Of a stretch of DNA of 64,000 nucleotides, positions 1-64,000 are shown one piece after another; within the stretch, counting starts at the first letter, position 1, and every line of letters starts with the position of its first letter. Origin of the DNA: an uncultured bacterium (lineage in GTDB: Bacteria; Cyanobacteriota; Vampirovibrionia; Gastranaerophilales; Gastranaerophilaceae). The stretch is from NCBI GenBank assembly GCA_902788345.1, contig CADAJP010000001.1, forward strand, positions 153,795 through 217,794, written 5' to 3'. Both the position numbers and the translations under genes were made by a program. Under the pieces are notes generated by a model, which worked only from the letters and a program-made list of their open reading frames with translations, was not told where the DNA came from and made no database searches.

Positions 1-750
1 TTCCATAAACTCTACTCCTTTGCCTTTTATTGTATTCGCTACAATAACCACCGGAGAAGAAGAATTTTTAGCTTCTTCAATTGCAGAGTATATTTGTACT
101 ATGTCATGTCCGTCAATTTCTATTGTTTCCCATCCAAATGCTTTAAATTTTTCTGCAACATTACCAAGAGCCATTACATTTTCTGTATTACCGTCAATTT
201 GCAGTTTATTTCTGTCAACAATGGCGATTAAGTTATTTAATTTTCTGTGAGGAGCCTGCATAGCGGCTTCCCAAACATTCCCTTCCTGTAATTCACCATC
301 ACCAAGCATTACAAATACATGAGCCGGACTTTTATCAAGTTTTAATGCCATAGCAAGTCCGCATGCAAAAGATAATCCTTGACCGAGTGAGCCTGTAGCC
401 ATTTCAACACCCGGAGTCATGTGTGTAGGATGTCCCTGCAGTCTGGAACCAAGTTTTCTGAAACTTAACAATTCTTCTTCAGGAAAAAATCCTTTTTGAG
501 CAAGAACAGAATAGTATAGCGGTGATATATGCCCTTTTGACAGTATGAATCTGTCTCTGTTTTTATATTCTTCTTCTGTCATATCGGCAGAAAAGTTCAT
601 ACATTTATGAAACAAAACGGTTAAAATATCTGTAGCAGATAAAGAACCGCCAATGTGACCTGATTGTGCTGTATAAACCATATCTAAAATATTTTTTCTG
701 CTCTTGTGAGCAAGTTCTTTAAGTTCATTAATTTCTTTATCTGTTAACAT
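1..750 (-). CDS. tkt: Transketolase, N-terminal thiamine-diphosphate-binding part. The 3' end of the gene lies beyond the window start. Probably the split-type N-terminal subunit.
   Basis: Minus-strand translation from ATG 750..748 reads MLTDKEINELKELAHKSRKNILDMVYTAQSGHIGGSLS...MLGDGELQEGNVWEA...VANTIKGKGVEFME. It carries the GHxGxxLS and GDGxxxEG TPP motifs. Absent from the ORF track because it is open at the window edge. Confidence 0.85.
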   Translation of the reverse strand, partial: MLTDKEINELKELAHKSRKNILDMVYTAQSGHIGGSLSATDILTVLFHKCMNFSADMTEEEYKNRDRFILSKGHISPLYYSVLAQKGFFPEEELLSFRKLGSRLQGHPTHMTPGVEMATGSLGQGLSFACGLAMALKLDKSPAHVFVMLGDGELQEGNVWEAAMQAPHRKLNNLIAIVDRNKLQIDGNTENVMALGNVAEKFKAFGWETIEIDGHDIVQIYSAIEEAKNSSSPVVIVANTIKGKGVEFME

Positions 751-1489
751 TTGGCACTAACCTTTCTTTCATAACTTTTAAAATAAACAGCGGAAGTGTC
801 GGGAATATCCTTTTTAATCTTTTAGGTTCTTTTACTGTTCTGTATAACCATTCCAAACCAAGTTTTTGATATATTTCAGGAGCTCTGTTAATTACTCCCG
901 ACCATACATCAAAACTTCCTCCGACACCTATCATTATACTGTTTGGAAGTTGTTTTTTTAGTTTGCTTATAAAAAATTCCTGTTTTGGTGCTCCGAGCGC
1001 AACAAGTATTAAATCGGGTGCAAGCGGAACAATCTCGTTTATTATTTCATTTTCATCGGTAAAATACCCGTCATGAGCATATACAATATTTATGTTTGGG
1101 TATTCCGATTTTAATTTTTCACAGGTTTTTTGTAATATTTCAGGTTTTGCACCCACAAGTGCAATATTTTTGTTATCATTTACGCATTTTTGGATGAGTG
1201 CTTTGCTAAAATCGATACCTGCAATTCTTGATACTTTATGACCTAAAATTTTAAGCCCAATTTGTACTCCGACTCCGTCAGGCACTATCATTTCAGAACT
1301 GTTTATAACATCCGAAAAATCTTTATTTTTTTGAGCATTTAGTATCATTTCAGGGTTAATCGTTACAACCTGTCCGTGACGGTTGTATATATACTCTATC
1401 GCATCCTCAAATGTAAATGTATCAACTCCATATCCCAGTATATTTACAACATTTCTGTTCATAAACTTATTATAACATATTATTTTCAA
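737..1489 (-). CDS. WecG/TagA/CpsF-family glycosyltransferase
   Basis: Motifs ILGYGVDTFTFEDAIEYI, VPDGVGV, LVALGAPKQE and GVGGSFDVWSG are typical of this family. Position 1489 is a TTG; the first ATG is at 1462. The stop overlaps the tkt start by 14 nt. Confidence 0.8.
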   Translation of the reverse strand: MKIICYNKFMNRNVVNILGYGVDTFTFEDAIEYIYNRHGQVVTINPEMILNAQKNKDFSDVINSSEMIVPDGVGVQIGLKILGHKVSRIAGIDFSKALIQKCVNDNKNIALVGAKPEILQKTCEKLKSEYPNINIVYAHDGYFTDENEIINEIVPLAPDLILVALGAPKQEFFISKLKKQLPNSIMIGVGGSFDVWSGVINRAPEIYQKLGLEWLYRTVKEPKRLKRIFPTLPLFILKVMKERLVPNVNR

Positions 1490-1507
1490 TTATGCTATAA
1501 TAATTCT

Positions 1508-2356
1508 ATGAAAAAACTAATTTTAAACATATTTTTTAGTCTGGTTATTTTATTCGGATCAAATCTTTGTGTAAAGGCTGTGCAATTTGATTTATTAGTT
1601 TTGCCGGTTGATATTTTTTCAGTTTGTGATAATTATTTTTGCTTCCCTGAAGTTTCAAATATAGTTGCAGATGATGTTATTAAAAATATGGCACAATATA
1701 ACGCAATAAATACAAAATCTTTAACTCAGATGCGTGATGCTTTTGCCAAAAACAACGAATTGAAGTCGAAAACTCAGGCTTTACTTACTCAATACAGGGA
1801 TAAGGATAAAATCGATTTCCCTACATTACAGGCTGTTGCCAATTATTTTGGGGTAAAGTCTGTTTTGTTAATAAATTCTTACGCAATAAATGATAAAACC
1901 GATTTAAGGCGTAATTTGTGGGATATTTTGGAAATCGGCAGTGCTTTTAAACTGACTTATCCGTTTGAATTGAAAACAAATGCAGTTTTAACTGATTGCG
2001 TAAACAATCTTGTTATGTGGAGCGGAAAGTATAGTAAAGATGTATCTGATACATTCGGTTATTACTCTGCCGCTAATCAGATGCAGGCGATGTCTCAGCT
2101 TGAAAAAATTATGATGTATTCTAACGAAACTCTTTCAAAAAATATTAGTCAAAATGTGTTTATGCGGTTTTTCCCGAGAGATGTCAGAACATTCACGATG
2201 AAATCATCACCTGAACAGTCAGGAGAGGATAAAAAATTCGTTCCTAACGCCCTTCAGCATCTTGCAGACCCGCATATAAGAAAAGAGTTTGATGAAAGTC
2301 AGACAAATTCTGAGTTTAGAAAATTTGGTAATGATGATGTTATTTATCAATTTTAA
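1508..2356 (+). CDS. Secreted protein of unknown function
   Basis: ATG at 1508 gives MKKLILNIFFSLVILFGSNLCVKA, a Sec-type signal peptide. The longer track ORF from 1376 overlaps the upstream gene. Followed by a terminator hairpin. Confidence 0.55.
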   Translation: MKKLILNIFFSLVILFGSNLCVKAVQFDLLVLPVDIFSVCDNYFCFPEVSNIVADDVIKNMAQYNAINTKSLTQMRDAFAKNNELKSKTQALLTQYRDKDKIDFPTLQAVANYFGVKSVLLINSYAINDKTDLRRNLWDILEIGSAFKLTYPFELKTNAVLTDCVNNLVMWSGKYSKDVSDTFGYYSAANQMQAMSQLEKIMMYSNETLSKNISQNVFMRFFPRDVRTFTMKSSPEQSGEDKKFVPNALQHLADPHIRKEFDESQTNSEFRKFGNDDVIYQF

Positions 2357-2361
2357 TAATT

Positions 2362-2396
2362 AAAAACGGTAAGAATTAAGTTTTCTTACCGTTTTT
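2362..2396. terminator. Bidirectional rho-independent terminator
   Basis: aaaaACGGTAAGAAttaagtTTTCTTACCGTttttt lies between convergent genes. Confidence 0.75.
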
Positions 2397-2403
2397 ATAA
2401 TAT

Positions 2404-2706
2404 CTATTTTTCGAAGCTTGGTTTTTGCCCTTTTATGTTTTTTCTTTCTCCTTTGAAATGGTGTCCGTGCATACCGCGTTTTTCAATTCTGTATTGTGGC
2501 GGCATCTGTCTTTCAATTCCCGGTCTGTGGTATCTGAAAGCACAAGGACAAGGCGGAAATTTAGGCTGTGTTAGGGCTTTTGCAACTAATAATGCTAATA
2601 ATGTACCTGTAAATACTGAAGCTGTAATCAATAAAAATTTACAAAACATTTTACAGCAGCAGCAATCTTTTTGAGGTGCTTCTACTTTTCTTTCTTCTTC
2701 TGTCAT
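2404..2706 (-). CDS. Small Cys-rich single-pass membrane protein, unknown function
   Basis: Contains a CCCC run followed by a hydrophobic helix (FLLITASVFTGTLLALLV). An AAGGAG Shine-Dalgarno sits 6 nt upstream of the ATG. A promoter-motif copy lies upstream. Confidence 0.5.
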   Translation of the reverse strand: MTEEERKVEAPQKDCCCCKMFCKFLLITASVFTGTLLALLVAKALTQPKFPPCPCAFRYHRPGIERQMPPQYRIEKRGMHGHHFKGERKNIKGQKPSFEK

Positions 2707-2723
2707 AACGATTCTCCTTATTT

Positions 2724-2763
2724 GTTTTACATATTTAAAACGATTTAGAAAAATAATTGTTCA
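2724..2763 (-). promoter_or_regulatory. Weaker copy (F) of the recurrent CAATT-N15-TTTAxATAT promoter-like motif
   Basis: Minus strand reads tgaaCAATT-atttttctaaatcgt-TTTAAATATGTAAAAC. The 15-nt spacer is exact. Confidence 0.35.
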
Positions 2764-2766
2764 TTT

Positions 2767-3819
2767 TTATTTTTCATCTTCAATTTTAACTGTAAAATCA
2801 GGATTTTCATTCATCTTCTCGGTAATTTCATCAAATGATAAAAGTCCTTGTGTTGCTCCAAATACTGAAACTGCTCCGGCTGAATTAATAGAAGCTGCAA
2901 TAAGTGATTTTGCAATATCAATATCATATCTAATCATAGCCGCGCAGAATGTTGACGCAAAAGCATCTCCTGCTCCAAGTGTTGAAGCTACAGGCCCATC
3001 AAAGCATGGACAGTAAAAATATCTCTTACCGTCATAAGCATATGCTCCATGTCCGCCATCCGTAATGACTATTACCTGATAATCCGAAACTTTTAGTTTA
3101 TGAAACATTTCTTTTAAATCGGGATGTATCAGTTCTTGAGAGTATTTAATGTCTTTTGTATCCTGTCTTAATTTTATGCCTGTTGCCATGGAAGCTTCTT
3201 CTTTATTCATTACGACAACATCTGCAAGCTCAAGAATTTTTTTCAGATAATTATACCCTTTTTTAATACCCGTTGTACCTGCATTAAAGCAAACATAAGT
3301 ATCGTTTGCTTTTGCAAATTTAACCAAGTCATCAAGTTGTTTGTTGCTATCACCGTTTAAAGGTGCAATATACAGCAGTTTGGCATTTTTTATGGCTTCG
3401 AAATCAATTTCTGATTTTTTTATATGTGCATTTGCGCCTCTGTGAGCCAGAACTGTTCTGTCACCCTCAAAGCTTGTTAAAATAATAGAAAATCCTGTCG
3501 TATCTTTAGGATCTTGAATTATTGAATCAAGGTTAACATTTTTATTTTTAAAAAAGTCTAATAAACCTTGTGCGTAAATATCATCTCCGATTTTAAAAAT
3601 TACTGCTGTATCAAAGCCCAGATTGGCAAAATTTACTGCGGTATTTACTCCGCCACCGCCTACTTGTGTATCAAAATCTGTTATTTCAAGTTTTGAACCG
3701 TATGGATAACTCATAAAATCTGTAGAACGATCTTTTCTGCGTACTGAAACTACATTTGCATCATCACATTCTACAAATACATCCATTGTCGCACTTCCAA
3801 TTGTAACAATATCACTCAT
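2767..3819 (-). CDS. PfkB-family carbohydrate kinase (ribokinase-like)
   Basis: Has the di-Gly motif DTQVGGGGVNTAV and the C-terminal TLGAGDAF anion-hole motif. Confidence 0.8.
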   Translation of the reverse strand: MSDIVTIGSATMDVFVECDDANVVSVRRKDRSTDFMSYPYGSKLEITDFDTQVGGGGVNTAVNFANLGFDTAVIFKIGDDIYAQGLLDFFKNKNVNLDSIIQDPKDTTGFSIILTSFEGDRTVLAHRGANAHIKKSEIDFEAIKNAKLLYIAPLNGDSNKQLDDLVKFAKANDTYVCFNAGTTGIKKGYNYLKKILELADVVVMNKEEASMATGIKLRQDTKDIKYSQELIHPDLKEMFHKLKVSDYQVIVITDGGHGAYAYDGKRYFYCPCFDGPVASTLGAGDAFASTFCAAMIRYDIDIAKSLIAASINSAGAVSVFGATQGLLSFDEITEKMNENPDFTVKIEDEK

Positions 3820-3930
3820 ACTAAACTCCTTATTTACATATGTAAATTATACCATAAATTGTCATTTTAGCTATAAATAAGGCAAAATTTTTTTTTCTGT
3901 ATTTGTACTATATCAAATGGTTAAAAATAA

Positions 3931-5472
3931 TTATATTTCCTGTGTCATGCAATCTATTCCGCCTAACAATTTTAAATAATTGCCACTCGATACAAAGTAA
4001 ACATTCTTTACCCCGTTTTGTTTGAAAACTTTGCTTGCTGCTTCATTTAATTCAGGATAACCGGAGCTGTTTGTAATGAAGAATGTTCCTTTCATTTTTG
4101 ATGTTCCTCCTACTCCGTTTGCAAAATTAACTTGCGGAACACTATCATCTTTTGGAACAGTAAAACAAGGTATTTTTACTAATTTGTAGCCTGCTTTGGT
4201 TAATGAAGCTTCGGCATCTTTTGTTATTGAGGCTGTTTTTTCTTTCATTTCTTCAAGTTTATCAATAAAGTGTTGTTTTTGGTCTTCAGACATTTCGGAA
4301 ATTTTTGTATTTTTAAGCATGTCTATCCCAGCCTGATAATCAGGTACTGCCATTTCTCCGTTGCCAAGCGGATGATATGTCATGTCAATATGAAAATCAA
4401 ACTGCGGAATGTAGGTTATATCTTCCGGTTTTAATCCCAGATCCGAAGCAATTTGATTTTTTGCCTTAATTCTGTTATCAGGAGTGTCTTCAAGCCCCAT
4501 ACTTTTTAGCGTGTATCCGATGGATTCTTCTCCTATTACGGCTCCGGGTTTGCCATCTGCTTTCAGGGTATTTAAGACATTCCCGCCTTCTAAATATGTA
4601 TTTGATTTTACGATTTCATCTTCAGGAACTGTTTTTATGTATTCACTTGTTTTCCCGTTTATAGCGGCTGAACCTTGTCCTGAAGTCCCTATATCACTTC
4701 TGCGGCTTTGTATGGATTCTATTTCCTCTTTATTAATAAAGTTATATTCATTTTTGCTTTGAGCATAAACTTTTCCGTCAGCTCTTCTGACGGTATAGTC
4801 TTCTACCCAAATGTCAGCAGAATGTACTGTTTCAACCTTAAAACCAAGTTCTTTACCAATATAATTCATTTCTTGCTTAACTTTTTCAAAATTTTCTGAT
4901 TTTGAACTGTCACTCATTTTGATTGTGCGTATTTCTCTGTTTAATCCTTCTGACCAGTTTTGTTCTTTAGGATCTGCGTTATTCTGCATTTTAATCGGTT
5001 CAAGTCTTTCATTACTAACCCCTTTGTCATCATATGATGAAACTCCGTCAAAATTAAGATAGTATTTGCCTTTTGGTAAATTTGATGTGTCAGCCGCAGT
5101 GGAATCAAAATTTCGCATTATTGCTATTTCATCATCAAAAGTGTCAATGTAGGAGTATTTAAGAGTTTCATTTTTTGATGTGTCAATCACTCTGGATTTA
5201 CTGCTGTTGTCCATCATTTGAGATAGGGTTTCGGCTTCTTTCGTGTCTATTACACCGTTTGAATTTGATATTGATGTTTTATTGTCAGCAATATCCATTA
5301 AATCTTTGAGTAAATTAATGTTCTTTTCAGTTATTGTATCGTTATTTCCCCTAATTTTGTCAAATATGGACTGTACGGCAGGGTTATTTACTTTAATATC
5401 ATTCCATTTTGAGCCTGCCGATATTTCTATCTTATAAATTTTGTTTTTACTGTCGTAATACGAAAAGTCCAT
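3931..5472 (-). CDS. Guanidino-group-modifying-enzyme superfamily protein (agmatine/peptidyl-arginine deiminase-like) with a roughly 230-aa unknown N-terminal region
   Basis: The C-terminal half carries ADIWVEDY, YLEGGNV, FHIDMTY and a terminal LLGGIDCMTQEI (GG-x-x-C catalytic Cys signature). No signal peptide. Confidence 0.5.
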   Translation of the reverse strand: MDFSYYDSKNKIYKIEISAGSKWNDIKVNNPAVQSIFDKIRGNNDTITEKNINLLKDLMDIADNKTSISNSNGVIDTKEAETLSQMMDNSSKSRVIDTSKNETLKYSYIDTFDDEIAIMRNFDSTAADTSNLPKGKYYLNFDGVSSYDDKGVSNERLEPIKMQNNADPKEQNWSEGLNREIRTIKMSDSSKSENFEKVKQEMNYIGKELGFKVETVHSADIWVEDYTVRRADGKVYAQSKNEYNFINKEEIESIQSRRSDIGTSGQGSAAINGKTSEYIKTVPEDEIVKSNTYLEGGNVLNTLKADGKPGAVIGEESIGYTLKSMGLEDTPDNRIKAKNQIASDLGLKPEDITYIPQFDFHIDMTYHPLGNGEMAVPDYQAGIDMLKNTKISEMSEDQKQHFIDKLEEMKEKTASITKDAEASLTKAGYKLVKIPCFTVPKDDSVPQVNFANGVGGTSKMKGTFFITNSSGYPELNEAASKVFKQNGVKNVYFVSSGNYLKLLGGIDCMTQEI

Positions 5473-5526
5473 ACAACCTCTATTAATAGATAAATTTATA
5501 ATCGGTCTTTTATGTTTAAAACTTTA

Positions 5527-5573
5527 AAAAAAAATAGCGGGTTGTAATGATAATTTACAACTCGCTATTTTTT
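5527..5573 (-). terminator. Terminator downstream of pnp
   Basis: ATAGCGGGTTGTAAtgataaTTTACAACTCGCTAT, with a T-run on the minus strand. Confidence 0.7.
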
Positions 5574-5588
5574 GTATTAAAAACTGAT

Positions 5589-7733
5589 TTAGCTAATGCA
5601 ATTAGCTTTATCTTCTTCGGTTACCCCTTTTAAAGTTAAGTTTACACGACCTTTTTCGTCAATTTTTATAACTTTAACGATAACTTCATCTCCGATATTC
5701 AAATGTGGTTCAATTGTTTCAATTCTCTCGTTGCAAACTTGAGAAATGTGAATCATACCGTCTTTTCCGCCGCCTAATTCAACGAAAGCGCCGATAGGGA
5801 TAATTCTTACAACTTTACCCTTGATTACCATGCCAACTTCAGGTTTGAAAGTAATATCTTTAATCATTTTGATTGCAATTTTTGCACCTTCCTGATCGTT
5901 AGATGTAATAGTTACAAGACCTGAATCCTGAATATCAATTTCCGCACCTGATGCATCAATGATTTCTCTGATTTGTTTTCCGCCAGGTCCGATAACTGTA
6001 CCGATGTCTTCTGTCGGAATTGTCAATGTTGTAATGCTTGGAGCGAATGGTGATAATTCCTTAGCCGGTTCGGTGATTACTTCTCTCATTTTGCCTAAGA
6101 TATGTAATCTGCCTTCTTTTGCCTGGAATAAAGCTTTGCGTAATGTTTCGTTAGGGATTCCTTTAGCTTTCATATCCATTTGAAGAGCTGTAATACCGGT
6201 ATCGTTACCTGTAACTTTAAAGTCCATATCACCCAAGAAATCTTCAATTCCCTGAATATCTGTTAATACAACAGGTTCATAACCTTCTTCTTTAATCATA
6301 CCCATTGCAACACCGCCGATCATACATTTAACAGGAACACCTGCGTTCATCAAAGCCATTGAAGAACCGCAAGTTGAACCCATTGATGTTGAACCGTTAG
6401 ATTCTAATACATCTGATGTTACTCTGATTGTATAACCAAATTCATCAGGACTTGGCAATGCAGGAATGTTTGCTCTTTCTGCTAAATTACCATGACCTAC
6501 TTCACGTCTGCCCGGACCTCTTAATGGTTTTACTTCACCAACTGAGAAGCCAGGGAAGATGTATTTGTGCATATATGTTTTTTCAGTTTGAGGATCAACT
6601 CCGTCAAGTTCCTGTTTCATTGCAGGGCCGGCTAAGGTTGCAACTGAAAGAATTTGAGTTTGACCTCTTGTAAATACGGCACTTCCGTGTGCTCTTGGAA
6701 TAACACCAACTTCGCACCAAATAGGACGAACTTCGGTTGGTTTTCTGCCGTCAGCTCTGACTCCTTCATCAAGAATCATTGCACGCATAATGTGTTTTTC
6801 TGCAGCTTTGAATTCTTCTGCAACAAAGTCAATACCTGTTTCTTCAATGATTTGTTTAATATAATCATCTTCAGGTAAAGCGTCAATTTTTTCTTTAACT
6901 AATTTTTTTGCTTCTTCAAGTTTATTTTGGCGATATTCTCTGTCAAAGTTATGATAAGCATCAAATATCATATCGTGAGCAGTTTCTTCAATAATCTGAG
7001 CGATTCTTGAAGTATCATAAGGATTTACAAATTCTTCTTTTACAACTCCGCAAGCTTTTGCAAATTCAACCTGTGCGTCACATTGTTTTCTGATTTCGCC
7101 TTGAGCGAATTCAACAGCATTCATAATATCGTCTTCAGTAACAAATTTACATCCTGCTTCAACCATGATAACGCTGTCGTGAGTACCTGCTACAACGATA
7201 TCTAAATCTGATTCGTGTGCTTGTTTGTGTGTCGGATTAGCAATAAAGTTTCCTTCAGAGTCACGAGATACTCTTACAGCTCCGATAGGTCCTTCAAATG
7301 GTGCTCCAGAAAGCATTAATGCACAAGATGCACCTAACATAGCCAATGTATCAGGCTGATTTTCCTGATCATAACTAAATAATTGAGCAACGATTTGAAT
7401 ATCGTTTCTATATCCTTTAGGGAAAAGCGGTCTGATTGGCCTGTCAATTAAACGGGATACCAAAATAGCTTTGTCGCTTGCTTTCCCTTCAGATCTGTTG
7501 TATCCGCCCGGAATTCTTCCGATTGCAGACATTCTTTCTTCATAATCGATTAGTAAAGGGAAGAAATCTATACCAACTCTTGGCTCTTTTGATACAACGC
7601 AGTGAACAAATAACATTGTATCGCCGCATCTTACGGTAACAGAACCATTAGTGGATTGTGCATACTTCCCTGTTTCAATTGTGACGGTTTTTCCGCCGAT
7701 TTCTAATTGAAAACTCTTTGTTTCAGGTTTCAT
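5589..7733 (-). CDS. pnp: Polyribonucleotide nucleotidyltransferase (PNPase)
   Basis: Full-length 714 aa with two RNase PH domains followed by KH (GPGGKQIREI) and S1 (KVVRIIPIGAFVEL) domains. Confidence 0.95.
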   Translation of the reverse strand: MKPETKSFQLEIGGKTVTIETGKYAQSTNGSVTVRCGDTMLFVHCVVSKEPRVGIDFFPLLIDYEERMSAIGRIPGGYNRSEGKASDKAILVSRLIDRPIRPLFPKGYRNDIQIVAQLFSYDQENQPDTLAMLGASCALMLSGAPFEGPIGAVRVSRDSEGNFIANPTHKQAHESDLDIVVAGTHDSVIMVEAGCKFVTEDDIMNAVEFAQGEIRKQCDAQVEFAKACGVVKEEFVNPYDTSRIAQIIEETAHDMIFDAYHNFDREYRQNKLEEAKKLVKEKIDALPEDDYIKQIIEETGIDFVAEEFKAAEKHIMRAMILDEGVRADGRKPTEVRPIWCEVGVIPRAHGSAVFTRGQTQILSVATLAGPAMKQELDGVDPQTEKTYMHKYIFPGFSVGEVKPLRGPGRREVGHGNLAERANIPALPSPDEFGYTIRVTSDVLESNGSTSMGSTCGSSMALMNAGVPVKCMIGGVAMGMIKEEGYEPVVLTDIQGIEDFLGDMDFKVTGNDTGITALQMDMKAKGIPNETLRKALFQAKEGRLHILGKMREVITEPAKELSPFAPSITTLTIPTEDIGTVIGPGGKQIREIIDASGAEIDIQDSGLVTITSNDQEGAKIAIKMIKDITFKPEVGMVIKGKVVRIIPIGAFVELGGGKDGMIHISQVCNERIETIEPHLNIGDEVIVKVIKIDEKGRVNLTLKGVTEEDKANCIS

Positions 7734-7918
7734 AAATAATACCCTTTCTTTCTCGTACTCTGTCTTAGTACGTTTTACTATACACTTCCATTAAGTTCAT
7801 ATTAATTTTACAACAAAAATATAAATTTTGTTATTTATTTGTAAAGATATATCTTTCAATATATCAAATTTTATTTGTTTGGGGTATTATTGTTTTGGAT
7901 ATTGGTAGAATTTAGATT

Positions 7919-8563
7919 ATGAGAGTAGAAAACATTAACCCTAATATAAATTTCAATGCAAATGTTTTGCGTTTCAAAAACGATTTTGTTCCTAAAGTTG
8001 GGCATTTGTCAAAAATTACGGGCAAATATGAGCAAAGTAGTGTTAATTGTTTATTGATAGATGATTCATCAGAGGCTGATATAACGGCGCTATACAATAT
8101 TGCTCGGGATTGGCAGTATGTCAATTCTCAGGGACATAATGCAAATTTCATCACTAATATTTACTATTACGCGCTAAAAAAATCGCAGGGCAGCAGTTTT
8201 TATGACAAGGTTAAGACTTATGTTTTAACATCTCAAACTGATAATTTTGAGAATCTTGATGGACAAAAAATTCTTGCTGTTGCAAGCGTTGAAGATTCTA
8301 TTCCAAATATTGCCGGTCATATATCTTATATTCAGGGAAATCCGGATTATACTTATGTAAAAGGCTCTTTATATGCAGGTGTCGGAACTTCTCTTATGAA
8401 ATGTCTGCAAAAAGTTTATAATCATATAACTTTAAAATCTGAAAAAAGTTATAGTGTAAAACAATTTTATAGAAAAAATAATTTTATAGAAGAACCAAAA
8501 AATTCTTGTAATTTCAAATGGTCAAATGATATTTTTTCAATACTTGGTATTAACTCTAAATAG
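7919..8563 (+). CDS. Hypothetical protein, possibly GNAT-fold acetyltransferase
   Basis: C-terminal YAGVGTSLMKCL...FYRKNNF resembles GNAT motif A. This is weak evidence. Confidence 0.35.
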   Translation: MRVENINPNINFNANVLRFKNDFVPKVGHLSKITGKYEQSSVNCLLIDDSSEADITALYNIARDWQYVNSQGHNANFITNIYYYALKKSQGSSFYDKVKTYVLTSQTDNFENLDGQKILAVASVEDSIPNIAGHISYIQGNPDYTYVKGSLYAGVGTSLMKCLQKVYNHITLKSEKSYSVKQFYRKNNFIEEPKNSCNFKWSNDIFSILGINSK

Positions 8564-8576
8564 GCTTACCTAAAAT

Positions 8577-8610
8577 AAAAAGCTGTTTACCAAAATGTAA
8601 ACAGCTTTTT
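8577..8610. terminator. Rho-independent terminator
   Basis: aaaaAGCTGTTTACcaaaatGTAAACAGCTtttt. Confidence 0.75.
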
Positions 8611-8613
8611 ATA

Positions 8614-8700
8614 CGGAGAAGCGGGGATTCGAACCCCGGGTGGAGTCTCCCCCACAGCGACTTTCGAGATCGCCACCTTCAACCACTCGGACACTTCTCC
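8614..8700 (-). tRNA. tRNA-Ser (anticodon CGA)
   Basis: The reverse complement folds as a cloverleaf. The acceptor is GGAGAAG/CTTCTCC, the anticodon loop is CTCGAAA, the variable arm is long, and the T-loop is GGGGTTCGAATCCCC. No CCA is encoded. Confidence 0.9.
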
Positions 8701-8703
8701 AGT

Positions 8704-9426
8704 TTATTTATCTATAATAACTTTGTCTAAAAGTTGTATGTTTATCTTGTCTCCGGCTTTAGCCTTATAATATAACCCCGGAGTTACCAAACCGGCAACT
8801 GCACCAATTGCAAAACCTATCGGTAGTCCGATTGCAAAACCGCCAACAATAACTGCACCTGCAGCAACACCGATTCCGCATCCTGCTCCGATACCGATTG
8901 CACTGCCGCCAAGTGTTGAACCCAAACCTTTACCCAATGCATTTAATTTGCCTCTTGATAAAAAGTCCTTATTGCTGAATAATTTTGCTTTTATATCTAT
9001 TTGTTCGCCGTCAGGTAGTTCTATTCTTTTGAAATTTAAGTGAATTTTTCCGCTGCGGTTAAATGATTTTGGCCTTTCCACATTGCAAATCTCTGCAATA
9101 ACTTTTGTTCCGACCGGAAGTATCTGTGTGCCTTCTTCAGTTGATAAGCAATCAGGTAATATAAAAACAATTTCATCGCCTACATTTGCATATTTACTGT
9201 TAAAATTCTGTCCAAATGCAACTTGTAATGTGTTATATGAAACTATTTCAGTTTCTTCCGCACTTGAATTTACAATGTTTGTCGGTGTCTTTTTAGCCAG
9301 TTTTTTAGGCAATTTCATATGTTCAATACTGACACTTCCATTATTTTCATTTGCTAAAAGCATACCCGCAGGCATACTAAGATTTAAAAATAAACTACAC
9401 AATAATAAAGCAATAACTTTTTTCAT
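8704..9426 (-). CDS. Secreted protein with a C-terminal glycine-zipper membrane segment, unknown function
   Basis: ATG at 9426 has a GAGG upstream and gives MKKVIALLLCSLFLNLSMPAG, a signal peptide. The C-terminus is GLGSTLGGSAIGIGAGCGIGVAAGAVIVGGFAIGLPIGFAIGAVAG. Confidence 0.55.
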   Translation of the reverse strand: MKKVIALLLCSLFLNLSMPAGMLLANENNGSVSIEHMKLPKKLAKKTPTNIVNSSAEETEIVSYNTLQVAFGQNFNSKYANVGDEIVFILPDCLSTEEGTQILPVGTKVIAEICNVERPKSFNRSGKIHLNFKRIELPDGEQIDIKAKLFSNKDFLSRGKLNALGKGLGSTLGGSAIGIGAGCGIGVAAGAVIVGGFAIGLPIGFAIGAVAGLVTPGLYYKAKAGDKINIQLLDKVIIDK

Positions 9427-9542
9427 ATTATATAACCTCATAATTTGTAAACTTCAATTTAATAAACATATTTCAGATTTTTATATTTTTATTCCTCAGG
9501 GGTTCTCATCCCTCGCATATTTTGTTTTCAATTTTCTAAAAA

Positions 9543-9629
9543 ACAGAGAGGAGGGGATTCGAACCCCTGGTGGAATTGCTCCCACACAACCTTTCCAAGA
9601 TTGCACCTTAAACCGCTCGGACACCTCTC
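9543..9629 (-). tRNA. tRNA-Ser (anticodon GGA)
   Basis: In the reverse complement the acceptor is AGAGAGG/CCTCTCT, the anticodon stem is CAATC/GGTTG with loop TTGGAAA, the variable arm is long, and the T-arm is AGGGGTTCGAATCCCCT. Confidence 0.85.
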
Positions 9630-9644
9630 TTTAGTTTTTACGGT

Positions 9645-9851
9645 TTAATTATCTCTTAAATTTTGGATTTCGTCAAGCTGAAGCATCTCATCTGATTCAT
9701 AATATTCTCGAGTCTTTTCCATTTTTTCTATCTTTGCATCAGCCAGGCGTTCCAAAACTTTGGCATAATCCGTGCATTTTGCCCCTTTTATGCCTTCAGT
9801 TTCCATCTTTATGCTTCCGTCAGGAAGTAATCTTATTTTAATTTTACCCAT
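9645..9851 (-). CDS. DUF2997-like small protein
   Basis: MGKIKIRLLPDGSIKMETEGIKGAKCTDYAKVLERL...TREYYE matches my recollection of the DUF2997 pattern (I-x-pDG-x-v...G-x-x-G-x-x-C...EYY). It is the last gene of the operon. Confidence 0.55.
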   Translation of the reverse strand: MGKIKIRLLPDGSIKMETEGIKGAKCTDYAKVLERLADAKIEKMEKTREYYESDEMLQLDEIQNLRDN

Positions 9852-9857
9852 ATATTT

Positions 9858-11111
9858 TTACACCTCAATCGTCAGCAATATAGAATTGTCTTCCAATACT
9901 TCTTCCTTTTCCAAATGCAAATTCTCACTTTCAATTCTGTCCAGAATTTTTTTATAAGTTATTTCCTGTATATTCAAGCCATATTCATCATTCAAATCTG
10001 ATATTAAGCCTTCACATTCACTTTTATCTGTTACCCTCTCTATTACAAGATTATACGCCTGATTGTCAGCATCTTTTGTATAAGACATCTGCATGCCAAA
10101 TAATTCACAGGAAATTTTGTCATCTGTTTCTGAAATTTTTTTTGCACCGTGTTCAGTTAATGTATTCAACAAAACGCCCTTATCCGTATAATTTGTTTTG
10201 TATGTATAGGTTAATTCTGACTTGTTATCAGTAATTCTTAAATCTCTGCCGGCTTTTTTGTTCATTGCCGCAAACAGATGCTCTACTTCCCCTTTTAAAT
10301 GTGAAGATGAAATATTGCGTAGTTTTGCAGTATAATAATTATCTTTTAAACTCCATTCAATAATGTTACTTGACATTTTTAGAGGTGTTTGATTGGTAAT
10401 TTCATTAAAGTCATACCCAAAATTATTTAGTAAACTTTTAATTTCTTCAGGAGTTATGTTTGTTTTAATTTCAACCATTGCAAGATTTGAATCATCCATT
10501 CCTATATTAACAAGCGAAATTTTCTGTTCTGTTTCAAGAATGAATCTATTTGTGTAATAATCCTGATAATATCTGATGTTTTGCTTATTATATGTTGCTT
10601 TAATCTCTTTTTCAGAGGTTTTAACAATATTTTCAGCTTCACGCATTTTTAGTTCGGTAATTATTTGGTCTGCATCGGTATATTCGGTTATATAGTTGTA
10701 ATAAAAGTATTCTTCCGAATTTATATCGCGAACATTAACATTTTTTATCTTGTCTAAATTCTTGAATAACTCTTCTCCGTACTTTGGGACAATTTTGGCA
10801 GTATTTTCTGCTGATAATATTGCACAGCAATAACCGTCTATATACTTCCATTCAACATTCAGTCCGTTTTTAAAAGTATATTCAAATTCGCCAACCCTTT
10901 TAACTTCGTCAAATGCAGCCATTAATCTTGGGGCTTCACTTATGCGAAGATTAGTTAAAATTCGTATATTTCTCAGCGAAGAATAATTTGTTATCAAAGA
11001 TTTAAGTTTTTTATTTTTTATTTTATCAGCAATTTGTGCTAATGTTATTTTCTTTGCTGTGTCCGGACTGACTAAAAATGCAGTAGGGAATGCTGTTAGT
11101 GTAATTGACAC
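9858..11111 (-). CDS. Expanded, multi-module DUF1257-like protein
   Basis: GTG start with an AAAGGA Shine-Dalgarno. The C-terminal ~110 aa (..DEYGLNIQEITYKKILDRIESENLHLEKEEVLEDNSILLTIEV) is DUF1257-like. The N-terminal signature recurs four times. Confidence 0.5.
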   Translation of the reverse strand: MSITLTAFPTAFLVSPDTAKKITLAQIADKIKNKKLKSLITNYSSLRNIRILTNLRISEAPRLMAAFDEVKRVGEFEYTFKNGLNVEWKYIDGYCCAILSAENTAKIVPKYGEELFKNLDKIKNVNVRDINSEEYFYYNYITEYTDADQIITELKMREAENIVKTSEKEIKATYNKQNIRYYQDYYTNRFILETEQKISLVNIGMDDSNLAMVEIKTNITPEEIKSLLNNFGYDFNEITNQTPLKMSSNIIEWSLKDNYYTAKLRNISSSHLKGEVEHLFAAMNKKAGRDLRITDNKSELTYTYKTNYTDKGVLLNTLTEHGAKKISETDDKISCELFGMQMSYTKDADNQAYNLVIERVTDKSECEGLISDLNDEYGLNIQEITYKKILDRIESENLHLEKEEVLEDNSILLTIEV

Positions 11112-11128
11112 CTGTATTATCCTTTCTG

Positions 11129-12739
11129 TTAAAAATCAAGAGCTCTTCCGCCTCTGAAGGCATTTACATCATCCTGATTATCATTATTGTATTGCTCGTC
11201 AACAGGAGTTGCCGATACAGCTCTGACATTTGCCCAGTCCCTAAGCTCAAATATTTGTTCTTCCTGCGTTACTGATAAAGGTACAATAGTGTTAATTGTG
11301 TTTGTCAAATCTTCCAAAGTTAATGCTCTTTTATTGAAAAATGCTTCATACAATGAAGTTATTACAATCTGTTCTATTTCTGCGCCGACAAAACCTTCTG
11401 TTAATTGCGCCAGTTTTTTAAACAATGCATTATTTATTTGGATTTTACCGCTTACTTCAGGGGTTTTAATCCTTTTTGTCAAATGCAGTTTGAAAATTTC
11501 TTCTCTTTCCTTTTGCGTAGGCATATCTACAAAGAAAATTTCATCAAATCTCCCTTTTCTTAACAATTCGGGCGGGAGTCCGCTTATATCGTTTGCCGTA
11601 GCAATTACGAATACCGGTGCTGTTTTTTCCTGCATCCATGTAAGAAAAGTCCCAAAAATTCTTGAAGATGTTCCGCTGTCACCATTGGAATTTAAACCGC
11701 TTAAACTTTTCTCAATTTCATCTACCCACAGAATAGACGGAGATACTGCTTCTGCCGTTTTCAATGCCTTTCTCATGTTTTCTTCGGAACTGCCGACAAT
11801 TCCTGAAAAAATCTTACCGAAATCAAGTTTTAATAACGGCAACTGCCATGCGCTGCTCATTGCTTTTGCTGTCAAACTCTTACCGCAACCCGGAACTCCT
11901 GTAACAAGTACTCCTTTAGGGGCAGGCAAACTGTATTTTTTTGCCTGCTCTGACCAAGAGTTATTGCGTTTCATCAACCAGCTTTTTAAATTTTCAAGTC
12001 CGCCGATATCATCCATTTTTAAATCGGTCTTGATAAATTCGAGAATACCTGTTTTTCTTATGATTTGCATTTTCTCATTCTGAATTGTGTCCAAATCTTC
12101 TATGCTTATTTTCCCGTCATTTACCATTGCAAGAGCAAATGCATTTTCTGCTTCCTGAAGTGTAAGCCCGAGAGCTGCTTTGCATAATTTTTCCGAAGCT
12201 TCTTCATCAAGTTCCGATGAATCTATCTGTGAATTTTGGGTGACCATTCTGTCAAATTTAGCTTTTATATCTTCCAAAGTTGGCAATGGCATATCAAGAA
12301 CAGTAATTTCTTTCTGCATTGTGTCAGGTATAATCAGTTCAGGAGATATAAAAATAACATTCTTTCTAAATTTGTCAGTTTTTAATTTGCCGATTATATC
12401 TCTTAGGTGTCTTACAACATTGTAATCAACCTGACGACCTTTCACACCGAAATATACATGAAAATCACACATTACAAATACTGCGTTTTTTTGAACATCA
12501 TTTATAAAATCTATTGCTTTGTCAGGACTGTTTGTTCCTTCGATAACTTTGTCATTTTGAGTAAAACCTTTTGTTTGAGTCCATACAAAAACTTCTCTTG
12601 GGATTTTTATCAGTTTTTCTGATGCTGATAAACTTTTGATAAGTCCGAGTGCTCTATCTTCTTCATAGGTAGTAATGTATATGTACGGGAATCTTGCCCT
12701 GTATAATCTTGTTAATTGCGAAATAAATTTATTGTCCAT
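11129..12739 (-). CDS. AAA+ ATPase (classic CDC48/FtsH-clade AAA module) with a roughly 250-aa N-terminal non-ATPase domain
   Basis: Walker A is GVLVTGVPGCGKSLTAKA and Walker B is ILWVDEIEK. The second region of homology is ATANDISGLPPELLRKGRFDEIFFV. Confidence 0.85.
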   Translation of the reverse strand: MDNKFISQLTRLYRARFPYIYITTYEEDRALGLIKSLSASEKLIKIPREVFVWTQTKGFTQNDKVIEGTNSPDKAIDFINDVQKNAVFVMCDFHVYFGVKGRQVDYNVVRHLRDIIGKLKTDKFRKNVIFISPELIIPDTMQKEITVLDMPLPTLEDIKAKFDRMVTQNSQIDSSELDEEASEKLCKAALGLTLQEAENAFALAMVNDGKISIEDLDTIQNEKMQIIRKTGILEFIKTDLKMDDIGGLENLKSWLMKRNNSWSEQAKKYSLPAPKGVLVTGVPGCGKSLTAKAMSSAWQLPLLKLDFGKIFSGIVGSSEENMRKALKTAEAVSPSILWVDEIEKSLSGLNSNGDSGTSSRIFGTFLTWMQEKTAPVFVIATANDISGLPPELLRKGRFDEIFFVDMPTQKEREEIFKLHLTKRIKTPEVSGKIQINNALFKKLAQLTEGFVGAEIEQIVITSLYEAFFNKRALTLEDLTNTINTIVPLSVTQEEQIFELRDWANVRAVSATPVDEQYNNDNQDDVNAFRGGRALDF

Positions 12740-12766
12740 ACTGCCCTCTGCTTCTTAATATTAAAT

Positions 12767-13378
12767 TTATTTTACAATATTTTCTCCAAGATGTAAACAA
12801 AACTTGCTTTCTATTTCTTTAAAATCCCCCATTCCGTTGATTTCAAGTTTGCCGTCAGGTTTAATATGTACTTCTACTTTGTTTTTATAGTTTAAAATAT
12901 CTTCGGAAGTGTATTTGTCTGACAAAAATATATAATTTTGATTTGAGGAGCCAACCCAAGGTCTTGAAAGATCAAATTTTTCTTCTTCAAAACCTCCATC
13001 TATTAGTAAATCTATGTATTTTAATAAGTTTTCAGTACCTTTGTCTTTTTTATTTTTTAATTCTTCGTATGTATATCCGCTAAAGCATACAAGTGTCAGC
13101 TTTAAATCGTTTTTTATAAGCTGTGCCAGTTTTGATAATTCTGCACTCTGTTCAAACGGCTCTCCGCCAAGAAAAGTTACCCCTTCAATATTATTTTTCT
13201 CTGCTTTTATAATCTCAAAAAGCGATGAAACGCTATATGGTGTTCCTGCATCAAAGTCCCACGTTTGTTTTGCATAACAACCATGGCAATGCTTTTTGCA
13301 CCCCTGAACCCACAGGCAAAACCTCTTGCCCGGTCCCTCTGCTGTAGTATTTTTTAATATTTTATAAACTCTTATCAT
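12767..13378 (-). CDS. NrdG-type (anaerobic RNR activase family) radical-SAM activating enzyme
   Basis: LWVQGCKKHCHGCYAKQTW (GCxxxCxGC cluster motif) and FLGGEPF; 203 aa. Confidence 0.7.
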   Translation of the reverse strand: MIRVYKILKNTTAEGPGKRFCLWVQGCKKHCHGCYAKQTWDFDAGTPYSVSSLFEIIKAEKNNIEGVTFLGGEPFEQSAELSKLAQLIKNDLKLTLVCFSGYTYEELKNKKDKGTENLLKYIDLLIDGGFEEEKFDLSRPWVGSSNQNYIFLSDKYTSEDILNYKNKVEVHIKPDGKLEINGMGDFKEIESKFCLHLGENIVK

Positions 13379-14343
13379 TAATCAACGATTCTTTCGTTGT
13401 TTAGCCTTGGATTTTCTACTATTGCTTTTGAAGATCTGTCCACTGTAATAATATCTTTTATTTTTTCAATAAAATGATCTTTAAGTCCTGCAACTTTGCA
13501 AAAATCTTCTTTGGTTTTAAAAAAGCCGTTTATGTTTCTGTATTCTACAATTCTTTTTGCTTTTACTATATTTATTCCGGGAAGTGCGGAAAGTTTTTCG
13601 GCATTTGCTACATTAACATCAATTTTCCCGTCTTCTGTGTGCAGAATGTCATTCATTTCAACCAGGTCGTTATTTGCATTAGATTCTGCCTTTGTGCTTT
13701 CATCTTTTGTAGGCTTTTTATCAAGTTTATCTATATTAACAAGCGGCTCGCCGTATTCTGAATATACTACAGCATCAGGGGCGTATTCAGGTTCTTTATG
13801 CGTGTAATTATGCGTTGATTCAACTGTTTTATCAACATTTTCTTCTTTTTTACGATGTATAAATGTAAGCCTTAATATTCCTGAATTTTTATCAATATAT
13901 GAAAATAATGTATCAAAAAATGTATATTCATCAAAAACAGAACAAATATCATGCCAGACCTTATCAACATTTCCCACATTTTCCTTTGAAACTTCAAATG
14001 TTCTGAGTTCGGTCTTAATTCGTGATTCCGGCTGATCCATAACTACAATTTTTTTCTGTGCCGGAAAATATTTTGCAATGCAATGAACATTACTAAGCGT
14101 GTTTCTGTCTTTTAAAAATTCTTTTGGAACATTAGTATAACTTATTATTGATTCTTCCTGTTCTTTTTTCTTGGCAAATTCTATAAAAATCATACATGCC
14201 ATTGCCAGTATCAATAAGGTTAAATACAGCCACATTTTTTGAGGATGTTCGTGTATAACAGCAATAAAAAGGACAATCCATATTACATATATGTCAATTT
14301 TTGTGAATTTTCTTCTTTTTTTGAAACCAAGTTCTTCCCACAT
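13378..14343 (-). CDS. Membrane-anchored ComEA-like helix-hairpin-helix DNA-binding protein
   Basis: Two N-terminal TM helices. The C-terminus VNVANAEKLSALPGINIVKAKRIVEYRNINGFFKTKEDFCKVAGL is a ComEA-type HhH motif. The stop overlaps the next gene's start by 1 nt. Confidence 0.65.
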   Translation of the reverse strand: MWEELGFKKRRKFTKIDIYVIWIVLFIAVIHEHPQKMWLYLTLLILAMACMIFIEFAKKKEQEESIISYTNVPKEFLKDRNTLSNVHCIAKYFPAQKKIVVMDQPESRIKTELRTFEVSKENVGNVDKVWHDICSVFDEYTFFDTLFSYIDKNSGILRLTFIHRKKEENVDKTVESTHNYTHKEPEYAPDAVVYSEYGEPLVNIDKLDKKPTKDESTKAESNANNDLVEMNDILHTEDGKIDVNVANAEKLSALPGINIVKAKRIVEYRNINGFFKTKEDFCKVAGLKDHFIEKIKDIITVDRSSKAIVENPRLNNERIVD

Positions 14344-14410
14344 ATTTATATTTTAACCTAATTTAAAAAAAAATGATAATATTTAATATTATTTATGATA
14401 GGATTGGTCT

Positions 14411-15688
14411 ATGAAAATTTCTGTAAAAAAGAATTTTAAATCTTTAAATGGGGAAATTATTGTTCCGCCGGATAAGTCTCTTTCTCACAGGGCGATTTTG
14501 TTTTCTTCTCTTGCGTCTGGAAAATCAGTTATTAAAAATTTTTCATCAGGTAAAGATCCTCATTCTTCTTTAGATGTATGCAGGTCACTTGGTGTAAATT
14601 TTGATATTAAAGATGATAGAATTGTTGTAAATTCTTCAGGGAAATTGGCAGCACCCGATAAAGATTTATACTGTGGTAATTCCGGAACAACAATGCGTCT
14701 TATGGCAGGTATTTTATCCGGACAAAGCTTTTTGAGTGTATTGTGCGGTGATGAAAGCCTTTCATCGCGGCCTATGAAAAGAATAATTGAACCGTTAAAG
14801 TTAATGGGGGCTGATATAAAGTCAGATAATAACCGCGCACCGTTAGAAATTAAAGGTTCTCATCTTTTTGGGGTTACATACAATTCTGCGATTTCTTCCG
14901 CTCAGGTTAAATCGTGTGTTTTGCTCGCAGGCTTGCATGCAGAGGGTGAAACAGTCTTTTCTGAACCGTATCTTTCAAGAAATCATACTGAGATAATGCT
15001 AAAAAATATGGGTGCGGATATTTTTTCAAACGGGAATACTGTTCATATAAAAAAATCTAAATTGTCCCCTATAGAAATTGAAATTTCAGGCGACATTTCA
15101 TCTACAGCATATTTTATTGTTGCAGGGTTAATTGTCCCTAATAGTCAAATAGTACTAAAGAATGTGAATATAAATCCGACTCGTACCGGAATATTAGATG
15201 TTGTTAAATTAATGAACGGTAATATTGAAATTTTAGACCAAAGAGAAGTGTGCAGCGAACCTGTTGCTGATATCAAAGTATCATATTCTCAAAACTTAAG
15301 ATCCTGTACTATATCAGGTGATTTAATACCTAAATTAATTGATGAAATTCCTGTGATTTCTCTATTGGCGACTCAATGTGACGGTCAAACGATAATTTCT
15401 GATGCTCAGGATTTAAGAAATAAAGAGTCAGACAGAATCTCATCTACGGTTAGTGAACTTAAAAAATTGGGTGCAGACATTGAAGAAACTCCTGACGGTA
15501 TGGTTATAAATGGTAAATCTTTTCTTTCAGGCGGTATAATTGTTGACTCGTACAGAGATCACAGATTGGCAATGACGCTTTATGTTGCAGGATTGATTTC
15601 ACAAAAAGAAATATCAATAAAAGATTTTGAGTGGGTAAATATATCTTTTCCTGAATTTGAAAGATTATTTGAAAATTTGAAGGTATAA
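14411..15688 (+). CDS. aroA: 3-phosphoshikimate 1-carboxyvinyltransferase (EPSP synthase)
   Basis: PPDKSLSHRAILF, GNSGTTMRLMAG and RDHRLAMT motifs. Confidence 0.95.
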   Translation: MKISVKKNFKSLNGEIIVPPDKSLSHRAILFSSLASGKSVIKNFSSGKDPHSSLDVCRSLGVNFDIKDDRIVVNSSGKLAAPDKDLYCGNSGTTMRLMAGILSGQSFLSVLCGDESLSSRPMKRIIEPLKLMGADIKSDNNRAPLEIKGSHLFGVTYNSAISSAQVKSCVLLAGLHAEGETVFSEPYLSRNHTEIMLKNMGADIFSNGNTVHIKKSKLSPIEIEISGDISSTAYFIVAGLIVPNSQIVLKNVNINPTRTGILDVVKLMNGNIEILDQREVCSEPVADIKVSYSQNLRSCTISGDLIPKLIDEIPVISLLATQCDGQTIISDAQDLRNKESDRISSTVSELKKLGADIEETPDGMVINGKSFLSGGIIVDSYRDHRLAMTLYVAGLISQKEISIKDFEWVNISFPEFERLFENLKV

Positions 15689-15698
15689 ACATACAAAA

Positions 15699-15735
15699 CA
15701 GAGTAACGAAATTAACGTTACTCTGCCAAACTTTT
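15699..15735 (+). terminator. Terminator after aroA
   Basis: CAGAGTAACGaaattaaCGTTACTCTG followed by ccaaactttttt. Confidence 0.65.
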
Positions 15736-15745
15736 TTGTTTGCGG

Positions 15746-15958
15746 CTATAATATAAAGCTGCTAAGTCCTCTTTGATCAAACATTTCAATAAATTTTTCT
15801 TCGGTGATATTTACTTCATCTCCGCATTCATCAAGAATCTGAATGACATTGTCAAAATCTTTGTCTTTACAGTCTTCAGCTTTTGATATTGCTGCAATTA
15901 ATCCGAAAGATGAAATGTCTAAATCTTCTTCAAATTGACCATTTAATGCTTTTTTCAT
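15746..15958 (-). CDS. Small acidic hypothetical protein
   Basis: 70-aa ORF with coding-like composition and no recognisable motif. Confidence 0.35.
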   Translation of the reverse strand: MKKALNGQFEEDLDISSFGLIAAISKAEDCKDKDFDNVIQILDECGDEVNITEEKFIEMFDQRGLSSFIL

Positions 15959-16140
15959 TTCGACCTGCCTTACATGATTTGTTCTTTCATAATATATATA
16001 CGGATTTTAACGCTTTTATCTTTAATTTTATAAATTTTTTTTACATTTCTTAATGTTTAATTATCAGGTATTTTATATTGTCCTGTATATTAAAATGTGC
16101 TATAATTTTCCTGTGTATTGCATATATCAAAGGAGCTTTT

Positions 16141-16845
16141 ATGAATAAAAAATTATTATCAGGAATTATTTTAGTTTCTATTTTAGTTATAGGACTTGTT
16201 GCTTATTTCATTGGAAGACGCAATTATCTTAGTAAGGAAATAAAGCCTGGTGTCGGAGCAATTTCAACTCAGAGAATTGCTATTGTTTATCATCCGATTA
16301 ATCAGGGTATTATTCGTATTGCTGATATTATTAAATCTCGTGTCGGCGGTGATGTTTATACTCTTGAACCTTATACTCCGTATCCGTCAAATCCTGCAGA
16401 ACTAAAGGCTCGTATTACATATGAACAAAAACATCCGGAAAAAATTGTATTCAAAAATAATAATTTTGATATAAAAAAATATCATATAATTTTTATCGGA
16501 GCTCCTGTTTTGTATAATCAAATGTCACCTATTATGATGCGTTTTGTAATGGATATTGAGCCATCTATGAGTGAAAAATATATTACTATACCTTTTGTTT
16601 ATTATGAAGGTCGTGATGAAGCTAAAGAAACTTACAAATATATATACAGCTATACAAAATATTCAACTCGTAAAAACGGATATACATCTACATTGCTTGA
16701 TAAGCAGGCAAATGAAATGTATATAGATTTGTGGCTTAATGATATTAATTTTTACAGATATGAACTTGAAGATGTAAAAGATTCCTCAAAAAATGCATCT
16801 TCCTCTAATGATAAAAAAGTAAAAAAATCTATATTTAAAAAATAA
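16141..16845 (+). CDS. Membrane-anchored flavodoxin-like-fold protein
   Basis: ATG 16141 is preceded by AAGGAG. It has an N-terminal TM helix, then IAIVYHP...IFIGAPVLYNQMSP in a flavodoxin-like pattern. Confidence 0.45.
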   Translation: MNKKLLSGIILVSILVIGLVAYFIGRRNYLSKEIKPGVGAISTQRIAIVYHPINQGIIRIADIIKSRVGGDVYTLEPYTPYPSNPAELKARITYEQKHPEKIVFKNNNFDIKKYHIIFIGAPVLYNQMSPIMMRFVMDIEPSMSEKYITIPFVYYEGRDEAKETYKYIYSYTKYSTRKNGYTSTLLDKQANEMYIDLWLNDINFYRYELEDVKDSSKNASSSNDKKVKKSIFKK

Positions 16846-16877
16846 TTTCCACTCTTTTATTATGTTGGAGGTATTTT

Positions 16878-17672
16878 ATGAACATACTTATATCAAATGA
16901 TGATGGCATTGCGGCTAATGGTATAAGAGTTTTAGTTGCAGAGTTGTCTAAAAAGCATAATGTGTATGTTGTTGCACCTGACAGAGAAAGAAGCGCTGCC
17001 GGTCATTCCCTTACTTTACATACCCCATTGAGAGTTGAAGAAATTGAGGATACAAGTTTAGGTACAAAAAGGGCATGGGTAACAACAGGTACACCGGGCG
17101 ATTGTGTCAAAATTGCGATTAGTGCAATTTTAAATAAAGATGAACAGCCAGATGTTGTTATTTCCGGTATTAATCACGGACCAAATTTGGGCGCAGACAT
17201 TTTGTATTCGGGTACTGTCAGTTGTGCGATGGAAGGTGCTATGCTTGGGTTACCCTCTATTGCTGTTTCTCTTGCTTCCATGAGTGCAAATTATGAAGAT
17301 TTTAAATATTGTGCTCATTTTACTTCACTACTTTTGGAAAAGTTAAAAGGATTTAATTTCCCGCCAAAAAGTATTTTGAATGTAAATGTACCTTTATTAC
17401 CGGAAGAAGATATAGCAGGGGTTGCTATAACAGAACTTGGACGTAAAATGTTTACAGATGCTTATGAAAAGCGTATAGATCCCAGAGGTAAGGTTTATTA
17501 TTGGATGGCTGGTAAACTTATAAATGAACCGCAAAATTCCATGACCGATATAGCCGCTGTCAGAAATAATAAAATTTCAATAACCCCTGTAACCTATGAA
17601 ATGACAAGGCATGAAACTATAAATGAACTAAATTCGATACTATGTTCTGATAATTCTTGCCAATGGTATTAA
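16878..17672 (+). CDS. surE: 5'/3'-nucleotidase SurE
   Basis: MNILISNDDGI, GINHGPNLG and YSGTV motifs. Confidence 0.9.
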   Translation: MNILISNDDGIAANGIRVLVAELSKKHNVYVVAPDRERSAAGHSLTLHTPLRVEEIEDTSLGTKRAWVTTGTPGDCVKIAISAILNKDEQPDVVISGINHGPNLGADILYSGTVSCAMEGAMLGLPSIAVSLASMSANYEDFKYCAHFTSLLLEKLKGFNFPPKSILNVNVPLLPEEDIAGVAITELGRKMFTDAYEKRIDPRGKVYYWMAGKLINEPQNSMTDIAAVRNNKISITPVTYEMTRHETINELNSILCSDNSCQWY

Positions 17673-17725
17673 TAAAAAAGACGCAAGAAAAATTCTCGCG
17701 CCCTTTTATTGTAAATTTTAAATGA

Positions 17726-18220
17726 TTATTCACTAATTTCAGATGTGCAATGCGGACATCTTGTTGCTCTGATGTCGATTTGAGAAAAACATTTAGGGCA
17801 TGCTTTTTGAGTTGCAGCTGTTTCTGTAACTTCTTCTTTTTTGGCTGCTGCCTGTAATTTATTAACACCTTTAATTAGTAAAAATACTGCAAATGCTACT
17901 AAAATAAAGCTTATTAATGTATTAATAAATACACCATAGTTAATAGTTACCGCACCGGCAGCTTTTGCCGCTGATAATGAATCATAATGCGGCATATGTC
18001 CTAAATCATCTAATTTTGTCGGCATTGTCAGGTACAAATTTGTAAAATCAACTTTGCCCATCAACCATCCTAAAGGTGGCATGATTACATCATTAACCAT
18101 TGAATCAACAATTTTACCAAAAGCGGCACCTATAATGATACCTACAGCCATGTCAATTACGTTGCCTCTGATTGCAAATGCCTTAAACTCTGCTGCTTGT
18201 CTTTTAAAAAATTCTAACAT
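17726..18220 (-). CDS. mscL: Large-conductance mechanosensitive channel MscL with a C-terminal CxxC...CxxC zinc-ribbon extension
   Basis: [37 protein letters not shown]. The tail is [18 protein letters not shown]. Confidence 0.85.
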
Positions 18221-18235
18221 ATAAATTCTCCTTTT

Positions 18236-19459
18236 CTATGTATTTATTTTATCACAAATATCTTTCCTGTATTTTATGTCTTTATATTCAAATTCTTCAA
18301 TTGCCTGTGATATTTTATGTTTCGCTCTTGTGAGAGTCGGAGCTGTTTTGGTTAAAATTAAAGAAGATGAATATACATTATTCCCGTTTAAATATGTATT
18401 ACAAAAATCGATGTCATAATCATTTGTGTTTTTTATATCGATTAGTGATGTATTTATTTTTACTGATACTGATGAACAGTTATTTGTTTTAATTTGTTCG
18501 TATTCATCTGAAAAATATCCGTTTATGCAGGAATTTATAACATTTAAAATATTATCCTCGCATAAGTTCAGAATTGCTCTGGCATCGTGCTCCTGCAAGA
18601 ATGGTTTTATATCCTGCACAACAAATCGGTCATCATCTGTCAGAGTACATTCAAGTCCTATAATTCCCAAATATGCACATGAATTAAATTCAAAATTATT
18701 TATAATTTTTTCTGCAAGCCCTTTAATTCTTTCCGATACGGTTTCATTAATTCTGTATTCGGGAGAGTAACAGCCTATGCCGTCTGTATATTGTCCGCTT
18801 TTATCAGCATTTGTAAATTTGAAATTCCTGACTGAACCAAACGGGATTGCGCTGTATCCGTCAGAAATAAAATAGTATGTGCAGTTTGTTCCGTACGGGA
18901 ATTCCTGTATAAGTACATCTGTTTCGCCATTTGCAAATATTCTGTCAAGATAAGATTGTGCCTGCTTTATTGTGGTACAGATTGTATTTTGTTCTTGTGC
19001 CGATTGTTCTGTTTGCGTAATGATAAGCGGAAATGCTGCAGTTGTCAGATAGTCAATTGCCTGCGAATATTTAGAGAAGATTGCGAACTTTGGACACTGC
19101 GCTTTATTTTTGTATAAAAACTTTTGGCAGTTTGCTTTGTTTAAAAAGAATAAACAGGTTTTTCTTGACGGAGCAAATATATTTTGTCCGTTTGACTGGA
19201 AAAATTCAACTATATCGGATTTAAAAGCTCTTTTTGATATGGGAATTGTCAGAGTTATTTCATTTTCAAGAGCGAATTTTAACAATGATGTTATGTCATC
19301 ATCTCTGATATCTACACACTCATAGTAGTCAGTTTTGTATTCGCAGGAATCAGTAATAAATATTTTACCCGTATTTTCGTATTCATTCAGTTTTTTTGCC
19401 AGAGCCGATGCAACTGCCCCGTTCCCTACTATAAGAATGTTAATACTATCATTATTCAT
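18236..19459 (-). CDS. PurD-like ATP-grasp protein, divergent with degenerate motifs
   Basis: ILIVGNGAVASALAKKL aligns with PurD VIGNGGREHALAWKL. DGIGCYSPEY aligns with GGMGAYSPAP. DHKR is replaced by NFKF. Confidence 0.45.
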   Translation of the reverse strand: MNNDSINILIVGNGAVASALAKKLNEYENTGKIFITDSCEYKTDYYECVDIRDDDITSLLKFALENEITLTIPISKRAFKSDIVEFFQSNGQNIFAPSRKTCLFFLNKANCQKFLYKNKAQCPKFAIFSKYSQAIDYLTTAAFPLIITQTEQSAQEQNTICTTIKQAQSYLDRIFANGETDVLIQEFPYGTNCTYYFISDGYSAIPFGSVRNFKFTNADKSGQYTDGIGCYSPEYRINETVSERIKGLAEKIINNFEFNSCAYLGIIGLECTLTDDDRFVVQDIKPFLQEHDARAILNLCEDNILNVINSCINGYFSDEYEQIKTNNCSSVSVKINTSLIDIKNTNDYDIDFCNTYLNGNNVYSSSLILTKTAPTLTRAKHKISQAIEEFEYKDIKYRKDICDKINT

Positions 19460-19588
19460 AGGTGTATTATACTACATAATTTGAATGATTTTGTTAAGAA
19501 ATTTTAAATTTTTTTGATTTTAGGTGGTATAATTATGACAAACAGATATTAATTATTAAATAATAACTACAGTAGAAAGGTTGTATAT

Positions 19589-19828
19589 ATGGCAGGATTA
19601 GTTAATTTATTATCAAATGTATTTCAAGCACCGCAAGTTACTCAGGCACCTCCTGTAGTTAGAGAAGCTTCAAATCCATACGGAAATAATCCGTTTGTTA
19701 ATTATAGTGCCAGAAGTTTTCACACTCAATATTATGCTCAAAACAGACCTGTCAAAGGCGGATACTTTGCAGGTTATTATAACGGAAAACAAAATATAGT
19801 AGGCAGAAGGTTATTTGTGGAAGTTTAA
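19589..19828 (+). CDS. Small hypothetical protein containing an NPF motif
   Basis: Preceded by GAAAGG and an extended -10 (TGGTATAAT), and followed by a terminator. Contains NPYGNNPFVNY. Confidence 0.45.
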   Translation: MAGLVNLLSNVFQAPQVTQAPPVVREASNPYGNNPFVNYSARSFHTQYYAQNRPVKGGYFAGYYNGKQNIVGRRLFVEV

Positions 19829-19852
19829 TTATTTCTCAAAGAAAAGGATTTT

Positions 19853-19885
19853 AAAAACGGCATACTTTTAAGATATGCCGTTTTT
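19853..19885. terminator. Bidirectional terminator
   Basis: aaaaaCGGCATActtttaagaTATGCCGttttt. Confidence 0.75.
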
Positions 19886-19902
19886 GTTATCTTTTTTTAT
19901 TT

Positions 19903-21144
19903 TTATTTATCGCTTATATAACCATTAATTGCCGAATAAGCTGCAACATAAGGACTTGATAGATATATAAATCCTTTTGTGTTTCCCAGTCTTCCGATAA
20001 AGTTTCGGTTTTGAGTTGTTAAGCAAACTTCCCCGTCTGCAAGTATTCCTGCGTGAATTCCAACACAAGGACCGCACCCCGGAGGCAAAATTGTTGCATT
20101 CGCATCAATAAATGTTTCAAGCAAGCCTTCTTTTAAAGCTTGTTTATATACAGTTCTTGAAGCAGGACAAATAAGCATTCTGACGCCTTCATGGACTTTT
20201 TTGTCTTTTAGGATTTTTGCAACTACACGCATATCTTCAATTCTGCCGTTTGTACATGTTCCGACATATACCTGATTAACTTTTACATCATTGAGCTCTT
20301 TTGCAAGTTTTGTATTATCGACTGTGTGAGGGCAAGAAACTGTATGTTCTATTTTTGAAGCATCAATTTCGATGACTTTTTCATAATTGGCATCTTCATC
20401 AGGCGTTATTGTCTTAAATTTATCACCTCTGCCTTTTTCTTCAAGATATGCTTTTGTTTTTTCATCAGCGACAAATAAACCGCATTTTGCTCCGGCTTCC
20501 ACAGCCATATTCGCAATGGTAAATCTGTCTGCCATTTCCATATTATCAACGGTTTCTCCGCAAAATTCCAAAGCTTTGTATGTTGCACCGTCTGCTCCTA
20601 TCATTCCGATAAGGTGCAATATTAAGTCTTTTGCGCAAATTCCCTCTCTAAATTTTCCGGTTACAACAACTTTAAATGTTTGAGGAACTTTGAGCCATGT
20701 TTTACCTAAAGCCATTGCAACAGCAATATCGGTTGAGCCCATTCCTGTTGCAAAAGCTCCTAAAGCACCTGATGTGCAGGTATGAGAATCTGCACCGACT
20801 AGTATTTCACAAGGGTTTACAAAACTTTCTACAAGTCTTTGATGGCAAACACCTGAGCCAACTTCAGACAAAACTGCACCATAATCTTTTGAAAAATCTC
20901 TCAAGGTTGTGTGCATATTTGATAGTTCTTTTCTCGGACTTGGCGATGCGTGGTCAATAAATAATATTGTGCGTTCAGGATTAAATAACTTATCTTTGCC
21001 AAGCTTTTTAAATTCTTCTACTGTCAGCGGACCTGTGCCGTCTTGTACTGCACAAACATCAACATTTGCTATAACAAGTTCCCCTGCTCTGACATTGTGA
21101 TCAGAGTGCATTGATATTATTTTTTCTACTAAAGTTTGTCCCAT
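19903..21144 (-). CDS. leuC: 3-isopropylmalate/homoaconitate dehydratase large subunit (aconitase family)
   Basis: VGADSHTCT, GTCTNGR and PGCGPCVG cluster ligand motifs. No small subunit lies adjacent. Confidence 0.85.
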   Translation of the reverse strand: MGQTLVEKIISMHSDHNVRAGELVIANVDVCAVQDGTGPLTVEEFKKLGKDKLFNPERTILFIDHASPSPRKELSNMHTTLRDFSKDYGAVLSEVGSGVCHQRLVESFVNPCEILVGADSHTCTSGALGAFATGMGSTDIAVAMALGKTWLKVPQTFKVVVTGKFREGICAKDLILHLIGMIGADGATYKALEFCGETVDNMEMADRFTIANMAVEAGAKCGLFVADEKTKAYLEEKGRGDKFKTITPDEDANYEKVIEIDASKIEHTVSCPHTVDNTKLAKELNDVKVNQVYVGTCTNGRIEDMRVVAKILKDKKVHEGVRMLICPASRTVYKQALKEGLLETFIDANATILPPGCGPCVGIHAGILADGEVCLTTQNRNFIGRLGNTKGFIYLSSPYVAAYSAINGYISDK

Positions 21145-21423
21145 AATTTATCCCTCTTTTTTTATTTATTTTATCACGAAAATATTATGAAAATGTTTTT
21201 AACCTCGAATATCAAAATTTTGTTTATAAATTATGAATCTGTTATTTATTAACAAAGTGTAACAAACTAAATCTCTTTTTTATAATCACTTGCAAATCAT
21301 TTTTTTTTATAATAGTATCAATATACTAACGTGCGTTTGTGTGGATTTTTATGTGGAAAAAATCATTATCACACAAATTAAGGAATTGTAAGTAGCAAAC
21401 ATAATAATATAAAGGAAAATGAT

Positions 21424-21780
21424 ATGATTAACCCTGTTATTGATGAATTAGAAAAAGAATATTTAAAATCTGAATTACCTACATTCAATGCCGGTGATAC
21501 AGTTAAAGTTTTTGTAAAAATCGTTGAAGGTAACAAAGAAAGAATTCAGGCTTTTGAAGGTACTATTATTAAACTTCACGGTTCAGGTTTAAACAAAACT
21601 ATTACAGTAAGAAAAGTATTCCAAGGTGTTGGTGTTGAACGTGTATTCTTGGTAAATTCTCCGAGAATTGACAGAATTGAAGTTTTAAGACGCGGTGATG
21701 TTAAACGTTCAAAACTTTACTATTTAAGAGAACGTTCTGGTAAAGCTACACGTATTAAGGAAAAAATTGAAAAGAAATAA
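21424..21780 (+). CDS. rplS: 50S ribosomal protein L19
   Basis: [30 protein letters not shown]...[24 protein letters not shown]. Confidence 0.95.
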
Positions 21781-22618
21781 GACACATATTCACTGGTATC
21801 CGGGGCATATAGCCAAAGCCGAAAGGAAACTGAAAGAACAGCTTTCTTTAGTGGATTGTGTGATAGAAGTAGTTGATGCAAGATTACCTCTGTCAAGCAG
21901 ATATGATAATATTTCGGGACTTCTTAATCAGAAGCCCCGTTTTTTACTTGTTAATAAGGCTGATTTGGTTGATAAGAATGAACTTTCAAAGTTTATTGAA
22001 TTTTTAAAAGAAGATACAAAAACTGCGGTTATTCCTACTACTTCAAAAAATTCAAAAGACATGAATGTTATTGTTAAAGAAGCCGTCAGGCTTGCTGAAC
22101 CGAGAATACAGGCAATAATGGCTAAAGGGTTATTAAGACGACCTGCAAGAATAATGGTTGTAGGGCTTCCAAATGTCGGTAAATCAAGTATAATTAACAA
22201 GTTGACAAAATCCTCCAAAACAAAAACCGGTGCAAAAGCAGGAGTTACACGCCAGCAGCAATGGGTAAGAATAAATCCGCAGCTTGAACTGTTGGACACT
22301 CCGGGGATAATACCAATGAAACAGGAAGATCAGGAACGTGCAATTAAGCTCGCATTTGTTAATTCTGTCGGGGATAATGCGTATTCAAATGAGCCTGTTG
22401 CAAGAGAGCTTTTGAATATTCTGAATGACAAACAGATTAATGTGTTTAAAGAATATTATAATATTCCGCCTGAACAAGAGTTAACATTGGAAAATGTTGC
22501 ACTTTCAAGAAAATGGCTTATTCAAAATAATGAAACCGATAATGAGCGCACAGCAGGATATATTTTAAAAGATTTCAGAGATGGCAAAATCGGTAAATTT
22601 ATCCTTGATAATCTGTAA
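21767..22618 (+). CDS. rbgA: Ribosome biogenesis GTPase A (YlqF/RbgA, circularly permuted GTPase)
   Basis: NKADL precedes [14 protein letters not shown] and DTPGI. It overlaps rplS by 14 nt, keeping the conserved rplS-ylqF order. Confidence 0.9.
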
Positions 22619-23023
22619 TTAACTGTGTATCTGAAACGGACACTTGGTACAATGAGCTTTTGGATGCAGTACAAGATTGTCTTCCAAATCATATAATTTT
22701 GCTATGCGTGTTACTAACGGTGCTCCGCATTTTGGGCATTTTAATCCCCCTGCACCGTTAAGTATCAATTCTTTAAGGCTTTCTATTATTTCTGCAGAAA
22801 CTATATCACTTGAAATATCTTTTTCGTATGTTTTAATTTCGTCAGGCTCACACTTCAGAACTTTAGCTAATGCCTGTCTGACAGTTGTTGATAAAAATAA
22901 AACCTTACCTTCTTCTATTTCATCAATGTCATTTAATGGTATATTAGCACTTATTGCAAGTGCTTTTCTCGTAAGATCAAGTTCTTCTCTTTTTGTTGAT
23001 ATAAATTTTGCAAGTGTTTTCAT
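22619..23023 (-). CDS. XRE-type HTH protein with a C-terminal zinc ribbon
   Basis: The N-terminal LTRKALAISANIPLNDIDEIEEGK is an HTH. The C-terminus has CPKCGAP...CTKCP. Confidence 0.6.
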   Translation of the reverse strand: MKTLAKFISTKREELDLTRKALAISANIPLNDIDEIEEGKVLFLSTTVRQALAKVLKCEPDEIKTYEKDISSDIVSAEIIESLKELILNGAGGLKCPKCGAPLVTRIAKLYDLEDNLVLHPKAHCTKCPFQIHS

Positions 23024-23057
23024 ATTTGCATGATAACATGATTTGTCTTTCGGTAAT

Positions 23058-23081
23058 ATATGTTAAGAAATGTTAACATAT
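23058..23081. promoter_or_regulatory. Inverted repeat and candidate operator upstream of the HTH gene
   Basis: ATATGTTAA-gaaatg-TTAACATAT, 35-58 nt upstream of start codon 23023. Confidence 0.35.
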
Positions 23082-23143
23082 TATTAATCCTCAAAACTCA
23101 CTAATATCAATACTTTTGAATTTTATAAAAAATATTTTTTCTT

Positions 23144-23188
23144 AAAAAGGCAATTTTTTAAAATGTAAATACTTTATATATACACAGG
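23144..23188 (+). promoter_or_regulatory. Copy B of the recurrent promoter-like motif
   Basis: aaaaagGCAATT-ttttaaaatgtaaat-ACTTTATATATACACAGG. Confidence 0.55.
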
Positions 23189-23216
23189 GGATATTAAAAA
23201 CACGGGGAACGGAAAA

Positions 23217-24323
23217 ATGATTTCAAATTTATCAATTGCAAATGCACCATATTTAGGATTACCTGGAACAGGTGTCGTTGATTTAGCAGGAAGAACTCAT
23301 ATCTTCACTAATGATCAATTTGGTTCTACTTCAAACGGCGGTATGACATTATTTGGTCAGCAGGGTGCAACACATATTGGTACTGATTATACAGCACCGG
23401 CTGCTCAACCAAATCCATTCGCAGTTGTAAATCAAGCTCAAAGTATGTTAGCTGAAGTTTTCAACAAACTTACTTCAAGCAATATTGATTCAGCATTAGG
23501 TGCATTGACTACTCAAAAAAATCAATTGATCTCTAAATACAATAGCGGTAATGCTTCAAATGAACTTAAAACTGTTATTAAAGAACAAGTAGATCAACTT
23601 GAAAATTATGAAAGACAATTAAACTATTTGAAAGCTAACGGCGGAAACTTAGATCCTCAAACAGCTTATCAAAGATCTGAATACATCAAACACGGTGTTA
23701 CTAATTTAATCAATTTAAGCACAACAACAATCAAGGCTATGGAAGCTCAATCTACCCAAGCAACTCAACAAGCTTCTGAAACTCAACAAGGTCAAAAACC
23801 TGAAGAAGATTCATTAGAAGCAAAAGCTCAAAAAGTTAAAAATGACAATATTTACACAAGAGCAGGCGAAGATGACTTAAATCCTGATGAAGTTTCCGGT
23901 AAATATTATGACGAATTGATAAAAGATTTATATGATTCAATGAAGGGTATCGGAACTGACGACAAAAAACTTGAAGAATCAATGAACAAAATCAATAAAA
24001 ACAATGTAATTGAACTTATGTTCATGTGGAATCAAAAATATCCAAATGAATCTTTAATGGAAATGTTTATGGCAGACGCAGGTTCTCATCAGAAAAAAGA
24101 ATTTGGTGAAAAGGTTGCAACCGCATTAGAACAAGCAGCAGCTGATTTAGGTGTTGACTTATCAAATGATGAAGATATGAAAGCAATCAAAAAAGAAGTA
24201 CACAACAGCTGGTTCTGGATTAACAATGATGTAGCTGACAACTATAACAATATCGTTAAAAAGTTATTGGCAGCTGCAGGAGTTGAATATAACTACTCTC
24301 CATACTCAATGTTTTCAAAATAA
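23217..24323 (+). CDS. Hypothetical protein with one annexin-like repeat near the C-terminus
   Basis: DLYDSMKGIGTDDKKLEESMNKINKNNVIELMFMWNQKYPNESLMEMFMADAGSHQKKEF compares with the annexin consensus L..AMKG.GTDE..LI.IL..R......I...Y....G..L...I..E.SG. No signal peptide. Confidence 0.6.
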   Translation: MISNLSIANAPYLGLPGTGVVDLAGRTHIFTNDQFGSTSNGGMTLFGQQGATHIGTDYTAPAAQPNPFAVVNQAQSMLAEVFNKLTSSNIDSALGALTTQKNQLISKYNSGNASNELKTVIKEQVDQLENYERQLNYLKANGGNLDPQTAYQRSEYIKHGVTNLINLSTTTIKAMEAQSTQATQQASETQQGQKPEEDSLEAKAQKVKNDNIYTRAGEDDLNPDEVSGKYYDELIKDLYDSMKGIGTDDKKLEESMNKINKNNVIELMFMWNQKYPNESLMEMFMADAGSHQKKEFGEKVATALEQAAADLGVDLSNDEDMKAIKKEVHNSWFWINNDVADNYNNIVKKLLAAAGVEYNYSPYSMFSK

Positions 24324-24424
24324 TAAATCATAAAATATAAATACACGAATTACCAAAAAAAATATCCACCACATAAATATTCTCATAATATGAAATAAGG
24401 TTAGGTAGTTAGTGTAGAAAATTT

Positions 24425-24450
24425 ATCCCGCAATTTGCGGGATTTTTTTT
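24425..24450 (+). terminator. Terminator
   Basis: ATCCCGCAAttTGCGGGATtttttttt. Confidence 0.8.
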
Positions 24451-25975
24451 ATTCCATACGTTTTTTCTCGCCAAGTCTTTTTTGGTTATAGCCATAGAAT
24501 ACATATATGAGTAATCCGGCTACCAGCCAAAATACAAAGTATAAAGATGATGTTTGGAGTGTTTTCATTGAGAATACAATAAGAACACCGCATATAATCA
24601 TACCTAAAATTGGAAACCACGGACAAAGCGGAACTTTAAACGGTCTTGGTCTGTTCGGTTCTGTTTTTCTTAATATTAAAACAGCAAGGCAGATAATAAC
24701 AAAAGATGTAAATGTTCCGAAATTACATAATGCAGCAGATATATTCAAATCCATAAATAAACCGCAAACAATTACTACAATACCTGATATCCAGGTCATA
24801 ATGTGCGGTGTTTTATATTTTTTATGTATCATTCTCCATGAACGAGGCAAAAATTTGTCACGACTGATAGCATACAGAATTCTTGTTGTTCCGAGTTGAT
24901 ATACAAGCAAAACCGTAGTTAAAGCACATAAAGCCCCAACTGAAATTAGCCCTGCAAACCAGTCTTTGCCGATATAACTCATAGCGTGTGCAATTGGTGC
25001 GGTTACATCAATTTTATTAACAGGTACAATTCCTGTTAAAACTAATGCAACGCTTACATATAAAATTGTGCATATAATCAGTGTGCCTAAAATCGCAACA
25101 GGTAAATCTCTTTGAGGGTTTTCAGTTTCTTCTGCAGTTGTTGAAATTGCATCAAAACCAATATAGGCAAAAAATATTAAAAATGCTCCCATTATTATCC
25201 CTGTCGGGTCTGTAGGAAAAAATGGCGTCCAGTTTTCAGGCTTTACATAAAATGCTCCGACAATTATAAATGACAATATCATAAACATATTTACGCCAAC
25301 CATTATACTTGCAACTTTTGTTGATTCTTTTATGCCTCTTATAAGAAGCATTGTTAATATGATTACTATTGTAACAGCAGGAAGGCTTATTGCTATTGGT
25401 ATATGACCAAAAAGATAAGGTATTTTATCGTGTATATCCCATCCGTTTGTGCTGCATATATTTGCCAATGTTCTGTAATCATATCTTAACCATATTGGGA
25501 AATTTACAACAAAATCAGGCAAATATTGTTTAAAACCTTTTAGTAACTGAATAAAATAGCCTGTCCAAGCGCTTGCAACTGTTATATTCCCGATGGCATA
25601 TTCAAGCATTAATATCCAGCCTATCATCCACGCCATAAATTCACCCATAGTTGCATATGTGTATGTATAAGCACTGCCTGCAACCGGAATCATTGCGGCT
25701 ATTTCCGAATAACATAAAGCTGAAAACACGCACGCTATAGCTGCTAAAACCATTGATATAATAATCGCAGGTCCGGCACCTGCACTTTCGGTGCTTCCTG
25801 TAATAGCTGTACCTATAATTGTAAAAATACCCGTACCGACAACTGCGCCTATGCCTATAATTATCAGATCAAAAACATTCAGAGTCTTTTTTAATTCTGA
25901 ATTTTTACTTGTAGAGACAAGTTCATCAATACTGCGTTTTTTTAATATATTTCGGCTAATTTCTTTAAAATTCAT
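24449..25975 (-). CDS. APC-superfamily amino-acid permease (paralogue 2)
   Basis: About 12 TM segments. It shares motifs with the upstream paralogue, including GAGPA, MIPVAGSAYTY and FFAYIGFDA. Confidence 0.85.
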   Translation of the reverse strand: MNFKEISRNILKKRSIDELVSTSKNSELKKTLNVFDLIIIGIGAVVGTGIFTIIGTAITGSTESAGAGPAIIISMVLAAIACVFSALCYSEIAAMIPVAGSAYTYTYATMGEFMAWMIGWILMLEYAIGNITVASAWTGYFIQLLKGFKQYLPDFVVNFPIWLRYDYRTLANICSTNGWDIHDKIPYLFGHIPIAISLPAVTIVIILTMLLIRGIKESTKVASIMVGVNMFMILSFIIVGAFYVKPENWTPFFPTDPTGIIMGAFLIFFAYIGFDAISTTAEETENPQRDLPVAILGTLIICTILYVSVALVLTGIVPVNKIDVTAPIAHAMSYIGKDWFAGLISVGALCALTTVLLVYQLGTTRILYAISRDKFLPRSWRMIHKKYKTPHIMTWISGIVVIVCGLFMDLNISAALCNFGTFTSFVIICLAVLILRKTEPNRPRPFKVPLCPWFPILGMIICGVLIVFSMKTLQTSSLYFVFWLVAGLLIYVFYGYNQKRLGEKKRME

Positions 25976-27585
25976 TATTTATTACTTTCTTCTTTTAAAA
26001 AACCATGAACTAATTCTCTGTGAATTTTATTTTCATTATCTCTGTTTCTTATAAATCCGTAGAGAAGATATATAATAGCTCCAACACCAAGCCATACAGG
26101 AAATAACAACGCAGAACCTCCTGCCTGCATAGATTTATATGCCATTAAGCCTCCGCAGCACAAAATACCCAACAATGGTGTAACAGGTGAAAATGGAACC
26201 TTAAACGGTCTTGGTCTTTTTGGATCTGTATGTCTTAGTATTAAAACAGCAACGCATACAATAATAAATGATGTAAATGTACCATAATTACATAATTCTG
26301 CCGCAACATTAAGATTTAATGTTAAAATACCGATAACCGCAAGTCCTCCGACTGTCCATGTTAAAAGTGCAGGAGTTTTGTATTTAGGGTGTATTTTCTG
26401 AAATCTTTTTGAAATAAAATGATCTCTGCTCATTGCAAATAAAATTCTTGTTGCAGCCATTTCAAGTACCAATAATACAGATGTCAACCCTGCAAGTGAG
26501 CCTACTGAAATTAAACATGCCAATTTGTCGTGATGAATAATATTCATACAATAAACCATTGGTGCCTTTAAAAATTCAATAGGTGTGCTTACGGTTGTAT
26601 CAACCATACCAGTTAATACTAAAGCTACAAGAACATAGACAACTGTAGTCAATGCAAGTGATCCTATAATGCCTACAGGTAAATCCTTTTGAGGATTTTT
26701 ACATTCTTCGGCCGCCGTTGCCAGTGCATCAAATCCGATATATGCAAAAAAGATTAAAAATGCGGCAGAACAAATACCTGCAAATCCGTTTGGAGCAAAA
26801 GTATGTGCATTAAATGGCAGCCAATGAGGCGGAGTGTGTGCAAAAGATAAAGCTCCAACCAATACAAATAAAAAGATTACTGCAAGTTTTATAAATACCA
26901 TTATACCCGCCATTTTGGCAGAATCTTTTGTACCTTTTACCAAGATTGCGGTTATTATCAGTACAATCAAAATTGCAGGAATATTTATACATATAGGCAC
27001 ACCAAACAATGTAGGTACAGAAATTTGCGGATTTTCCGCAGCAATCTTTGAAACTGTAAATACATCATTTGTTAACCAAACAGGTGGATGAACAATCCAG
27101 CTTGGCAGACTTTTTTCAAATAATTGTAAAAACTGCATAAGATAATTTGACCATGCACAAGCAACCGCAATAAATCCGATTGCATATTCCAACATCAAAA
27201 CCCAGCCAACCATCCACGCCGCAAATTCACCTAATGTTGCAAAGGTATATGTATAAGCACCACCTGCAACAGGTATCATTGTTGCGAATTCTGAATAGCA
27301 CAAAGCTGAAAATATACAGGCAATAGCTGCGATAATCATTGAAACCATCAATGCAGGACCAGCACCTAATGAAGATCCGTCACCCGCCGCAGCAATACCG
27401 ACAACAGCAAATATACCTGAGCCTATAATTGCACCGACTCCAAGGATAATTAAATCCCATACGCCAAGTGTTTTTTCAAGCCCGTCAGCTTTTGCTTCTG
27501 CTATCATTTCGTCAGGGTTTTTAATTCTTGTAATGTTTTTCAAAAAATTGCGAGTAAATGTCGCTCTGTTAAATTTTTCAGCCAT
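25975..27585 (-). CDS. APC-superfamily amino-acid permease (paralogue 1)
   Basis: Same motif set (MIPVAGGAYTY, FFAYIGFDA). The stop overlaps the paralogue 2 start by 1 nt. Confidence 0.85.
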   Translation of the reverse strand: MAEKFNRATFTRNFLKNITRIKNPDEMIAEAKADGLEKTLGVWDLIILGVGAIIGSGIFAVVGIAAAGDGSSLGAGPALMVSMIIAAIACIFSALCYSEFATMIPVAGGAYTYTFATLGEFAAWMVGWVLMLEYAIGFIAVACAWSNYLMQFLQLFEKSLPSWIVHPPVWLTNDVFTVSKIAAENPQISVPTLFGVPICINIPAILIVLIITAILVKGTKDSAKMAGIMVFIKLAVIFLFVLVGALSFAHTPPHWLPFNAHTFAPNGFAGICSAAFLIFFAYIGFDALATAAEECKNPQKDLPVGIIGSLALTTVVYVLVALVLTGMVDTTVSTPIEFLKAPMVYCMNIIHHDKLACLISVGSLAGLTSVLLVLEMAATRILFAMSRDHFISKRFQKIHPKYKTPALLTWTVGGLAVIGILTLNLNVAAELCNYGTFTSFIIVCVAVLILRHTDPKRPRPFKVPFSPVTPLLGILCCGGLMAYKSMQAGGSALLFPVWLGVGAIIYLLYGFIRNRDNENKIHRELVHGFLKEESNK

Positions 27586-27626
27586 TTTTAATCCTTATTT
27601 TAAGCTATTTAAGTGCCAAAAGTTTA

Positions 27627-28499
27627 TTATTTGCAAAGAGGAAATCCCATTTCTTCTCTTTGTTCTACATATAACTTTGCAACTGCAGATGCCATTGTCC
27701 TTACTCTGCCTATAAAGTTATTACGTTCATCTTTGCTTATTACACCTCTTGCGTCAAGAAGGTTAAATGTGTGTGAGCATTTTAATACATAATCGTATGC
27801 AGGAAGTACAAGTTTAGAATTTACACAGTTATCAACTTCTTTTTGGTATAAATCAAAACTTTTGAATAAATCCTCAGCATTTGATACTTCGAAATTATAT
27901 TTTGATTGTTCCACTTCATTTTGGTGGTATATTTCACCATAAGTCAGCTTATTATTCCACATAATGTCGAATACTGACGATTTATTTTGGAGATACATAG
28001 CTATTCTTTCCAAGCCATATGTCAATTCCAATGCTACTGGTTTAATTTCTATTCCGCCAACCTGTTGAAAATATGTGAATTGAGTTACTTCCATTCCGTC
28101 AAGCCACACTTCCCAACCTACACCGGCTGCACCTAATGTTGGTGATTCCCAATTATCTTCAACAAATCTGACATCGTGCTCTTTTAAATCTATGCCCATA
28201 GCTTCAAGGCTTCTTAAGTAAAGCTCTTGCGCATCGTCAGGACAAGGTTTTAATATAACCTGAAATTGAAAATAATGTCCTAAACGATTAGGGTTTTCAC
28301 CATATCTTGCATCTGTTGGGCGTCTGCATGGTTCAATCATTGCTGTTGACCACGGCTCAGAGCCAAGTACACGCAAAAATGTTGCCGGATTCATTGTAGA
28401 TGCGCCTTTTTCAATGTCATAAGGCTGTTCTATTATACATCCGTAATCAGCCCAGAATTTTTGTAAGTTTAAAACTAAATTTTGAAAATTTAATGCCAT
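27627..28499 (-). CDS. glyQ: Glycine--tRNA ligase alpha subunit
   Basis: [17 protein letters not shown]...[14 protein letters not shown]...[12 protein letters not shown] prefer ATG 28499 over TTG 28511. Confidence 0.95.
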
Positions 28500-28644
28500 A
28501 ACATATTCCAATATTGTAATGTGTACACTCGTTATTCTATAGTATTACCAAAACAGTGCAAATTCAAGCTTATAATAATAAATGTTAAGTATGGTAAAAC
28601 ATTGATTTTGCTTGTGTTAGAATTTATTTTAAAGGAGCTTTAAT

Positions 28645-29172
28645 ATGGCTGATAAAATTATTATTTTTTCGGGTAAACAATACTCAGGAAAAGATACTTT
28701 GGCAAAGATTATGCTAGAATTAATGCCTGATTTTCGCCGTTGCGCAATGGGGGATATAATCAAGTTAACTTATGGCAAAAAAAATAATTTATCCTATGAA
28801 GAAATAGAAAAAAATAAAGCACTATACAGACCTGATCTTATTGAACTTGGGAATTGGGGCAGAGCCCAGAATCCTGATTACTGGCTTAATAAAATTATTT
28901 CTCAAGAGGGTAATATTATGGTTACTGATGTAAGGGTTCAGCACGAATATGATGTTTTTAAGAGTGCCGGAGCCATATCAATAAGAGTGGAAGCTTCTCG
29001 TGATACAAGATTGTTAAGAGGCGGAAGTCTGTCAGGGGAAGATGATGTAACAGAAATTGGTCTTGATCATATAAAAAATTGGGATTTTATTGTAAATAAT
29101 GATTCAGATTATAAAAATTTAAGAGATAATGCAATAAAAATTGTTGAGAGTATAAAATCTAATATAAAATAA
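28645..29172 (+). CDS. P-loop kinase of the animal-type phosphomevalonate kinase (P-mevalo_kinase) family
   Basis: [14 protein letters not shown] aligns with human PMVK [14 protein letters not shown]. Further colinear matches include [16 protein letters not shown] / [19 protein letters not shown] and [14 protein letters not shown] / GLDNFGDFDWVIEN. The human sequence is recalled from memory. Confidence 0.6.
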   Translation: [175 protein letters not shown]

Positions 29173-29203
29173 ATATCCGCAAGTGTTTGAAATTTGCGGA
29201 TAT
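29173..29203. terminator. Hairpin between convergent genes
   Basis: ATATCCGCAAgtgtttgaaatTTGCGGATAT. Confidence 0.6.
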
Positions 29204-29230
29204 TATCTTATGGGTATTTATGAGTTATGA

Positions 29231-29779
29231 TTAGATAATTTTTGATAATGCATTTATATCATTATATTTTTGGTCAATAGCACCATCATTTCTGTCATGC
29301 TGTCTTATAATGTGGATTGCGCCGCCTACGACTGCCGCTAATCCGGCTGCAACTAACATGTATTTGCCTCGCTTTGCACTTGATGAGCTTGCAAATTTTT
29401 CAACTGCGTCAATTACTTTTGTTATAACTTTTTTACCTTTTTCGGTTTTACCGATTTTCTTTCCTGCTTTTGTAATCCATTCGCCTAATTTTGTTGTGAT
29501 TTTGCTTCCGATTTTTGTACTGTTAATTTTTTCAAGTGCTTTACCGCCATAAGTCGTTGCCAAATCAAGACCTTTTGTTACATATTTATCTGCAGCTTTA
29601 TACAATTTAACCATTTTTTTAGGGTTTGCTTTTGCGACTGTATTAACTGCATAAGCAGCACCCCCAGTTCCTGCAAGTGCAACGGCCGTCCCAAAATTGT
29701 TGGCAAATTTTTCCTGACTTTTAGCTTTGTTGTAATCGTAACGAGCACCTACATAACTTCCAAAATTTACACTAGACAT
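29231..29779 (-). CDS. Lys/Gly/Ala-rich hypothetical protein with one hydrophobic Gly/Ala segment
   Basis: 182 aa with no signal peptide. Contains KIGKTEKGKKVITKVIDAVEKF and LVAAGLAAVVGGAIHII. Promoter motif copy D lies upstream. Confidence 0.55.
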   Translation of the reverse strand: MSSVNFGSYVGARYDYNKAKSQEKFANNFGTAVALAGTGGAAYAVNTVAKANPKKMVKLYKAADKYVTKGLDLATTYGGKALEKINSTKIGSKITTKLGEWITKAGKKIGKTEKGKKVITKVIDAVEKFASSSSAKRGKYMLVAAGLAAVVGGAIHIIRQHDRNDGAIDQKYNDINALSKII

Positions 29780-29817
29780 AAAAACCTAACCTTTCTATAA
29801 AAAATACACTATCACTA

Positions 29818-29856
29818 CCTACATTATTAAAGTTATTTTTTTTTAATTTATTGCCA
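29818..29856 (-). promoter_or_regulatory. Copy D of the recurrent promoter-like motif
   Basis: Minus strand reads tgGCAATA-aattaaaaaaaaata-ACTTTAATAATGTAGG. Confidence 0.5.
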
Positions 29857-29935
29857 TTGTATTTCTTATTTTCTTAAAAAATTCTATTATTACTAAGTTT
29901 TAGCGCTTAATAAATCTTAATAATATTATACAAAA

Positions 29936-29963
29936 TTGATTAAGCAAAAATAATTGATATAAT
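29936..29963 (+). promoter_or_regulatory. Sigma-70-like promoter placed for a leaderless fliI transcript
   Basis: TTGATT (29936-41), 16 nt, then TATAAT (29958-63). Only 6 nt (taaaat) separate the -10 from ATG 29970, and there is no Shine-Dalgarno. Confidence 0.4.
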
Positions 29964-29969
29964 TAAAAT

Positions 29970-31319
29970 ATGAGTGCAGATATTGATAAATCTAATATTG
30001 AAGATTTAAAACATCGAGTTAGGCAAAAACTGAATGAAACGCAACTTCTTACATATAAAGGGTCTGTTTCAAAACTTTTGGGTTTGACTGTTGAGGTAAA
30101 ACTTCCGGGACTAAAAATCGGTGATTTATGTTTTATTGAAACTTATGACGGGAAACAAAAACCTGCAGAAGTTCAGGCTTTCAAGGGTGAGGTTGCTCAA
30201 CTGTCTTTATTGCTTGATGGCGGTGGTATCGGGCAGGGTAGTCTTGTTACATCGACAGGAAAGCCAATAATTATTCCTGTAGGTGATTTTTTATTAGGAA
30301 GACTGATTGATCCGATGGGTAATCCCATTGACGGAAGACCGCTTGACCTGACTGATGCATCATGGCGTGCTATTGAAGGGCCTCCTCCGGGTCCGTTTGA
30401 AAGACCAATTATTACTGAACAATTTTCAACAGGTGTCAGAGCAATTGACGGGTGCATGACAATGGGGTGCGGTCAACGTCTTGGTTTGTTTGCAGGGTCA
30501 GGAGTCGGTAAAAGTACTTTGTTGGGTATGATTGCAAGAAATTCTGATGCGGATGTAAACGTTGTTGCGTTAATTGGTGAACGTGGCAGAGAGGTTAAAG
30601 AATTTGTAGAAGATGCTCTTGGCCCTGAAGGTATGGCAAAATCTGTTTTAGTTTGTTCAACAGGTGATAAACCGCCGTTAATCAGACAAAAATGTCTTTT
30701 AACCGCAACTGCTGTTTGTGAATACTTTAGGGATCAGGGTAAAAAAGTTTTCTTAATGACTGATACTATAACTCGTTGTGCAATGGCAGGGCGTGAAGTC
30801 GGTTTATCATTAGGCGAGCCGCCGACAATGAAAGGGTATCCTCCGTCTATATTTTCCTGGCTGCAAAAAGCTTTAGAAAGGGCCGGAAACAGTGAAAAAG
30901 GCTCTATTACCGCTTTATACACCGTTCTTATGGAAGGGGATGATATAAACGATCCTATTGTTGATATTGTTCGTGGTATTGTTGATGGTCACATATTTTT
31001 ATCAAGAAAGGTTGCAGAATCCAATCATTATCCTGCTATTGATGTTTTGGGGAGTATTTCCCGTTTGATGAGTGCAATTGCATCTCCTGAACACAAAGAG
31101 GCTGCGGCAAAATTAAGGACAATAATGTCATTGTATCGTGAAAATAAGGATTTAATTGATGTTGGTATGTATCAGCCGGGGTCAAATCCTCGCCTTGATA
31201 CAGCTATTGAAATGATGCCGAAAATTAATGCATTTTTACAGCAAAGAACAAGTGAGAGTGTAACAATGGAAGGTACAATAAGTCAGCTTGTTGATATGAT
31301 GGAAGGAATTGAAATATAA
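29970..31319 (+). CDS. fliI: Flagellar/type III secretion ATPase (FliI/YscN family)
   Basis: Walker A LFAGSGVGKSTLLGMIAR, Walker B KVFLMTDTITR, and an F1-beta-like core (GYPPSIFS). Confidence 0.9.
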   Translation: MSADIDKSNIEDLKHRVRQKLNETQLLTYKGSVSKLLGLTVEVKLPGLKIGDLCFIETYDGKQKPAEVQAFKGEVAQLSLLLDGGGIGQGSLVTSTGKPIIIPVGDFLLGRLIDPMGNPIDGRPLDLTDASWRAIEGPPPGPFERPIITEQFSTGVRAIDGCMTMGCGQRLGLFAGSGVGKSTLLGMIARNSDADVNVVALIGERGREVKEFVEDALGPEGMAKSVLVCSTGDKPPLIRQKCLLTATAVCEYFRDQGKKVFLMTDTITRCAMAGREVGLSLGEPPTMKGYPPSIFSWLQKALERAGNSEKGSITALYTVLMEGDDINDPIVDIVRGIVDGHIFLSRKVAESNHYPAIDVLGSISRLMSAIASPEHKEAAAKLRTIMSLYRENKDLIDVGMYQPGSNPRLDTAIEMMPKINAFLQQRTSESVTMEGTISQLVDMMEGIEI

Positions 31320-32054
31320 CTATCTCAGGCGTAAAAAGGCTTCAATTTTTGCTTTAACCGAATTAGTTGCATAATCATCAATATCAATATAGAGTCCGTT
31401 ATATTTGTTTGCTAAATACTTTGCAAGTTGAGTTTTAGAACAAAAGGCCTGTGCATAGAATACTGTCGGAACTTCAGGTTCTGCATACATTTCAAGTTCA
31501 ATATCTGCCGGTACTCCTGCTTCAACACATCTTGTCCATCCGTACACATGTGTTTCATCAGGAAATAGTTTTAATACTTCCAAATCGTTTGGCGGAACAC
31601 CCCAAAAGCCGAATTTTGCTTTGCATTGAGTGTATTTTGTATCAATTATGTCTGTGTCTTTAACAATATTTGCCGTAATTGTTGTGATTTTGTCATAAAG
31701 CGGCATATTACTTGTTGAAATTTTTAAAGGTTTTCTGTATTCAAATGTTTCAAATATTGTTTCTTCCACATCAAACCCCATATCTTTAAGCAACTGAGCT
31801 GCAAACCAGCCGCTGTCACATTTATCCTTCCCAATCGGTGCAACAATTTTGATTAAATCATCTCTAAAATATATTGAATTATTAATTATTTGTTTAATAA
31901 TTTTGCAATAGCTTTCCGGCAGGATATTAAAGTCGGGTACTTTATCCGAAAAATCAAAATCCAAATCAAACCATTGAGCATCAGGATATTGCTGTTTTAT
32001 TCTTTTTATTGTCTGTGGGTGCGGATATCCCCAAAAACCGATTTTATTCTTCAT
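31320..32054 (-). CDS. Hypothetical protein with an internal duplication
   Basis: The N-terminal KNKIGFWGYPHPQ...YPDAQW is mirrored by KAKFGFWGVPPND...FPDETH at about residue 145. The stop codon abuts the fliI stop with a 0-nt gap. Confidence 0.5.
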   Translation of the reverse strand: MKNKIGFWGYPHPQTIKRIKQQYPDAQWFDLDFDFSDKVPDFNILPESYCKIIKQIINNSIYFRDDLIKIVAPIGKDKCDSGWFAAQLLKDMGFDVEETIFETFEYRKPLKISTSNMPLYDKITTITANIVKDTDIIDTKYTQCKAKFGFWGVPPNDLEVLKLFPDETHVYGWTRCVEAGVPADIELEMYAEPEVPTVFYAQAFCSKTQLAKYLANKYNGLYIDIDDYATNSVKAKIEAFLRLR

Positions 32055-32060
32055 TTTGGT

Positions 32061-32813
32061 TTATTCCATAATTTTATCCAAACCGTATGTAAAGTTATTG
32101 TTTTGGTATAAATATCTGGTCGCAAGTAAAACTCCGTCCATATAACATTTACGGTCATGTGAATCGTGTCTGATTGTTAGTGTCTGACCGTTTGCTCCGC
32201 ATATAACTTCCTGTGAAGCCATAAACCCTGGCATTCTGACTGAATGTATCTGAATATCAGAATAAGATGAACCCCCTCTTGCACCTGTTATTGTTTCGGT
32301 TTCAGGACAATTGCCTTCTTTAAAAGTATCTTTTTCATTAGACATCATTTGGGCCGTTTTGATTGCTGTTCCTGACGGTGCATCTTTTTTCTGATTATGA
32401 TGAAATTCAATTATTTCAGCGTTAGAAAAATATTTTGCGGCTATTTGTGCAAATTTCATCATTAAAACTGCACCTGTTGAGAAATTCGGAGCAATAAAAC
32501 AACCTGTATTATTTTTTTGTGCAAGCTCTTTTAGTTCTGCAATTTGCTCATCTTTTAAGCCTGTTGTCCCGATTACAATTTTAATATTGTTATTAAGGCA
32601 GTATTTTGCGTTTTCATAAATCGAAGCAGGTTGTGTAAAATCAATAAGAACATCTATTTGTGTGCTGTTTTTTGCCTGCTCAATATTCTTAAATGTATCT
32701 TCACCAAACAAATCTATTTTTGCACATAATTCCATATCATTGCTATTTAAAACGGCATTACAAACTTCTTTTCCCATTTTACCGTTTGCACCGCAAACTG
32801 CTACTTTTATCAT
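32061..32813 (-). CDS. dapB: 4-hydroxy-tetrahydrodipicolinate reductase
   Basis: MIKVAVCGANGKMGKEV and EFHHNQKKDAPSGTA. Confidence 0.95.
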   Translation of the reverse strand: MIKVAVCGANGKMGKEVCNAVLNSNDMELCAKIDLFGEDTFKNIEQAKNSTQIDVLIDFTQPASIYENAKYCLNNNIKIVIGTTGLKDEQIAELKELAQKNNTGCFIAPNFSTGAVLMMKFAQIAAKYFSNAEIIEFHHNQKKDAPSGTAIKTAQMMSNEKDTFKEGNCPETETITGARGGSSYSDIQIHSVRMPGFMASQEVICGANGQTLTIRHDSHDRKCYMDGVLLATRYLYQNNNFTYGLDKIME

Positions 32814-32841
32814 TTTTACTCCTTAATTTTGGATATTTGTC

Positions 32842-33381
32842 CTAGTATTCACCATCACTCATTATTGGGGCATCTTCTTCGTCTTTTAATGCTGACAAGT
32901 CATCGCTATATGCTGAATCAAAATCTTCAGGTAACATATCAGAATCCGGCCACTGTGTGTCTGCATCATATCTTGCAGATGCCAAATTTTCCGCAGCAGA
33001 AAGATCTGAATTTGATAAATCTGTTTCTGATAATATGCAGCCTGCCATATCTGCGCCTGTAAAAGTACAATAAGGCATTTGAGCATAACTGCAATCTGCA
33101 CCCGTTAACAATGAATCCGTAAAATCACATTCAACAACTGATGCTCTTGTAAAATCAACTGATGTTAAATCGGCATCCGTAAAATTTACCAACGACAAAT
33201 TACTGTCTGCAAATGAACTTGAATTTAAGTCAACATTGCTAAAATCAACTTCTTTCAATGTGATATTTGAAAAATCAACTTCACTTAAATCTACTTCTTC
33301 ATTATCTTTCTTCCATTCATTAAATTGTTCGGGACTTCTTTCCAATAAAGACATTAATTCATCTTTTGTATAATCCAGCAT
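32842..33381 (-). CDS. Pentapeptide-repeat protein with an acidic tail
   Basis: Tandem A(D/N)LxX repeats, e.g. VDFSNVDLNSSSFADSNLSLVNFTDADLTSVDFT. Confidence 0.85.
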   Translation of the reverse strand: MLDYTKDELMSLLERSPEQFNEWKKDNEEVDLSEVDFSNITLKEVDFSNVDLNSSSFADSNLSLVNFTDADLTSVDFTRASVVECDFTDSLLTGADCSYAQMPYCTFTGADMAGCILSETDLSNSDLSAAENLASARYDADTQWPDSDMLPEDFDSAYSDDLSALKDEEDAPIMSDGEY

Positions 33382-33399
33382 TTTTATCTCCTTAAAATG

Positions 33400-33627
33400 T
33401 TATAAATTCATTTGCATTGCCGTAAGAATTGCACGTGTTCTATTTTTAACGTTTAATTTTTTGAATATATTTGAAACATGGCTTTTTACGGTAAATTCTG
33501 TTACATACAGTTTATTTGCTATTTCTCTGTTTGTATAACCTTGCTTAATTAAGAGTAAAACATCTTTTTCCCTTTGAGTCAAGGGCAAGGTCGCATATTT
33601 TAATTGTTTCTCTTTATCTGTTTGCAT
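33400..33627 (-). CDS. Stand-alone LuxR/FixJ-type HTH protein (75 aa)
   Basis: LTQREKDVLLLIKQGYTNREIANKLYVTEFTVKSHVSNIFKKLNV. Confidence 0.8.
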   Translation of the reverse strand: MQTDKEKQLKYATLPLTQREKDVLLLIKQGYTNREIANKLYVTEFTVKSHVSNIFKKLNVKNRTRAILTAMQMNL

Positions 33628-33640
33628 AAAACTCCTAATT

Positions 33641-34288
33641 CTATACTATTTTGTTATTAATTGCTTTTAGCACTGCATTTAATCTGTCATCAACTTCCAA
33701 TTTTTGCAATATACTCGCAACATGAGCTTTTGTTGTATTGACACTTATGACAAGTTTTTTGGCTATTTCCATATTTGAGCATCCTTCTGTCATAAGCTTC
33801 AGTATCTGTGCTTCTCTTAATGTTAAATCATAATTTTTGTATTCACTGCTTAAGTCTTGTGCTTTTGAATTAGTGGTTGCTTGTAATACTATGTGTGCAA
33901 TACTCGGATCAAACCAAGCCGCACCTTCGGATACAGACTGCACAACCTGAACAAGTCTTTGCAGGTTTATTTCCTTTGAACAATATGCATTTGCACCGGC
34001 TTTTAAACTGCTCAAAACCTCTTTCTCATCATTGTGGGATGTTAAGATGATAATTTTAACATCTTTGTTTATGTTGCGAATTACATTTGTTGTTTCTATA
34101 CCATTCATTTTGGGCAAGCCTAGATCCATAATTATAATATTAATGGTGTTATTTTTGAATATTTCAACAGCTTCTTCACCTGTTGATGCTTCATAAATTG
34201 TGCCGACATATTCAACATCTTCAAACGTTGTTTTAAGCCCAAATCTTGTAAGCTCGTGGTCTTCTACAATTAAAAGGTTGTTTTTCAT
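33641..34288 (-). CDS. NarL/FixJ-family response regulator (receiver plus LuxR HTH)
   Basis: LLIVEDHELTR...IIIMDLGLPKMNG is the phospho-acceptor Asp context. The C-terminus is LTLREAQILKLMTEGCSNMEIAKKLVISVNTTKAHV. Confidence 0.9.
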   Translation of the reverse strand: MKNNLLIVEDHELTRFGLKTTFEDVEYVGTIYEASTGEEAVEIFKNNTINIIIMDLGLPKMNGIETTNVIRNINKDVKIIILTSHNDEKEVLSSLKAGANAYCSKEINLQRLVQVVQSVSEGAAWFDPSIAHIVLQATTNSKAQDLSSEYKNYDLTLREAQILKLMTEGCSNMEIAKKLVISVNTTKAHVASILQKLEVDDRLNAVLKAINNKIV

Positions 34289-35844
34289 ATCTGCAGTTCC
34301 TCTTTTGCCGGTGTGAAATCAGGATTTAGTTTCAAACTTTGTTCAAAATTTTCTTTTGCAGAAGCAAACAAACCTTTTTCTTTTAAAACTAATCCAAAAT
34401 AGTAATAATATCTGTAATCGCTTTCGTTGATGTGTTTTGCAATACCAAGATATGAAAGAGCCTGTTCAAACATATTTTTCTTAATCATAACTCTGGCTAA
34501 ATCAACCCAGCCATCTTCAAAATCAGGATTTATAGAAATTGATTTTTTAAGGTATTCTGTTTCTCTGTCAGGTTCAAGCAAAGCCATATTATAATATGCA
34601 AGATATGATTTTGATGAATCTTTCAGAATTTTTGAATATATTTCTTTTGCTTTGTTAATTTCTTTTAATTTCAGATATGTTTGTGCAAGTTTTAAAGAAG
34701 CCTCATAATCGTGTTCACGAGATTGAGCTTTTTTATAAAATTTTATGGCTTTTTGGTAATCTTTGTTCCTGTATGCAACATCACCTATAACAGTTAACGC
34801 TGCATAATTTGAGCCGTCAATATTAAGAGCTTTTTGAGCATAGTCCTGTGCTTTTTCAAATTCTTTAGTTTCAAAATATATTTGTGAAGAAAGTGCAAAA
34901 ACATCTTTATTTATATTCTTTTTTGTTGATACTGATGTTTGTAATACCCCAAGAGCCTTGTTATATTCATCTTTATCAAAATAATAATGAGCAAGATAAT
35001 ATTTTCTTATATAATCATTTTTGGCTGTTTTATACATAATATAATCAACAGATGAATGAATTTCATTGTTAAATATAACTGTTTTTAAATCAGCTTTAGA
35101 AAGCTCTTTGTGAATACTTAATGCTTCTTTTTGGTTTCCGTTTTGGGCATATATTTCAGCTTTAAGTTTTTTATAATTAAGATTTTTCGGATTTTTGGCC
35201 GCAGCTTTATTTATATACTCCAGAGCTGCTTTTGAATTTCCGTTTTTCATTGAACCAAGAGCGAGTATATAATTTGCGTAATCAGATTCCATCAGTAATG
35301 TTGATTGCTTTGATAATTCGCTCGTAGCCTCTTTACTTTGGTCGTTATACATAATATTTGAGTATAATTCCGCAAGATATAACTGGTCTTTTTGAGTTAA
35401 ATCTGAAGACGGGAAATAAAACTTTTTAACATCATCCTCAACGCTTGAACACAATGTAGAATCTTCAATTTTTGACATTGCAAGTTCTGCAAGATTAAAA
35501 AATCCAATAGATGCCATTTCCTGAACTAATCTCATATAAACATAATCATTCGGTGCGACACTGTCAATCAAAACTTTAAAATCAGCATATGAAGCTCTTA
35601 CGTTGCTTCTTGTAAATTTACTCATTGCAATTGCATACTGATTTTTTATTGCATTTTTGGTGAGTTTAGCTCGTTTTAGTTCAAATATCGGCATTGATAA
35701 TTCTTTATTATAATTTTTTGTTTTTTCATCAAGAGGGTTTACAGGAGCAATGTCATTAAGGTCAAACGCATATGCACCGCCGACTGAAGTCAGGGTAAGT
35801 AATAATATTATAAATTGTTTTATGTATATTTTATTCATTTCCAT
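34285..35844 (-). CDS. Secreted TPR-repeat protein
   Basis: Signal peptide IILLLTLTSVGGAYA, followed by many 34-aa TPR units (A..Y...A......Y..A...Y..AL..NP). Confidence 0.8.
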   Translation of the reverse strand: MEMNKIYIKQFIILLLTLTSVGGAYAFDLNDIAPVNPLDEKTKNYNKELSMPIFELKRAKLTKNAIKNQYAIAMSKFTRSNVRASYADFKVLIDSVAPNDYVYMRLVQEMASIGFFNLAELAMSKIEDSTLCSSVEDDVKKFYFPSSDLTQKDQLYLAELYSNIMYNDQSKEATSELSKQSTLLMESDYANYILALGSMKNGNSKAALEYINKAAAKNPKNLNYKKLKAEIYAQNGNQKEALSIHKELSKADLKTVIFNNEIHSSVDYIMYKTAKNDYIRKYYLAHYYFDKDEYNKALGVLQTSVSTKKNINKDVFALSSQIYFETKEFEKAQDYAQKALNIDGSNYAALTVIGDVAYRNKDYQKAIKFYKKAQSREHDYEASLKLAQTYLKLKEINKAKEIYSKILKDSSKSYLAYYNMALLEPDRETEYLKKSISINPDFEDGWVDLARVMIKKNMFEQALSYLGIAKHINESDYRYYYYFGLVLKEKGLFASAKENFEQSLKLNPDFTPAKEELQI

Positions 35845-37543
35845 TACTCATATTAAGATAATATTTGTTAAATAAGTCCAGCAGGTATGTTTCGTTTTCA
35901 TTTTGAGTCTGGTTGTCTGAAATATTTTTTATATCATATAAATTGTGTTTTGACAATACTTCATTGTCTTGAGCTGAAATATTGCCGCCTGTTTCAGATA
36001 AAAATACATTTATAATCTTATCAAGGGAAATCTTCATGAATGTATCGGCAAGCATAGGATCAAAGTGTTTACCTGAACCTTCAATAATAATATTTAGAAC
36101 ATTTTTAATAGGCATTTTATCACGATAGTGTCTTTTTGAGGTTATTGCATCAAATACATCCGCAACGGCAAGTATTCTGCCTCCAAGAGTGATTTCTTCA
36201 CCTTTAAGGTGCCTGTAATATCCTGTGCCGTCATATTTTTCGTGATGCGATGATGCCATTTCCGTAATAATTCTAAAATCAGGCGACATATATAACTTGT
36301 TCAGAATATTATGGGTAATACGCACATGCTCCTGAATATGCTTGTATTCTTCGTCTGTGAGCTTGCCTTCTTTTTGTAGTACGGAATCTCTTATGCCGAT
36401 TTTACCGATATCGTGAAGTGTTGCAGCTTTCTCAAGCAAACTCTTATCTTTTTTATCAAGATTTAATTCGTCTGCAAGCAAAGATGAATACATACGAACC
36501 CTTGTAGAGTGACCTGCGGTAATTTTATCTCTTGCGTCAACTGAAGTTGCCAATGTATCAATAAAACTTTCAAACAAAAGTTTTTGCTCTCGGTACATTT
36601 GCAGCTGTTGATCAAATAATTGTGCATTTTCAAGTGCTATACTCGCACTTCCGCCTATTGCTATAAGTAAATCTTCGTCATTCTTTGTAAAAATTCCGTC
36701 TATTTTATTTAAAACCTGAAATGCACCAATAATTTCGTGGCTGTTATTCATAATAGGCATACATAAAATTGTTTTTGTTTTATAACCTGTTTTTTTATCA
36801 ACTTCAGGATTAAAACGCGAATCCGAATACGCATCAGTAATGTTTACTGTTTCGCCTGACTGAACAACATATCCTGCCAAACCTTTATCTGCAGGAAATC
36901 TTATTTCTTTATTTTCAACACCAAGAGCAACCTTTGACCATAATTCATTTGATTCTTTATCCCATAAAAATACGGTACATCTGTCGGCCTGCATTGCATT
37001 TTTTGTTTCTTGGGCAATGACTTTTAACAGTTCATCAATATCTGTCAATGCAGTAATAGAACGGCTGATTTTTACAAGCGAAACAAGCGGATCGGTTTGT
37101 GTCGGCAATGAATAATCCATACCGTTTTGCAACTGTTTAATTCTCGTATTGATAAGTTCTGACAGAGAAAATTCGTCATTCTGTGATGCGGTTTTTAGTG
37201 CATTATTGTAATGAATAAGCGCAATATCTTTATTATTTTCCGCAAAATTTATATTCCCTTTTACAAATTCATTTATCAATGTAGCTGTTTTATCTTCTTC
37301 ATTTTTGGCTAAAAAACTTGCCTCATCAAGAAATTCGGAGCCGTCACTTGTTCCGATTGAATATTGAATCATTGCATTAAGGCTGAGAACTATTGATAAA
37401 ATTTTATTATTGTTTGTATTTTGTGCAACATTATAAATGTCTGAAATGTAATTTTGCGCAGCAATATAGTCTTTTGAGCTGATACATTTTATACAGTCAT
37501 TTATAAGTTCATGCGTATTATCTTCAGATTTAGTTATTGTCAT
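35831..37543 (-). CDS. GAF plus HD-GYP domain protein (putative c-di-GMP phosphodiesterase) with an N-terminal helical repeat region
   Basis: The GAF core lies around residues 160-310. The HD motif is ATLHDIGKIG, and HHEKYDGTGYY matches HHExxDGxGY. Confidence 0.85.
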   Translation of the reverse strand: MTITKSEDNTHELINDCIKCISSKDYIAAQNYISDIYNVAQNTNNNKILSIVLSLNAMIQYSIGTSDGSEFLDEASFLAKNEEDKTATLINEFVKGNINFAENNKDIALIHYNNALKTASQNDEFSLSELINTRIKQLQNGMDYSLPTQTDPLVSLVKISRSITALTDIDELLKVIAQETKNAMQADRCTVFLWDKESNELWSKVALGVENKEIRFPADKGLAGYVVQSGETVNITDAYSDSRFNPEVDKKTGYKTKTILCMPIMNNSHEIIGAFQVLNKIDGIFTKNDEDLLIAIGGSASIALENAQLFDQQLQMYREQKLLFESFIDTLATSVDARDKITAGHSTRVRMYSSLLADELNLDKKDKSLLEKAATLHDIGKIGIRDSVLQKEGKLTDEEYKHIQEHVRITHNILNKLYMSPDFRIITEMASSHHEKYDGTGYYRHLKGEEITLGGRILAVADVFDAITSKRHYRDKMPIKNVLNIIIEGSGKHFDPMLADTFMKISLDKIINVFLSETGGNISAQDNEVLSKHNLYDIKNISDNQTQNENETYLLDLFNKYYLNMSNGNE

Positions 37544-37604
37544 AGTTCCCCTCTGAAGATTATTATATCATTTTTTTTATAAAATAAAAGACTTTTACAA
37601 AATT

Positions 37605-39221
37605 TTATGCTGCTTTTTCAGGCTCTTGTTTTCTGTATTGTTCTGTTCCCGGGAAACTATTTTCGCCGGTTCTTAATTTTGTAATAAGATATTGCATCTT
37701 AGGTATAAGGGTGGATAAGAAAAGTGCTGATATTGCAAATCCTGCACCCCAGTTAAGAGCATTGAGTTTAAAGTTCTTCTTTGATGCTTTGTCTATGATT
37801 TCGCTTGTAATTTCTTTTGCGCCCGATTTGTTTGCTTCTTCAATAACAGACTTAACATATCTTGTAAGGTCATCTTTAAGGCTGTCAAGCGAAGATTGAC
37901 TGATATATTTGTATTTGTTCATGAATTTTTTGCCAAATGCATTTGTATAGAATGCTTTTAAAAATTCAGGTTTATTAATTAAGCCTTCTTTGATAATATC
38001 TTTAGCCTGACCGGATGTTAAGATTGATTGTCCTTTAATCTGCGGCTGTAATTCTGACATGCGTTCGGCAACTTTTTCAAATTTTGCAATCTTGCTTTCT
38101 GATAAGCCCGAGTTTTTCAGTTCAGCTTTGAATTCATCAAGTGTAATTACCGCATTATTATTTAGTTTTTCAATAAATTCTTTTGGCAGGTCTTTTCCTG
38201 TGCCAAGCATATCTTTTTCGAATTTTGATAGGTCAACACTTCTTCCGTCAAGATAATTTTGCATATATTCAGTCGCAAATTTAGCAGAGGAAGTATCAAG
38301 TCTTGTTGTATGTTTATTATCCCAGCCCTGTTCAACTCTGTTTAGCAGACTGTTCATATGTCCCATACAGAACATGTAGAAATAAATTGAAGAAAGATCT
38401 CTGAATAATATCTCAACTCTTTCATTGTTGTTTCTTGCTGAAATAGCTCTTCCGCTTGCTGTACCTGCATCGACTGATAATAGTTTTACATTTCTGTTAT
38501 TTTCAAATGCATTTGCTATTTTTAAGTAATCCAGACCGTTAAATGATACATTTTTGTCTTTGTTTTGTTTACCAAATGCATTAAATTCAGGTCTCTTTAT
38601 ATAATTATCAGTATTAACCTGCGGTTTTTGTTCTGCGGCCTTGTCATTCTTGTGATATGAACGCGTAATTGCCTGATTAATTTTCGGTAGTATAAATCCT
38701 ATAAATGCGTTTGCTATCAGTACACTGGATATTACTTTTATAAATTTGAATCTGGCGATAAGCTTTTGAGGGATTTCTTTTTCTACAACTTTATTTACAG
38801 TTTTTTCTGTGCCGTCAGCTGCTTTTTCAATAACTTTCTCAACTTTCTTCATTTTTTCGGAAGCCAAGAAGTTATCTAATGGTTTACGAACATTATCACT
38901 TGCAATGTCAACCGTTTCTTTCGGTAAATTAAGAATTTTCTTGCCTAATTTTTCAAATAACCAGTTAAGTCCGGTTACACCGCCTAACCAAAAAACTGCG
39001 CCCGAAAATTCTTCAGTTATTCTTTCTCTTGCTTCGTCAAAACCGCCTCTTTTATAAGCCTGGTATGTTCTCCCTGCTTCTACAAATGCTTCGAGCGCGA
39101 TAACAGGTAAAAATCCGTCACTTGCCATTGATGAAACAATATTGTGCGGTTGAAACTGTTTTTTTACATTTGCAAGAGAGAATTTGGGGTATATTTTAAC
39201 TTCCGGTATTTTTACGGTCAT
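37605..39221 (-). CDS. Large membrane protein of unknown function
   Basis: 538 aa with hydrophobic segments at about 70-90, 165-185 and 490-510. No motif recognised. It is the first gene of the long minus-strand cluster. Confidence 0.5.
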   Translation of the reverse strand: MTVKIPEVKIYPKFSLANVKKQFQPHNIVSSMASDGFLPVIALEAFVEAGRTYQAYKRGGFDEARERITEEFSGAVFWLGGVTGLNWLFEKLGKKILNLPKETVDIASDNVRKPLDNFLASEKMKKVEKVIEKAADGTEKTVNKVVEKEIPQKLIARFKFIKVISSVLIANAFIGFILPKINQAITRSYHKNDKAAEQKPQVNTDNYIKRPEFNAFGKQNKDKNVSFNGLDYLKIANAFENNRNVKLLSVDAGTASGRAISARNNNERVEILFRDLSSIYFYMFCMGHMNSLLNRVEQGWDNKHTTRLDTSSAKFATEYMQNYLDGRSVDLSKFEKDMLGTGKDLPKEFIEKLNNNAVITLDEFKAELKNSGLSESKIAKFEKVAERMSELQPQIKGQSILTSGQAKDIIKEGLINKPEFLKAFYTNAFGKKFMNKYKYISQSSLDSLKDDLTRYVKSVIEEANKSGAKEITSEIIDKASKKNFKLNALNWGAGFAISALFLSTLIPKMQYLITKLRTGENSFPGTEQYRKQEPEKAA

Positions 39222-39422
39222 GACACACTATTCTTTCACTAAATAAGATATCATGCATAAAACTGGTGAAGTTTAATTTTTGTCTTAAATACACTTTTTG
39301 TTAAATTTTTGTTACATGTTCAGCGAATATTGATAAAAAATAAGTTATATACTTGCAAAAACTTGAAAAAAAGAGTATTATTCTTATGTGGTCAATATAG
39401 TACTGTAACTTGGAGAAAAAAA

Positions 39423-39734
39423 ATGTACGAAGATGAAAAATTAGTGTGTGAAGACTGTGGTTGTGAGTTTGTTTTTACTGCCGGGGAACAAGAATTTTAT
39501 GCAGAAAAGGGTTTGGTAAATAAACCAAAAAGATGCCCTGAGTGCAGAAAAACAAGAAGAAAACTTCATCGTAAATCGAGAAGAATGTATGATGCTGTTT
39601 GTTCAAAATGCGGTGTTCAGACACAGGTTCCGTTTAAGCCGGTTCCTGGTAAAGAAGTTTATTGCAGAGATTGTTTCAAGGAGGTTGCAGAGTCAACACC
39701 TGCAGAACAGCCTGAATCAACGACAGTTGCGTAA
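39423..39734 (+). CDS. Zinc-ribbon protein (two CxxC-N-CxxC units)
   Basis: GGAG precedes ATG 39423. Sequence includes CEDCGCEFVFTAGEQEFYAEKGLVNKPKRCPECR and CSKCGVQTQVPFKPVPGKEVYCRDC. Confidence 0.7.
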   Translation: MYEDEKLVCEDCGCEFVFTAGEQEFYAEKGLVNKPKRCPECRKTRRKLHRKSRRMYDAVCSKCGVQTQVPFKPVPGKEVYCRDCFKEVAESTPAEQPESTTVA

Positions 39735-39751
39735 TAATTTTATATTATAAA

Positions 39752-39790
39752 AAAAATATCGACTTTATTATTAAGGTCGATATTTTTTTT
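39752..39790 (+). terminator. Terminator
   Basis: aaaaATATCGACtttattattaagGTCGATATtttttttt. Confidence 0.8.
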
Positions 39791-39840
39791 CGCAAAAATT
39801 ATTTTTAGGTGTTTTATATAATTTCAGTAGGATAAAAAAT

Positions 39841-40905
39841 ATGAATTTTGATATAAACACAAGCAGGTCATCTTTTTCCTTTAGGGGAAAAATACCTAAT
39901 ATAAATAAAAAGACTGAAAAAATACAGGAGCTTGCCGCAAGAGGCAAAAGTCTTCCGCAAATTTCTCGCAGGTGTGATATCCCATATGAAACTCTAAGAA
40001 ATTATCTTGGCAAATCCGGTGTGCAGACGGTATGTCAAAGAGCGTTACATGAGGTTTCAAAGTCTGAAATTTTAAAACTTGTGAATCAGGGATACACAAC
40101 TGGTGAAATATCTTGTGCGCTTGGTATTGATGTTTTAACAGCTGATAAATTATTTAAAAAATTTGGAATAAAGTCATATAATACTCTTATTAATGAAAGT
40201 ATTGCCGAATATGTTGAAAATCCGAGTAAAAATAGTAAAACAAAGGCTGTTAAAGTTGTAGATAAATATCTTCAAAATATAGCAAAAAGTGTGGTTTCGA
40301 AAAATGAAGCTTGTTCATATGATGATTATTTACAGAATCTTCGATTAGATTTTCTAAATAGGCTTGAAGAATGCCGAGAGGGAATTATTAATCCGAGCAA
40401 AGTTATTTTTTACATGAAACAGCTTAAACCTACAAAAAATGATTTGTATTTGTATGCAAAAAACTATAATACTGAATTGCTAGGTTCAGGTGATTGTAAG
40501 CCGATTTCTTGGGATGATATTGTTGTTGAAAAACCAAAAATAAAATTTGTTGATTTAGATAATTTTTATTCAGAAGACAAAAATATTTTATCTTTTGAAA
40601 ATAGTGATTATAATTCGCGTTATCTTCGCAATCTATTATATGAGCTTACTTGTGATGAACGCACAGCTTTAAATGCACGATACGGCATCTATAATTATAA
40701 TAATGTAAAAAGAGGGTACGAGTTTGGGCTTGGAGAAATACAAAGATTATTACGCTTTAAAACAAAAGATGCTGCCGTAAATATTCTTGAACGGGCAAAA
40801 CGCAGTTTGCGTGATATTTTAAATGAAAAACGTGATTTAAAGGCAGCATTATTTGATAGCGCAAGTATTACTCCTAATGTTAAATATCCCCCAAAAGAGA
40901 TGTAA
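39841..40905 (+). CDS. Multi-HTH protein with a sigma-70 region-2/region-4-like C-terminal half
   Basis: N-terminal HTHs are LAARGKSLPQISRRCDIPYETLRNYL and LVNQGYTTGEISCALGID. The C-terminus LTCDERTALNARYG...GLGEIQRLLRFKTKDAAVNILERAKRSLRDIL resembles sigma region 4. Confidence 0.4.
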   Translation: MNFDINTSRSSFSFRGKIPNINKKTEKIQELAARGKSLPQISRRCDIPYETLRNYLGKSGVQTVCQRALHEVSKSEILKLVNQGYTTGEISCALGIDVLTADKLFKKFGIKSYNTLINESIAEYVENPSKNSKTKAVKVVDKYLQNIAKSVVSKNEACSYDDYLQNLRLDFLNRLEECREGIINPSKVIFYMKQLKPTKNDLYLYAKNYNTELLGSGDCKPISWDDIVVEKPKIKFVDLDNFYSEDKNILSFENSDYNSRYLRNLLYELTCDERTALNARYGIYNYNNVKRGYEFGLGEIQRLLRFKTKDAAVNILERAKRSLRDILNEKRDLKAALFDSASITPNVKYPPKEM

Positions 40906-40910
40906 TAATT

Positions 40911-40940
40911 AAACCCGGCTAACAAAAGTTAATCGGGTTT
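40911..40940 (+). terminator. Imperfect hairpin after the 39841 gene
   Basis: AAACCCGgctaacaaaagttaatCGGGTTT. Confidence 0.45.
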
Positions 40941-40944
40941 AAAT

Positions 40945-41033
40945 CGGAGAAGGTGGGATTTGAACCCACGGTGCAGGTAACCCCACACAACACCTTAGCA
41001 GGGTGCCGCCTTAAGCCACTCGGCCACTTCTCC
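40945..41033 (-). tRNA. tRNA-Ser (anticodon GCU)
   Basis: In the reverse complement the acceptor is GGAGAAG/CTTCTCC, the anticodon loop is CTGCTAA, the variable arm is long, and the T-arm is GTGGGTTCAAATCCCAC. Confidence 0.9.
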
Positions 41034-41188
41034 ATTTGCGGCATAACCTTTTGCCAAGATTATACAATCATGCTATCATAAAAAAAATATTTTGAAAAGT
41101 CTTTAAAAAAAAATTTTGCAGGATATAATATAGATAGTGATTTTGGATTATTTGCCTGTTTTAAACACTGGCAGAAAGGTTATAAATT

Positions 41189-41704
41189 ATGATAGAAATG
41201 AAGGTTATGGGTATAGCACTCGACACAAGAACAGGTTCTCCAATTGTTGTTTTACACGATAAAGAGAACAGGCGTGCATTACCAATTTGGATTGGTTCAG
41301 CTGAAGCAAGCTCTATTATCCGTAAAATTGAAAATCTCTCTGTTTCAAGGCCTATGACTCACGATTTGGTTATAAGTATAATTGAAAAAACAGGCTATAA
41401 ACTTGAAAAAGTTGAAATTAATGATGTTGAAAAAGAAACCTATTATGCAACTATTTACCTGAAAAATGAAAAAGATGAAGTTGTTGAAATTGATTCAAGA
41501 CCTTCAGATGCAATTGCGGTTGCAATAAGGGTAGAAGCTCCTATATATGTAAATGCAAAAGTTCTTTCAACAGGCTCTGTTTCAACCGACAGTGCAAAAG
41601 ATGCTCAAGAAGCGGAAGAATTTAAAACATTTATTCAGGATATTAAACCTTCTGATTTTGCAAAACTTATGAAAGATACTGATACGCACGAAAGCGATCA
41701 GTAA
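41189..41704 (+). CDS. Bifunctional nuclease (BFN/DUF151) family protein
   Basis: VMGIALDTRTGSPIVVLHDKENRRALPIWIGSAEASSI...RPSDAIAVAIR. Confidence 0.8.
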   Translation: MIEMKVMGIALDTRTGSPIVVLHDKENRRALPIWIGSAEASSIIRKIENLSVSRPMTHDLVISIIEKTGYKLEKVEINDVEKETYYATIYLKNEKDEVVEIDSRPSDAIAVAIRVEAPIYVNAKVLSTGSVSTDSAKDAQEAEEFKTFIQDIKPSDFAKLMKDTDTHESDQ

Positions 41705-41709
41705 ATAGT

Positions 41710-42501
41710 TTATTTGCAAAATCTGCGTAAATAATGTACATCATCTCTGAATTTAAAAACATCTATTGGCTCTTTAATTATTGTATTTAATGTAATTAAG
41801 GCATTGTTTCTTATTATTAATGATAATTTGGAAAAATTATAATCGCCGCCGCTTATATTCCCGCCTGTTACATCCTTTGTTGATATATTATTACCGCTTA
41901 TATGATAAATTATAGGGTTCAGTATATTTAATTCTCTTAGAAAATCATACGGATCTCTGTCAGTTATGTTAGCAGAGCAAACAGCATTTTCAATATCAAG
42001 ACAAAAGCCGCAATAAGTATCTTTTTTAACCATTTCAAGTTCTTCACCGCATGAGCCTATACCCGCAGCGCTGCTTAGTTCTGCAATTCTATACACATTA
42101 TTTTTAACAATTATATTTTTAGGTTTAAATTCTTTTAGTTGTCTTATTGTTTCGCTTATATTACCTCTGTAGCCGGGGGTTATTATCGTGCATCTTGAAT
42201 TTAGAGCTTGTCTGAACTGTTCTATTTCATCAAAAATTCTTCTGTTAATTTCAAAATTGTCAGGGTTGGCAAAATTTATTTTATGATGATAATCAGGAGC
42301 TTCAAGCATTATAGGTAGGCTGATTTTTTCGCCGGATAAACCTGTTGACTGGAAATTCTTCCATTTTTCTATTGTATCGGTTGTGTTTGGTACAACATAA
42401 AGCTCTACATAATCAAATAATTTTTTTGAATACAATTCGGCAACAGCGTTTATACATTCGCTGTCAGCTGTAGATAAAAGTTTCAGCCCGACTTTTGCCA
42501 T
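41710..42501 (-). CDS. Hypothetical protein, possibly a TIM-barrel (xylose-isomerase-like) fold
   Basis: 263-aa ORF with an alternating beta/alpha-like pattern. No diagnostic motif. Confidence 0.35.
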   Translation of the reverse strand: MAKVGLKLLSTADSECINAVAELYSKKLFDYVELYVVPNTTDTIEKWKNFQSTGLSGEKISLPIMLEAPDYHHKINFANPDNFEINRRIFDEIEQFRQALNSRCTIITPGYRGNISETIRQLKEFKPKNIIVKNNVYRIAELSSAAGIGSCGEELEMVKKDTYCGFCLDIENAVCSANITDRDPYDFLRELNILNPIIYHISGNNISTKDVTGGNISGGDYNFSKLSLIIRNNALITLNTIIKEPIDVFKFRDDVHYLRRFCK

Positions 42502-42640
42502 TAAAGACTCCTCTATATCTTATTTAATCCCTGAATTTAGAAAATAATAACATACTTAGATTATTTTTACAAAATGATTAAGATTATTTGATTTATATTG
42601 ATCAATGTTTGTGATAAACTCATCTTACGAGGTATTTAAT

Positions 42641-43690
42641 ATGATTATAATTATGGAAAAGACAGCTACTGTTGAAAATATACAGGCTGTTATGGATAAA
42701 TTAAAAGAACACGGATTTAGGGCAATTCTTCACGAAGGGGATGTTCACACCGTTATTGATGCTCTTGGTGATAAAACAACCCTGTCTTTAAACAGATTAG
42801 AAGCTATGGAAGGTGTCAGCCAGGTAAAAATGATTAGAGAACCGTACAGATTAGCTTCTCGTGACAGAAAGCCGGAAGATACCGTTATAGAATTTGATAA
42901 TGGTGTAAAAATCGGCGGGAATAACAGACCTGTATTTATGGTTGGTCCTTGTTCCGTTGAAGATGATTATGATGGGTTATTAGAAGTTGCGGTTGCAGCA
43001 AAAGAACTTGGATGCCAATTTTTAAGAGGCGGAGCTTTTAAACCTAGGACTTCACCTTACGATTTTGACGGATTGGGTGAAAAAGCACTTCAGTATTTGC
43101 AAAAAGCCGGTAAAGAAACAGGATTGCTTGTTGTTACCGAGTTAATGGATGCTTCTGACTTAGAGCTTGTTGAAAAATATGCTGATGTAATTCAAATCGG
43201 TGCAAGAAACATGCAGAACTTTCGCTTGCTGAAAGCTGTTGGTAAATGCAATAAGCCTGTTGTGTTAAAAAGAGGTCCTGCAAGTTCTATAAAAGAATTT
43301 TTGCTTGCCGCTGAGCATATTATGTATAACGGGAATGAAAAAGTTATATTATGTGAAAGAGGTATAAAAGGCTTTGATTCGTCTTATACTCGTAATGTAT
43401 TAGATATTTCGGCAATTCCTGTTATCAAAAAGTATTCACATTTACCTATTATAGTAGATCCAAGCCATGGCACAGGTCAAAGATATTTGATTGAGCCTAT
43501 GTCAAAAGCCGGTTTGGTTGCCGGAGCAGATGGTGTTATGGTGGAAGTGCATTCAAATCCTGCAAAAGCATTGAGTGATGGTAAACAGAGCTTGTCTATT
43601 CCTCAATTTAGGGATGTATTTGCCAAGCTAAATAATTTAATTGATGTATTACATCTTGAAAAGACTAATGTTGCATCTCAGGTTGAATAA
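42641..43690 (+). CDS. 3-deoxy-7-phosphoheptulonate (DAHP) synthase, type I-beta, with an N-terminal ferredoxin-like regulatory domain
   Basis: GPCSVE, LRGGAFKPRTSPY, IGARNMQNF, KRG and DPSHG motifs. ATG 42641 is preceded by GAGG. Confidence 0.9.
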   Translation: MIIIMEKTATVENIQAVMDKLKEHGFRAILHEGDVHTVIDALGDKTTLSLNRLEAMEGVSQVKMIREPYRLASRDRKPEDTVIEFDNGVKIGGNNRPVFMVGPCSVEDDYDGLLEVAVAAKELGCQFLRGGAFKPRTSPYDFDGLGEKALQYLQKAGKETGLLVVTELMDASDLELVEKYADVIQIGARNMQNFRLLKAVGKCNKPVVLKRGPASSIKEFLLAAEHIMYNGNEKVILCERGIKGFDSSYTRNVLDISAIPVIKKYSHLPIIVDPSHGTGQRYLIEPMSKAGLVAGADGVMVEVHSNPAKALSDGKQSLSIPQFRDVFAKLNNLIDVLHLEKTNVASQVE

Positions 43691-43698
43691 TACGAAAA

Positions 43699-43757
43699 CC
43701 CCTTTCGGCAGAACGCAAACTGTCTAATGCAATTCTGCGTTTATTGAAAGGGGAATG
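43699..43757 (-). terminator. Compound hairpin between convergent genes; plausible terminator for the minus-strand ATPase gene
   Basis: Outer stem is CCCCTTTC (43699-706) with GAAAGGGG (43746-753). Inner stem is GCAGAA with TTCTGC. A TTTT follows on the minus strand. Confidence 0.4.
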
Positions 43758-43785
43758 AAAATCTTTATAGGTATATTTATACTTA

Positions 43786-45492
43786 TTATTTGGTTTTGTC
43801 TGTAAATTCTGTACCGCCGACAATTCGCAGGTGACGATTTTCACCTTCTCCAACGGATGTTGAATCAAGATTATGCTGTTGAGCAAGTTCGTGCTGCAAT
43901 TTTCTAATCTGCTGATTTTGCGGTTTTAATTCAATATCCTTTACTGAGCCGGTAAGTATTTTTTCAATAGCAGATTTTGCTTCATCCAATGCACGTTCTG
44001 TTATGTCATAAAAAGATTTTGTTTCTTTTAAGTCTGCAATATCCAAAGCTTGCTTTATAACTTTTTGAATTTGAGCCATTGAATTTGTTTTTACATAGAA
44101 AATTTGTAATCTGTCATGTTCTGCGGTTGATAAGACTTTCGCACCACCTTTAACAAAGTTTTTGTGTGCAATTACTATATCAGCATCATCAATATTTCTG
44201 GTAATTTCCGCATTCAAATCAAGACGCTCGATAACTTTTTCCGCAATACTTCTTGAAACAGCATACAGATAAATTTTCTTGTAATTTTTTACATCTTCAA
44301 CATATTTTTGCCTTGAAAAACTGAATTTAAGGCTTTCCGGATGGTCAATTGTATCATCAAGTTTATTAATTTTATCCAATACATTAGGAACTCTTTGGAT
44401 AGACTGAATCGGTGCAGAGGCACTAAATTCATAAGTTTTATCAACTTTTCTGATTTCAGGCTTAATCGGCCATCCTCTTAATATGTAATCTACTGCCTCT
44501 GCAGTATTCTTATAAACCGCCAGTGTATTTCTGTCTAAAATTTCTATTACAATATCAAATGTAGGTTGTTTTTCACGCTCTAAAACCGTTTTTTGAGATG
44601 CTCTGCGTTTTGCTTCATCATCGCCCAAAGTTACAGATTGAATTCCGCCAACAAGGTCTGATAAAGTCGGGTTTTTAATCAAGTTTTCTAATGTATTACC
44701 ATGAGCAGTCGCAATAAGCATTACGCCGCGTTCTGCAATAGTTCTTGCTGCCTGAGCTTCTTCTTCAGTACCGATTTCGTCAACGATTATTACTTCAGGT
44801 GTGTGATTTTCAACCGCTTCAATCATAATATCTTTTTGAAATTCAGGTTGTCTTACCTGCATTCTTCTTGCATGACCAACTGCAGGATGAGGAACATCGC
44901 CATCACCGGCTATTTCATTTGAAGTATCGACAATTACAACCCTTTTTGAAAGCTCATCTGCAACAAGTCTTGAAATTTCTCTTAATTTTGTTGTTTTTCC
45001 GACACCAGGACGACCTAAAAAGAGAATACTTTTATTTTGCAGGCAAATATCTTTTATGCAGGATATTGTACCTGTTACTACGCGGCCAATACGGCAGGTT
45101 AGCCCGACAACTTTGCCCTGACGATTTCTTATTGCACTTATTCTGTGCAAAGTACCTGCAATTCCCGAACGATTATCTGAAGTAAATTCCTGAACTCTGG
45201 AAGTTATATAAATGATGTCTGAATCATTAACAAGTTCAGTATCGAGATAAGTGATATTGCCGCCGGAATTACGAATTTCCGGAACTCTGCCCAAATCAAG
45301 CACTATTTCAATAGCATCTTCAAGCATCTGCGGATTTAAACACTGCCTGATTTTTTGCGGCAATATGTCCAGCAATTTTTCAATATCATTCTCTAATTTC
45401 AGGTTGCTCACGTTCGCCACCTCTCCAGTGAGATTATACCAAATTATTTTTATTGGGGTAAAATTGGTATTTCTTCTATTTATATTATACAT
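43786..45492 (-). CDS. Ycf45/SpoIIIAA-like P-loop ATPase with a C-terminal R3H domain
   Basis: EIVLDLGRVPEIR and GRPGVGKTTKLREI (Walker A). The C-terminus QIRKLQHELAQQHNLDSTSVGEGENRHLRI is R3H-like. The exact start is uncertain. Confidence 0.75.
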   Translation of the reverse strand: MYNINRRNTNFTPIKIIWYNLTGEVANVSNLKLENDIEKLLDILPQKIRQCLNPQMLEDAIEIVLDLGRVPEIRNSGGNITYLDTELVNDSDIIYITSRVQEFTSDNRSGIAGTLHRISAIRNRQGKVVGLTCRIGRVVTGTISCIKDICLQNKSILFLGRPGVGKTTKLREISRLVADELSKRVVIVDTSNEIAGDGDVPHPAVGHARRMQVRQPEFQKDIMIEAVENHTPEVIIVDEIGTEEEAQAARTIAERGVMLIATAHGNTLENLIKNPTLSDLVGGIQSVTLGDDEAKRRASQKTVLEREKQPTFDIVIEILDRNTLAVYKNTAEAVDYILRGWPIKPEIRKVDKTYEFSASAPIQSIQRVPNVLDKINKLDDTIDHPESLKFSFSRQKYVEDVKNYKKIYLYAVSRSIAEKVIERLDLNAEITRNIDDADIVIAHKNFVKGGAKVLSTAEHDRLQIFYVKTNSMAQIQKVIKQALDIADLKETKSFYDITERALDEAKSAIEKILTGSVKDIELKPQNQQIRKLQHELAQQHNLDSTSVGEGENRHLRIVGGTEFTDKTK

Positions 45493-45676
45493 TATTTTAC
45501 GTAATTTATCTTTAATAAATTTAAAAAAAATAACTCAATTTTAACAAAACTTTACATTTTAAAATGGGCCATATGCGTGTAATAGTAACACTTTTCATTT
45601 TAAAAAATAAAATAAAAATAAAAATTTTATATAAAATTATATATGTAAGAATAAGAAAAATTTATGTGAAGATATA

Positions 45677-46513
45677 TTAATATTCAATATCTCTGAGAGC
45701 TTTAAAAATTCTGTCTGTTATATCCTGAATATATTTTTGACTGACCATACCATTTATTATTGCATCAGATATTTGGTAAGCAGGTCTTATATATTGCTGA
45801 GCCGTTTTATTTACATCTGCAAACTGTAAATCAGCAGCTTTACCTTCTTTTCCTCTTTCTTTTGCTCTTTTGTACCAGCGCTCTTTAATAACTTCTAATG
45901 GCGTATATACATAAACTTTGACATCCATAATATCTCTGATGCCTTCATTCAAAACATATAATCCTTCTGTTAAAATTACTTTTGCCGGTTTTTTCTCTTC
46001 CCCGTCAGGATTAGATTCACAAGTTACAAAATCATATCTTGGAGATTTTATTGTCATTCCTTCTTTTAGGGCTGCTAAATGATTTTTCATTAAATCTAAA
46101 TCAATTACATCAGGAGTGTCAAAGCTGAAACCTGTTTTAAAAAGTTCCTCATAGCTTCCTGCTTCCTGTAATTCTTTTGAAGTATCTTTATAATAATCAT
46201 CACATCTTATTACTGTGTAAATTCCGTCTTTTTTCTCTTTTACGCATGCTTTTATAGTATTATCGACAAAAACTGTTTTTCCTGATGCACTTTCGCCCGT
46301 AATACCGATTAAAAAGGTCTTTTTTCTGTCATGTACAACTTTTCTTGCAATGTTCATTATCAGTGTATCTGATATTTTTAAAAACAGGGGTTGTTCTTCC
46401 TTTTTGTCTTCTTCAAGTATTTTATTAAGTGCGTCAACAATTGAAGATATTATCTCCATATCGCGCCTGCTTGAATAAAAATCATATCCGGTTAATTCGA
46501 AATCCCTAATCAT
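45677..46513 (-). CDS. Uridine kinase/phosphoribulokinase-family P-loop kinase
   Basis: FLIGITGESASGKT is the Walker A motif, and the overall PRK/Udk layout is present. Confidence 0.65.
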   Translation of the reverse strand: MIRDFELTGYDFYSSRRDMEIISSIVDALNKILEEDKKEEQPLFLKISDTLIMNIARKVVHDRKKTFLIGITGESASGKTVFVDNTIKACVKEKKDGIYTVIRCDDYYKDTSKELQEAGSYEELFKTGFSFDTPDVIDLDLMKNHLAALKEGMTIKSPRYDFVTCESNPDGEEKKPAKVILTEGLYVLNEGIRDIMDVKVYVYTPLEVIKERWYKRAKERGKEGKAADLQFADVNKTAQQYIRPAYQISDAIINGMVSQKYIQDITDRIFKALRDIEY

Positions 46514-46670
46514 AATTATCCCCTATAAAAACTTATTATTATTGTACTTTAAAATATTTTAAACAGATACATATGATGAAATTTTGTAACAAAATTTTTA
46601 ATATTATTAAAGTTTTATTCAAAGCATGTCGATTAAAAAGTTGTTGAAAGTTTAAGAGGAGTTGTAATTT

Positions 46671-46841
46671 ATGCAGGACACATTATTTGATTCAGAGGTA
46701 GAAGAAGCAAGATTATCAGGATTAAAAAGTTTAAAATGTGAAATGAAATCCGTTGAAGCATTAATAGAAAGATTCTTAGCACAGCTTTTAGAATGTTCGA
46801 GTTCATTATCTGAACGCGATTTTAATGTATGCGGATTATAG
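46671..46841 (+). CDS. Small ORF (56 aa), hypothetical; too short for the ORF track
   Basis: AGAGGAG Shine-Dalgarno 8 nt upstream of the ATG. Sequence is MQDTLFDSEVEEARLSGLKSLKCEMKSVEALIERFLAQLLECSSSLSERDFNVCGL. Followed by a hairpin terminator. Confidence 0.4.
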   Translation: MQDTLFDSEVEEARLSGLKSLKCEMKSVEALIERFLAQLLECSSSLSERDFNVCGL

Positions 46842-46866
46842 ATAAAAGAAAATTATTGCATAAGAA

Positions 46867-46893
46867 AAGGAACCTTTAATTTAAAGGTTCCTT
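46867..46893. terminator. Bidirectional terminator
   Basis: AAGGAACCTTTAAtTTAAAGGTTCCTT is a perfect palindrome. Confidence 0.75.
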
Positions 46894-46920
46894 ATTATAT
46901 ATTGGGGGGGAATATTACCT

Positions 46921-48042
46921 TTATGCCATCATTCCGAATCCGTTACCTTGATATTGGAATTTGTATCCCATTGGGTATCTTTGGAAGATGTTTGAACCTG
47001 CATCAAGTCCGAATGGATTAGAGTATGTTGTGTATGCACTTTGTGCAACCGGATTTGATGTGAATGATTGAACTGATGTATCAGATGGTTCTAATTTTTC
47101 AGGAAGTCCTGAATTATTTTGTGCTTGCTGAACAGTTGTTTGATCTGTTGCTTGTGCTTCATCAGTACTTTCAGCTTGTTCAGAACCTTCTTGAGTTTGT
47201 TGTGCTGTTTCAGCTTCAGGAGCTAAACTTCTGATTCTGTCTCTTAAAGCTTGTGTGTTAGTTTCGTCTTGAGCAACTTCTGTCGGCTGTTCTTCAGGAT
47301 TTGCTTCTTCTGTTTCAGCTGCGTGAGTTTCTGCATATGAAGCTCCCATTATTTTGTTTGCAATCCATTCACCTGCAACATAACCTGCGATACCGCCAAT
47401 TGCTCCGCCACAAGCTGCACCAACTGCGCCAAGTGCTGCACCTGCTGCTATTTTAATGCAGGATTTACCGGTTTCTTTTAAACCTGCCCAGAATCCTTCA
47501 TTTTTGAATGCCGGATAGATATTTTCATATGTTTCATATCCTAAAGTTACGAGAGATGCTATTACAGGCATTTTGCAAAGTGGTTTTAAAACTGCTTTTG
47601 TTCCGCCTAATGCTTTGCCAAATTTACCGAGTTTACCTAAGTATTTACCTGTAGTTGCCGCAGCAGCACCTGCTTTAAAAGTTGAAGAAATTGATTTACC
47701 AACTGCACTTGCAATACCTTTAGAGCCTGCTGCAATTTTTTGCAATGATGATAATTTTTTAGCTGCACTTGCTGCATTTACAGCTGCTGAATATTGTGCT
47801 TTTGCTTTTGCATATAAGCCCGGTCTTGATGCAGTTGCAATAATATCAGATTTCAAAGTCTGAAAACCTATTTTTGCTTTTGGTACAAAGTTTTGGAATA
47901 TAGTACGTCCGCCAACTGATTTTCTTGCGTTTTGAATAACACTATATCCTTCGCCAAAAGCATATCTTGGTACAACAGATGCATATTTTAATCCTGTTTT
48001 ACCATATTGTAATCCCAGTTTTGCTAATGATGCGATACTCAT
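46921..48042 (-). CDS. Gly/Ala/Lys-rich protein with a glycine-zipper segment and an acidic/Q-rich tail (paralogue of 52356..53279)
   Basis: GAALGAVGAACGGAIGGIAGYVAGEWIANKIMGASYAE. No signal peptide. Promoter motif copy A lies upstream. Confidence 0.6.
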   Translation of the reverse strand: MSIASLAKLGLQYGKTGLKYASVVPRYAFGEGYSVIQNARKSVGGRTIFQNFVPKAKIGFQTLKSDIIATASRPGLYAKAKAQYSAAVNAASAAKKLSSLQKIAAGSKGIASAVGKSISSTFKAGAAAATTGKYLGKLGKFGKALGGTKAVLKPLCKMPVIASLVTLGYETYENIYPAFKNEGFWAGLKETGKSCIKIAAGAALGAVGAACGGAIGGIAGYVAGEWIANKIMGASYAETHAAETEEANPEEQPTEVAQDETNTQALRDRIRSLAPEAETAQQTQEGSEQAESTDEAQATDQTTVQQAQNNSGLPEKLEPSDTSVQSFTSNPVAQSAYTTYSNPFGLDAGSNIFQRYPMGYKFQYQGNGFGMMA

Positions 48043-48067
48043 TTTTAAATCCCCTTTATATATATCC

Positions 48068-48111
48068 CCTGTGTATATATAAAGTATTTAATTTATAGAG
48101 AATTGCTTTTT
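48068..48111 (-). promoter_or_regulatory. Copy A of the recurrent promoter-like motif
   Basis: Minus strand reads aaaaaGCAATT-ctctataaattaaat-ACTTTATATATACACAGG. Confidence 0.55.
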
Positions 48112-48146
48112 TGTTAATTTTATATTAAGTTTTGTAAAGTTATAAT

Positions 48147-49088
48147 TTATTCGTTGAAGTCTGCATCATTGATATATTCATACTTTTGGTCGTTATTGTT
48201 TTGATTTCCAGCACCGCTATTAATTGTTGAACCGGATGGTTTTGATTGAACGGAACGATTAATTACTGTAGTAAAATCAGATAAGTTGTTTATATTATAA
48301 AAATGACCGCCTGTTGTGTTTGAAAGACAGGTTAAATTTCTTGAATAAGACGAAACTAAAACTACATCAATATGCACATCTGAACGCTTTGTCATAAGGC
48401 GTCTTGCAAATTCACACGGATCACCTCCGCAATTTTCACCGCCATCAGTAATAAGAACAATTTTTTTAGGGGTTGTCATATCAAGGTTTGCAAAATCTTG
48501 TGCGACTGTTCTGTCAAGAGCATACACTAGCGGTGTTGCTCCTCCTATATCAACAGAATTCATACCGTTTAACAAGGATGATGCGTTAGCACTTACTATT
48601 GGAGCAACTTGTGTTGTAGCCGTACATACTCCTGATGTGTTTCCAAGATAGCTTTTAACTGTTACAACTGACATCTTGTTCCCTTTTTTAACTATTTTTT
48701 TAATATCCTGAACAGTTGAGGAACGCGGATTATTTCCATAATTATCATGACCAAAAACTCTGAAGCCAACCTTTACTGATGACGGAATTTGTGAAACAAT
48801 TGATGCCATGCTTCTTTTTGCAACAGTAATCCAGTTTGCCATACTGCCGGAATAATCCATTACAAATTCAATAATCTCTGTTTCATCACGATTAACGGCA
48901 TTTGAGTCAATATAAGTTTGGGTTGTATATGTATTATAAAAATTCTGGTTAACAACATTTCCCGGTGAATTTAAAACTTTTCCCTGTTCAGATTTAACAA
49001 CACCGGAAGAATTTACGCTGTATTTAGCCGCAAAACATCCGCAGCAAGTGAATACTGACAACATTAATATTAACAAAAGTTTTTTCAT
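48147..49088 (-). CDS. Secreted or lipoprotein von Willebrand factor A (vWA) domain protein
   Basis: Signal peptide MKKLLLILMLSVFTCCGC. The MIDAS motif is VMDYSGSM (DxSxS). Also LITDGGENCGGDPC. Confidence 0.8.
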   Translation of the reverse strand: MKKLLLILMLSVFTCCGCFAAKYSVNSSGVVKSEQGKVLNSPGNVVNQNFYNTYTTQTYIDSNAVNRDETEIIEFVMDYSGSMANWITVAKRSMASIVSQIPSSVKVGFRVFGHDNYGNNPRSSTVQDIKKIVKKGNKMSVVTVKSYLGNTSGVCTATTQVAPIVSANASSLLNGMNSVDIGGATPLVYALDRTVAQDFANLDMTTPKKIVLITDGGENCGGDPCEFARRLMTKRSDVHIDVVLVSSYSRNLTCLSNTTGGHFYNINNLSDFTTVINRSVQSKPSGSTINSGAGNQNNNDQKYEYINDADFNE

Positions 49089-49149
49089 AATAAACCTTTC
49101 ACAATAATATACTCATATAATATATTAACGATAAATAATTCAAAAAGTT

Positions 49150-51033
49150 CTAAATTTTTTCAAATTCTGATATTGACGGGTCCAGCAACCTGCGTCCTAC
49201 ATTGTCAAATGTAATTGAACAGAGAGTTTTATTGCCGTATTTGATAATTTTTTCAATTACACCCTCGCCGTATCTTGGGTGACTGACTTTTTCTCCCTTA
49301 CTGTAGCCTATCTCATCACCGGAAACTTCTTCTCCTTCATCTTCTTCCGGAGTGTAAACAGGAACAACAGGCACGCTTTCATCATCATATCCGTCTATAT
49401 CAGACAGATCAATGTCATCAAGATTATCAGCGGCATCATCTTCCTGTGTATTCTCAATAAAATCTAAATCGTCTTCTGTAAGCTCGTCCTGATCAAGATC
49501 ATTATCACTTTCTTCAGAAGTACTTATATCGTCTTCAGAGGCATAATCATCAGACAATACATTCTCTACAGGTTCTATAACCGAAACATTAGCATCAATT
49601 TTTTCTTCAGGAGCTTTTTCAGCTGCTTCAACTTTTTCAGGTTGAGGCGGCATAGTAACATCTGCCTTGTTGATTGTTTCAACCGGTTCTTGAACATTTT
49701 TAGCTGTATCTTTATTTACTTTGGCGTCCAATGTTGGTATAGGTGTCTTTTTACTTTCCGGAACATTCGTTTTCTTCTCAATTGCAGGGAAAAACATCTG
49801 CACATCACCAAAAACATCTTCTTTGGTCAAGTCTAAATCAAGATTTTCAACAGATATTATTAAAGGTACTCCTTGTGTTAACCCGCCGCAAATTACAGCT
49901 TCCTGCGGATTTAACTTATTGAGGAATGTATTATATGCCGCAAAATCATGTTGTATATCCTGCGGAGCAAAGAACATTATATCCTGCGCATGATCTTTTA
50001 GCTCAGATGCATATTTATAATTATGTGGAGCTATAAATGTTGTAAATACGTGATTATTATTAATCATCTTTTTAATCAATTTTTTATCAGAATTTTCATT
50101 ATTTACAGGTACAAAGAAATAGATATACTTATCTATTGCTTCAAGTTTTGAATGAATATGGGTAATAATTTCTTTTTGCAATTCACCGTTTATATTTTTC
50201 AAATCAATTACAGTGCAATTTCCTTCGTTAAGTTTTTCATTTATAATACTAAATTCATCACTTGAATTTGCAAAGATTCCTGCTTCCTGATATTTTAACA
50301 GTTTGTTTTTAAGCAAAGCAAGTTCAGGCATTTGTGTCTCTTTATATTGGGCGGTAACGACTTCTATAAAGCTGTCAATCGGCAGAAACTGATCTTTGAG
50401 CGTTTTTATATACTGGCAAACAGCACTAAATATATCCTGAATAATTGCTTTTGTAGTTTTATCAACTTCTTTTAAGTCATATTCAAAAATGTAATCAATC
50501 ATATCAACTGTTAAAGGAAGTTTAAAATCTTTTGCCAGTTTCAGACTTTTATACTCTGAATAAATGCCGTCAATATCAATGATTACGCTTTTTTCTTTTA
50601 GTCTGAAAAGTTGTCGTACCAGGTTTGATATAACCATATTTTTCTCATTATCATAATGTGAAAAGATTGTAAAATTATGCTCAAACACTGATATATCAAT
50701 ATTTAGCATTGTATTTTGACCGGCTATTTTACCCATTTTAATAGGGGTTTCTATAGGGAGTAAATCAAGCAGTTCTTCCGGAGCAAGATTAACAAGCGAA
50801 CAAGCAGCACTTGGAATAGAACCGTCATACTCGCTTACAACACCGTCCTTTGTAAATGTAAACATCAATCTTGCAACTGCAAAATTATTCAAAGAATCAG
50901 CCTTTAAATTTACATACTGCGCGACATAAGATTTGTTGTTTGTTGTAAGAGCAATAAACTGTCCGAGCTGTGGACTTTCTTCTTCTCCATACGAAAACTT
51001 TACCAGATTATTCCTTATTTCAATAATATCCAT
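49150..51033 (-). CDS. HerA-like protein (HAS-barrel plus degenerate P-loop domain), acidic linker, C-terminal PcrA/UvrD-type Tudor domain
   Basis: The N-terminal barrel-like region is followed by MGKIAGQNTMLNIDISVFEHNFTIFSHYDNEKNMVISNL, where HerA has ...RH.AI.G.TGSGKS. The C-terminus is GEKVSHPRYGEGVIEKII...ITFDNVGRRLL. Confidence 0.5.
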   Translation of the reverse strand: MDIIEIRNNLVKFSYGEEESPQLGQFIALTTNNKSYVAQYVNLKADSLNNFAVARLMFTFTKDGVVSEYDGSIPSAACSLVNLAPEELLDLLPIETPIKMGKIAGQNTMLNIDISVFEHNFTIFSHYDNEKNMVISNLVRQLFRLKEKSVIIDIDGIYSEYKSLKLAKDFKLPLTVDMIDYIFEYDLKEVDKTTKAIIQDIFSAVCQYIKTLKDQFLPIDSFIEVVTAQYKETQMPELALLKNKLLKYQEAGIFANSSDEFSIINEKLNEGNCTVIDLKNINGELQKEIITHIHSKLEAIDKYIYFFVPVNNENSDKKLIKKMINNNHVFTTFIAPHNYKYASELKDHAQDIMFFAPQDIQHDFAAYNTFLNKLNPQEAVICGGLTQGVPLIISVENLDLDLTKEDVFGDVQMFFPAIEKKTNVPESKKTPIPTLDAKVNKDTAKNVQEPVETINKADVTMPPQPEKVEAAEKAPEEKIDANVSVIEPVENVLSDDYASEDDISTSEESDNDLDQDELTEDDLDFIENTQEDDAADNLDDIDLSDIDGYDDESVPVVPVYTPEEDEGEEVSGDEIGYSKGEKVSHPRYGEGVIEKIIKYGNKTLCSITFDNVGRRLLDPSISEFEKI

Positions 51034-51096
51034 TTGAGCTCCCTATTTTTGAATAATTGTATCATGAATATTATTTAATCTTAAATAATTATTAAG

Positions 51097-51702
51097 TTAG
51101 TTAACATTTAGTTCTTTGAGTAATTCATTATAAATATCAATCGTTAACGGGCAAATTCTTAAATTTCTGTCGCATAAACTTTTTATAGTTTCCTTATAAC
51201 TGGCTAAAAGTCCTTTGTCTAAATTATTTTCTTCTTCTATGAATGGGGCAATTTTATTTCTGAACTCGGGCTTTCTCGTTTTTTCTTCAATTTTATCCGC
51301 AAGAAAAATGATTTTTTCAAATGTTGTCATTGATAATTTCCCAATTGTATGAAAACGAATTGAGGATAAAATTTCAGAATCATTTACACCAAAGACTGTT
51401 TTTGAAATATATGAACTCACAGGAGCATGGAGAGTTTTATAACTGGCCTGCTCATCTTCTGATACTTCAGGTAAATTTTTCCTGATTATATCAAGCAATT
51501 TTTCTGTTGAAAAGCACTTTGCACAGTCATGCAGAAGTCCTGCAAGATATGCTTTGTCGGTATTTACATTAAATTTTTCCGCTAATTTCTTCGCACATAA
51601 TGCTGTGCCGATAGAGTGGTTATATCTTTTTTCATCCAAATTTTCTTTTAACCACTTTAATATTTCTTCTTCGCTATATTTTGTATAATCCATAGTTTTC
51701 AA
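51097..51702 (-). CDS. yqeK: HD-domain protein YqeK (bis(5'-nucleosyl)-tetraphosphatase family)
   Basis: RYNHSIGT...GLLHDCAK. Overlaps nadD, keeping the conserved nadD-yqeK pairing. Confidence 0.85.
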   Translation of the reverse strand: MKTMDYTKYSEEEILKWLKENLDEKRYNHSIGTALCAKKLAEKFNVNTDKAYLAGLLHDCAKCFSTEKLLDIIRKNLPEVSEDEQASYKTLHAPVSSYISKTVFGVNDSEILSSIRFHTIGKLSMTTFEKIIFLADKIEEKTRKPEFRNKIAPFIEEENNLDKGLLASYKETIKSLCDRNLRICPLTIDIYNELLKELNVN

Positions 51703-52270
51703 TATATTCCTTTACTCTAATATTTACATAATTGGTATAATCTTTACCGTTTTTGATTAGTTCTCTTAATTCTGTTGAAGATATGTCATTAAATTCAAGT
51801 GTCTCCGTAATAAAATCGTACCCTTTTTGCTTTAAGTACTCATATTTGTCAAAATCAAAATTATTTTCCCGTTCAAAAACAATAAATTTTAATATATCCT
51901 TTAGTTTATCAGATTCATACCATGATTCAATTTTGTTAAATGCATCCGTACCAATTATAAAGTGAATTTTCCCTTCAGGTTTATAAATTTTATATAATTC
52001 ACAAATTGTTATATATGTGTATGATTTTTCATTTCTCTGATATTCAATGTCACTTACATCAAATTTAGGGTTATTAACATCATTAACAGCAAGTTTTGTC
52101 ATATTTAGGCGATGCATTGCTATACTTTCATCACACTTTTTATGAGGAGGCTTGTATGCAGGTATGAAAAGAAGACTGTCAAAATTATACTTGTTAATTG
52201 TATATTCCGCCAATCTGATGTGTGCATTGTGAAACGGATTAAATGTTCCCTGAAAGACGCATAATTTCAT
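51674..52270 (-). CDS. nadD: Nicotinate-nucleotide adenylyltransferase
   Basis: VFQGTFNPFHNAHI (GxFxPxHxxH) and ISSTELR. Confidence 0.9.
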   Translation of the reverse strand: MKLCVFQGTFNPFHNAHIRLAEYTINKYNFDSLLFIPAYKPPHKKCDESIAMHRLNMTKLAVNDVNNPKFDVSDIEYQRNEKSYTYITICELYKIYKPEGKIHFIIGTDAFNKIESWYESDKLKDILKFIVFERENNFDFDKYEYLKQKGYDFITETLEFNDISSTELRELIKNGKDYTNYVNIRVKEYIENYGLYKI

Positions 52271-52290
52271 AAGATTATCATATCATTAAA

Positions 52291-52330
52291 ACGGCAAAAT
52301 GACTATAATTATCATTTTACCGTTTTTTTT
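52291..52330 (-). terminator. Terminator downstream of 52356..53279
   Basis: ACGGCAAAATGActataattaTCATTTTACCGT, with A/T runs on both sides. Confidence 0.65.
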
Positions 52331-52355
52331 AGATTAATTTATGGCTTTTGTTTTG

Positions 52356-53279
52356 TTATGCGGTCATATTATACTGAAAATTCGGTTTCATAATATCATC
52401 TGAATAAGGTTGGTTTTGAACTGCGAACGGATTATACGCACCCGGTGTATTTACTGCCGGCATTGCAGGGGTTTGAGGTGTTGGAACATTTCCTTGCATT
52501 GTCGGACTGTTTGTCATTTGCATTTGTGGGTTAGCAGCAGGAGTCTGTGCTATTTGTTCTGCTTGCGGATTTTGCATCCAGAACGGATTACCGTTTGGTT
52601 GATGTTCTTGTGCTTGTTCCGGAGTTTGCATTTGCTGTTGTTGTTCAATAAATGTTCTTAATTGTTCTTCTTTTTCAGCTTTTTCTTCCGAATAAGATTT
52701 ACCTACAATTTTACTTGCAAACCATTCACCTGCAATCCACCCTGCCATTGTACCGACAAAAGGAATTGGTATTACGGCTGAACCTATTGCGGCTCCTAAA
52801 CCGCCGCCTGTAAGTTTAGCAGTTGATTTAATTACTTCTGCTCCGCCCTGGAAGATGCCTTTTTCTTTTGTTGCTGTAAATATATTTGGAAGTTCAAACA
52901 ACATCATTGACAATGCACCAATAAACGGCATCTTTTTGCCAACGCCTTTGAAAAATCCTTTTGTGCCTTCTAAAAACACATTCCTACCGGTTAATCTTGC
53001 CGCTGATGTTTTTGTTAAAATATTTGATTTTATGCAAGGTATGAAATTTTTGAAGTTCTTTATAAAATTTTCGAAAAAATTTCCGGCACCGGCTTTTTCT
53101 AATGCGTGCCAGCCGGCCTGTGCTTTTGTAAATAATGAGCCGTTTGTTTTTCTTAAAGTTTCACCAATCGATTCACTAGCACTTCCAAAAATCAGTTCCG
53201 GAACTACCTCTCCTACACGTTTTGTGTAGCCCCAGGCTTTACCTAAATTGCTCATTGCCATTGATACGCCGCTAACCAT
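52356..53279 (-). CDS. Gly-zipper/Q-rich protein (paralogue of 46921..48042)
   Basis: GGGLGAAIGSAVIPIPFVGTMAGWIAGEWFASKIVGKSYSEE aligns with the paralogue. The Q/P-rich tail carries NPFWMQN and NPFAVQNQ. Confidence 0.6.
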   Translation of the reverse strand: MVSGVSMAMSNLGKAWGYTKRVGEVVPELIFGSASESIGETLRKTNGSLFTKAQAGWHALEKAGAGNFFENFIKNFKNFIPCIKSNILTKTSAARLTGRNVFLEGTKGFFKGVGKKMPFIGALSMMLFELPNIFTATKEKGIFQGGAEVIKSTAKLTGGGLGAAIGSAVIPIPFVGTMAGWIAGEWFASKIVGKSYSEEKAEKEEQLRTFIEQQQQMQTPEQAQEHQPNGNPFWMQNPQAEQIAQTPAANPQMQMTNSPTMQGNVPTPQTPAMPAVNTPGAYNPFAVQNQPYSDDIMKPNFQYNMTA

Positions 53280-53338
53280 AATAACCTTTTCCTTTTATTG
53301 TTTGCATTTTGATATTACACACAAATGCATAAACCTAA

Positions 53339-53383
53339 CCTACATATATATAAAGTTTTTCTTTTTTGAATAATTGCTTTTTT
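53339..53383 (-). promoter_or_regulatory. Copy C of the recurrent promoter-like motif
   Basis: Minus strand reads aaaaaaGCAATT-attcaaaaaagaaaa-ACTTTATATATATGTAGG. Confidence 0.55.
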
Positions 53384-53415
53384 GTAACAAAAAGTTAATA
53401 TTTCTCTAAAAAAAC

Positions 53416-53443
53416 TAAAGATATAAGAAAAAATGCCGACATA
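53416..53443 (+). promoter_or_regulatory. Sigma-28 (FliA/SigD)-like promoter
   Basis: TAAA (53416-19), 15 nt, then GCCGACAT(A) (53435-43). Compared with the consensus TAAA-N15-GCCGATAA/T. Lies 46 nt upstream of ATG 53490. Confidence 0.6.
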
Positions 53444-53489
53444 GTAATTGCAGATATAAAAATGTCAAGAAAGGATAAAGCGTTCTACT

Positions 53490-55010
53490 ATGGGAATGGC
53501 AGCATCACAAGGCAGATTGTTATTTATGACAGCCAGAATTTCAAACAACGAGTTTGAACAGCAGGCTGTTGCATATTCAAAGCAGCGTCTTGCTGATGAT
53601 TCACAAGAGGCTAATGACCAATACCTAGAAGCTTTACAACAGACAGAATATCAGGTATTGACAGGTTATTACGGTGATACGGCTCAATATGAAGCTGTTT
53701 CTTATAATATTTTAACCGGATTTAATAATGTAGCCCAAAGCAAACAGTACATTATCTCTGATAATAGAGGAAGAATTATTGTTCCTTCAGCTATTGCTCA
53801 GGCTTTTGAAAACTCAAAACATAACTACAATTTGTTTTTAGAAACAGTTGAAAGCAGTCAGGGTAATCATTTTACTCAAGTATCAGAAGAAAACATTACA
53901 GAAGGCATGGTTCATGATGCTTGGGATAAATACCTTTCATCAATAAATAGAGGTGATGTTAACGGTATCTATGCAGATGATGTTACCTCAGCTAATAAAC
54001 TAAGACATATTGTCGGATTTTCTTATAATGAAGTTGCAAGCGGTGATTCTGCAACAGATTATGTTACATATAATACTTCTTTTATCGGAAGCGGTGCAAA
54101 AAGAGTTTATCTGAATAAGGATAAGGATAATAACTACTACTATAATAACTATAAAGTTGAGGTTGAATCTTATATTGATGCAAACGGATTAACCCAGTAT
54201 GCCGCATATTTCCAGGCAACAGAAGAACCACAGGAAAATTCTGAAAAATGGTATCTTAATGAAATACAGGTTGAAGCAAGCGGAAATGACTTTATATTTA
54301 AAGACAGCAATGGTAAAAGAATTCAGGAAGATTCAAACGGGAATATTTACATTGAAAAACAAGACTTTAACTTAAATAATACGGTTAATGTTGTTAATAA
54401 TGCAACAACTAACAGAGGTACTGCTTCTGCGACTACCGAGAAAAATGTATTGTTCTATGAGGGCGGTACACCGGAACAAAGACAACTTTATGACTATGCA
54501 ATGGCATTAAACAAAAAATATGCCACACAATATAAGCCAAATTCGACAAAATTAACATATGATGCTGACAAGGTACAGTATTATAAAAATATCTTTAATG
54601 AAATGACCACAAAAGGTTATACAACATATGATGATATGATTAAAGATAAGTATATAAATACTGAAGCAGAATCTGAAACTACACCATTTGCAAGTAATGA
54701 ATGGCTTGTAAGATACGTAAAACAGGGCAAGTTTGTAATCTCGTTCTACAGTAAAAATGATGAAAGCTTTATTAAAACGACACTTGATGATGATGAGTCT
54801 ATTGTAAATAAAGAAGATAAATCAAAAATGGCTATTGCTGAACAGATTTATCAAACTCATATGGATAAAATTGAAGCAGAAGATAAAAGATTTGATATGG
54901 AGCTTACAAAACTTGAATCAGAACACTCGGCACTTGTTACCGAATATGATTCTGTTGCAAAAGTTATATCAAAGAATGTTGAAAAATCTTTTGGAATTTT
55001 CAACGCATAA
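53490..55010 (+). CDS. Unknown-family protein with conserved helical termini and an N/Y/T-rich variable centre (paralogue at 63526)
   Basis: N-terminus MGMAASQGRLLFMTARISNNEFEQQAVAYSKQRLADDSQEANDQYLEAL. C-terminus EDKRFDMELTKLESEHSALVTEYDSVAKVISKNVEKSFGIFNA. No signal peptide. Confidence 0.65.
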   Translation: MGMAASQGRLLFMTARISNNEFEQQAVAYSKQRLADDSQEANDQYLEALQQTEYQVLTGYYGDTAQYEAVSYNILTGFNNVAQSKQYIISDNRGRIIVPSAIAQAFENSKHNYNLFLETVESSQGNHFTQVSEENITEGMVHDAWDKYLSSINRGDVNGIYADDVTSANKLRHIVGFSYNEVASGDSATDYVTYNTSFIGSGAKRVYLNKDKDNNYYYNNYKVEVESYIDANGLTQYAAYFQATEEPQENSEKWYLNEIQVEASGNDFIFKDSNGKRIQEDSNGNIYIEKQDFNLNNTVNVVNNATTNRGTASATTEKNVLFYEGGTPEQRQLYDYAMALNKKYATQYKPNSTKLTYDADKVQYYKNIFNEMTTKGYTTYDDMIKDKYINTEAESETTPFASNEWLVRYVKQGKFVISFYSKNDESFIKTTLDDDESIVNKEDKSKMAIAEQIYQTHMDKIEAEDKRFDMELTKLESEHSALVTEYDSVAKVISKNVEKSFGIFNA

Positions 55011-55053
55011 AGTTTTTTATTCCCGAAATGACATTTTATATTTTTCCCCTTTG

Positions 55054-55082
55054 CCGCTCAATCTTGAAGCGGTTTTTCTTTT
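55054..55082 (+). terminator. Terminator
   Basis: CCGCTCAAtcTTGAAGCGG followed by tttttctttt. Confidence 0.6.
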
Positions 55083-55139
55083 CTTAACATAATTGACATA
55101 TATGATATAATTGACTTGTAGGTTAATGGGGAAACTTAG

Positions 55140-55847
55140 ATGAATATTTTGGTTACAGGTGCTTCAAAAGGTATAGGCAGAGTTATAGCACAAGAATTGA
55201 AATCAATCGGGAATGTTTATGCAACAGCAAGAAATGAACAGGCTTTAAAAGAACTTAAACCTGCAGGATATTTTTTGTGTGAACTGAGTGATGAATATGA
55301 ACTCTCAAAACTTGGCGATTATATATGCGAGAATAAAATTGATGTTCTTGTAAATAATGCAGGTGAATACACTTATACTCCCGTTGATGAAACCAAAATT
55401 AATAAACTAAATCACATTTTGGCTGTTAACCTAAGAGCTCCTATATATTTGGCTTCAAGAGCCGTTCCATATATGAAAACCCAAAAATTTGGCAGAATCA
55501 TCAATATTGGTTCTATTTCAGGTGTTATGGGTGAAGCAAATGCATCTCACTATGCGGCTACTAAATCAGGACTGATTGGCTTTGCTAAATCCACAGGTTT
55601 AGAGCTTGCACAATATGGTATTACCGTTAATACAATTAATCCGGGCTGGGTTGATACTGATTTAGGCCATGCATCAATCGAAATGAGTGATTTTCTAAAA
55701 GAAGAAATTCTTGATACAGTCCCTCAAAAACGATTTGTTGAACCTATTGAAGTTGCAGGGCTGGTAAAATACCTTATTTCAGACAGAGCTAAAGGTATTA
55801 CAGGACAATCAATTAATGTCTGCGCAGGTTTAAGTGTCGGAATTTAA
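55140..55847 (+). CDS. Short-chain dehydrogenase/reductase (FabG-like)
   Basis: VTGASKGIGR, NNAG and the YAATKSG (YxxxK) catalytic motif. Confidence 0.85.
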   Translation: MNILVTGASKGIGRVIAQELKSIGNVYATARNEQALKELKPAGYFLCELSDEYELSKLGDYICENKIDVLVNNAGEYTYTPVDETKINKLNHILAVNLRAPIYLASRAVPYMKTQKFGRIINIGSISGVMGEANASHYAATKSGLIGFAKSTGLELAQYGITVNTINPGWVDTDLGHASIEMSDFLKEEILDTVPQKRFVEPIEVAGLVKYLISDRAKGITGQSINVCAGLSVGI

Positions 55848-55855
55848 TTGTTTTA

Positions 55856-56518
55856 TTAGTCTTTTAAACCGTTATCTACAATAACTTTTGCAAGTATTCC
55901 GTTTATAAACGAAGTGCTGTCGTCTGTTGAATATTTTTTTGCAAGCTCCAGTGCTTCATCAACAACAACCTTCATTGGAGTTTCTTTTATAAAGAGTAAT
56001 TCTGACAATGCGATGCGTAAAATATCTTTATCCATCTTGACAAGACGGTCAAAATCCCATCCTTTTGAATATTTTTTGATATTTTCATCAATTTCTGAAT
56101 AGTTATCTCTGTATGCCTGAGCGATTTTAAGTGCATAAGTTTTTACTTCTTCCTGAGAATCAAGAGCACAAAACTCAGCAATTTCAAGACCAAGCAATGC
56201 TTTATCAGCAACATCAATAATTTCATCTATTTGAGTTTTCATATCAGCTGTCATAACCATAGGTACAGGTATGTTTGATGAACCTAAAGGACGATTCAAA
56301 TTTATATCATGTTCTGCTTCATAGTCATCAATCCTGTTTTTCATATCTGTTAAAACGCCAAGTGATGTCTTTAGTTCTTCAGTTGAGTTATTTATAAGTA
56401 TTCTTATAGATTTTATAATTATATCTTCCATATTTTCTTTTGAATAGGAAGCGATTTTATTATCAAACTGTGAAAATAATATAAATGCTAATTCTCTTGA
56501 TGCTCTGCGTGCCTGCAT
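55856..56518 (-). CDS. nusB: Transcription antitermination factor NusB (long form with a central insertion)
   Basis: ATG 56518 is preceded by AAGAGGTG. The N-terminus is MQARRASRELAFILFSQ and the C-terminus is FINGILAKV. Confidence 0.75.
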   Translation of the reverse strand: MQARRASRELAFILFSQFDNKIASYSKENMEDIIIKSIRILINNSTEELKTSLGVLTDMKNRIDDYEAEHDINLNRPLGSSNIPVPMVMTADMKTQIDEIIDVADKALLGLEIAEFCALDSQEEVKTYALKIAQAYRDNYSEIDENIKKYSKGWDFDRLVKMDKDILRIALSELLFIKETPMKVVVDEALELAKKYSTDDSTSFINGILAKVIVDNGLKD

Positions 56519-56683
56519 ATTCACCTCTTTTTCAATAAATGTATAACAATTTGAATATATCATAAAAAAATATTGATGTAAATGAATATTGTATTGTTCA
56601 CTTATTGCAAGTTCAGGGTTTTATGCTATAATTGTCCTTGGCATTTAAAATGCTGATATTACTTAGTAAGAAAGGAATTTATT

Positions 56684-56821
56684 ATGGACAAATGGGTATG
56701 TAGTGTTTGCGGTTATGTTTATGATCCTGCGGAAAATGATGGTGTCGCATTTGAAGATTTACCGGCAGATTGGACTTGTCCTTTATGCGGGGTTGGGAAA
56801 GATCAGTTTGAAAAACAATAA
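56684..56821 (+). CDS. Rubredoxin (45 aa); too short for the ORF track
   Basis: [45 protein letters not shown] has both CxxCG knuckles. Confidence 0.9.
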
Positions 56822-56829
56822 CTTAATCT

Positions 56830-56858
56830 GATGCACTCAAACAGGGTGCATCTTTTTT
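56830..56858 (+). terminator. Terminator after rubredoxin
   Basis: GATGCACtcaaacaggGTGCATCtttttt. Confidence 0.8.
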
Positions 56859-56935
56859 GTTTATAAATTGTTAAGCGTTTGACAGTATGTATTATTAGCT
56901 GTATCATTGATATAATAGCTGACTTGGGAAGATTT

Positions 56936-59900
56936 ATGTACATAAAGAAGTTAGAGATAGATAATTTCAAATCATTTGCCAATAAAACGGATATACCCCT
57001 ATTGGAAGGTTTTACCACGGTTTCCGGCCCTAACGGTTCGGGTAAAAGTAACATTATTGACAGTGTTATGTTTGCTCTTGGGCTTCGTTCCGGCAGTGCT
57101 TTGCGTATTGAAAACCTTTCAGACTTTATAACAACCTTTAACAACAAAAATGAAGCAACCGTAAAGGTTACTTTCGGCGGAGTTAAAGATTTAGGCGAAA
57201 TATCAGTAACAAGAAGAATAAGAAAAAATTCCCAAGGATATGCAAGTACATATTACCTTAATGATAAAGTTGATACCCTTACAAATATCAAGTCAGTTTT
57301 AGAGGAATATAATATTACCCCAAACAGCTATAATGTCATTATGCAGGGTGACGTAAACAGTATTATATCCTGCTCATCAAAAGTCAGAAGGGGTATCATT
57401 GATGAAATTGCAGGTGTTGCTGATTTTGACAGAAGAATTGATTTGGCAAAATCCGATTTGGAAAAAGTTCAGCAGCGTGTTGATTCTGCTTCTTTGATTT
57501 TGTCAGAGGTTGCATTGCAGCTTGAACAATTAAAAGAAGAAAGAGAAGTCGCACTAAAATACAAAAAATTAAAAGATGAAAAATCTGTTCTTGAAGCCCA
57601 GATAGGTACTGTTAAATTCTTTGATTTAAAGCGTAACCTTGAACTTGCCCATGAAAATATTTTAAAAGCTAATAAAGAATTAAAAGAAAAAGAACTGAAT
57701 AAGAAGGATTTAGAAGAAAGAATTAAACTTATTCAGGCAAAATATGACGAATTAAACGCTAAACTTCAGGAGCAAGGCGAAGAAGAACGCAAAAAACTAA
57801 AAGATAAGCAAAGTGACCTTGTTTCTCAAATTCAGACTAAAGAGCATGCTATTGATTTTGCCCAAACTCAATATCAAAGGGGTTTACAATCTATTGAAAA
57901 TGCTAAAAACGGAATTGAACAATGTAATAAAAAAATTGAAGATGAAAGACTAAATATAAAACTTTCTCATGATAAAATCGGCATTATCGAAACTCAGTTA
58001 AAAGAGAAAAAAGATGAACTTGCCAAAAAACTTAAAGAACAAGCAGGTTTAAGTGATACAGCCGATAAGTATATTACAGAAAGAAGCGAAACATCAAAAG
58101 TTTTAGATGAATATAAAGATAAGGATAATGAACTTTTAAAGGACTCCCTGACTAAAGAAAATGAATTAAACAATTTGAAAAATACGGTTGAAGAAGCCAA
58201 AACATTTATTGAAACTGCAAATAAAGATAAAGAAACATTTGAAGATAAAAAGTCTTTAAAAGAATTAGAAGTTTCTAATTTAAAGAAAGAAATGGATGAG
58301 TTGAAAGAAATTCAGACTACTTCAATGCATAAACTTGATGATACAAAAACTCTTGTTGAACAATCTGATTTTGATTTAAGAGCTGCGGAAAGACGTTTTA
58401 ATCAAATGGAAGCGCAAAAAAGTGCAATGTCTTCATCAGGAACAACATTACCGATTACAACAGTAATGGATGCACATTTTGAGGGTGTGCATGCACCTAT
58501 TATGCAGTTGGGAAAAGTTGATGAAGAATATTCACTTGCTCTTAATATTGCATTTGGCGGCAGGCTGACCAATATTGTTGTTGACGACACTCATGCGGCT
58601 TATGTTGCGATGGAGCACTTGAATGCAACCCACTCGGGCAGAGCAACATTTATACCTTTGAATAAAATTAAACCTGCGCCTTCGCGCCTGCAACTGCCTA
58701 AAGGCAAGGGAGTAATTGATTTTGCAATAAATCTTGTTGATTTTGATGATAAATATATTGACGCATTTTATAATGCTGTCGGTGAAACTTTAATTGTTGA
58801 AGATATTGATGCTGCTGAACCATTGATTGGCAAATACAGAATGGTTACATTAGACGGCAAATTGTATGAAAAATCAGCGGTAATTACCGGCGGATACATG
58901 AAAAAATCAATGATTGGTTTTGGTATGAACGAGGATAAAGAACTTGCAAATGCCAAGAAAAAAGTTGATGAATTACAAAAACAATATAATGATGCAGTTG
59001 CAAAGAAAAAAGAACTTGAAGAAAAACTTGATAAAATAAGAGTTTCTTATTCAAATGCTTCAACGGAATATTCAAAAGCTAAAATTGAATATAACAATAT
59101 GATTTCGCAGTACACTAACAGTCAGGGTTTATTGGATGAAAAGCAGAATATAATTAATGAAAATGAACCTAAAATTGAAAAATTAAATGTTGAATTAGAT
59201 AAAATTGAATCAAAAAGAATTGAATATGCTTCAGTTATTCAGGCAAAACAAGACCGATTAAAAGAGCTTGATGAACTTTTGGGTGATAAAAATCTTAAGG
59301 AATTAAAGGAAAAAACTCAGGGGATAGAGGATGAAATCCGCACTCTAAATGATAAAAAATTAAATGTTAACAATGAAATAAACGGTTTTGAAGCAACTAT
59401 TAAATTTAATGAGCAAATAATATTATCTAAAAAAGAAGATATAAAAAATACCGAAACTAACAATGTTAATTTACAAAACGACCAAAAAACTTACAAAGAG
59501 GAGATTGAAGTTCTAAAAGAAACTCAAAAAGCTCTTGACGAAAAAATTGCAGTTATTGATGAAAAAATCGGTACTTTATTAAATGAAAAAGAAGAAATAA
59601 ATAATAGTCTTATTCAGCTTAAAACGGATTCAAATGTTATGCTTAGTGATATTGAACGTGTAAATGAGCAGATTGAATCATTTAAAGCTCGCAGAAGAGA
59701 GCTTGAACCTCAACTAAAAGAGGCACAGCAGCTTTTAACTGACGGCGGTATTGATATTGAAAAACTTGAACCTGTTGAAATTTCCGAAGAAGAACTTAAT
59801 TCCAAAATTCAAAGACTTGATAAGCGTATGCAGGAGTTAGGTGACGTTAATATGCGTGCAATTACTTCTTTTGAGGAAAAATCAAAACGAAAAGAAGAAA

Positions 59901-60445
59901 TTGAAACCCAAATACAGACTCTTACGGTTGAAAAATCAGCAATACTTGAAAAAATGTCCGGCTTTGAGCAGCAGAAAAAAGAAACATTTATGACTACATA
60001 TACAGCTATAAATGAGAACTTTAAAGATATTTATCATCAATTATCAGAAGGGGAAGGCAGATTAATACTTGAAAATGAAAAAGATCCGCTTTCAGCCGGA
60101 ATGACAATTGAAGCAAAACCAAGAGATAAAACTACAAACAATAAGTTAGGTGCTCTTTCAGGGGGAGAAAAGGCACTTACGGCATTGGCACTGGTATTTT
60201 CAATTCAAAAATACCTGCCTGCTCCTTTCTATGCGCTTGATGAGGTCGATGCAAATCTTGACACGATGAATGTTGAACGTATCGCAGACATGATTAAAAA
60301 GCAGTCTTCTGATACTCAGTTTATTGTTGTAAGTCACAGACGACCTATGATTGAAGCTGCAAGCAGAACTATCGGTGTTACTCAAAAAGAAAAAGGTAAA
60401 ACAAAAGTTACGGGTGTAAAACTTAGAGATGACAATGAACAATAA
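56936..60445 (+). CDS. smc: Chromosome partition protein Smc
   Basis: MYIKKLEIDNFKSF...GPNGSGKSNIID, long coiled coils, a hinge, LSGGEKALTALALVFS and YALDEVDANLD. ATG 56936 is preferred over the track start 56879. Confidence 0.95.
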   Translation: MYIKKLEIDNFKSFANKTDIPLLEGFTTVSGPNGSGKSNIIDSVMFALGLRSGSALRIENLSDFITTFNNKNEATVKVTFGGVKDLGEISVTRRIRKNSQGYASTYYLNDKVDTLTNIKSVLEEYNITPNSYNVIMQGDVNSIISCSSKVRRGIIDEIAGVADFDRRIDLAKSDLEKVQQRVDSASLILSEVALQLEQLKEEREVALKYKKLKDEKSVLEAQIGTVKFFDLKRNLELAHENILKANKELKEKELNKKDLEERIKLIQAKYDELNAKLQEQGEEERKKLKDKQSDLVSQIQTKEHAIDFAQTQYQRGLQSIENAKNGIEQCNKKIEDERLNIKLSHDKIGIIETQLKEKKDELAKKLKEQAGLSDTADKYITERSETSKVLDEYKDKDNELLKDSLTKENELNNLKNTVEEAKTFIETANKDKETFEDKKSLKELEVSNLKKEMDELKEIQTTSMHKLDDTKTLVEQSDFDLRAAERRFNQMEAQKSAMSSSGTTLPITTVMDAHFEGVHAPIMQLGKVDEEYSLALNIAFGGRLTNIVVDDTHAAYVAMEHLNATHSGRATFIPLNKIKPAPSRLQLPKGKGVIDFAINLVDFDDKYIDAFYNAVGETLIVEDIDAAEPLIGKYRMVTLDGKLYEKSAVITGGYMKKSMIGFGMNEDKELANAKKKVDELQKQYNDAVAKKKELEEKLDKIRVSYSNASTEYSKAKIEYNNMISQYTNSQGLLDEKQNIINENEPKIEKLNVELDKIESKRIEYASVIQAKQDRLKELDELLGDKNLKELKEKTQGIEDEIRTLNDKKLNVNNEINGFEATIKFNEQIILSKKEDIKNTETNNVNLQNDQKTYKEEIEVLKETQKALDEKIAVIDEKIGTLLNEKEEINNSLIQLKTDSNVMLSDIERVNEQIESFKARRRELEPQLKEAQQLLTDGGIDIEKLEPVEISEEELNSKIQRLDKRMQELGDVNMRAITSFEEKSKRKEEIETQIQTLTVEKSAILEKMSGFEQQKKETFMTTYTAINENFKDIYHQLSEGEGRLILENEKDPLSAGMTIEAKPRDKTTNNKLGALSGGEKALTALALVFSIQKYLPAPFYALDEVDANLDTMNVERIADMIKKQSSDTQFIVVSHRRPMIEAASRTIGVTQKEKGKTKVTGVKLRDDNEQ

Positions 60446-61241
60446 TCTTATTAATTCAAAAGACTTAAATTCACAATTATATGAAGGGTACGATCAATCA
60501 TCAGACGGTATTGGTATTCTTGTTGAAATGGCAAAATCAGGAAAGATTGATCCCTGGAACATTGATATTGTGGATGTTACAGAGAAATATTTTCAAAAAA
60601 TGTTTGAAATGAACTCTCTAAATCTTAAAGTCGCGAGCAGAACACTTTTATTTGCGGCGATTTTATGCAGAATGCAGTCAAATGTTCTTGCAGGATTAAC
60701 TATTGATGAATTTAAAGATGAAGAACCGGAAATTATATATGACGATGATGGTTTTATTGCTGATTATGGTGATGAGGACCAGCCGTTTGTTCCGACAAGT
60801 AATGTTGTAAAATGGGATGAAGCCCTACAAAGAAGAACAAGTATAAGACTTAACAGAAACAGAGTTGTTACCTTAAAAGACCTCATTAAACAACTTGAAT
60901 TTTATGAAATACTTGAAAAACGTGCATCTTTAAAAAATGCACATGAAAGGGCAAAACGCCATGTGAGAAACTACTCAAGGTTAACACCGGAAGAAATTGT
61001 TTCAATGGCACATGAGGAATATATTGAAGAAGCTGTTATAAAATTAAAAGACAATTTGGAACAAATATTTTCGAACAATGATAGAATTGAGCTTAATGAT
61101 TTGCTTCCGCTTGGTTTGGATAAAATTAGTGCATATTTAGCATTATTATTTATCAGCAGAGATACTGATTATGAGCTTGAACAAGAAGAATTTTATTCGG
61201 ATTTATATATTGTAAGGGGTGGAAGTCATGCAACAGCTTAA
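60429..61241 (+). CDS. scpA: Segregation and condensation protein A
   Basis: GKIDPWNIDIVDVTEKY and LLFAAILCRMQS. Overlaps the smc stop. Confidence 0.85.
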   Translation: MTMNNNLINSKDLNSQLYEGYDQSSDGIGILVEMAKSGKIDPWNIDIVDVTEKYFQKMFEMNSLNLKVASRTLLFAAILCRMQSNVLAGLTIDEFKDEEPEIIYDDDGFIADYGDEDQPFVPTSNVVKWDEALQRRTSIRLNRNRVVTLKDLIKQLEFYEILEKRASLKNAHERAKRHVRNYSRLTPEEIVSMAHEEYIEEAVIKLKDNLEQIFSNNDRIELNDLLPLGLDKISAYLALLFISRDTDYELEQEEFYSDLYIVRGGSHATA

Positions 61242-61743
61242 ATCAAGGATTGAAGCAGTATTGTTTGTTACGGCAAAAGCACTTTCGCTAAATGAAATTG
61301 CAGCTTATGTTGCGGCTGAACCTGAAGAAGTGGAAGAAGCCGTGCTTGATTTAATTATGGATTATGCTTCAAGGGATGGAGCATTAGAAATTGATGACGA
61401 AGACGGTTATATTTTGCAAGTAAAAGAAGACTATTCCGATATTGTTGAAAAAATTTGTCCGATTGACCTTTCTCCTGCGGTGTTGCGTACATTGTCAGTT
61501 ATTGCAATAAAAAAATCTATAAGGCAGTCTGAATTAGTAAAATTGCGTTCAAATGCCTATGAACATGTTGCAGAGCTTGTAGAAAAAGGACTGGTTTCCA
61601 AAAGCAAAGATAAAAATGGCAGGAGCATTAATCTTAAAACTACTGCTAAATTTAGGGAATATTTCAAATTAAAAGGTGACTTAAATGCCCTTGCAAAACA
61701 GCTTGAAAATGGGATAGATATTGATGAAAAAAAGGATAATTAA
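61219..61743 (+). CDS. scpB: Segregation and condensation protein B
   Basis: IEAVLFVTAKALSLNEIA, LRTLSVIAIKKSIRQSEL and GRSINLKTT. Confidence 0.85.
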   Translation: MEVMQQLKSRIEAVLFVTAKALSLNEIAAYVAAEPEEVEEAVLDLIMDYASRDGALEIDDEDGYILQVKEDYSDIVEKICPIDLSPAVLRTLSVIAIKKSIRQSELVKLRSNAYEHVAELVEKGLVSKSKDKNGRSINLKTTAKFREYFKLKGDLNALAKQLENGIDIDEKKDN

Positions 61744-63043
61744 TTTAATTCTTATATTTGTTTTGATTGTATTAGGAGGGATACTGCTTTGGCGTTATAC
61801 TCCTATTTGTGCCAATTATTACTACAATAAAGGCAAACTTTTATATGATGCAGGCAACTACAATGAAGCGGTTTCTATGTTTGAGCAGGCTACAAATATA
61901 AACCCTGATAATGCTGCTTATACTCATTTTTATGTTGCCAGTCTTACCAAGGTTGAGCCGACATATTTTGTTCAGGAAAAATTATATAACATTTCTCGCT
62001 CAAACGCTGAATATAGCGCTAAAAGTCTTGCAAAATCGTATGTATCTAACTTGAGAAATGAGTTTCTTGAAGGTTTAGAAGATAATTATATAGTGCGTGC
62101 TGTCGCAACAAGTGAAATTATTCATTGGAATTTAGAAGATTTTCCTATAAAAGTTTATATTCAAAAAAATGACAGTATTCCTGATTATTATTGTAAAATG
62201 GTTCGTTCAGCATTAAAAGAGTGGGAAAAAAGATCAGGTTTTATATCATTTTCAGAGGTTAAATCAGAAAGTGAAAGTAACATATCTGTAGTTTTTAAAG
62301 ATACGCCCAAAGGTAATTGTGATAAAAACGGATGTCCTTATGTTGTTGCCACAACAGAGCATAATGTTAGTAATAAAAATGTTTTAGAAAAAATGGTAAT
62401 TTCTTTCTTTAAAACAAATCCGTATGGAGATGATTTTTTATCGAATGAAATTTATCATACCGCGCTGCATGAATTAGGTCATGCGCTGGGTATAATGGGG
62501 CATAGTGACAGTTCATCGGATATTATGTACTCAAACAACTACAAAATTTATGATTTATTTGCAGCTTACAGACCTAAACTGATGGATATTTCTCAAAGAG
62601 ATATAAATACGCTAACATTGTTATACAAGATTTATCCGACAATAACAAATTCTAAAATTAAAAATAAAGAAAAATATATTTACGGACCAATTGTAATTGG
62701 TAATGATGATAGTGTTTTGCAGGCAAAATTAATTGAACTAAAAAAATATATAAATAAATATCCTCAAATTTCTGCCGGTTATATCAATATATCCGCAATA
62801 TATGAACAACTCGGAGAATACGAAGAAGCTGTTGAGAACTTAAAGAAAGCTTATGAATTTGCCAAAACTCCGGATGAATATTTCTTGATTGAATATAACT
62901 ATGCAATTATATCTTTTAATTCGCAAAAATTTGAACAGGCTAAAGAGCATGTCCAAAAAGCATTATCATACAGAGAAGATAAAGATGTTAGAAAGCTTCT
63001 TGAGGATATTGATAAAATCATGTCAGAAATTGATAAGCATTAA
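61721..63043 (+). CDS. Membrane-anchored TPR plus matrixin-like (metzincin) zinc metalloprotease
   Basis: N-terminal TM helix. HTALHELGHALGIMGH matches HExxHxxGxxH, with a downstream DIMY Met-turn. TPR units flank the catalytic domain. Confidence 0.75.
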   Translation: MMKKRIINLILIFVLIVLGGILLWRYTPICANYYYNKGKLLYDAGNYNEAVSMFEQATNINPDNAAYTHFYVASLTKVEPTYFVQEKLYNISRSNAEYSAKSLAKSYVSNLRNEFLEGLEDNYIVRAVATSEIIHWNLEDFPIKVYIQKNDSIPDYYCKMVRSALKEWEKRSGFISFSEVKSESESNISVVFKDTPKGNCDKNGCPYVVATTEHNVSNKNVLEKMVISFFKTNPYGDDFLSNEIYHTALHELGHALGIMGHSDSSSDIMYSNNYKIYDLFAAYRPKLMDISQRDINTLTLLYKIYPTITNSKIKNKEKYIYGPIVIGNDDSVLQAKLIELKKYINKYPQISAGYINISAIYEQLGEYEEAVENLKKAYEFAKTPDEYFLIEYNYAIISFNSQKFEQAKEHVQKALSYREDKDVRKLLEDIDKIMSEIDKH

Positions 63044-63044
63044 A

Positions 63045-63066
63045 AAACCCCTTACTAAAGGGGTTT
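63045..63066. terminator. Hairpin terminator
   Basis: AAACCCCTTactaAAGGGGTTT. Confidence 0.7.
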
Positions 63067-63134
63067 ATACAATTCCTAATTCCTTCTTAAAATTAAATCC
63101 TTTTCCTTATCCATATATTCCAACGAAACTTGTT

Positions 63135-63311
63135 TTAAGCAATAAAGTTAGTTCCAAATCTGTTTGCTCCTTGGAAAAATGACTGTTTCATCATTTCAGT
63201 TAAAGTCTTTCTGACTTTTCTTTTGTCATTCAAATTAACTTCGCTTATTGCTATAGATGTATCTTTATATGTATTTGTAACCGCATCAGAAAATAACAAC
63301 ATAGTTGCCAT
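63135..63311 (-). CDS. Small ORF (58 aa), hypothetical; too short for the ORF track
   Basis: ATG 63311..63309 is preceded by AGAGAGGA. Sequence is MATMLLFSDAVTNTYKDTSIAISEVNLNDKRKVRKTLTEMMKQSFFQGANRFGTNFIA. Promoter motif copy E lies upstream. Confidence 0.4.
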   Translation of the reverse strand: MATMLLFSDAVTNTYKDTSIAISEVNLNDKRKVRKTLTEMMKQSFFQGANRFGTNFIA

Positions 63312-63370
63312 ACTTAAATCCTCTCTTCTTTAAATACTTAATTAAACGTTCTCTTTTTCTTTATTTAACT

Positions 63371-63415
63371 CTTACATATATATAAAAACTCCACTTAAAA
63401 AAATATTGACTTTTT
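63371..63415 (-). promoter_or_regulatory. Copy E of the recurrent promoter-like motif
   Basis: Minus strand reads aaaaagTCAATA-tttttttaagtggag-TTTTTATATATATGTAAG. Confidence 0.5.
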
Positions 63416-63468
63416 ATATTCAATTTATATAAATTTTGTTACATTACTTTACATTAACTCTAAAAAAC

Positions 63469-63498
63469 TAAAGAATAATTGCATTTGTGCCGTCATAA
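63469..63498 (+). promoter_or_regulatory. Second sigma-28-like promoter
   Basis: TAAA (63469-72), 16 nt, then GCCGTCATAA (63489-98). The upstream CTCTAAAAAACTAAAG is shared with locus 53404-53420. Confidence 0.5.
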
Positions 63499-63525
63499 AG
63501 AATATCAGATAATAAAGGAATAATT

Positions 63526-64000
63526 ATGGGATTATCATCTTCACAAGGACGATTACTAACAATTACGGCAAGACTCACATCAAATGAATATGAGTCACAG
63601 CAGATTTCGAATGCAAAAATGCGTCTTGCAGTTCAATCACAGGAAGCAAGTGAAGAGTATATTGGCGAATTAAATAAACAAGTATTCAACGTAGTTTCAT
63701 ATGACAGCAGTGGTAATATGACTTCAACCCCATTAACTGCAGGTTCATTGTATGAATATAACGATACAAAAAATCAATATATACTTACAAATTCTTCAGG
63801 AAAACCTATTTTAAACCACAAGGATGCCGAGAATTACAGAAATTCAAGAAACTTAGAAGATTTCTTAAGTAAATACGGCTTGAAAAAAATATTCAAAACT
63901 CAGGCTTTAGCTGATGCATACGCAGATGTAAGAGCAAAAATGGGCTATGATGCTAATGGCAATTATAATAAAAGAAATGACTATAAAGCTCAATATGATG
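63526..64000 (+). CDS. Paralogue of 53490..55010 (5' part; runs off the window end)
   Basis: MGLSSSQGRLLTITARLTSNEYESQQISNAKMRLAVQSQEASEEYIGEL aligns residue for residue with the N-terminus of the 53490 protein. Confidence 0.6.
   Translation, partial: MGLSSSQGRLLTITARLTSNEYESQQISNAKMRLAVQSQEASEEYIGELNKQVFNVVSYDSSGNMTSTPLTAGSLYEYNDTKNQYILTNSSGKPILNHKDAENYRNSRNLEDFLSKYGLKKIFKTQALADAYADVRAKMGYDANGNYNKRNDYKAQYD

Follow-up and report, generated by a model that had tools for sequence, protein, structure and literature searches.

The five genes at positions 9645-14343 of the window, the 64,000-nucleotide stretch of Gastranaerophilaceae DNA that was analysed, represent a horizontally acquired copy of a widespread, conserved multi-protein module. 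This identification is well supported, as is the conclusion that the genes are not a ribonucleotide-reductase accessory. The composition of the module is likewise well supported: a core (Ycf46-type AAA+ ATPase, DUF1257-type protein and DUF2997) plus a dedicated NrdG/PFL-AE-like radical-SAM enzyme. The clade A subtype carries in addition at least one accessory DNA-binding HhH or TPR protein, and the ending of these accessory proteins is the C-terminal peptide of the AAA+ protein (GR-h-h-[DE]-h), again with good support. This identity, combined with the tail and radical mechanism proposed below, is the explanation that we consider best and, taken as a whole, probable.

The locus and its insertion site

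The operon consists of five co-directional minus-strand ORFs separated by gaps of -1, 27, 17 and 6 nt, the layout already given by the initial annotation. In the order of transcription they encode a 2-TM HhH protein, the NrdG-like radical-SAM enzyme, the Ycf46-type AAA+ protein, a 417-aa protein and the DUF2997 protein. The features are as follows.

14344-14410, no strand: divergent intergenic region separating the operon from aroA; promoter-like sites of the operon (consensus matches only)
13378-14343, minus: membrane-anchored HhH (ComEA-type HHH_3) accessory protein, 321 aa, with the module tail at its end (ORF; HHH_3 8.7e-17)
14167-14310, minus: two adjacent hydrophobic segments (aa 12-59), predicted TM hairpin (Kyte-Doolittle windows >1.6 at aa 12-16 and 35-41)
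13447-13626, minus: HHH_3 domain, aa 240-299 (Pfam PF12836 match)
13381-13395, minus: C-terminal tail ERIVD of the HhH protein (genus consensus [EQ]GR[IVL][IVL]D[FWIL])
12767-13378, minus: NrdG/PFL-AE-like radical-SAM enzyme, 203 aa, clade A of the module-dedicated subfamily (TIGR02491, Fer4_12)
13277-13300, minus: CxxxCxxC cluster motif, C27 KKH C31 HG C34 (read from the sequence)
12770-12937, minus: C-terminal extension, aa 148-203, with beta-hairpin VEVHIKPDGKLEING (alignment with the canonical NrdG of the genome)
11129-12739, minus: Ycf46-type AAA+ ATPase, 536 aa (PF00004 6e-29, AAA_lid_3)
11132-11155, minus: C-terminal tail RGGRALDF of the AAA+ protein, behind an acidic linker (genus conservation)
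9858-11111, minus: 417-aa protein, duplicated A-B unit of four beta-alpha-beta4 domains (AF2 model, pLDDT 76.6)
9861-10229, minus: C-terminal DUF1257-like domain of the 417-aa protein, aa 295-417 (hhalign)
9645-9851, minus: DUF2997 protein, 68 aa (PF11211 7e-12, 45.5 bits; gathering cut-off 24.1)
9774-9794, minus: G-x-x-G-x-x-C loop of DUF2997 (G20, G23, C26; conservation)
9544-9630, minus: tRNA-Ser(GGA), bordering the insertion site on one side (ARAGORN)

Promoter-like sites, which are consensus matches only, lie on the minus strand at 14417-14388 and 14379-14350 in the 67-nt gap before aroA, and no terminator-like sites were found on this strand inside the operon. With a length of 4.8 kb, the cassette is inserted between tRNA-Ser(GGA) and aroA. 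The empty site was seen in two genera of the family that lack the module; their tRNA-Ser(GGA) directly adjoins aroA. Three other genera have the same gene order, with neither aroA nor tRNA-Ser in the fetched flanks and with aroA on another contig. The neighbours of the locus in the window are the housekeeping genes pnp, aroA and surE.

Distribution of the module and its relation to cyanobacterial cassettes

We surveyed the gene neighbourhoods of the radical-SAM subfamily for the genes of the cassette. Genes for the AAA+ protein, DUF2997 and/or DUF1257 were present within 8 kb of the radical-SAM gene at 49 of 80 subfamily loci, and at 30 of the 47 loci flanked on either side by 3 kb or more. 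The loci belong to more than 10 phyla, bacterial and archaeal, and include plasmids; partners share the strand of the radical-SAM gene in 48 of the 49, and 23 loci have all three. At L075, where the linkage was first seen, the radical-SAM gene sits between DUF2997 and DUF1257, and a conjugative Rhodococcus plasmid carries the order AAA - DUF1257-like - DUF2997 - HhH - rSAM. No partner was found within 8 kb at the remaining 31 loci, some of which stand alone or adjoin large helical or WD40-like proteins. Of 24 other species of the genus, 20 retain the module; all 20 loci fetched from these show the linkage and 18 are adjacent to aroA. Across the family it occurs in 13 of 60 genera and is patchy even within genera. 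Clades of the radical-SAM tree mix phyla, which indicates horizontal transfer. The association noticed in the window is thus no local accident, as it extends across the genus, many phyla and plasmids.

The initial annotation had named the trio of AAA+, DUF1257 and DUF2997 as a cyanobacterial cassette. The cassette does recur: Rhizobium phage L338C has it, as does a photosynthetic cyanobacterium (L085). Relatives of the set are also seen in phages and a satellite. A duf2997-ycf35-fed7 cluster has been reported, fed7 encoding another Fe-S protein (PMC4284462). In S. elongatus, severe oxidative stress and darkness induce the ycf46 operon, a (p)ppGpp-dependent locus, and Ycf46 interacts with KaiC (PMC13683863). 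The module of the window shares with the cyanobacterial and plastid ycf46, ycf35 and DUF2997 genes a homologous AAA+ protein (37-39% identity to those of the cyanobacterial cassettes), the DUF2997 loop, a DUF1257-type domain and the phylum. In contrast to them, it has a radical-SAM enzyme and a tail-tagged HhH protein in addition, its DUF1257-type protein has 417 aa and four domains and is missed by the Pfam model, and its host is a small-genome relative in whose family no canonical DUF1257 was found. We found no description of the five-gene module in the literature searched, in line with the earlier remark that this union of genes was not known to be described.

Module proteins and the shared C-terminal tail

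The radical-SAM enzyme scores above the cut-off of the NrdG model (TIGR02491, 135.6 bits; cut-off 126.1) and matches Fer4_12 (2.3e-41). Its AF2 model (pLDDT 93.4) has as its top solved match PFL-AE with peptide substrate (3CB8, E 1.4e-8, TM 0.57), followed by QueE and viperin (E 2e-4 or worse). With NrdG and PFL-AE it shares the CxxxCxxC and GGEP motifs and a small partial-barrel fold, as well as an N-terminal GPGxR motif, which corresponds to DGxGxR, the motif by which glycyl-radical activases contact the peptide. C27, C31, C34 and GPGxR are invariant across 49 aligned subfamily members. Unlike these activases, however, the enzyme lacks a cognate glycyl-radical enzyme, its fixed neighbours are DUF2997, DUF1257 and the AAA+ protein, and it possesses a C-terminal extension of about 55 aa that is missing from the genome's own canonical NrdG, to which it is 37% identical. 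The extension is modelled as a strand (148-151), a hairpin (168-182) and a helix (186-199), with pLDDT of at least 87 to about residue 190, and is common to all aligned subfamily members (49 in one alignment, 102 in the extension alignment). Its hairpin is similar to the one at the N-terminus of DUF2997 (hhalign probability 89%, E 2e-6, 23 columns). Clades A and B (support 100/99 and 96/95) both stand apart from the canonical NrdG rows in a tree whose backbone is unresolved. The enzyme belongs to a distinct, module-dedicated subfamily.

The DUF2997 protein, the only copy in the genome, was correctly assigned by the initial annotation, PF11211 scoring above its gathering cut-off. Its loop is conserved in 46 of 50 module-linked homologues; the exceptions are three of the lowest-scoring DUF2997 matches and L119, which deviates at the first Gly. 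The loop is equally conserved in 32 homologues (cyanobacteria and one phage) with no radical-SAM gene in the fetched flanks (mostly about 1.5 kb) and is therefore independent of the enzyme. The description of the 417-aa protein as DUF1257-like held for its C-terminal domain only, and there only at the profile-profile level: the last ~115 residues align with a 19-sequence DUF1257 alignment (hhalign probability 88%, E 3.1e-6, 104 columns), and searches of Pfam, NCBIfam, PHROG and PADLOC gave no match. The protein starts with an invariant yet disordered peptide (MSITLxAxPxAFLxxP), which is followed by four domains related in pairs (R1 to R3, E 1.3e-14; R2 to R4, E 3.9e-11). Foldseek returned TBP-like matches with a probability of 0.9-0.99 and low TM. 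Two species have a 330-aa form without R3.

The AAA+ protein combines a family-specific N-domain with a single ATPase domain resembling D2 of Cdc48/VAT. It matches phrog_8638 over its full length (487 bits), and its closest solved relative is VAT (9.5e-52); there is also weak similarity to the IetA/IteA defence ATPases. Walker A and B are present, but pore loop 1 is GIVG, as against KWVG in VAT. As the usual aromatic residue is missing, processive unfolding is not assured. Proteins of the Cdc48/p97 family recruit partners by a C-terminal tail, as the p97 tail does with PUB/PUL cofactors, and the HbYX tails of proteasomal ATPases act likewise. The AAA+ protein shares with Cdc48, p97 and VAT the ATPase domain closest to VAT/p97 D2 and a short conserved C-terminal peptide after a disordered acidic linker. 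It differs from them in having only one ATPase domain and its own type of N-domain, in its pore loop and in its tail motif (GR-h-h-D-h), which is unrelated to HbYX or DDLYG. Moreover, instead of a tail-binding domain, its partner proteins have a copy of the tail itself.

This tail is RGGR[AT]LD[VFL] in all 19 complete AAA+ orthologues of the genus, and the HhH tail is kept in 20 of 20 genus orthologues although identity over the protein body is only 24-42%. Among the 3769 ORFs of the genome, only these two proteins end in R-h-h-D-(h); the shifted control gave 0. Equivalent AAA+ tails exist in clade-A relatives from other phyla, and sharing between AAA+ and accessory proteins was observed in the genus of the window, a Melainabacteria relative (L152), Neobacillus, Paenibacillus, a Planctomycetaceae MAG, a Clostridia MAG and Rhodococcus. 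The Gly is not strictly conserved: the tails of L151 and L158 deviate and clade-B tails (FVPLQLD...) are without it.

Competing readings and proposed mechanism

Neither NrdD nor a glycyl-radical enzyme turned up beside the operon, in agreement with what had been noted for the window; the genome's only matches are on contigs C3 and C6. As nrdD (C3:19232-21016) has its own nrdG adjacent (183.7 bits) and the PFL-like gene on C6 (788 aa) has its own activase as well, the window activase is a true orphan. It is not the only partner of NrdD, and its linkage to the cassette is present in relatives. One might regard it as a second, redundant activase for one of these enzymes that is incidentally placed next to an AAA+ cassette, given that it passes the NrdG equivalog cut-off and that the genome encodes both potential substrates. 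This idea is largely refuted, and we give it hardly any credence: both classical enzymes have adjacent activases, canonical NrdG lacks the extension, and the link between subfamily and cassette spans many phyla. NrdD is missing from 16 of 20 carrier genomes and any Gly_radical domain from 13 of 21, and both are lacking in 11 of the 20 other carrier genomes. That the radical-SAM enzyme, like QueE or viperin, acts on a nucleotide or small molecule, with the other proteins using or sensing the product, appears unlikely to us. QueE and viperin come second in structural matching and their HMMs match weakly, but PFL-AE is clearly ahead, NrdG model scores far exceed theirs and GPGxR is invariant. The HhH protein, in turn, had been called a ComEA-like membrane protein. 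The HHH_3 domain was confirmed, and a C-terminal HHH_3 domain and membrane anchoring are indeed shared with ComEA. The protein is no ComEA orthologue, and both ComEA models stay below their cut-offs (TIGR01259 50.8 bits, cut-off 152). It is the only ComEA-type HhH protein of the genome, which also encodes a ComEC homologue, and could thus be the ordinary ComEA for natural competence that merely shares the operon. We hold this to be very improbable. The protein carries the AAA+ tail, and the flanks of its two TM segments (K+R 6 versus D+E 2 at the N-terminus, AKKK after TM2) predict, by the positive-inside rule, that HhH domain and tail are cytoplasmic. In other phyla, too, HhH or tail proteins flank the radical-SAM gene. 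Within the family, HHH_3 proteins are confined to the module in 6 of 6 module-bearing genomes and absent from 8 of 9 module-less ones; the two are present and absent together, and this and the shared tail make the HhH protein an integral part of the module and no bystander.

Two further proposals concern the biological role. The module might serve anti-phage or anti-plasmid defence, the HhH protein sensing or holding incoming DNA and the AAA+ and radical-SAM proteins acting as transducer and effector. This would be compatible with the anatomy outlined above. Patchy distribution, differing insertion sites, carriage on plasmids (one of them conjugative), phylum-mixing clades, the similarity to IetA/IteA and the phage and satellite relatives speak for such a role. 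We nevertheless consider it no more than possible, since PADLOC models match only the generic AAA+ core apart from weak viperin matches, the locus lies among housekeeping genes and is stably kept beside aroA in the genus, and the stress induction and (p)ppGpp dependence of the cyanobacterial ycf46 operon point to physiology, not immunity (PMC13683863). The same operon, its KaiC interaction (PMC13683863), the AAA+ identity, the tie of the duf2997-ycf35 pair to another Fe-S protein (PMC4284462) and stable inheritance in the genus would instead fit a stress-responsive protein-remodelling or checkpoint machine with a homologous role, whose target here would be DNA-associated proteins at the membrane. 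Patchiness and plasmid carriage are unusual for a core stress system, and we consider this role possible, if rather doubtful.

For the module mechanism that we favour, sequence comparisons suggest that the shared tail is an address: the tails of the ATPase and of the accessory proteins would bind one receptor site in the complex, for which the AAA+ N-domain or the DUF1257-type repeats are candidates. The tail would thereby tether or deliver the membrane-anchored, cytoplasm-facing HhH DNA binder, which in its predicted 2-TM topology, its tail and its co-occurrence with the module differs from ComEA, to the ATPase. The radical-SAM enzyme may enter the complex by its C-terminal hairpin, a putative copy of the N-terminal hairpin of DUF2997. 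By analogy with glycyl-radical activases, it would abstract a hydrogen atom from a protein partner other than a classical glycyl-radical enzyme; the first candidate target is the DUF2997 loop and the second the Gly-Arg of the tails. Several observations speak against parts of this scheme. Streptomyces, Actinomadura and other strict aerobes carry the module, which argues against a stable, oxygen-sensitive glycyl radical; the DUF2997 loop is conserved irrespective of the enzyme, and the Gly of the tails not strictly so; pore loop 1 lacks its aromatic residue; and 31 of the 80 loci show no partner within 8 kb. We infer that radical attack on a module protein is the likeliest chemistry and that the activase may act on a product of the operon itself, as the initial annotation had proposed. 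The behaviour of the module is that of a mobile accessory system.

Layout of the operon and family assignments

The initial annotation had placed five tightly spaced ORFs on the minus strand between 14343 and 9645. Their coordinates and the intergenic gaps of -1, 27, 17 and 6 nt were confirmed exactly, as was a tRNA-Ser, which is tRNA-Ser(GGA). No terminator-like sites were found on the minus strand inside the operon, and promoter-like sites are present in the 67-nt gap separating it from the divergent aroA gene.

Features of the operon and the adjacent tRNA gene
13378-14343, minus strand: ORF, helix-hairpin-helix (HhH) protein; HHH_3 8.7e-17 at residues 240-299, under both ComEA cut-offs
12767-13378, minus strand: ORF, radical-SAM (rSAM) enzyme; Fer4_12 2.3e-41, TIGR02491 (NrdG) 135.6 bits against a cut-off of 126.1
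11129-12739, minus strand: ORF, AAA+ protein; AAA 6e-29, phrog_8638 full-length with 487 bits
9858-11111, minus strand: ORF, 417-aa protein; Pfam, NCBIfam, PHROGs and PADLOC all blank
9645-9851, minus strand: ORF, DUF2997 protein; PF11211 45.5 bits against a gathering score of 24.1
9544-9630: tRNA-Ser(GGA)

The window holds two further tRNA-Ser genes, CGA at 8613-8701 and GCT at 40944-41034. Between tRNA-Ser(CGA) and tRNA-Ser(GGA) there is a 245-aa ORF (8704-9441) whose N-terminal part includes a hydrophobic segment and whose C-terminus is hydrophobic and rich in Gly; it has counterparts of 72-75% identity in two species of the genus, again near the module.

The AAA+ protein is of the Ycf46 type. 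Homology is full-length and includes the family-specific N-domain (phrog_8638, residues 3-518), tblastn gave 39% identity over residues 3-503 to the AAA+ proteins of cyanobacterial cassettes, and DUF1257 and DUF2997 are its neighbours in the window as they are in phage and cyanobacterial cassettes. Its nearest relative is the D2 domain of VAT/p97. Walker A and B are intact, whereas pore loop 1 reads GIVG instead of the KWVG of VAT. The DUF2997 assignment held, with PF11211 matching well over its gathering score; the conserved parts of the family are a hairpin, a G-x-x-G-x-x-C loop, which is present in the window protein, and a helix. The window protein also matched NCBIfam TsoC, a 'NEPxGxxU motif' selenoprotein, under the cut-off (E 0.002) with GxxU aligned to GxxC, a possible hint that the DUF2997 cysteine may be redox-active.

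The assignment of the 417-aa protein to DUF1257 stood in part. PF06868 did not match the whole protein, three pieces of it or the isolated C-terminal domain at E values up to 10, nor did it match anything in the window genome or the sampled family genomes. An alignment of the C-terminal domain of window-type proteins was matched by hhalign to a 19-sequence DUF1257 alignment (probability 88%, E 3.1e-6, 104 columns, positions 14-130 of 135), which points with moderate confidence to profile-level homology confined to aa ~300-417. Canonical DUF1257/Ycf35 members begin with MSHF, whereas the window protein and its relatives in clade A of the rSAM tree (described below) begin with MS[IV] and a hydrophobic peptide. 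This N-terminus (MSITLxAxPxAFLxxP) is invariant yet disordered in the AlphaFold2 model, where it is followed by four beta-alpha-beta4 domains, R1 to R4, the last of which is the DUF1257-like part. R1 resembles R3 (E 1.3e-14) and R2 resembles R4 (E 3.9e-11), so that the protein represents a duplicated A-B unit; its counterparts in clade-A relatives have a single A-B unit of 141-244 aa. Foldseek of the model against the PDB returned only low TM scores (TBP, ACT-domain proteins, AdoMetDC), and the likeness to TBP is one of topology only. In two species (loci L020, 7315-8304, and L021, 4349-5341) a 330-aa form lacks precisely R3 and represents a natural domain-deletion variant.

An orphan radical-SAM activase in a mobile module

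The rSAM enzyme passes the NrdG equivalog cut-off and carries CxxxCxxC and GGEP. NrdG is, however, compact (~150-180 aa) and ends soon after the GSSNQ region, whereas the subfamily to which the window enzyme belongs is extended by ~55 aa. The window enzyme shares only 37% identity with the canonical NrdG of its own genome (1.85 Mb, 21 contigs, 98.8% complete) and exceeds that protein by ~55 C-terminal residues. We located nrdD on contig C3 (19232-21016), immediately followed by the canonical nrdG (183.7 bits); on contig C6, a 788-aa PFL-like glycyl-radical enzyme (GRE) is directly followed by a third Fer4_12 activase. Since nrdD and the PFL-like enzyme each have an activase of their own, the window enzyme is not the only partner of an nrdD located elsewhere, the finding that would have spoken against the initial annotation. 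There is no activase-less nrdD for it to pair with. The window enzyme is a true orphan activase and, having no cognate enzyme, lacks the defining functional features of both NrdG and GRE activases.

Carriers of the subfamily in other genomes lead to the same point. NrdD is absent from 16 of 20 such genomes and the Gly_radical domain (PF01228) from 13 of 21 when the window genome is included. Neither of these classical substrates of GRE activases is found in 11 of the 20 other carriers, among them a 9.3-Mb Streptomyces and a 10-Mb Actinomadura. The database label of the subfamily, 'anaerobic ribonucleoside-triphosphate reductase activating protein', is therefore wrong, and the subfamily must have a different substrate, at the protein level or other.

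The AlphaFold2 model of the enzyme (pLDDT 93.4, pTM 0.88) has as its best solved match in Foldseek the PFL-activating enzyme with SAM and peptide substrate (3CB8, E 1.4e-8, TM 0.57), ahead of QueE (2e-4) and viperins, and PFL-AE was the sole relative in a sequence search of the PDB. With PFL-AE-type activases the enzyme has in common not only the fold but also an N-terminal GPGxR motif that, like CxxxCxxC and GGEP, is invariant across 49 subfamily members. We take GPGxR to correspond to the DGxGxR motif, by which glycyl-radical activases contact the glycine loop. In the model, the C-terminal extension forms a strand and a short helix, then a beta-hairpin (168-182) and a further helix. The consensus of this hairpin, Ev.I.pDG....tG, resembles the hairpin at the N-terminus of DUF2997 (hhalign over 23 columns, probability 89%, E 2e-6).

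Within the genus, the rSAM paralogue is encoded by 20 of 24 other species, and in all 20 fetched loci the cluster is preserved together with its gene order, two of the loci being partial at contig ends. Identity to the window proteins is 74-82% for AAA+, 62-68% for rSAM and 62-75% for DUF2997, and 31-46% for the 417-aa and 24-42% for the HhH protein. At family level 13 of 60 genera carry the paralogue, and its presence varies even inside genera. The module is flanked by tRNA-Ser(GGA) and aroA in the window. In two module-less genera we found empty sites in which these genes lie side by side, 66 nt and ~500 nt apart, and in three more genera the gene order of the module is unchanged, the fetched flanks are free of aroA and tRNA-Ser, and aroA is on another contig. 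The module thus represents an insertion of 4.8 kb; att-like direct repeats flanking it were looked for and not found.

Beyond the family, a 6.1-Mb relative (locus L075; its phylum is marked by a control match only in Synechococcus) turned up while the DUF1257 loci of the phylum were being gathered. Its gene order, AAA+, DUF2997, rSAM, DUF1257, places the rSAM gene inside the cassette. A wider scan of one genome per species, with a query alignment led by the L075 enzyme, returned 80 loci from Chloroflexota, Planctomycetota, Verrucomicrobiota, Actinomycetota (Streptomyces, Actinomadura, Dactylosporangium), Myxococcota, Acidobacteriota, Bacillota, Cyanobacteriota, Thermodesulfobacteriota and archaea. 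The linkage of an activase to the cassette, singled out in the initial annotation, recurs in this set: using HMMs on six-frame ORFs, we detected AAA+, DUF2997 and/or DUF1257 at most 8 kb from rSAM in 49 of 80 loci (on the same strand in 48 of the 49) and all three partners in 23, counts that hinge on the HMM thresholds chosen and on the 8-kb flanks. At least one partner was found in 30 of the 47 loci with at least 3 kb of flank on both sides. DUF1257, DUF2997, rSAM, AAA+ was the most frequent order, and iterated HMMs brought DUF2997 up to 44 loci. Some subfamily members have a different neighbour, a large helical/WD40-like protein (Obscuribacterales), or stand alone (Microcoleus).

The maximum-likelihood tree supported two clades, both apart from canonical NrdG rows, on an unresolved backbone. 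Clade A (100/99) unites the window genus with a Melainabacteria relative, a Planctomycetaceae MAG, Neobacillus, Paenibacillus and a Clostridia MAG; clade B (96/95) comprises 29 rows that represent many phyla. In both clades the phyla are intermixed, a pattern indicative of horizontal transfer. The module is also plasmid-borne: a conjugative Rhodococcus aetherivorans plasmid is annotated with AAA, hypothetical, DUF2997, HhH and '4Fe-4S single cluster domain' in this order. The subfamily was not found in phages, where all matches were of canonical NrdG length.

Several loci deviate from the common layout. In clade B, a helical-repeat/WD40-like protein of 840-1003 aa directly follows the module or the rSAM gene (L075, 4455-7466; L097, 8546-11068). 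In one species of the window genus (L024, 7600-9000) ~1.4 kb interrupts the operon between the rSAM and AAA+ genes and holds two ORFs, one of 190 aa on the reverse strand and one of 112 aa that by eye resembles a helix-turn-helix regulator. Another species of the genus, G088, has two subfamily copies (C4:177468-178070 and C1:80107-80661), the second being 49% identical to the window protein, which suggests a second, independently acquired module. The AAA+ gene of Bacillus thuringiensis plasmid pBTKNU07-01 (L166, 7841-9546), missing from an incomplete gene table, lies in two overlapping frames, probably as the result of a sequencing error or of pseudogenization by frameshift. A module-adjacent aroA of the genus (L029, 55-1342) matches as three pieces in different frames, owing either to pseudogenization or to an error in the assembly.

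A C-terminal tail shared by the ATPase and the HhH protein

The AAA+ protein ends in RGGR[AT]LD[VFL] in 19 of 19 complete orthologues of the genus. The HhH protein, otherwise poorly conserved, ends there in [EQ]GR[IVL][IVL]D[FWIL], and in ERIVD in the window. Among 3769 ORFs of the genome a C-terminus of the form R-h-h-D-(h), h being a hydrophobic residue, is found in two, the AAA+ and the HhH protein; a shifted control gave none. Related module loci pair the two tails likewise, and in clade-A relatives the tail-bearing accessory proteins are either TPR proteins or HHH_3 proteins, the latter often having membrane segments near the N-terminus.

C-terminal tails of AAA+ and accessory proteins in related modules
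Neobacillus: AAA+ RGGRAVDF; accessory AGRMVDF
Paenibacillus: AAA+ RGGRSVDF; accessory VRVIDF and GRVVDY
Planctomycetaceae MAG: AAA+ RGGRRIDF; accessory KGRRVD
Melainabacteria relative (L152): AAA+ RGGRTIEF; accessory TGRTIEF and MGRKIDW
Rhodococcus plasmid: AAA+ RGGRTFEF; accessory PGRRLEF

The HhH protein had been called ComEA-like. Its HHH_3 domain is sound, yet it falls under both ComEA cut-offs (TIGR01259, 50.8 against 152.35 bits; TIGR00426, 49.6 against 53.1 bits). In ComEA a single N-terminal anchor precedes an HhH domain that lies outside the cytoplasm, whereas the window protein has two adjacent hydrophobic segments, positively flanked on both sides, for which an N-in/C-in topology is predicted; the HhH domain and the tail would accordingly be cytoplasmic. 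The source genome encodes ComEC, and no further ComEA-type protein was found in it. Within the family, HHH_3 proteins are confined to the module in all six module-bearing genomes tested and absent from eight of nine module-less genomes. A genus-specific bystander gene, which we had considered, was overturned by the tail and by this presence/absence pattern. From the ComEA-type scores, the predicted cytoplasmic domain, the tail and the co-occurrence of HHH_3 we conclude that the HhH protein is a component of the module and not a competence ComEA. Two tandem HhH paralogues lie upstream of the rSAM gene in one species of the genus (L018, 7612-9410) and in a genome of another genus (L176, 7585-8778).

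Mechanism, substrate and biological role

With gene content, linkage, orphan status, tail identity, domain architecture and mobility established, we propose how the parts might act together. One common site in a complex may receive both the ATPase tail and the tails of the HhH or TPR proteins, by which the DNA binder would be tethered or delivered to the ATPase. The rSAM enzyme might then dock via its DUF2997-like hairpin and carry out an activase-type hydrogen abstraction on a protein of the module.

The candidate target is the Gly/Cys loop of DUF2997, the sole glycine motif common to all module variants; DUF2997 is also the most frequent immediate upstream neighbour of the rSAM enzyme. Against it stands that the loop is also conserved in 32 homologues, of cyanobacteria and one phage, for which no rSAM gene lies in the fetched flanks, so that it is independent of the enzyme. 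We had considered the loop as a pointer to the substrate and rejected it in this capacity, as rSAM-linked and rSAM-free cassettes show no difference in it. The second candidate would be the Gly-Arg of the tail, in clade A only, but its glycine is not universal. The RVxG-like glycyl-radical motif sought in neighbouring proteins did not materialize: the YDIGF of DUF1257, tried as an RVxG[FY]-type motif, is lost in this subtype, and the tail again fails for its glycine. The presence of the module in aerobes speaks against a stable glycyl radical and in favour of a radical that is transient or a modification that is irreversible. In the boldest reading, the NrdG-like enzyme would be the first glycyl-radical-type activase with a non-GRE substrate. 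It would generate a transient C-alpha radical on the 68-aa DUF2997 or on the GR-h-h-D-h tail, or modify one of them by radical chemistry, and this chemistry would gate an AAA+ machine addressed to membrane-anchored DNA binders by tail mimicry. We put this forward as speculation that is rather unlikely to be right.

As to the biological role, a conflict system fits the patchy distribution, the carriage on plasmids and the phage and satellite relatives. No system model of PADLOC-DB 2.0.0 matched: the AAA+ matches to IetA/TRIP13 were generic, those to viperin weak, the HhH protein matched KwaA at chance level only (E 0.02), and nothing was returned for the 417-aa protein or DUF2997. A physiological remodelling machine fits as well, given the stable inheritance in the genus, the locus among housekeeping genes and the ycf46 operon of S. 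elongatus, which is induced by stress in a (p)ppGpp-dependent manner (PMC13683863).

A full-text literature search turned up only five papers that name DUF2997 or DUF1257, none of them with a link to radical SAM. In the same literature Ycf46 and radical SAM were not brought together in any paper, and searches for activase, AAA+ and HhH together found no description of the module. Given this blank and the failure to fit NrdG, GRE activases, ComEA or a PADLOC system, we rate the system as a whole as undescribed, with parts from known superfamilies.

Hundreds of genomes, among them those of strict aerobes without such a reductase, carry the subfamily under the wrong name 'anaerobic ribonucleotide reductase activating protein'. 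The shared tail and the enzyme's DUF2997-like hairpin offer testable handles, as does the strict co-occurrence with DNA-binding HhH proteins, and cultured carriers exist in Neobacillus dielmonensis, Paenibacillus aquistagni, Streptomyces gossypiisoli and the conjugative plasmid of Rhodococcus aetherivorans. The partners of the enzyme are a Cdc48-like ATPase and the orphan families DUF1257/Ycf35 and DUF2997, which are conserved in plastids, cyanobacteria and phages alike and have gone without an assigned function for decades. The Ycf46/Ycf35/DUF2997 core persists in cyanobacteria, plastids and phages without the radical enzyme, so that, if our reading is true, solving the module would give the orphan ycf genes a mechanism too.

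What the first reader, a model, noticed from the sequence alone, without database searches (positions are those of the whole stretch)
23144..23216. Two unrelated genes 25 kb apart share a near-identical ~45-nt promoter and 5' leader
The upstream region of 23217(+) reads aaaaagGCAATTttttaaaatgtAAATACTTTATATATACACAGGGGATATtaaaaacacGGGGAacggaaaaATG. The upstream region of 48042(-) reads aaaaaGCAATTctctataaattAAATACTTTATATATACACAGGGGATATatataaaGGGGAtttaaaaATG. The 29-nt block AAATACTTTATATATACACAGGGGATAT is identical in both. Both leaders then contain a second GGGGA box at the Shine-Dalgarno position. The encoded proteins (annexin-like versus Gly-zipper) are not paralogues. The conservation is therefore regulatory rather than a by-product of gene duplication. 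Two G-rich boxes with one over the Shine-Dalgarno are reminiscent of CsrA-type translational control, but that link is speculative.
Basis: seen in the sequence. Interest (0 to 1): 0.6.

Follow-up and report, generated by a model that had tools for sequence, protein, structure and literature searches.

The report
Shared promoter and dual-SD leader cassette
Two unrelated genes of an uncultured gut relative of cyanobacteria share 28 identical bases because each sits behind a copy of a nearly invariant, lineage-wide promoter followed by a ribosome-binding-like G-box at the start of the message; this marks a regulon of effector-like proteins and is not a CsrA switch.

Summary
AAATACTTTATATATACACAGGGGATAT occurs exactly at 23167-23194(+) and 48062-48089(-), with 0 expected by chance, and a third exact copy lies elsewhere in the genome. 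The flanks are at background identity and the proteins are unrelated.

The block is not a private element of two genes. It is the core of a bipartite, promoter-like motif, aaaa(G/A)GCAATT-N14-TACTTTATATAtA-YR. About 50 copies occur in this 1.85-Mb Gastranaerophilales genome. The exact core occurs in 57/61 genomes of the order and 0/80 other genomes of the phylum.

The motif faces short leaders of mostly family-less, signal-peptide-less proteins, including CHAP, SLT, lysozyme, LysM and ADP-ribosyltransferase-like ones, and several terminator-ended ORF-less RNAs.

The extra 12 identical bases (CACAGGGGATAT) are one 'leader type'. A Shine-Dalgarno-like box sits next to the presumed start site and is repeated as the real SD 7-8 nt before the ATG. 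This within-leader repetition is statistically significant. A 52%-identical homologue in another organism keeps the block exactly.

CsrA, Hfq and RNase J are absent and the leaders are unstructured, so the CsrA idea fails.

The parts
23149..23155 (+). GGCAATT upstream box (-35-like) of the promoter in front of 23217(+)
   Evidence: Near-invariant GCAATT at a fixed 14-nt distance from TAC in 30/32 seed sites. It is part of a 47.3-bit PWM hit.
23170..23182 (+). TACTTTATATATA downstream box (-10-like region)
   Evidence: TACTTTATA is invariant in the family. The exact pattern GCAATT-N14-TACTTTATATA occurs in 57/61 genomes of the order, against 0 for the reversed control.
23167..23194 (+). 28-nt block identical to 48062-48089(-) and to C4:78676-78703(-)
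23183..23184 (+). C-A, the pyrimidine/purine step taken as the most likely transcription start (A23184). This is inferred, not mapped.
   Evidence: Position +13 from TAC is a pyrimidine in 103/112 promoters of 16 other genera, and +14 is a purine in 111/112. No RNA data were available.
23187..23191 (+). GGGGA box 1: SD-like box at the presumed 5' end of the mRNA
   Evidence: It lies at the fixed position (+17 from TAC) where family leaders carry a purine/G-rich box. The G-box is enriched in mRNA leaders relative to ORF-less transcripts from the same promoter (p = 0.0028).
23204..23208 (+). GGGGA box 2: Shine-Dalgarno sequence of the 23217 gene
   Evidence: It lies 8 nt before the ATG. GGGGA(A/T) precedes the ATG by 4-14 nt at 89 ORFs genome-wide, most of them without this promoter.
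23217..24323 (+).
   Evidence: Homologues are only 30% identical within the genus.
48101..48107 (-). AGCAATT upstream box of the promoter in front of 48042(-)
   Evidence: 43.7-bit PWM hit.
48074..48086 (-). TACTTTATATATA downstream box
48062..48089 (-). 28-nt identical block, second copy
48065..48069 (-). GGGGA box 1 (5'-proximal SD-like box)
48050..48054 (-). GGGGA box 2: Shine-Dalgarno sequence, 7 nt before the ATG at 48042
46921..48042 (-). 373-aa Gly-zipper protein gene (P0002)
   Evidence: Homologues occur in 20/41 genomes of the family, nearly all behind the same promoter.
53345..53378 (-). Third strong copy of the promoter in the window (AGCAATT-N14-AACTTTATATATA). It has a different leader type (tgTAGGTTAGGTT...) and drives the paralogous Gly-zipper gene 52356-53279(-).
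   Evidence: 43.6-bit PWM hit. Paralogy: (E = 8.8e-15).
63377..63410 (-). Weak copy (GTCAATA-N14-GTTTTTATATATA tgtaagag...)
   Evidence: 9.1-bit PWM hit.
29822..29855 (-). Weak copy (GGCAATA-N14-AACTTTAATAATG) with a leader GGTAGTGA...AGGTTAGGT, in front of 29231-29779(-)
   Evidence: 9.2-bit PWM hit.

Best explanation
Both genes sit behind copies of one lineage-specific promoter class of Gastranaerophilales (non-photosynthetic relatives of cyanobacteria). The class reads aaaa(G/A)GCAATT, exactly 14 nt, TACTTTATATAtA, then a pyrimidine-purine step where transcription most likely starts (inferred). The first 16 bases of the shared block are the near-invariant downstream promoter box. The last 12 (CACAGGGGATAT) are the start site plus a 'G-type' 5' leader box, GGGGA(T/A), that lies about 3 nt from the presumed 5' end of the mRNA. 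The second GGGGA is simply the gene's Shine-Dalgarno sequence. An unidentified sigma-70-family factor or sigma/activator pair, not the housekeeping specificity, is inferred to read the two DNA boxes. This would co-express about 45 scattered genes for family-less, signal-peptide-less, effector-like proteins together with a handful of small RNAs. The 5' box is inferred to act on the RNA as a second ribosome-binding-like site, for standby loading and/or protection of the 5' end. It matches the gene's own SD in type, it is specific to mRNAs of the class, and in the shortest leaders it is itself the SD. The identity between the two window genes reflects purifying selection on this cassette. It does not reflect common descent of the genes or CsrA control.
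For: Shown directly:
- The block is exact at two window sites and one further genome site, and the flanks are at background identity.
- There are 50 sites of at least 20 bits in the genome, against none above 14 bits in a shuffled genome. The score distribution is bimodal and the spacing is fixed.
- All sites face a downstream ATG or a terminator-ended ORF-less RNA. The ATG lies 25-60 nt after TAC in 38 of 50.
- The core pattern occurs in 57/61 genomes of the order and in 41/41 sampled genomes of the family, against 0/80 in the rest of the phylum. Reversed-pattern controls gave 0.
- Homologues of both proteins in other genera are preceded by the same promoter.
- A metagenomic homologue that is 52% identical to P0002, and another that is 38% identical to a third G-type gene, keep the 25-nt core exactly while the spacer and the rest of the leader differ.
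- Position +13 is a pyrimidine in 103/112 and +14 a purine in 111/112 promoters of 16 other genera.
- Box 1 resembles the downstream box of the same leader more than boxes of other leaders. The mean longest shared word is 4.86 against 4.36 +/- 0.08, and none of 300 permutations reached it. Within this genome alone it is 5.0 against 4.32 +/- 0.16.
- Dual GGGGA after CTTTAT occurs in 20/61 genomes of the order, against one control match.
- GGGGA is an ordinary SD here, found at 4% of ORFs, mostly behind canonical TGnTATAAT-type promoters.
- The 5' G-box is stronger in mRNA leaders than in ORF-less transcripts from the same promoter (p = 0.0028).
- No canonical sigma-70 site is called at either locus in the gene's orientation.
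- The genome has nine sigma-70-family genes: RpoD, three group-2-like, one FliA/WhiG, one SigB/F/G-type and three ECF.
Against: - The -35/-10 assignment and the claim that box 1 is transcribed therefore rest on geometry and the Y/R signal.
- A third, weaker TTAACA-like box lies 15-17 nt (or 25-27 nt) upstream of GCAATT in about 36/50 sites. This allows a different promoter register.
- The cognate sigma is not identified, and no sigma gene carries the motif upstream.
- RNase J, the enzyme that the classical 5' SD stabiliser blocks, is absent.
- The 16S 3' end is not in the assembly, so anti-SD pairing of GGGGA could not be checked.
- Within-leader box similarity could partly be a legacy of tandem duplication, for example ACAGAGGATTA ACAGAGGATTA in a relative.
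- The metagenome hits were found by searching for the block itself, so they show conservation where it exists, not how often it is lost. In the same-genus genome G050 the homologues carry TACAGGGGAAAA and GGTTAG/GGTGGT leaders instead.
Confidence: 0.7

Rival explanations
1. The two G-boxes are binding sites for a trans-acting RNA regulator. This would be either a CsrA-like dimeric protein of an unknown family or CU-rich small RNAs transcribed from the same promoter class. It would repress or time translation of a 'G-type' sub-regulon, and multi-box RNAs would act as sponges.
For: - ACAGGGGAU resembles the CsrA SELEX consensus RUACARGGAUGU (from memory, not tested).
- The boxes are 10-17 nt apart at variable spacing, which fits recognition on single-stranded RNA.
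- Box types (GGGGA, AGGTAGGTT, AGAGAGA) co-vary within leaders.
- Seven ORF-less, terminator-ended RNAs are driven by the same promoter. One has five GGGGAA/GGGAA boxes and no AUG (C6:182948). Others have CU-rich runs such as CUCUCUCUUCUU, CUACCUAC/AACCUU, CACACUUCAC and AUUCCUAUUCCUAAUUCCU.
- These RNAs have orthologues with conserved CU-rich cores in other genera.
Against: - There is no CsrA and no Hfq.
- The leaders have no hairpins.
- Complementarity of the small RNAs to regulon leaders is not greater than to other genes' 5' regions or than for shuffled RNAs. For words of 8 nt or more the fraction is 0.47 against 0.54.
- C-rich seed targets are only weakly enriched (odds ratio 2.8-3.2, p = 0.02-0.06) for two RNAs and not for the others. 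No promoter-driven RNA of this genome has a clear anti-GGGGA seed outside a terminator stem.
Confidence: 0.15
2. The 3' half of the block (CACAGGGGATAT) works at the DNA level. It would be an initially transcribed or discriminator sequence that sets promoter strength or escape, or an operator for a DNA-binding repressor such as the two ribbon-helix-helix proteins that belong to the regulon.
For: - The box has a fixed position relative to the promoter in all family members, and positions +14 to +18 show an R-N-R-R-G consensus even in small-RNA genes (RTAAG).
- Two near-identical RHH (CopG-type) genes carry the same promoter, one directly downstream of the FliA/WhiG sigma gene.
- The exact 12-mer is kept across species.
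Against: - The box differs in type between genes that share the same upstream promoter, so it is not needed for promoter recognition.
- ORF-less transcripts from the same promoter mostly lack a G-rich box.
- The box 1 to box 2 distance varies from 10 to more than 17 nt without helical phasing, which is unlike an operator for an RHH dimer-of-dimers.
- In the shortest leaders the same box is the only possible SD.
Confidence: 0.2
3. The register is shifted. A weak TTAACA-like -35 and GCAATT(T) as a -10-like element form the promoter, transcription starts upstream of TAC, and the invariant AAAUACUUUAUAUAUA plus the G-box is a conserved RNA leader element.
For: - A T(T/A)A(A/C)A box peaks 15-17 nt upstream of GCAATT in about half of the sites, which is classical -35/-10 spacing.
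- CAATTT has A at position 2 and T at position 6.
- The consensus scan calls TTAACA-16-TAAATT on the minus strand at 48117-48090.
Against: - The upstream box is weak (0.2-0.4 bits per position), occurs at two phased distances, and is missing at 23217.
- The invariant AU-rich 13-mer has no predicted structure.
- The Y/R step at +13/+14 and the absence of any ATG closer than +25 fit a start just after the box.
- Such invariance of an unstructured RNA word across about 50 genes and an order would itself need an unknown reader.
Confidence: 0.1
4. The identity is a neutral trace of recent copying: duplication or short-patch gene conversion of a promoter cassette within this genome, without selection on the last 12 bases.
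For: - Three copies in one genome are identical over 28 nt.
- Two other promoters of the genome share an identical 14-nt spacer (C4:78700 and C6:76227), so some copying between promoters does occur.
- Leader type is not tied to the protein family. P0002 has a G-type leader, while its paralogue and most of its homologues have the AGGTAGGTT type.
Against: - Identity stops sharply at both ends of the block and the spacers differ.
- The same 25-mer stands in front of homologues that are 52% and 38% identical at the protein level in other organisms, and in genus g5 (G037).
Confidence: 0.05

Closest known systems
Alternative-sigma regulon promoters, such as sigma-28/FliA class-3 flagellar promoters and Bacillus SigB/F/G-type promoters (established knowledge)
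   Same: Two short conserved DNA boxes at rigid spacing. High information content. Dozens of dispersed copies, each oriented toward a gene and close to its start. The sequence differs from the housekeeping TTGACA/TATAAT. The 14-nt gap between the boxes is in the range typical of group-3 sigmas.
   Different: The sequence (GCAATT / TACTTTATATA) matches no consensus I know. No sigma is assigned and no start site is mapped. There is an additional weak upstream TTAACA-like box.
STAB-SD 5' mRNA stabiliser of Bacillus thuringiensis cry3A (PMC4113751, section 3.2)
   Same: [quoted passage not shown] It is proposed to bind a 30S subunit.
   Different: STAB-SD acts by blocking the 5'-3' exonuclease RNase J1. 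This genome has no RNase J, only RNase E/G and RNase Y. Here the box lies about 3 nt from the presumed 5' end and only 10-17 nt from the real SD. No stability data exist.
CsrA/RsmA-controlled leaders and CsrB/RsmZ sponge RNAs
   Same: Two GGA-containing boxes 10-17 nt apart, with one over the SD. One ORF-less RNA from the same promoter class has five GGGGAA/GGGAA boxes.
   Different: There is no csrA gene. The boxes are not in hairpin loops. GGGGA is a common SD in ordinary genes.
HLR1 / RpaB-type activator sites of cyanobacterial promoters
   Same: A (G/T)T(T/A)ACA-like box upstream of the core promoter, sometimes as two direct copies about 10-11 nt apart.
   Different: The box is weakly conserved, usually single, and lies at two alternative distances. 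It is absent at 23217. The strongly conserved parts of the motif are the two downstream boxes, which HLR1 does not describe.
C-rich small RNAs that pair with G-rich SD regions (RoxS/RsaE type, established knowledge)
   Same: CU-rich single-stranded stretches in short, terminator-ended RNAs, and purine-rich boxes in leaders.
   Different: No significant excess of complementarity to the regulon leaders. No Hfq. No experimental data.

Membership tests
CsrA/Rsm-regulated leader | A csrA/rsmA gene in the genome | tested here: not met
   PF02599 search of the own genome (98.8% complete) gave 0 matches, while the controls ring. tblastn with E. coli and B. subtilis CsrA gave only a spurious hit inside a 404-aa ATPase-like ORF.
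CsrA/Rsm-regulated leader | GGA motifs presented in hairpin loops, one overlapping the SD | tested here: not met
   One GGGGA is at SD distance. However, both leaders fold no better than shuffles (-3.6 kcal/mol; z = 0.09 and 0.21).
CsrA/Rsm-regulated leader | Sponge RNA with many GGA sites | tested here: inconclusive
   The ORF-less RNA at C6:182948(+) has five GGGGAA/GGGAA boxes, no AUG and a terminator. Its conservation and binding were not tested.
Sigma-70-family bipartite promoter | Two conserved boxes at fixed spacing, oriented toward and close to downstream genes | tested here: met
   GCAATT-N14-TAC spacing holds in 30/32 seeds. There are 50 sites of at least 20 bits against 0 in the shuffled genome. 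The ATG lies 25-60 nt downstream in 38/50, and the rest face small RNAs or longer leaders.
Sigma-70-family bipartite promoter | Match to the housekeeping TTGACA-17-TATAAT consensus | tested here: not met
   No such site is called in the gene's orientation at 23030-23230. At 48030-48200 only a 9/12 TTAACA-16-TAAATT match is called, in another register. Ordinary genes of the genome do show TGnTATAAT-type sites.
Sigma-70-family bipartite promoter | Mapped transcription start 5-9 nt after the -10 element, and dependence on a sigma factor | not testable with these tools
The only indirect signal is the Y/R step at +13/+14 (103/112 and 111/112). Nine sigma genes were listed but none could be assigned.
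STAB-SD-type 5' stabiliser | SD-like sequence near the 5' end that is not used for initiation | tested here: inconclusive
   Box 1 lies 17 nt after TAC, 15-17 nt upstream of the real SD, and no ATG follows it at SD distance. Whether it is at the RNA 5' end depends on the unmapped start.
STAB-SD-type 5' stabiliser | A 5'-3' exoribonuclease (RNase J) to be blocked | tested here: not met
   TIGR00649 gave 0 matches in the own genome. RNase E/G and RNase Y are present.
STAB-SD-type 5' stabiliser | Complementarity to the 3' end of 16S rRNA | not testable with these tools
   No 16S 3' end is in the assembly. GGGGA does serve as an SD for many ordinary genes, which supports pairing indirectly.
HLR1/RpaB-dependent promoter | Direct repeat of (G/T)TTACA(T/A)(T/A) upstream of the core promoter | tested here: inconclusive
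   A TTAACA/GTAACA/TTTACA-like box lies 15-17 nt (26/50) or 25-27 nt (about 10/50) upstream of GCAATT. It is mostly single. CTTAATA is present at 48042 and no box is present at 23217.
sRNA-targeted SD region (C-rich sRNA type) | Seed complementarity to the leaders above background | tested here: inconclusive
   There is no excess over other genes' 5' regions or over shuffled RNAs. C-rich seed targets have an odds ratio of 2.8-3.2 (p = 0.02-0.06) for two of seven RNAs only.

The most novel reading that the evidence does not exclude
The leader boxes form a second, post-transcriptional layer of a self-contained regulon. One lineage-specific promoter would drive three kinds of transcript: effector-like mRNAs whose leaders carry two copies of one of a few box types (GGGGA, AGGTAGGTT, AGAGAGA); CU-rich small RNAs; and a five-box decoy RNA. 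An unknown RNA-binding factor or these small RNAs would read the box type and sort the regulon into separately timed sub-sets. This would be a CsrA-independent analogue of the Csr/Rsm system in an uncultured sister lineage of cyanobacteria.
Probability: 0.15. Interest if true: 0.75.

Novelty: new variant of a known kind. Interest (0 to 1): 0.5.

Why it matters
Gastranaerophilales are common gut and rumen bacteria with no cultured, genetically tractable member, and nothing is published on their promoters.

A roughly 45-bit invariant promoter that is specific to the order has three uses:
- It gives a sequence-only way to list a whole co-regulated gene set in any genome of the group. The set consists of family-less, signal-peptide-less proteins, among them cell-wall hydrolases and an ADP-ribosyltransferase-like protein, plus new small RNAs.
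- It gives a concrete test object for assigning a sigma factor.
- It is a portable, probably strong promoter-leader cassette.

The doubled SD-like box is a compact, repeated natural design. Its role (ribosome standby, 5'-end protection without RNase J, or a regulator site) can be tested with simple reporter fusions.

The pair in the finding is not a separate discovery.

Tried and rejected
- **CsrA:** no gene was found by HMM search or tblastn. Rejected.
- **Structured leader or riboswitch:** folding is no better than shuffles, and no Rfam family lies at either site. Rejected.
- **Recent segmental duplication:** the flanks are at background identity, and the block is kept in front of diverged homologues. 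Rejected.
- **Upstream ORF started from box 1:** an AUU would be in frame at 23217, but the frame is stopped at 48042 (read). Rejected.
- **Small-RNA pairing to the leaders:** RNAduplex suggested type-specific partners, but the energies came from long looped duplexes. Two controlled tests showed no or only weak excess. Kept only as a low-probability rival.
- **Classical STAB-SD mechanism:** RNase J is absent. Only the general idea of a 5' ribosome-binding site is kept.
- **Start-site mapping:** The exact-protein look-ups gave only DNA metagenome contigs.
- **Anti-SD check:** no 16S 3' end is in the assembly.
- **Sigma assignment by autoregulation:** none of the nine sigma genes has the motif within 300 nt upstream.
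- **The search for related loci with P0002:** it found nothing. Taxonomy was instead obtained with RpoD.
- **Literature:** nothing was found on Gastranaerophilales promoters.
Full report
**1. The observation**

Reading both strands and a pattern search confirm the block. AAATACTTTATATATACACAGGGGATAT is exact at 23167-23194(+) and 48062-48089(-). No match appeared in 100 dinucleotide-preserving shuffles, even with up to 3 mismatches allowed.

- In both copies GCAATT lies 14 nt upstream of TAC.
- A second GGGGA lies 8 and 7 nt before the ATG.
- The proteins (368 and 373 aa) are unrelated (BLASTP E = 0.38) and match no Pfam family.
- Outside the block the two upstream regions are at background identity: 16/49 upstream, 5/10 in the spacer and 7/20 downstream.

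**2. The organism**

The window is C1:153795-217794 of a 1.85-Mb, 33% G+C assembly of 21 contigs that is 98.8% complete. Its RpoD is 81-93% identical to uncultured gut and rumen MAGs. Titles at 81% and 73% identity read Candidatus Gastranaerophilales; further relatives at 69-73% are labelled Vampirovibrionales and Melainabacteria.

**3. The block belongs to a genome-wide family**

- A third exact copy lies at C4:78676-78703(-), and eight further sites differ by 3-6 mismatches.
- Aligning 32 sites on TACTTTATA shows a bipartite motif: aaaa(G/A)GCAATT, 14 nt, (a)a(a)TACTTTATATAtA. The spacing is the same in 30/32.
- An iterated weight matrix finds 50 sites of 20-60 bits. It finds almost nothing between 14 and 20 bits, and nothing above 14 bits in a shuffled genome.
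- Every site faces either an ORF whose ATG lies 25-60 nt after TAC (38/50), a longer leader, or an ORF-less stretch that ends in an intrinsic terminator.
- In the window there is a third strong copy at 53345-53378(-), in front of the paralogous Gly-zipper gene, and two weak copies.

**4. Phylogenetic spread**

- The exact pattern GCAATT-N14-TACTTTATATA occurs in 57/61 genomes sampled from the order, up to 24 times per genome. The reversed-pattern control gave 0.
- A second sample shows it in 41/41 genomes of the family and 0/80 genomes from the rest of the phylum.
- Homologues of both proteins evolve fast: 30% identity within the genus for P0001, and 32-43% for P0002. They are nevertheless almost always preceded by the same motif.
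- No paper on promoters of this group was found.

**5. Why it is read as a promoter, and what is not shown**

Four features are those of a sigma-type promoter: two asymmetric boxes at rigid spacing, strict orientation toward nearby genes and small RNAs, the copy number, and the distance to the ATG.

- The housekeeping consensus is not matched at either locus. Ordinary genes of the genome do show TGnTATAAT-type sites.
- In 112 promoters from 16 other genera, position +13 from TAC is a pyrimidine in 103 and +14 is a purine in 111. This is the classical -1/+1 preference. I therefore place the start at A23184 / A48072.
- Under that reading, TACTTT carries T, A and T at the three most conserved -10 positions, and GCAATT sits at -34 to -29.
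- This placement is inference.
- A weak TTAACA-like box lies 15-17 or 25-27 nt upstream of GCAATT in about 36/50 sites. It allows an activator site or a shifted register, which is listed as a rival.

The genome has nine sigma-70-family genes: RpoD, three group-2-like, one FliA/WhiG, one SigB/F/G-type lying directly upstream of a prepilin-peptidase-like gene, and three ECF. None has the motif upstream. The 14-nt gap and the divergent region 2.4/4.2 residues of the 298-aa group-2-like sigma are leads only.

**6. The last 12 bases and the 'two G-boxes'**

After the start site the family splits into leader types. Each type carries the same purine-rich, SD-like word twice:
- GGGGA(T/A) ... GGGGA. 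This type includes both window genes and C4:78700, C4:41977, C2:225239 and C6:15723, among others.
- AGGTAGGTT ... AGGTAGGTT. This type includes the window paralogue at 53357 and most homologues of P0002 in 10 or more genera.
- AGAGAGA ... AGAGAGA.
- Other types occur in other genera, for example ACAGAGGATTA twice.

The repetition is significant. The longest word shared between +14..+25 and the rest of the same leader averages 4.86, against 4.36 +/- 0.08 when partners are permuted, and none of 300 permutations reached it. Within this genome alone it is 5.0 against 4.32 +/- 0.16.

In the shortest leaders (ATG at +25 to +31) box 1 is the only possible SD. In longer leaders it persists upstream of a second box at SD distance.

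GGGGA is an ordinary SD here. It occurs at 4% of crude ORFs, and there are 89 GGGGA(A/T)-ATG pairs, mostly behind canonical promoters. Two GGGGA boxes in an intergenic leader were seen only with this promoter.

Dual GGGGA after CTTTAT occurs in 20/61 genomes of the order, mostly in the same family, against one control match. One genome of another genus has CTTTATATATACACAGGGGATAT followed by three boxes.

**7. Is the 12-mer under selection?**

Identity to CACAGGGGATAT among the 50 promoters is 12/12 for three, 8-11 for four, and 7 or less for the rest.

A scan of metagenome contigs for the 25-mer found five sites:
- Three are another strain of the same species.
- One stands in front of a protein 52% identical to P0002 (E = 5e-48).
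- One stands in front of a protein 38% identical to the G-type gene at C2:225239 (E = 6e-95).

In the last two, the spacer and the rest of the leader differ. One caveat applies: the search was for the block itself. In the same-genus genome G050 the homologues carry TACAGGGGAAAA and a GGTTAG/GGTGGT leader. Leader type can therefore change between species and is not tied to the protein family.

**8. RNA level or DNA level?**

- The promoter itself does not need a G-box. The seven ORF-less transcripts of this genome carry fewer G in +15..+26 than the 30 long-leader mRNAs (1.7 against 3.2, with 2.0 expected from composition; p = 0.0028). The pooled test that includes relatives is biased by how I picked those RNAs.
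- The box type differs between genes with identical upstream boxes.
- The distance between the two boxes varies from 10 to more than 17 nt without helical phasing.

These points favour a role on the mRNA connected with ribosome binding. The closest precedent is the STAB-SD of cry3A, an SD-like sequence near the 5' end that binds a 30S subunit and blocks RNase J1 (PMC4113751). However, RNase J is absent here, while RNase E/G and RNase Y are present. Only the general idea can be carried over: a standby or 5'-end-protecting ribosome site. It remains inferred.

**9. CsrA and other trans-factors**

- No CsrA was found.
- No Hfq was found, although the control did not ring for a cyanobacterium, so a divergent Hfq is not excluded.
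- The leaders are unstructured, and no Rfam family matches.

The same promoter drives small RNAs with CU-rich cores that are conserved in other genera:
- AAAGCUCUCUCUUCUUAUUUAAA.
- ...AACCUAC...AACCUUCUACACACGAGGAAUU...
- ...AACCUACCUAACUUCCUAACCUUCCCUUCCU... in relatives.

It also drives one RNA with five GGGGAA/GGGAA boxes and no AUG. Duplex predictions looked type-specific. Controlled tests, however, found no excess complementarity to regulon leaders over other genes or shuffled RNAs, and only weak enrichment for C-rich seeds of two RNAs. This stays a low-probability but interesting rival.

**10. What the regulon encodes**

Of 42 downstream proteins, at least 31 have no Pfam match. The hits are CHAP (2), SLT, phage-tail lysozyme, LysM, an ADP-ribosyltransferase exoenzyme domain, HEAT, and two ribbon-helix-helix proteins.

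The N-termini are Ser/Gly/Ile/Asn-rich and have no Sec-type signal (read). Two proteins share their first 26 residues but have different C-terminal parts. This looks like a set of exported effector-like proteins; export itself was not tested.

**11. Verdict**

The regulatory reading is right in kind, and the CsrA reading is wrong.

What this analysis adds:
- The doubled SD-like box architecture, with statistics.
- The cross-species conservation of the exact cassette.
- The mRNA-specificity of the 5' box.
- The exclusion of CsrA, Hfq and RNase J.

What remains open:
- The transcription start.
- The sigma factor.
- The function of box 1.

Noticed in passing
Own genome, outside the window: C12:1815(+), C10:36332(+), C5:62026(-), C8:8550(-), C1:128229(+), C2:104402(+), C6:182948(+); relatives L122-L138: Seven ORF-less transcripts of 55-180 nt are driven by the same promoter and end in intrinsic terminators. 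Several have CU-rich cores (CUCUCUCUUCUU; CUACCUAC/AACCUU; CACACUUCAC; AUUCCUAUUCCUAAUUCCU). Their orthologues in other genera keep those cores. They match no Rfam family in the window scan and appear to be new small-RNA families.
   Followed up: partly
Own genome C6:182948(+), about 180 nt: This RNA carries five GGGGAA/GGGAA boxes, has no AUG and ends in a strong terminator. It looks like a sponge or decoy for whatever reads GGGGA boxes. Its conservation was not tested.
   Followed up: no
Own genome C5:60564(+) and C5:50129(-): Two regulon proteins share an identical 26-residue N-terminus (MGLQKVAFNFMVERGGKLAKSLLCTK) but have different C-terminal parts. One matches the ADP-ribosyltransferase exoenzyme family (E = 2e-10). 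This is a polymorphic-toxin-like layout.
   Followed up: partly
Own genome C6:72364-72416(-) and C5:17828(-): Two near-identical 62-aa ribbon-helix-helix (CopG-type) genes carry the regulon promoter. One starts about 180 nt downstream of the FliA/WhiG-type sigma gene (C6:72542-73366). They are possible regulators of the set.
   Followed up: no
Own genome C4:61408-63257(+): The only SigB/F/G-type sigma gene overlaps by 4 nt the start of a prepilin-peptidase-like gene. Its own upstream region has a TGcTATAAT extended -10 site.
   Followed up: no
Whole own genome: No CsrA, Hfq or RNase J was detected in a 98.8%-complete genome, while RNase E/G and RNase Y are both present. No 16S rRNA 3' end is in the assembly.
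   Followed up: yes
Own genome C6:119545(-), C10:11901(+), C7:25849(+), C2:39338(+): A repeated CU-rich element, (T/A)TCCCCTATT(C/T)CCTTATT(C/T)C(C)TTTT, lies just upstream of TGCTAT-type -10 sites at several loci. It is unexplained.
   Followed up: no
Own genome C4:78700(-) and C6:76227(+): Two promoters of the class share an identical 14-nt spacer (atttaaaattgaaa) although their leaders and genes differ. This hints at occasional copying between promoter cassettes.
   Followed up: no
window 23217-23260(+) and 48042-48000(-): The N-termini of the two otherwise unrelated proteins look alike (MISNLSIANAPYLGL and MSIASLAKLGLQYG). Many regulon proteins start with similar small-residue-rich, signal-peptide-less sequences. 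This may be a shared export signal.
   Followed up: no
L002 (G050:C7, same genus): The homologue of P0001 is a tandem pair there. The first copy (MAISPQGM...) carries the promoter with a TACAGGGGAAAA leader. The second (MAISPIGM...) follows without a promoter of its own.
   Followed up: partly

Follow-up and report, generated by a model that had tools for sequence, protein, structure and literature searches.

A probable composite promoter upstream of lineage-specific genes and putative small RNAs in Gastranaerophilales

The window, by which the whole stretch of DNA analysed is meant (64,000 nt, G+C 33%), carries intergenic copies of a promoter-like sequence that was described in an earlier note by the pattern CAATW-N15-WYTTTAWATA. 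Six copies had been claimed. The copies, the genes that follow them and the associated features are listed below in window coordinates. Scores in bits are those of a weight matrix made from 119 independent motif copies from other genomes, and designations beginning with L refer to related sequences, all of which were found in metagenomes.

2404..2706: open reading frame downstream of the doubtful copy 6; no Pfam match.
2724..2763, minus strand: claimed copy 6; CAAT is 2 nt nearer the TTTA block and is not preceded by G/T.
23143..23188, plus strand: putative core promoter, copy 2; exact match, 57.6 bits; C of CAAT at 23151, TACTTT at 23170-23175, CACAGG at 23183-23188; kept in L218, L220 and L217.
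23217..24323, plus strand: gene 2 of the proposed regulon, 368 aa; disordered N-terminus, coiled coil and C-terminal helical domain with KGIGTDD-type repeats.
29231..29779, minus strand: gene that follows copy 5; encodes 182 aa without a known domain; AGGTTAGG at the ribosome-binding site.
29818..29856, minus strand: copy 5 (weaker); GGCAAT-N17-CTTTA intact, TA run 2 nt shorter (CTTTAATAATGTAGG), followed by TGTAGG.
46867..46893, either strand: terminator-like hairpin (bidirectional, intrinsic) from the terminator scan, which would end the 46921..48042 transcript.
46921..48042, minus strand: gene 1 of the proposed regulon, 373 aa, lineage-specific; helical, with a hydrophobic segment rich in glycine and a tail that is disordered and rich in Q/E/P.
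48043..48067, minus strand: leader of copy 1, GGGGATATATATAAAGGGGATTTAAAA; kept in L130, L132, L134 and L219.
48068..48113, minus strand: putative core promoter, copy 1; exact match, 50.1 bits; AAAAAAGCAATT (A-tract and -35-like box; C of CAAT at 48105), 17-nt spacer, TACTTT (48081-48086), TA run and CACAGG (48068-48073), with the predicted start within 48068-48074; kept at the orthologous loci L130, L132 and L134.
48112..48138, minus strand: phased half-sites upstream of copy 1 (TTTACA 48133-48138, TTAATA 48123-48128, TTAACA 48112-48117).
52356..53279, minus strand: gene 3 of the proposed regulon, 307 aa, paralogue of 46921..48042; leader with GGTTAGG.
53339..53384, minus strand: putative core promoter, copy 3; exact match, 45.5 bits; C of CAAT at 53376, TGTAGG at 53339-53344.
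53383-53388 and 53393-53398, minus strand: half-sites upstream of copy 3 (GTTACA and TTAACT).
63135..63311, minus strand: gene 4 of the proposed regulon, 58 aa, ending in GANRFGTNFIA; no Pfam match; cluster of 8 members.
63371..63416, minus strand: putative core promoter, copy 4; exact match, 39.5 bits; C of CAAT at 63408.

Copies 1 to 4 matched the pattern exactly, compared with 0.04 ± 0.20 matches in 100 dinucleotide-preserving shuffles; with one mismatch allowed the window held six matches against 1.6 expected, and the two extra matches were not the weak copies of the earlier note. With the weight matrix the four exact copies scored 39-58 bits, 20 shuffled windows gave 3.6 bits at most, and nothing in the rest of the window exceeded 8 bits. 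Chance is excluded by these two results, and the motif is real. Copy 4 is a variant in which GTCAAT replaces GGCAAT and GTTTTT replaces TACTTT. The same variant was found upstream of orthologues in L041, L079 and L108, the promoter in L041 being near-identical to copy 4. Copy 5 has two mismatches to the pattern and scored below 8 bits with the rigid matrix. It fits a variant class found at unselected sites in other genomes, and is probably functional as a weaker member. The sequence at 2724..2763(-) is probably a chance resemblance and not a member.

Five of the six claimed copies are therefore retained, four as exact matches and copy 5 as a weaker variant, while 2724-2763 is doubtful by its spacing and the missing G/T. 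The exact 15-nt spacer claimed for every copy does not hold for 2724-2763, where CAAT is 2 nt closer, but the spacing proved to be fixed at unselected sites. The remaining descriptions were borne out in the window: the copies are intergenic and aimed at the adjacent gene, YRYARG follows each of the four exact copies (described earlier as TGTAGG or CACAGG), the downstream genes are unannotatable (Pfam match in none of six ORFs), and by matrix scan the motif is missing from the other ~55 window genes. Extrapolation from 4-5 sites per 64 kb gives roughly a hundred per genome if a size of ~2 Mb is assumed.

For 46921..48042 only 13 homologues were obtained, without domain annotation and with 'hypothetical protein' as the sole source name, and its AlphaFold model (pLDDT 50) was too poor for a structure search; it is 33% identical to its paralogue 52356..53279. 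The leader of 46921..48042 holds GGGGA twice, once at the 5' end and once at the ribosome-binding site. An annexin-like fold is tentatively suggested for 23217..24323 by weak structural matches of its model (E >= 0.15). The family of 63135..63311 carries the motif in other species as well, with members of 58-96 aa that end in GANRFGxNFIA.

A genome scan was made with CAATW-N15-WYTTTATATATAYRYARG over one genome per species (185,579 species) and yielded at least 120 loci, so that the taxonomic range is a lower bound. Among the matches listed, nearly all taxon-labelled loci were Gastranaerophilales/Melainabacteria assemblies from animal guts, and most record titles named Gastranaerophilales, Melainabacteria or Cyanobacteria; the remaining matches listed were unlabelled gut assemblies or bore other labels with the same gene families. 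To judge by the motif, the orphan gene families in common and promoters as close as those of L041 and copy 4, the window itself very probably derives from a gut bacterium of this order. Strict copies lay outside ORFs of at least 120 codons in 123 of 125 cases, though such ORFs make up 79% of the DNA. The matrix and scan proposed in the earlier note thus returned copies that are intergenic, correctly oriented and, among labelled matches, near-exclusively of one lineage. The first ATG was found 20-30 nt downstream of the motif in 53 of 103 cases, and about 25 further, unselected matrix matches in the same 864 kb were almost all placed just before a ribosome-binding site and ATG. We take the motif to be, very probably, a bacterial promoter of composite build that is specific to one order, the Gastranaerophilales (gut Melainabacteria). 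RNA polymerase would initiate 20-60 nt ahead of the start codon where a small lineage-specific protein is encoded, and elsewhere at the 5' end of a small RNA. Two contigs (L219 and L220) were considered as proxies for transcript 5' ends and rejected; they begin inside the motif and are ordinary metagenome fragments.

The commonest downstream gene in the genome scan, F0, encodes an 80-95-aa protein with the segment ...DRRMRFNNSKDPIYYVFD.... Metagenome contigs were searched with an alignment of the F0 protein, without selection for the motif, and 238 stretches encoded a relative. The motif was present upstream of the F0 gene at 80 of 80 loci listed of the 238, in 79 of them at 37 bits or more. 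Conserved neighbours of F0 are an RND efflux operon and one further gene, the N-terminal sequence of which we take to be like that of a GH38 alpha-mannosidase. Other small downstream proteins without a known domain form families of 50, 67 and ~80 aa, and a CopG-type ribbon-helix-helix protein is also encoded downstream, as are two window proteins that are helical and glycine-rich. The larger downstream proteins have no signal peptide and have low-complexity N-termini, with SLT lytic transglycosylase or glucosaminidase domains above the Pfam cut-offs; a calpain-like match was below cut-off, and a matrixin-like protease domain is encoded at a weaker motif site.

Conservation was also followed at orthologues of the window genes. 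Orthologues of 46921..48042 picked by protein identity only (49%, 42% and 35%, in L130, L132 and L134) kept the promoter, and despite the divergence of the proteins the promoter and the leader CACAGGGGATAT...AAGGGGA were kept almost base for base. The motif was likewise kept at orthologues of 23217..24323 with 69%, 65% and 31% identity, the most distant having a shorter TA run. It was missing at a further orthologue with 37% identity (L216), and regulon membership therefore differs between species. The dispersed regulon of lineage-specific genes proposed in the earlier note is supported by the F0 loci, by the orthologues of 31-49% identity and by the small lineage-specific proteins.

These results bear on the reading of the motif as a dispersed mobile repeat, MITE-like or a phage-derived cassette, that carries a promoter, instead of as the signal of a host regulon. 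In its favour are the dispersal and near-identity of the copies and nine matches in contigs classed as viral. Such an origin is nonetheless very improbable, since the motif occurs at the same orthologous genes across species over a protein identity range of 31-96%, similarity stops at about -40 (with the C of CAAT as 0) and at the leader, the spacer differs between copies, and flanking inverted or direct repeats were not seen by eye. The viral matches are single-copy, in contigs mostly of 4-10 kb (three of the nine were 18-117 kb), and six of the nine are upstream of the same host small-protein family. A phage origin was rejected on this account, the nine contigs looking like host fragments.

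For the anatomy of the element, the C of CAAT was numbered as position 0. The full element is about 75 bp long. A pair of GTTAACA-like direct repeats at a distance of 10 bp is followed by AAAAAGGCAATTTTT and, after five bases that vary, by ATACTTTATATATAYRTAAG. The core had been described correctly in the earlier note, but the element given there was too short and lacked the upstream direct repeats. The half-sites, GTTAACA/TTTACA-like and one to three in number, are in 10-bp phase at about -33, about -23 and sometimes -12. An A-tract then runs into the -35-like box AAAAA(G/A)GCAAT, which is followed by a T-tract. The -10 region, (A)TACTTTAT, is exactly 17 nt from CAAT, and about five bases are free between the conserved parts of the two boxes. 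The alternating TA run may serve as an easily melted discriminator, and the YRYARG block is the most likely transcription start, predicted at about +31 to +37.

Several positions left free by the search pattern were conserved, including AAAAAGG before CAAT, TTT after CAAT, A(T/A)ATAC before TTTATATATA, AGATAA after TAAG and two weaker TTAACA-like bumps upstream. A logo of 67 distinct F0-locus sites was nearly invariant over ~70 bp except for the 5 spacer bases. It reads TGTTAAnA (-35..-28), TGTTAACA (-25..-18) and AAAAA(A/G)GCAATTTTTT (-7..+8) in its upstream part, and, after the five variable bases, TTATATACTTTATATATATGTAAGA-N-ATA (+14..+42). Pairs of CAAT and CTTTA half-motifs at unselected sites numbered 15 at N=15 versus 1-7 at other spacings, and a second spacing test at unselected sites gave 9 pairs at N=15 versus 0-2 elsewhere. 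The TA run that follows CTTTA is shorter by 2-4 nt at some sites. A fixed CAAT-CTTTA distance with a TA run of variable length is as expected of a -35/-10 pair with a discriminator of flexible length.

A different partition of the same bases was considered, in which the block from TACTTTATATATA to YRTAAG is a transcribed 5' leader (an RNA-protein binding or processing site) and the true promoter is TTAACA-17 nt-CAATTT upstream. A distance of exactly 17 nt does separate TTAACA (-23..-18) from CAATTT, whose second base is A and whose sixth is T, and the sequence right after the block is conserved within gene families. We judge this reading improbable, because TTAACA repeats directly 10 nt further upstream, as better fits a regulator site than a -35 box, and the invariant AAAAAGG would be left unexplained inside a spacer. 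No common RNA fold was found (z-scores of window copies -4.1, -0.5, +1.0 and -0.6), the length of the TA run varies by 2-4 nt, and the YR variation (TG, CA, TA) preserves the alternation of purine and pyrimidine, covariation not being seen.

That the promoter serves a single-subunit RNA polymerase of the phage type is scarcely credible. Only the last ~15 nt are alike: the motif end ATATAYRTAAGAGA is similar to the CRTAAGAGA promoters of plant mitochondria and to T7-like promoters, in which TATA is followed by a purine-rich start. The two-box architecture of ~75 bp with its fixed spacer is typical of sigma-dependent promoters, and a regular expression for two signature motifs of T7-type polymerases found none in the ORFs of ~1 Mb of related DNA.

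The -35/-10 pair was compared with the promoters of known sigma factors. The housekeeping sigma-70 consensus is TTGACA (-35) and TATAAT (-10), 16-18 nt apart. Upstream regions of other window genes show an ordinary extended -10, TGnTATAAT (for example TGGTATAAT, TAGTATAAT and TGATATAAT), and the motif core, which has no TG of an extended -10, matches the housekeeping boxes in at best 3 of 6 positions each (AAGGCA, TACTTT). It was rejected as a housekeeping promoter for these reasons. A scan of the window with a generic sigma-70 consensus gave 50 matches versus 38 ± 6 expected, which is no enrichment; it did not pick out the core, and in copy 1 it hit only the upstream part, by an incidental agreement at 9 of 12 positions. 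A sigma-28/FliA promoter was rejected likewise, as the TAAA-N15-GCCGATAA boxes are not in the motif; the sole flagellin gene found (L093) has no motif copy and is preceded by a TAAA-N15-GTGTTAAT-like sequence instead. These comparisons confirm the statement of the earlier note that the motif is unlike both TTGACA-N17-TATAAT and the sigma-28 consensus.

Sigma-54 promoters combine GG at -24 with GC at -12, at a distance of 10 nt (TGGCAC-N5-TTGC); in the motif GGCAAT is followed by the invariant T-tract and has no GC 10 nt downstream, and this class was discarded. ECF (group 4) promoters are characterised by an AAC-containing -35, a spacer of 16-17 nt, a CGT-containing -10 and a cognate sigma that is often autoregulated. 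They were rejected as well, the motif being alike in geometry and style only (GCAAT and T-tract, 16 nt to CTTTA) and having no CGT. The same applies to E. coli sigma-E (GGAAC-N16-TCAAA) and B. subtilis sigma-M (TGCAAC-N17-CGTC), which the motif resembles in style only, by its GCAAT and T-tract, its spacer of 16-17 nt and its one conserved C. Its sequence matched no known consensus in the comparison with alternative sigma factors.

Cyanobacterial SigF was considered in its own right, a SigF-like sigma being encoded in the lineage (L078, L093). The promoter of Synechocystis SigF (group 3) has an AG-rich stretch, [C/T]AGGC at -32 and GG(G)TAAG / GGGT[A/G][A/G][A/G] at -12 (PMC2532724). The motif is similar in its purine-rich stretch with AGGC next to it, near -32 if counted from the predicted start, and in the TAAG at its end. 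It differs in that AGGC and TAAG are 32 nt apart here versus ~15 nt, and in having no GGG; at 32 nt one sigma cannot contact both AGGC and TAAG in the usual geometry. A SigF promoter was therefore rejected (AGGC present, GGGT absent, TAAG 32 nt away).

The core can still be set in a sigma-70 register. AAGGCA (-4..+1) and TACTTT (+19..+24) are 17 nt apart and retain the G and CA of TTGACA and the T-12, A-11 and T-7 of TATAAT; this register places the predicted start at about +31 to +33. A-11 and T-7 are the bases that are flipped out by sigma-70-type factors, and a pure (TA)n run cannot supply both, as the positions are 4 nt apart and hence in the same repeat phase. About 12% of copies, window copy 4 included, have (G/T)TT instead of TAC at +19..21, which weakens the TACTTT reading and makes the -10 register tentative. 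Initiation at A+36 or G+37 would suit the sequence just as well.

On this register rests the reading of the element as an ordinary primary-sigma promoter, the conservation of which is due to bound regulators (an RpaB-like protein on the repeats, perhaps a second protein on AAAAAGGCAATTTTT). The phased upstream repeats at a class-I-like activator position are in its favour, as is the failure to find an ECF sigma in 1.26 Mb of related DNA. We consider it rather unlikely, given the TGnTATAAT of the housekeeping promoters here and the motif without TG, the loss of the A-11 equivalent from ~12% of copies, the generic sigma-70 scan that misses the core, and the near-invariance across the order of C+21, TTT and the TA run, which is atypical of primary-sigma promoters. 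A composite promoter with its own sigma specificity and an upstream activator, serving a shared regulon of lineage-specific proteins and small RNAs, is in our opinion a good deal more probable and is preferred. The comparisons suggest that sigma specificity and an upstream activator site may both apply.

Under the composite reading, a sigma-70-family factor that has its own specificity would recognise the motif. Candidates were sought with phmmer over the ORFs of ~1-1.26 Mb of related DNA, which is not a complete genome, with Pfam applied to faint candidates. Four sigma types were found (primary, diverged group-2-like, SigB/F/G-type and FliA), and an ECF sigma was not found in this ~1-1.26 Mb. 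The primary sigma keeps all E. coli sigma-70 DNA-contact residues that were checked. The group-2-like sigma (L046, L076, L059) is conserved, is below every NCBIfam cut-off for the named sigma families, and has changes equivalent to T440F, R441K, H455Y, R584K and R586C; by these altered contact residues only, it is inferred to be the best candidate. The SigB/F/G-type (SigF-like) sigma (L078, L093) is encoded in an operon with a prepilin peptidase and therefore points to pilus genes. In two loci it is 1-3 kb from an F0 gene, a linkage that was set aside as the synteny is not conserved. Its gene in L093 has an ordinary extended -10 promoter and no motif, which bears on autoregulation. A FliA/WhiG sigma is present in the lineage.

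The upstream repeats were examined in 122 copies with the half-site T[TG][TA]A[AC]A. The starts of half-sites peaked at -33 and -23, and pairs 10 nt apart numbered 16 versus 1-6 at other distances. At least one half-site was present in 79 of the 122 copies (~65%) versus 30 of 122 (25%) in shuffled controls; about a third of the copies had no clear half-site, and conservation of the repeats is far below that of the core promoter. Exact KTTACAWW half-sites were found 18 times at -33 and 11 times at -24/-23. The midpoint of the repeat pair is ~56-62 nt before the predicted start, and the layout of the pair is that of sites for OmpR/PhoB-type response regulators, one of which is the putative activator that would bind the upstream repeats. 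The half-sites at 48112..48138(-) are accordingly listed as a candidate response-regulator (HLR1-like) site. AAAAA(A/G)G directly upstream of the -35-like box is also reminiscent of the proximal subsite of UP elements (AAAAAARNR), from which it differs in that the A-tract is fused to an invariant GCAAT and T-tract and in its far higher conservation.

RpaB is a redox and light regulator of photosynthesis genes in cyanobacteria. One locus only (L088) was found to encode an RpaB equivalog, which scored 353 bits where the cut-off is 330. HLR1, to which RpaB binds, is made up of two (G/T)TTACA(T/A)(T/A) repeats with 2 nt between them, and RpaB activates from sites centred between -66 and -45 and represses when the site overlaps the start (PMC6525291). 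The repeats described here are alike in being direct, with a 10-bp period and a (G/T)TTACA-like core, and their centre, relative to the predicted start, falls inside -66 to -45. They are unlike HLR1 in that the consensus half-site, GTTAACA, is one base longer in the core, and in being missing from about a third of copies; moreover, the hosts are non-photosynthetic, so the regulon cannot be a photosystem regulon. HLR1 is thus matched in part. The RpaB orthologue is inferred to be the best activator candidate.

Motif copies without an ORF were treated separately. An intrinsic terminator, with a G+C-rich hairpin and a T-run, ended 103-177 nt downstream of the predicted start in 18 of 20 such copies, and was present within 60-200 nt at 6.5% of random positions. 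As compact promoter-to-terminator units these copies would be small RNA genes, and the regulon probably includes small RNAs of ~100-180 nt that end at intrinsic terminators. Three families (A, B and C) were distinguished, all rich in C and A or U. Family C pairs with the AAGAGAGAG leader of F0 mRNAs at -20 kcal/mol versus -10 ± 2 for shuffles; families A and B showed no complementarity to the F0 leader beyond that of shuffles. Family A pairs better than shuffles with GGUUAGG leaders, including those of the window genes 52356..53279 and 29231..29779. Such computed complementarity suggests feed-forward control by small RNAs within the regulon. None of the three families was found in the 64-kb window. 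One complementary GGTTAGG-type element in the window is within a 3' UTR. An Rfam search of the window and 18 small-RNA loci at the gathering score returned tRNAs only, and nothing at the motif or the downstream small RNAs.

In its overall plan the system is like the alternative-sigma regulons, such as those of E. coli sigma-E and B. subtilis sigma-B, in which a conserved two-box promoter with a fixed spacer precedes unrelated genes. It is also like them in combining small proteins of unknown function with probable small RNAs, whose seed regions are here complementary to leaders of other regulon members. The sigma-E regulon of E. coli includes the small RNAs RybB, MicA and MicL, and numerous small proteins without an assigned function belong to the sigma-B regulon of B. 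subtilis.

Members of the Gastranaerophilales are common in the gut of humans and of livestock, and the gut Melainabacteria are non-photosynthetic relatives of cyanobacteria. Published work on the gene regulation of Melainabacteria/Gastranaerophilales, including promoters, sigma factors and their specificities, or small RNAs, was not found by full-text literature search. About 70 of 75 positions are nearly fixed across the order, which is unusual for a bacterial promoter and suggests that several proteins read the same DNA. The sequences point to a new order-wide promoter class and regulon and not to a new type of mechanism, the element being a strict alternative-sigma-like promoter joined to a putative response-regulator site. 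As a tentative extension, a global regulon of gut Melainabacteria may be pictured in which a ~75-bp module would be read by a lineage-specific sigma specificity and turned on by an RpaB that has taken up a new role in these non-photosynthetic bacteria. Dozens of small orphan proteins would belong to it, together with cell-wall hydrolases and no fewer than three new families of small RNAs, which would act back on the leaders of regulon mRNAs. One recognisable promoter allows the co-regulated set to be listed in any Gastranaerophilales genome, including the orphan proteins and small RNAs that annotation misses, and the motif sites are concrete targets for metatranscriptomics and in vitro transcription. 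If the repeats are RpaB sites, they would show what a photosynthesis regulator does in the non-photosynthetic sister lineage of the cyanobacteria, and such a role would bear on the evolution of the cyanobacterial regulatory network.

The leaders of mRNAs predicted to start at the promoter-like motif fell into three classes, and in every class the predicted 5'-end sequence recurred at the ribosome-binding site. The classes, with the window leaders and the genes they precede, were as follows.

AGAGAUA...AGAGAGAG, first class
GGGGAUAU...(A/C)GGGGA, second class: 48043-48067 (-), leader of gene 46921..48042, and 23189-23216 (+), leader of gene 23217..24323
GGUUAGG...AGGUUAGG, third class: 53280-53338 (-), leader of gene 52356..53279, and 29780-29817 (-), leader of gene 29231..29779

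CsrA-type proteins bind two-site leaders, and the twin GGGGA sites may be likened to these.

The motif also probably drives three families of small RNAs, each running from the motif promoter to an intrinsic terminator and mostly 100-180 nt long. They were located at the following loci in related DNA.

Family A, with repeats of ACACACUAACCU: L073, L058, L109, L077, L048, L084, L095, L059, L008 and L014
Family B, in which CCUUCC and CUAACCU were abundant: L035, L067, L106, L023 and L066
Family C, with a conserved UACUCUCUCUUAAUAUCCUCGUGUUUAUUUAAUG: L009, L081, L101 and L070

No match for any of the three families was found in Rfam. Family A small RNAs were complementary to the GGUUAGG leaders. 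In family C the complementarity was to mRNAs encoding F0, the 80-95-aa protein family found most often downstream of the motif, and covered their leader and ribosome-binding site.

AAGGTTAGGTAGTTAGTGTAG was located in the 3' UTR of gene 23217..24323 (window 24392-24412 (+)), closely followed by a bidirectional terminator at about 24424-24447. Because AAGGTTAGGTAGTTAGTGTAG is complementary to the seed of the family A small RNAs, it could, judged by base pairing, be a target or decoy site for them. The protein encoded at 23217-24323 (+) carries a C-terminal helical domain with a KGIGTDD-type motif (residues about 225-355), for which weak matches to annexin and alpha-giardin folds were obtained (match probability 0.8-0.9, E values of at least 0.15). 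Annexin-like proteins are rare in bacteria, and the assignment is tentative. A gene for a 134-aa Cro/C1 (XRE)-type helix-turn-helix protein (22619-23023 (-)) forms a divergent pair with 23217..24323; at a distant locus without the motif, L216, a 134-aa gene occupies the equivalent divergent position.

Convergent to gene 46921..48042 is an ORF of 56 aa (46671-46841 (+)) whose product ends in ...ERDFxVCGL. Both the ORF and the sequence TTTTGTAACAAAATTTTTAA-N8-TTAAAGTTT upstream of it (window 46560-46670) were kept at the loci L130, L132 and L134. This upstream sequence shares the GTAACA half-site, and TTTTGTAACAAAATTTTTAA-N8-TTAAAGTTT may represent another conserved kind of promoter.

Each of nine IMG/VR contigs classed as viral (L121-L129) carried a single full motif copy. 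On six it was located upstream of a gene for MLFTTE... small proteins, which are the long form of the family containing window gene 63135..63311. Either these contigs are host fragments miscalled as viral, or the MLFTTE... gene family lies on a mobile region.

Sigma factor genes were found at the following loci.

L046:338-1237 (-), conserved group 1/2-like sigma factor
L076:1-846 (-), the same
L059:7447-7998 (+), the same
L093:1033-3882 (-), SigF-like sigma gene followed by a prepilin peptidase gene
L078:2319-4134 (-), the same pair

The group 1/2-like proteins scored below every NCBIfam cut-off for named sigma families and carried substitutions at the sigma-70 contact residues for the -12 base, the extended -10 and the -35 box. 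In L093 a flagellin gene additionally lies 3' of the SigF-like pair; its promoter, TAAA-N15-GTGTTAAT, looks FliA-like and the motif is absent from it. In the window, a NarL-type response regulator with receiver and GerE domains (33641-34288 (-)) and two large ORFs upstream of it (34285-37543 (-)) apparently make up an operon, and no evident link of the motif to these genes was found. For RpaB, the candidate activator, an equivalog by the NCBIfam threshold was found in one Gastranaerophilales assembly, a response regulator encoded at L088:5804-6613 (+). RpaB is a cyanobacterial regulator of photosynthesis and redox, and its equivalog here is of note because the lineage is non-photosynthetic.
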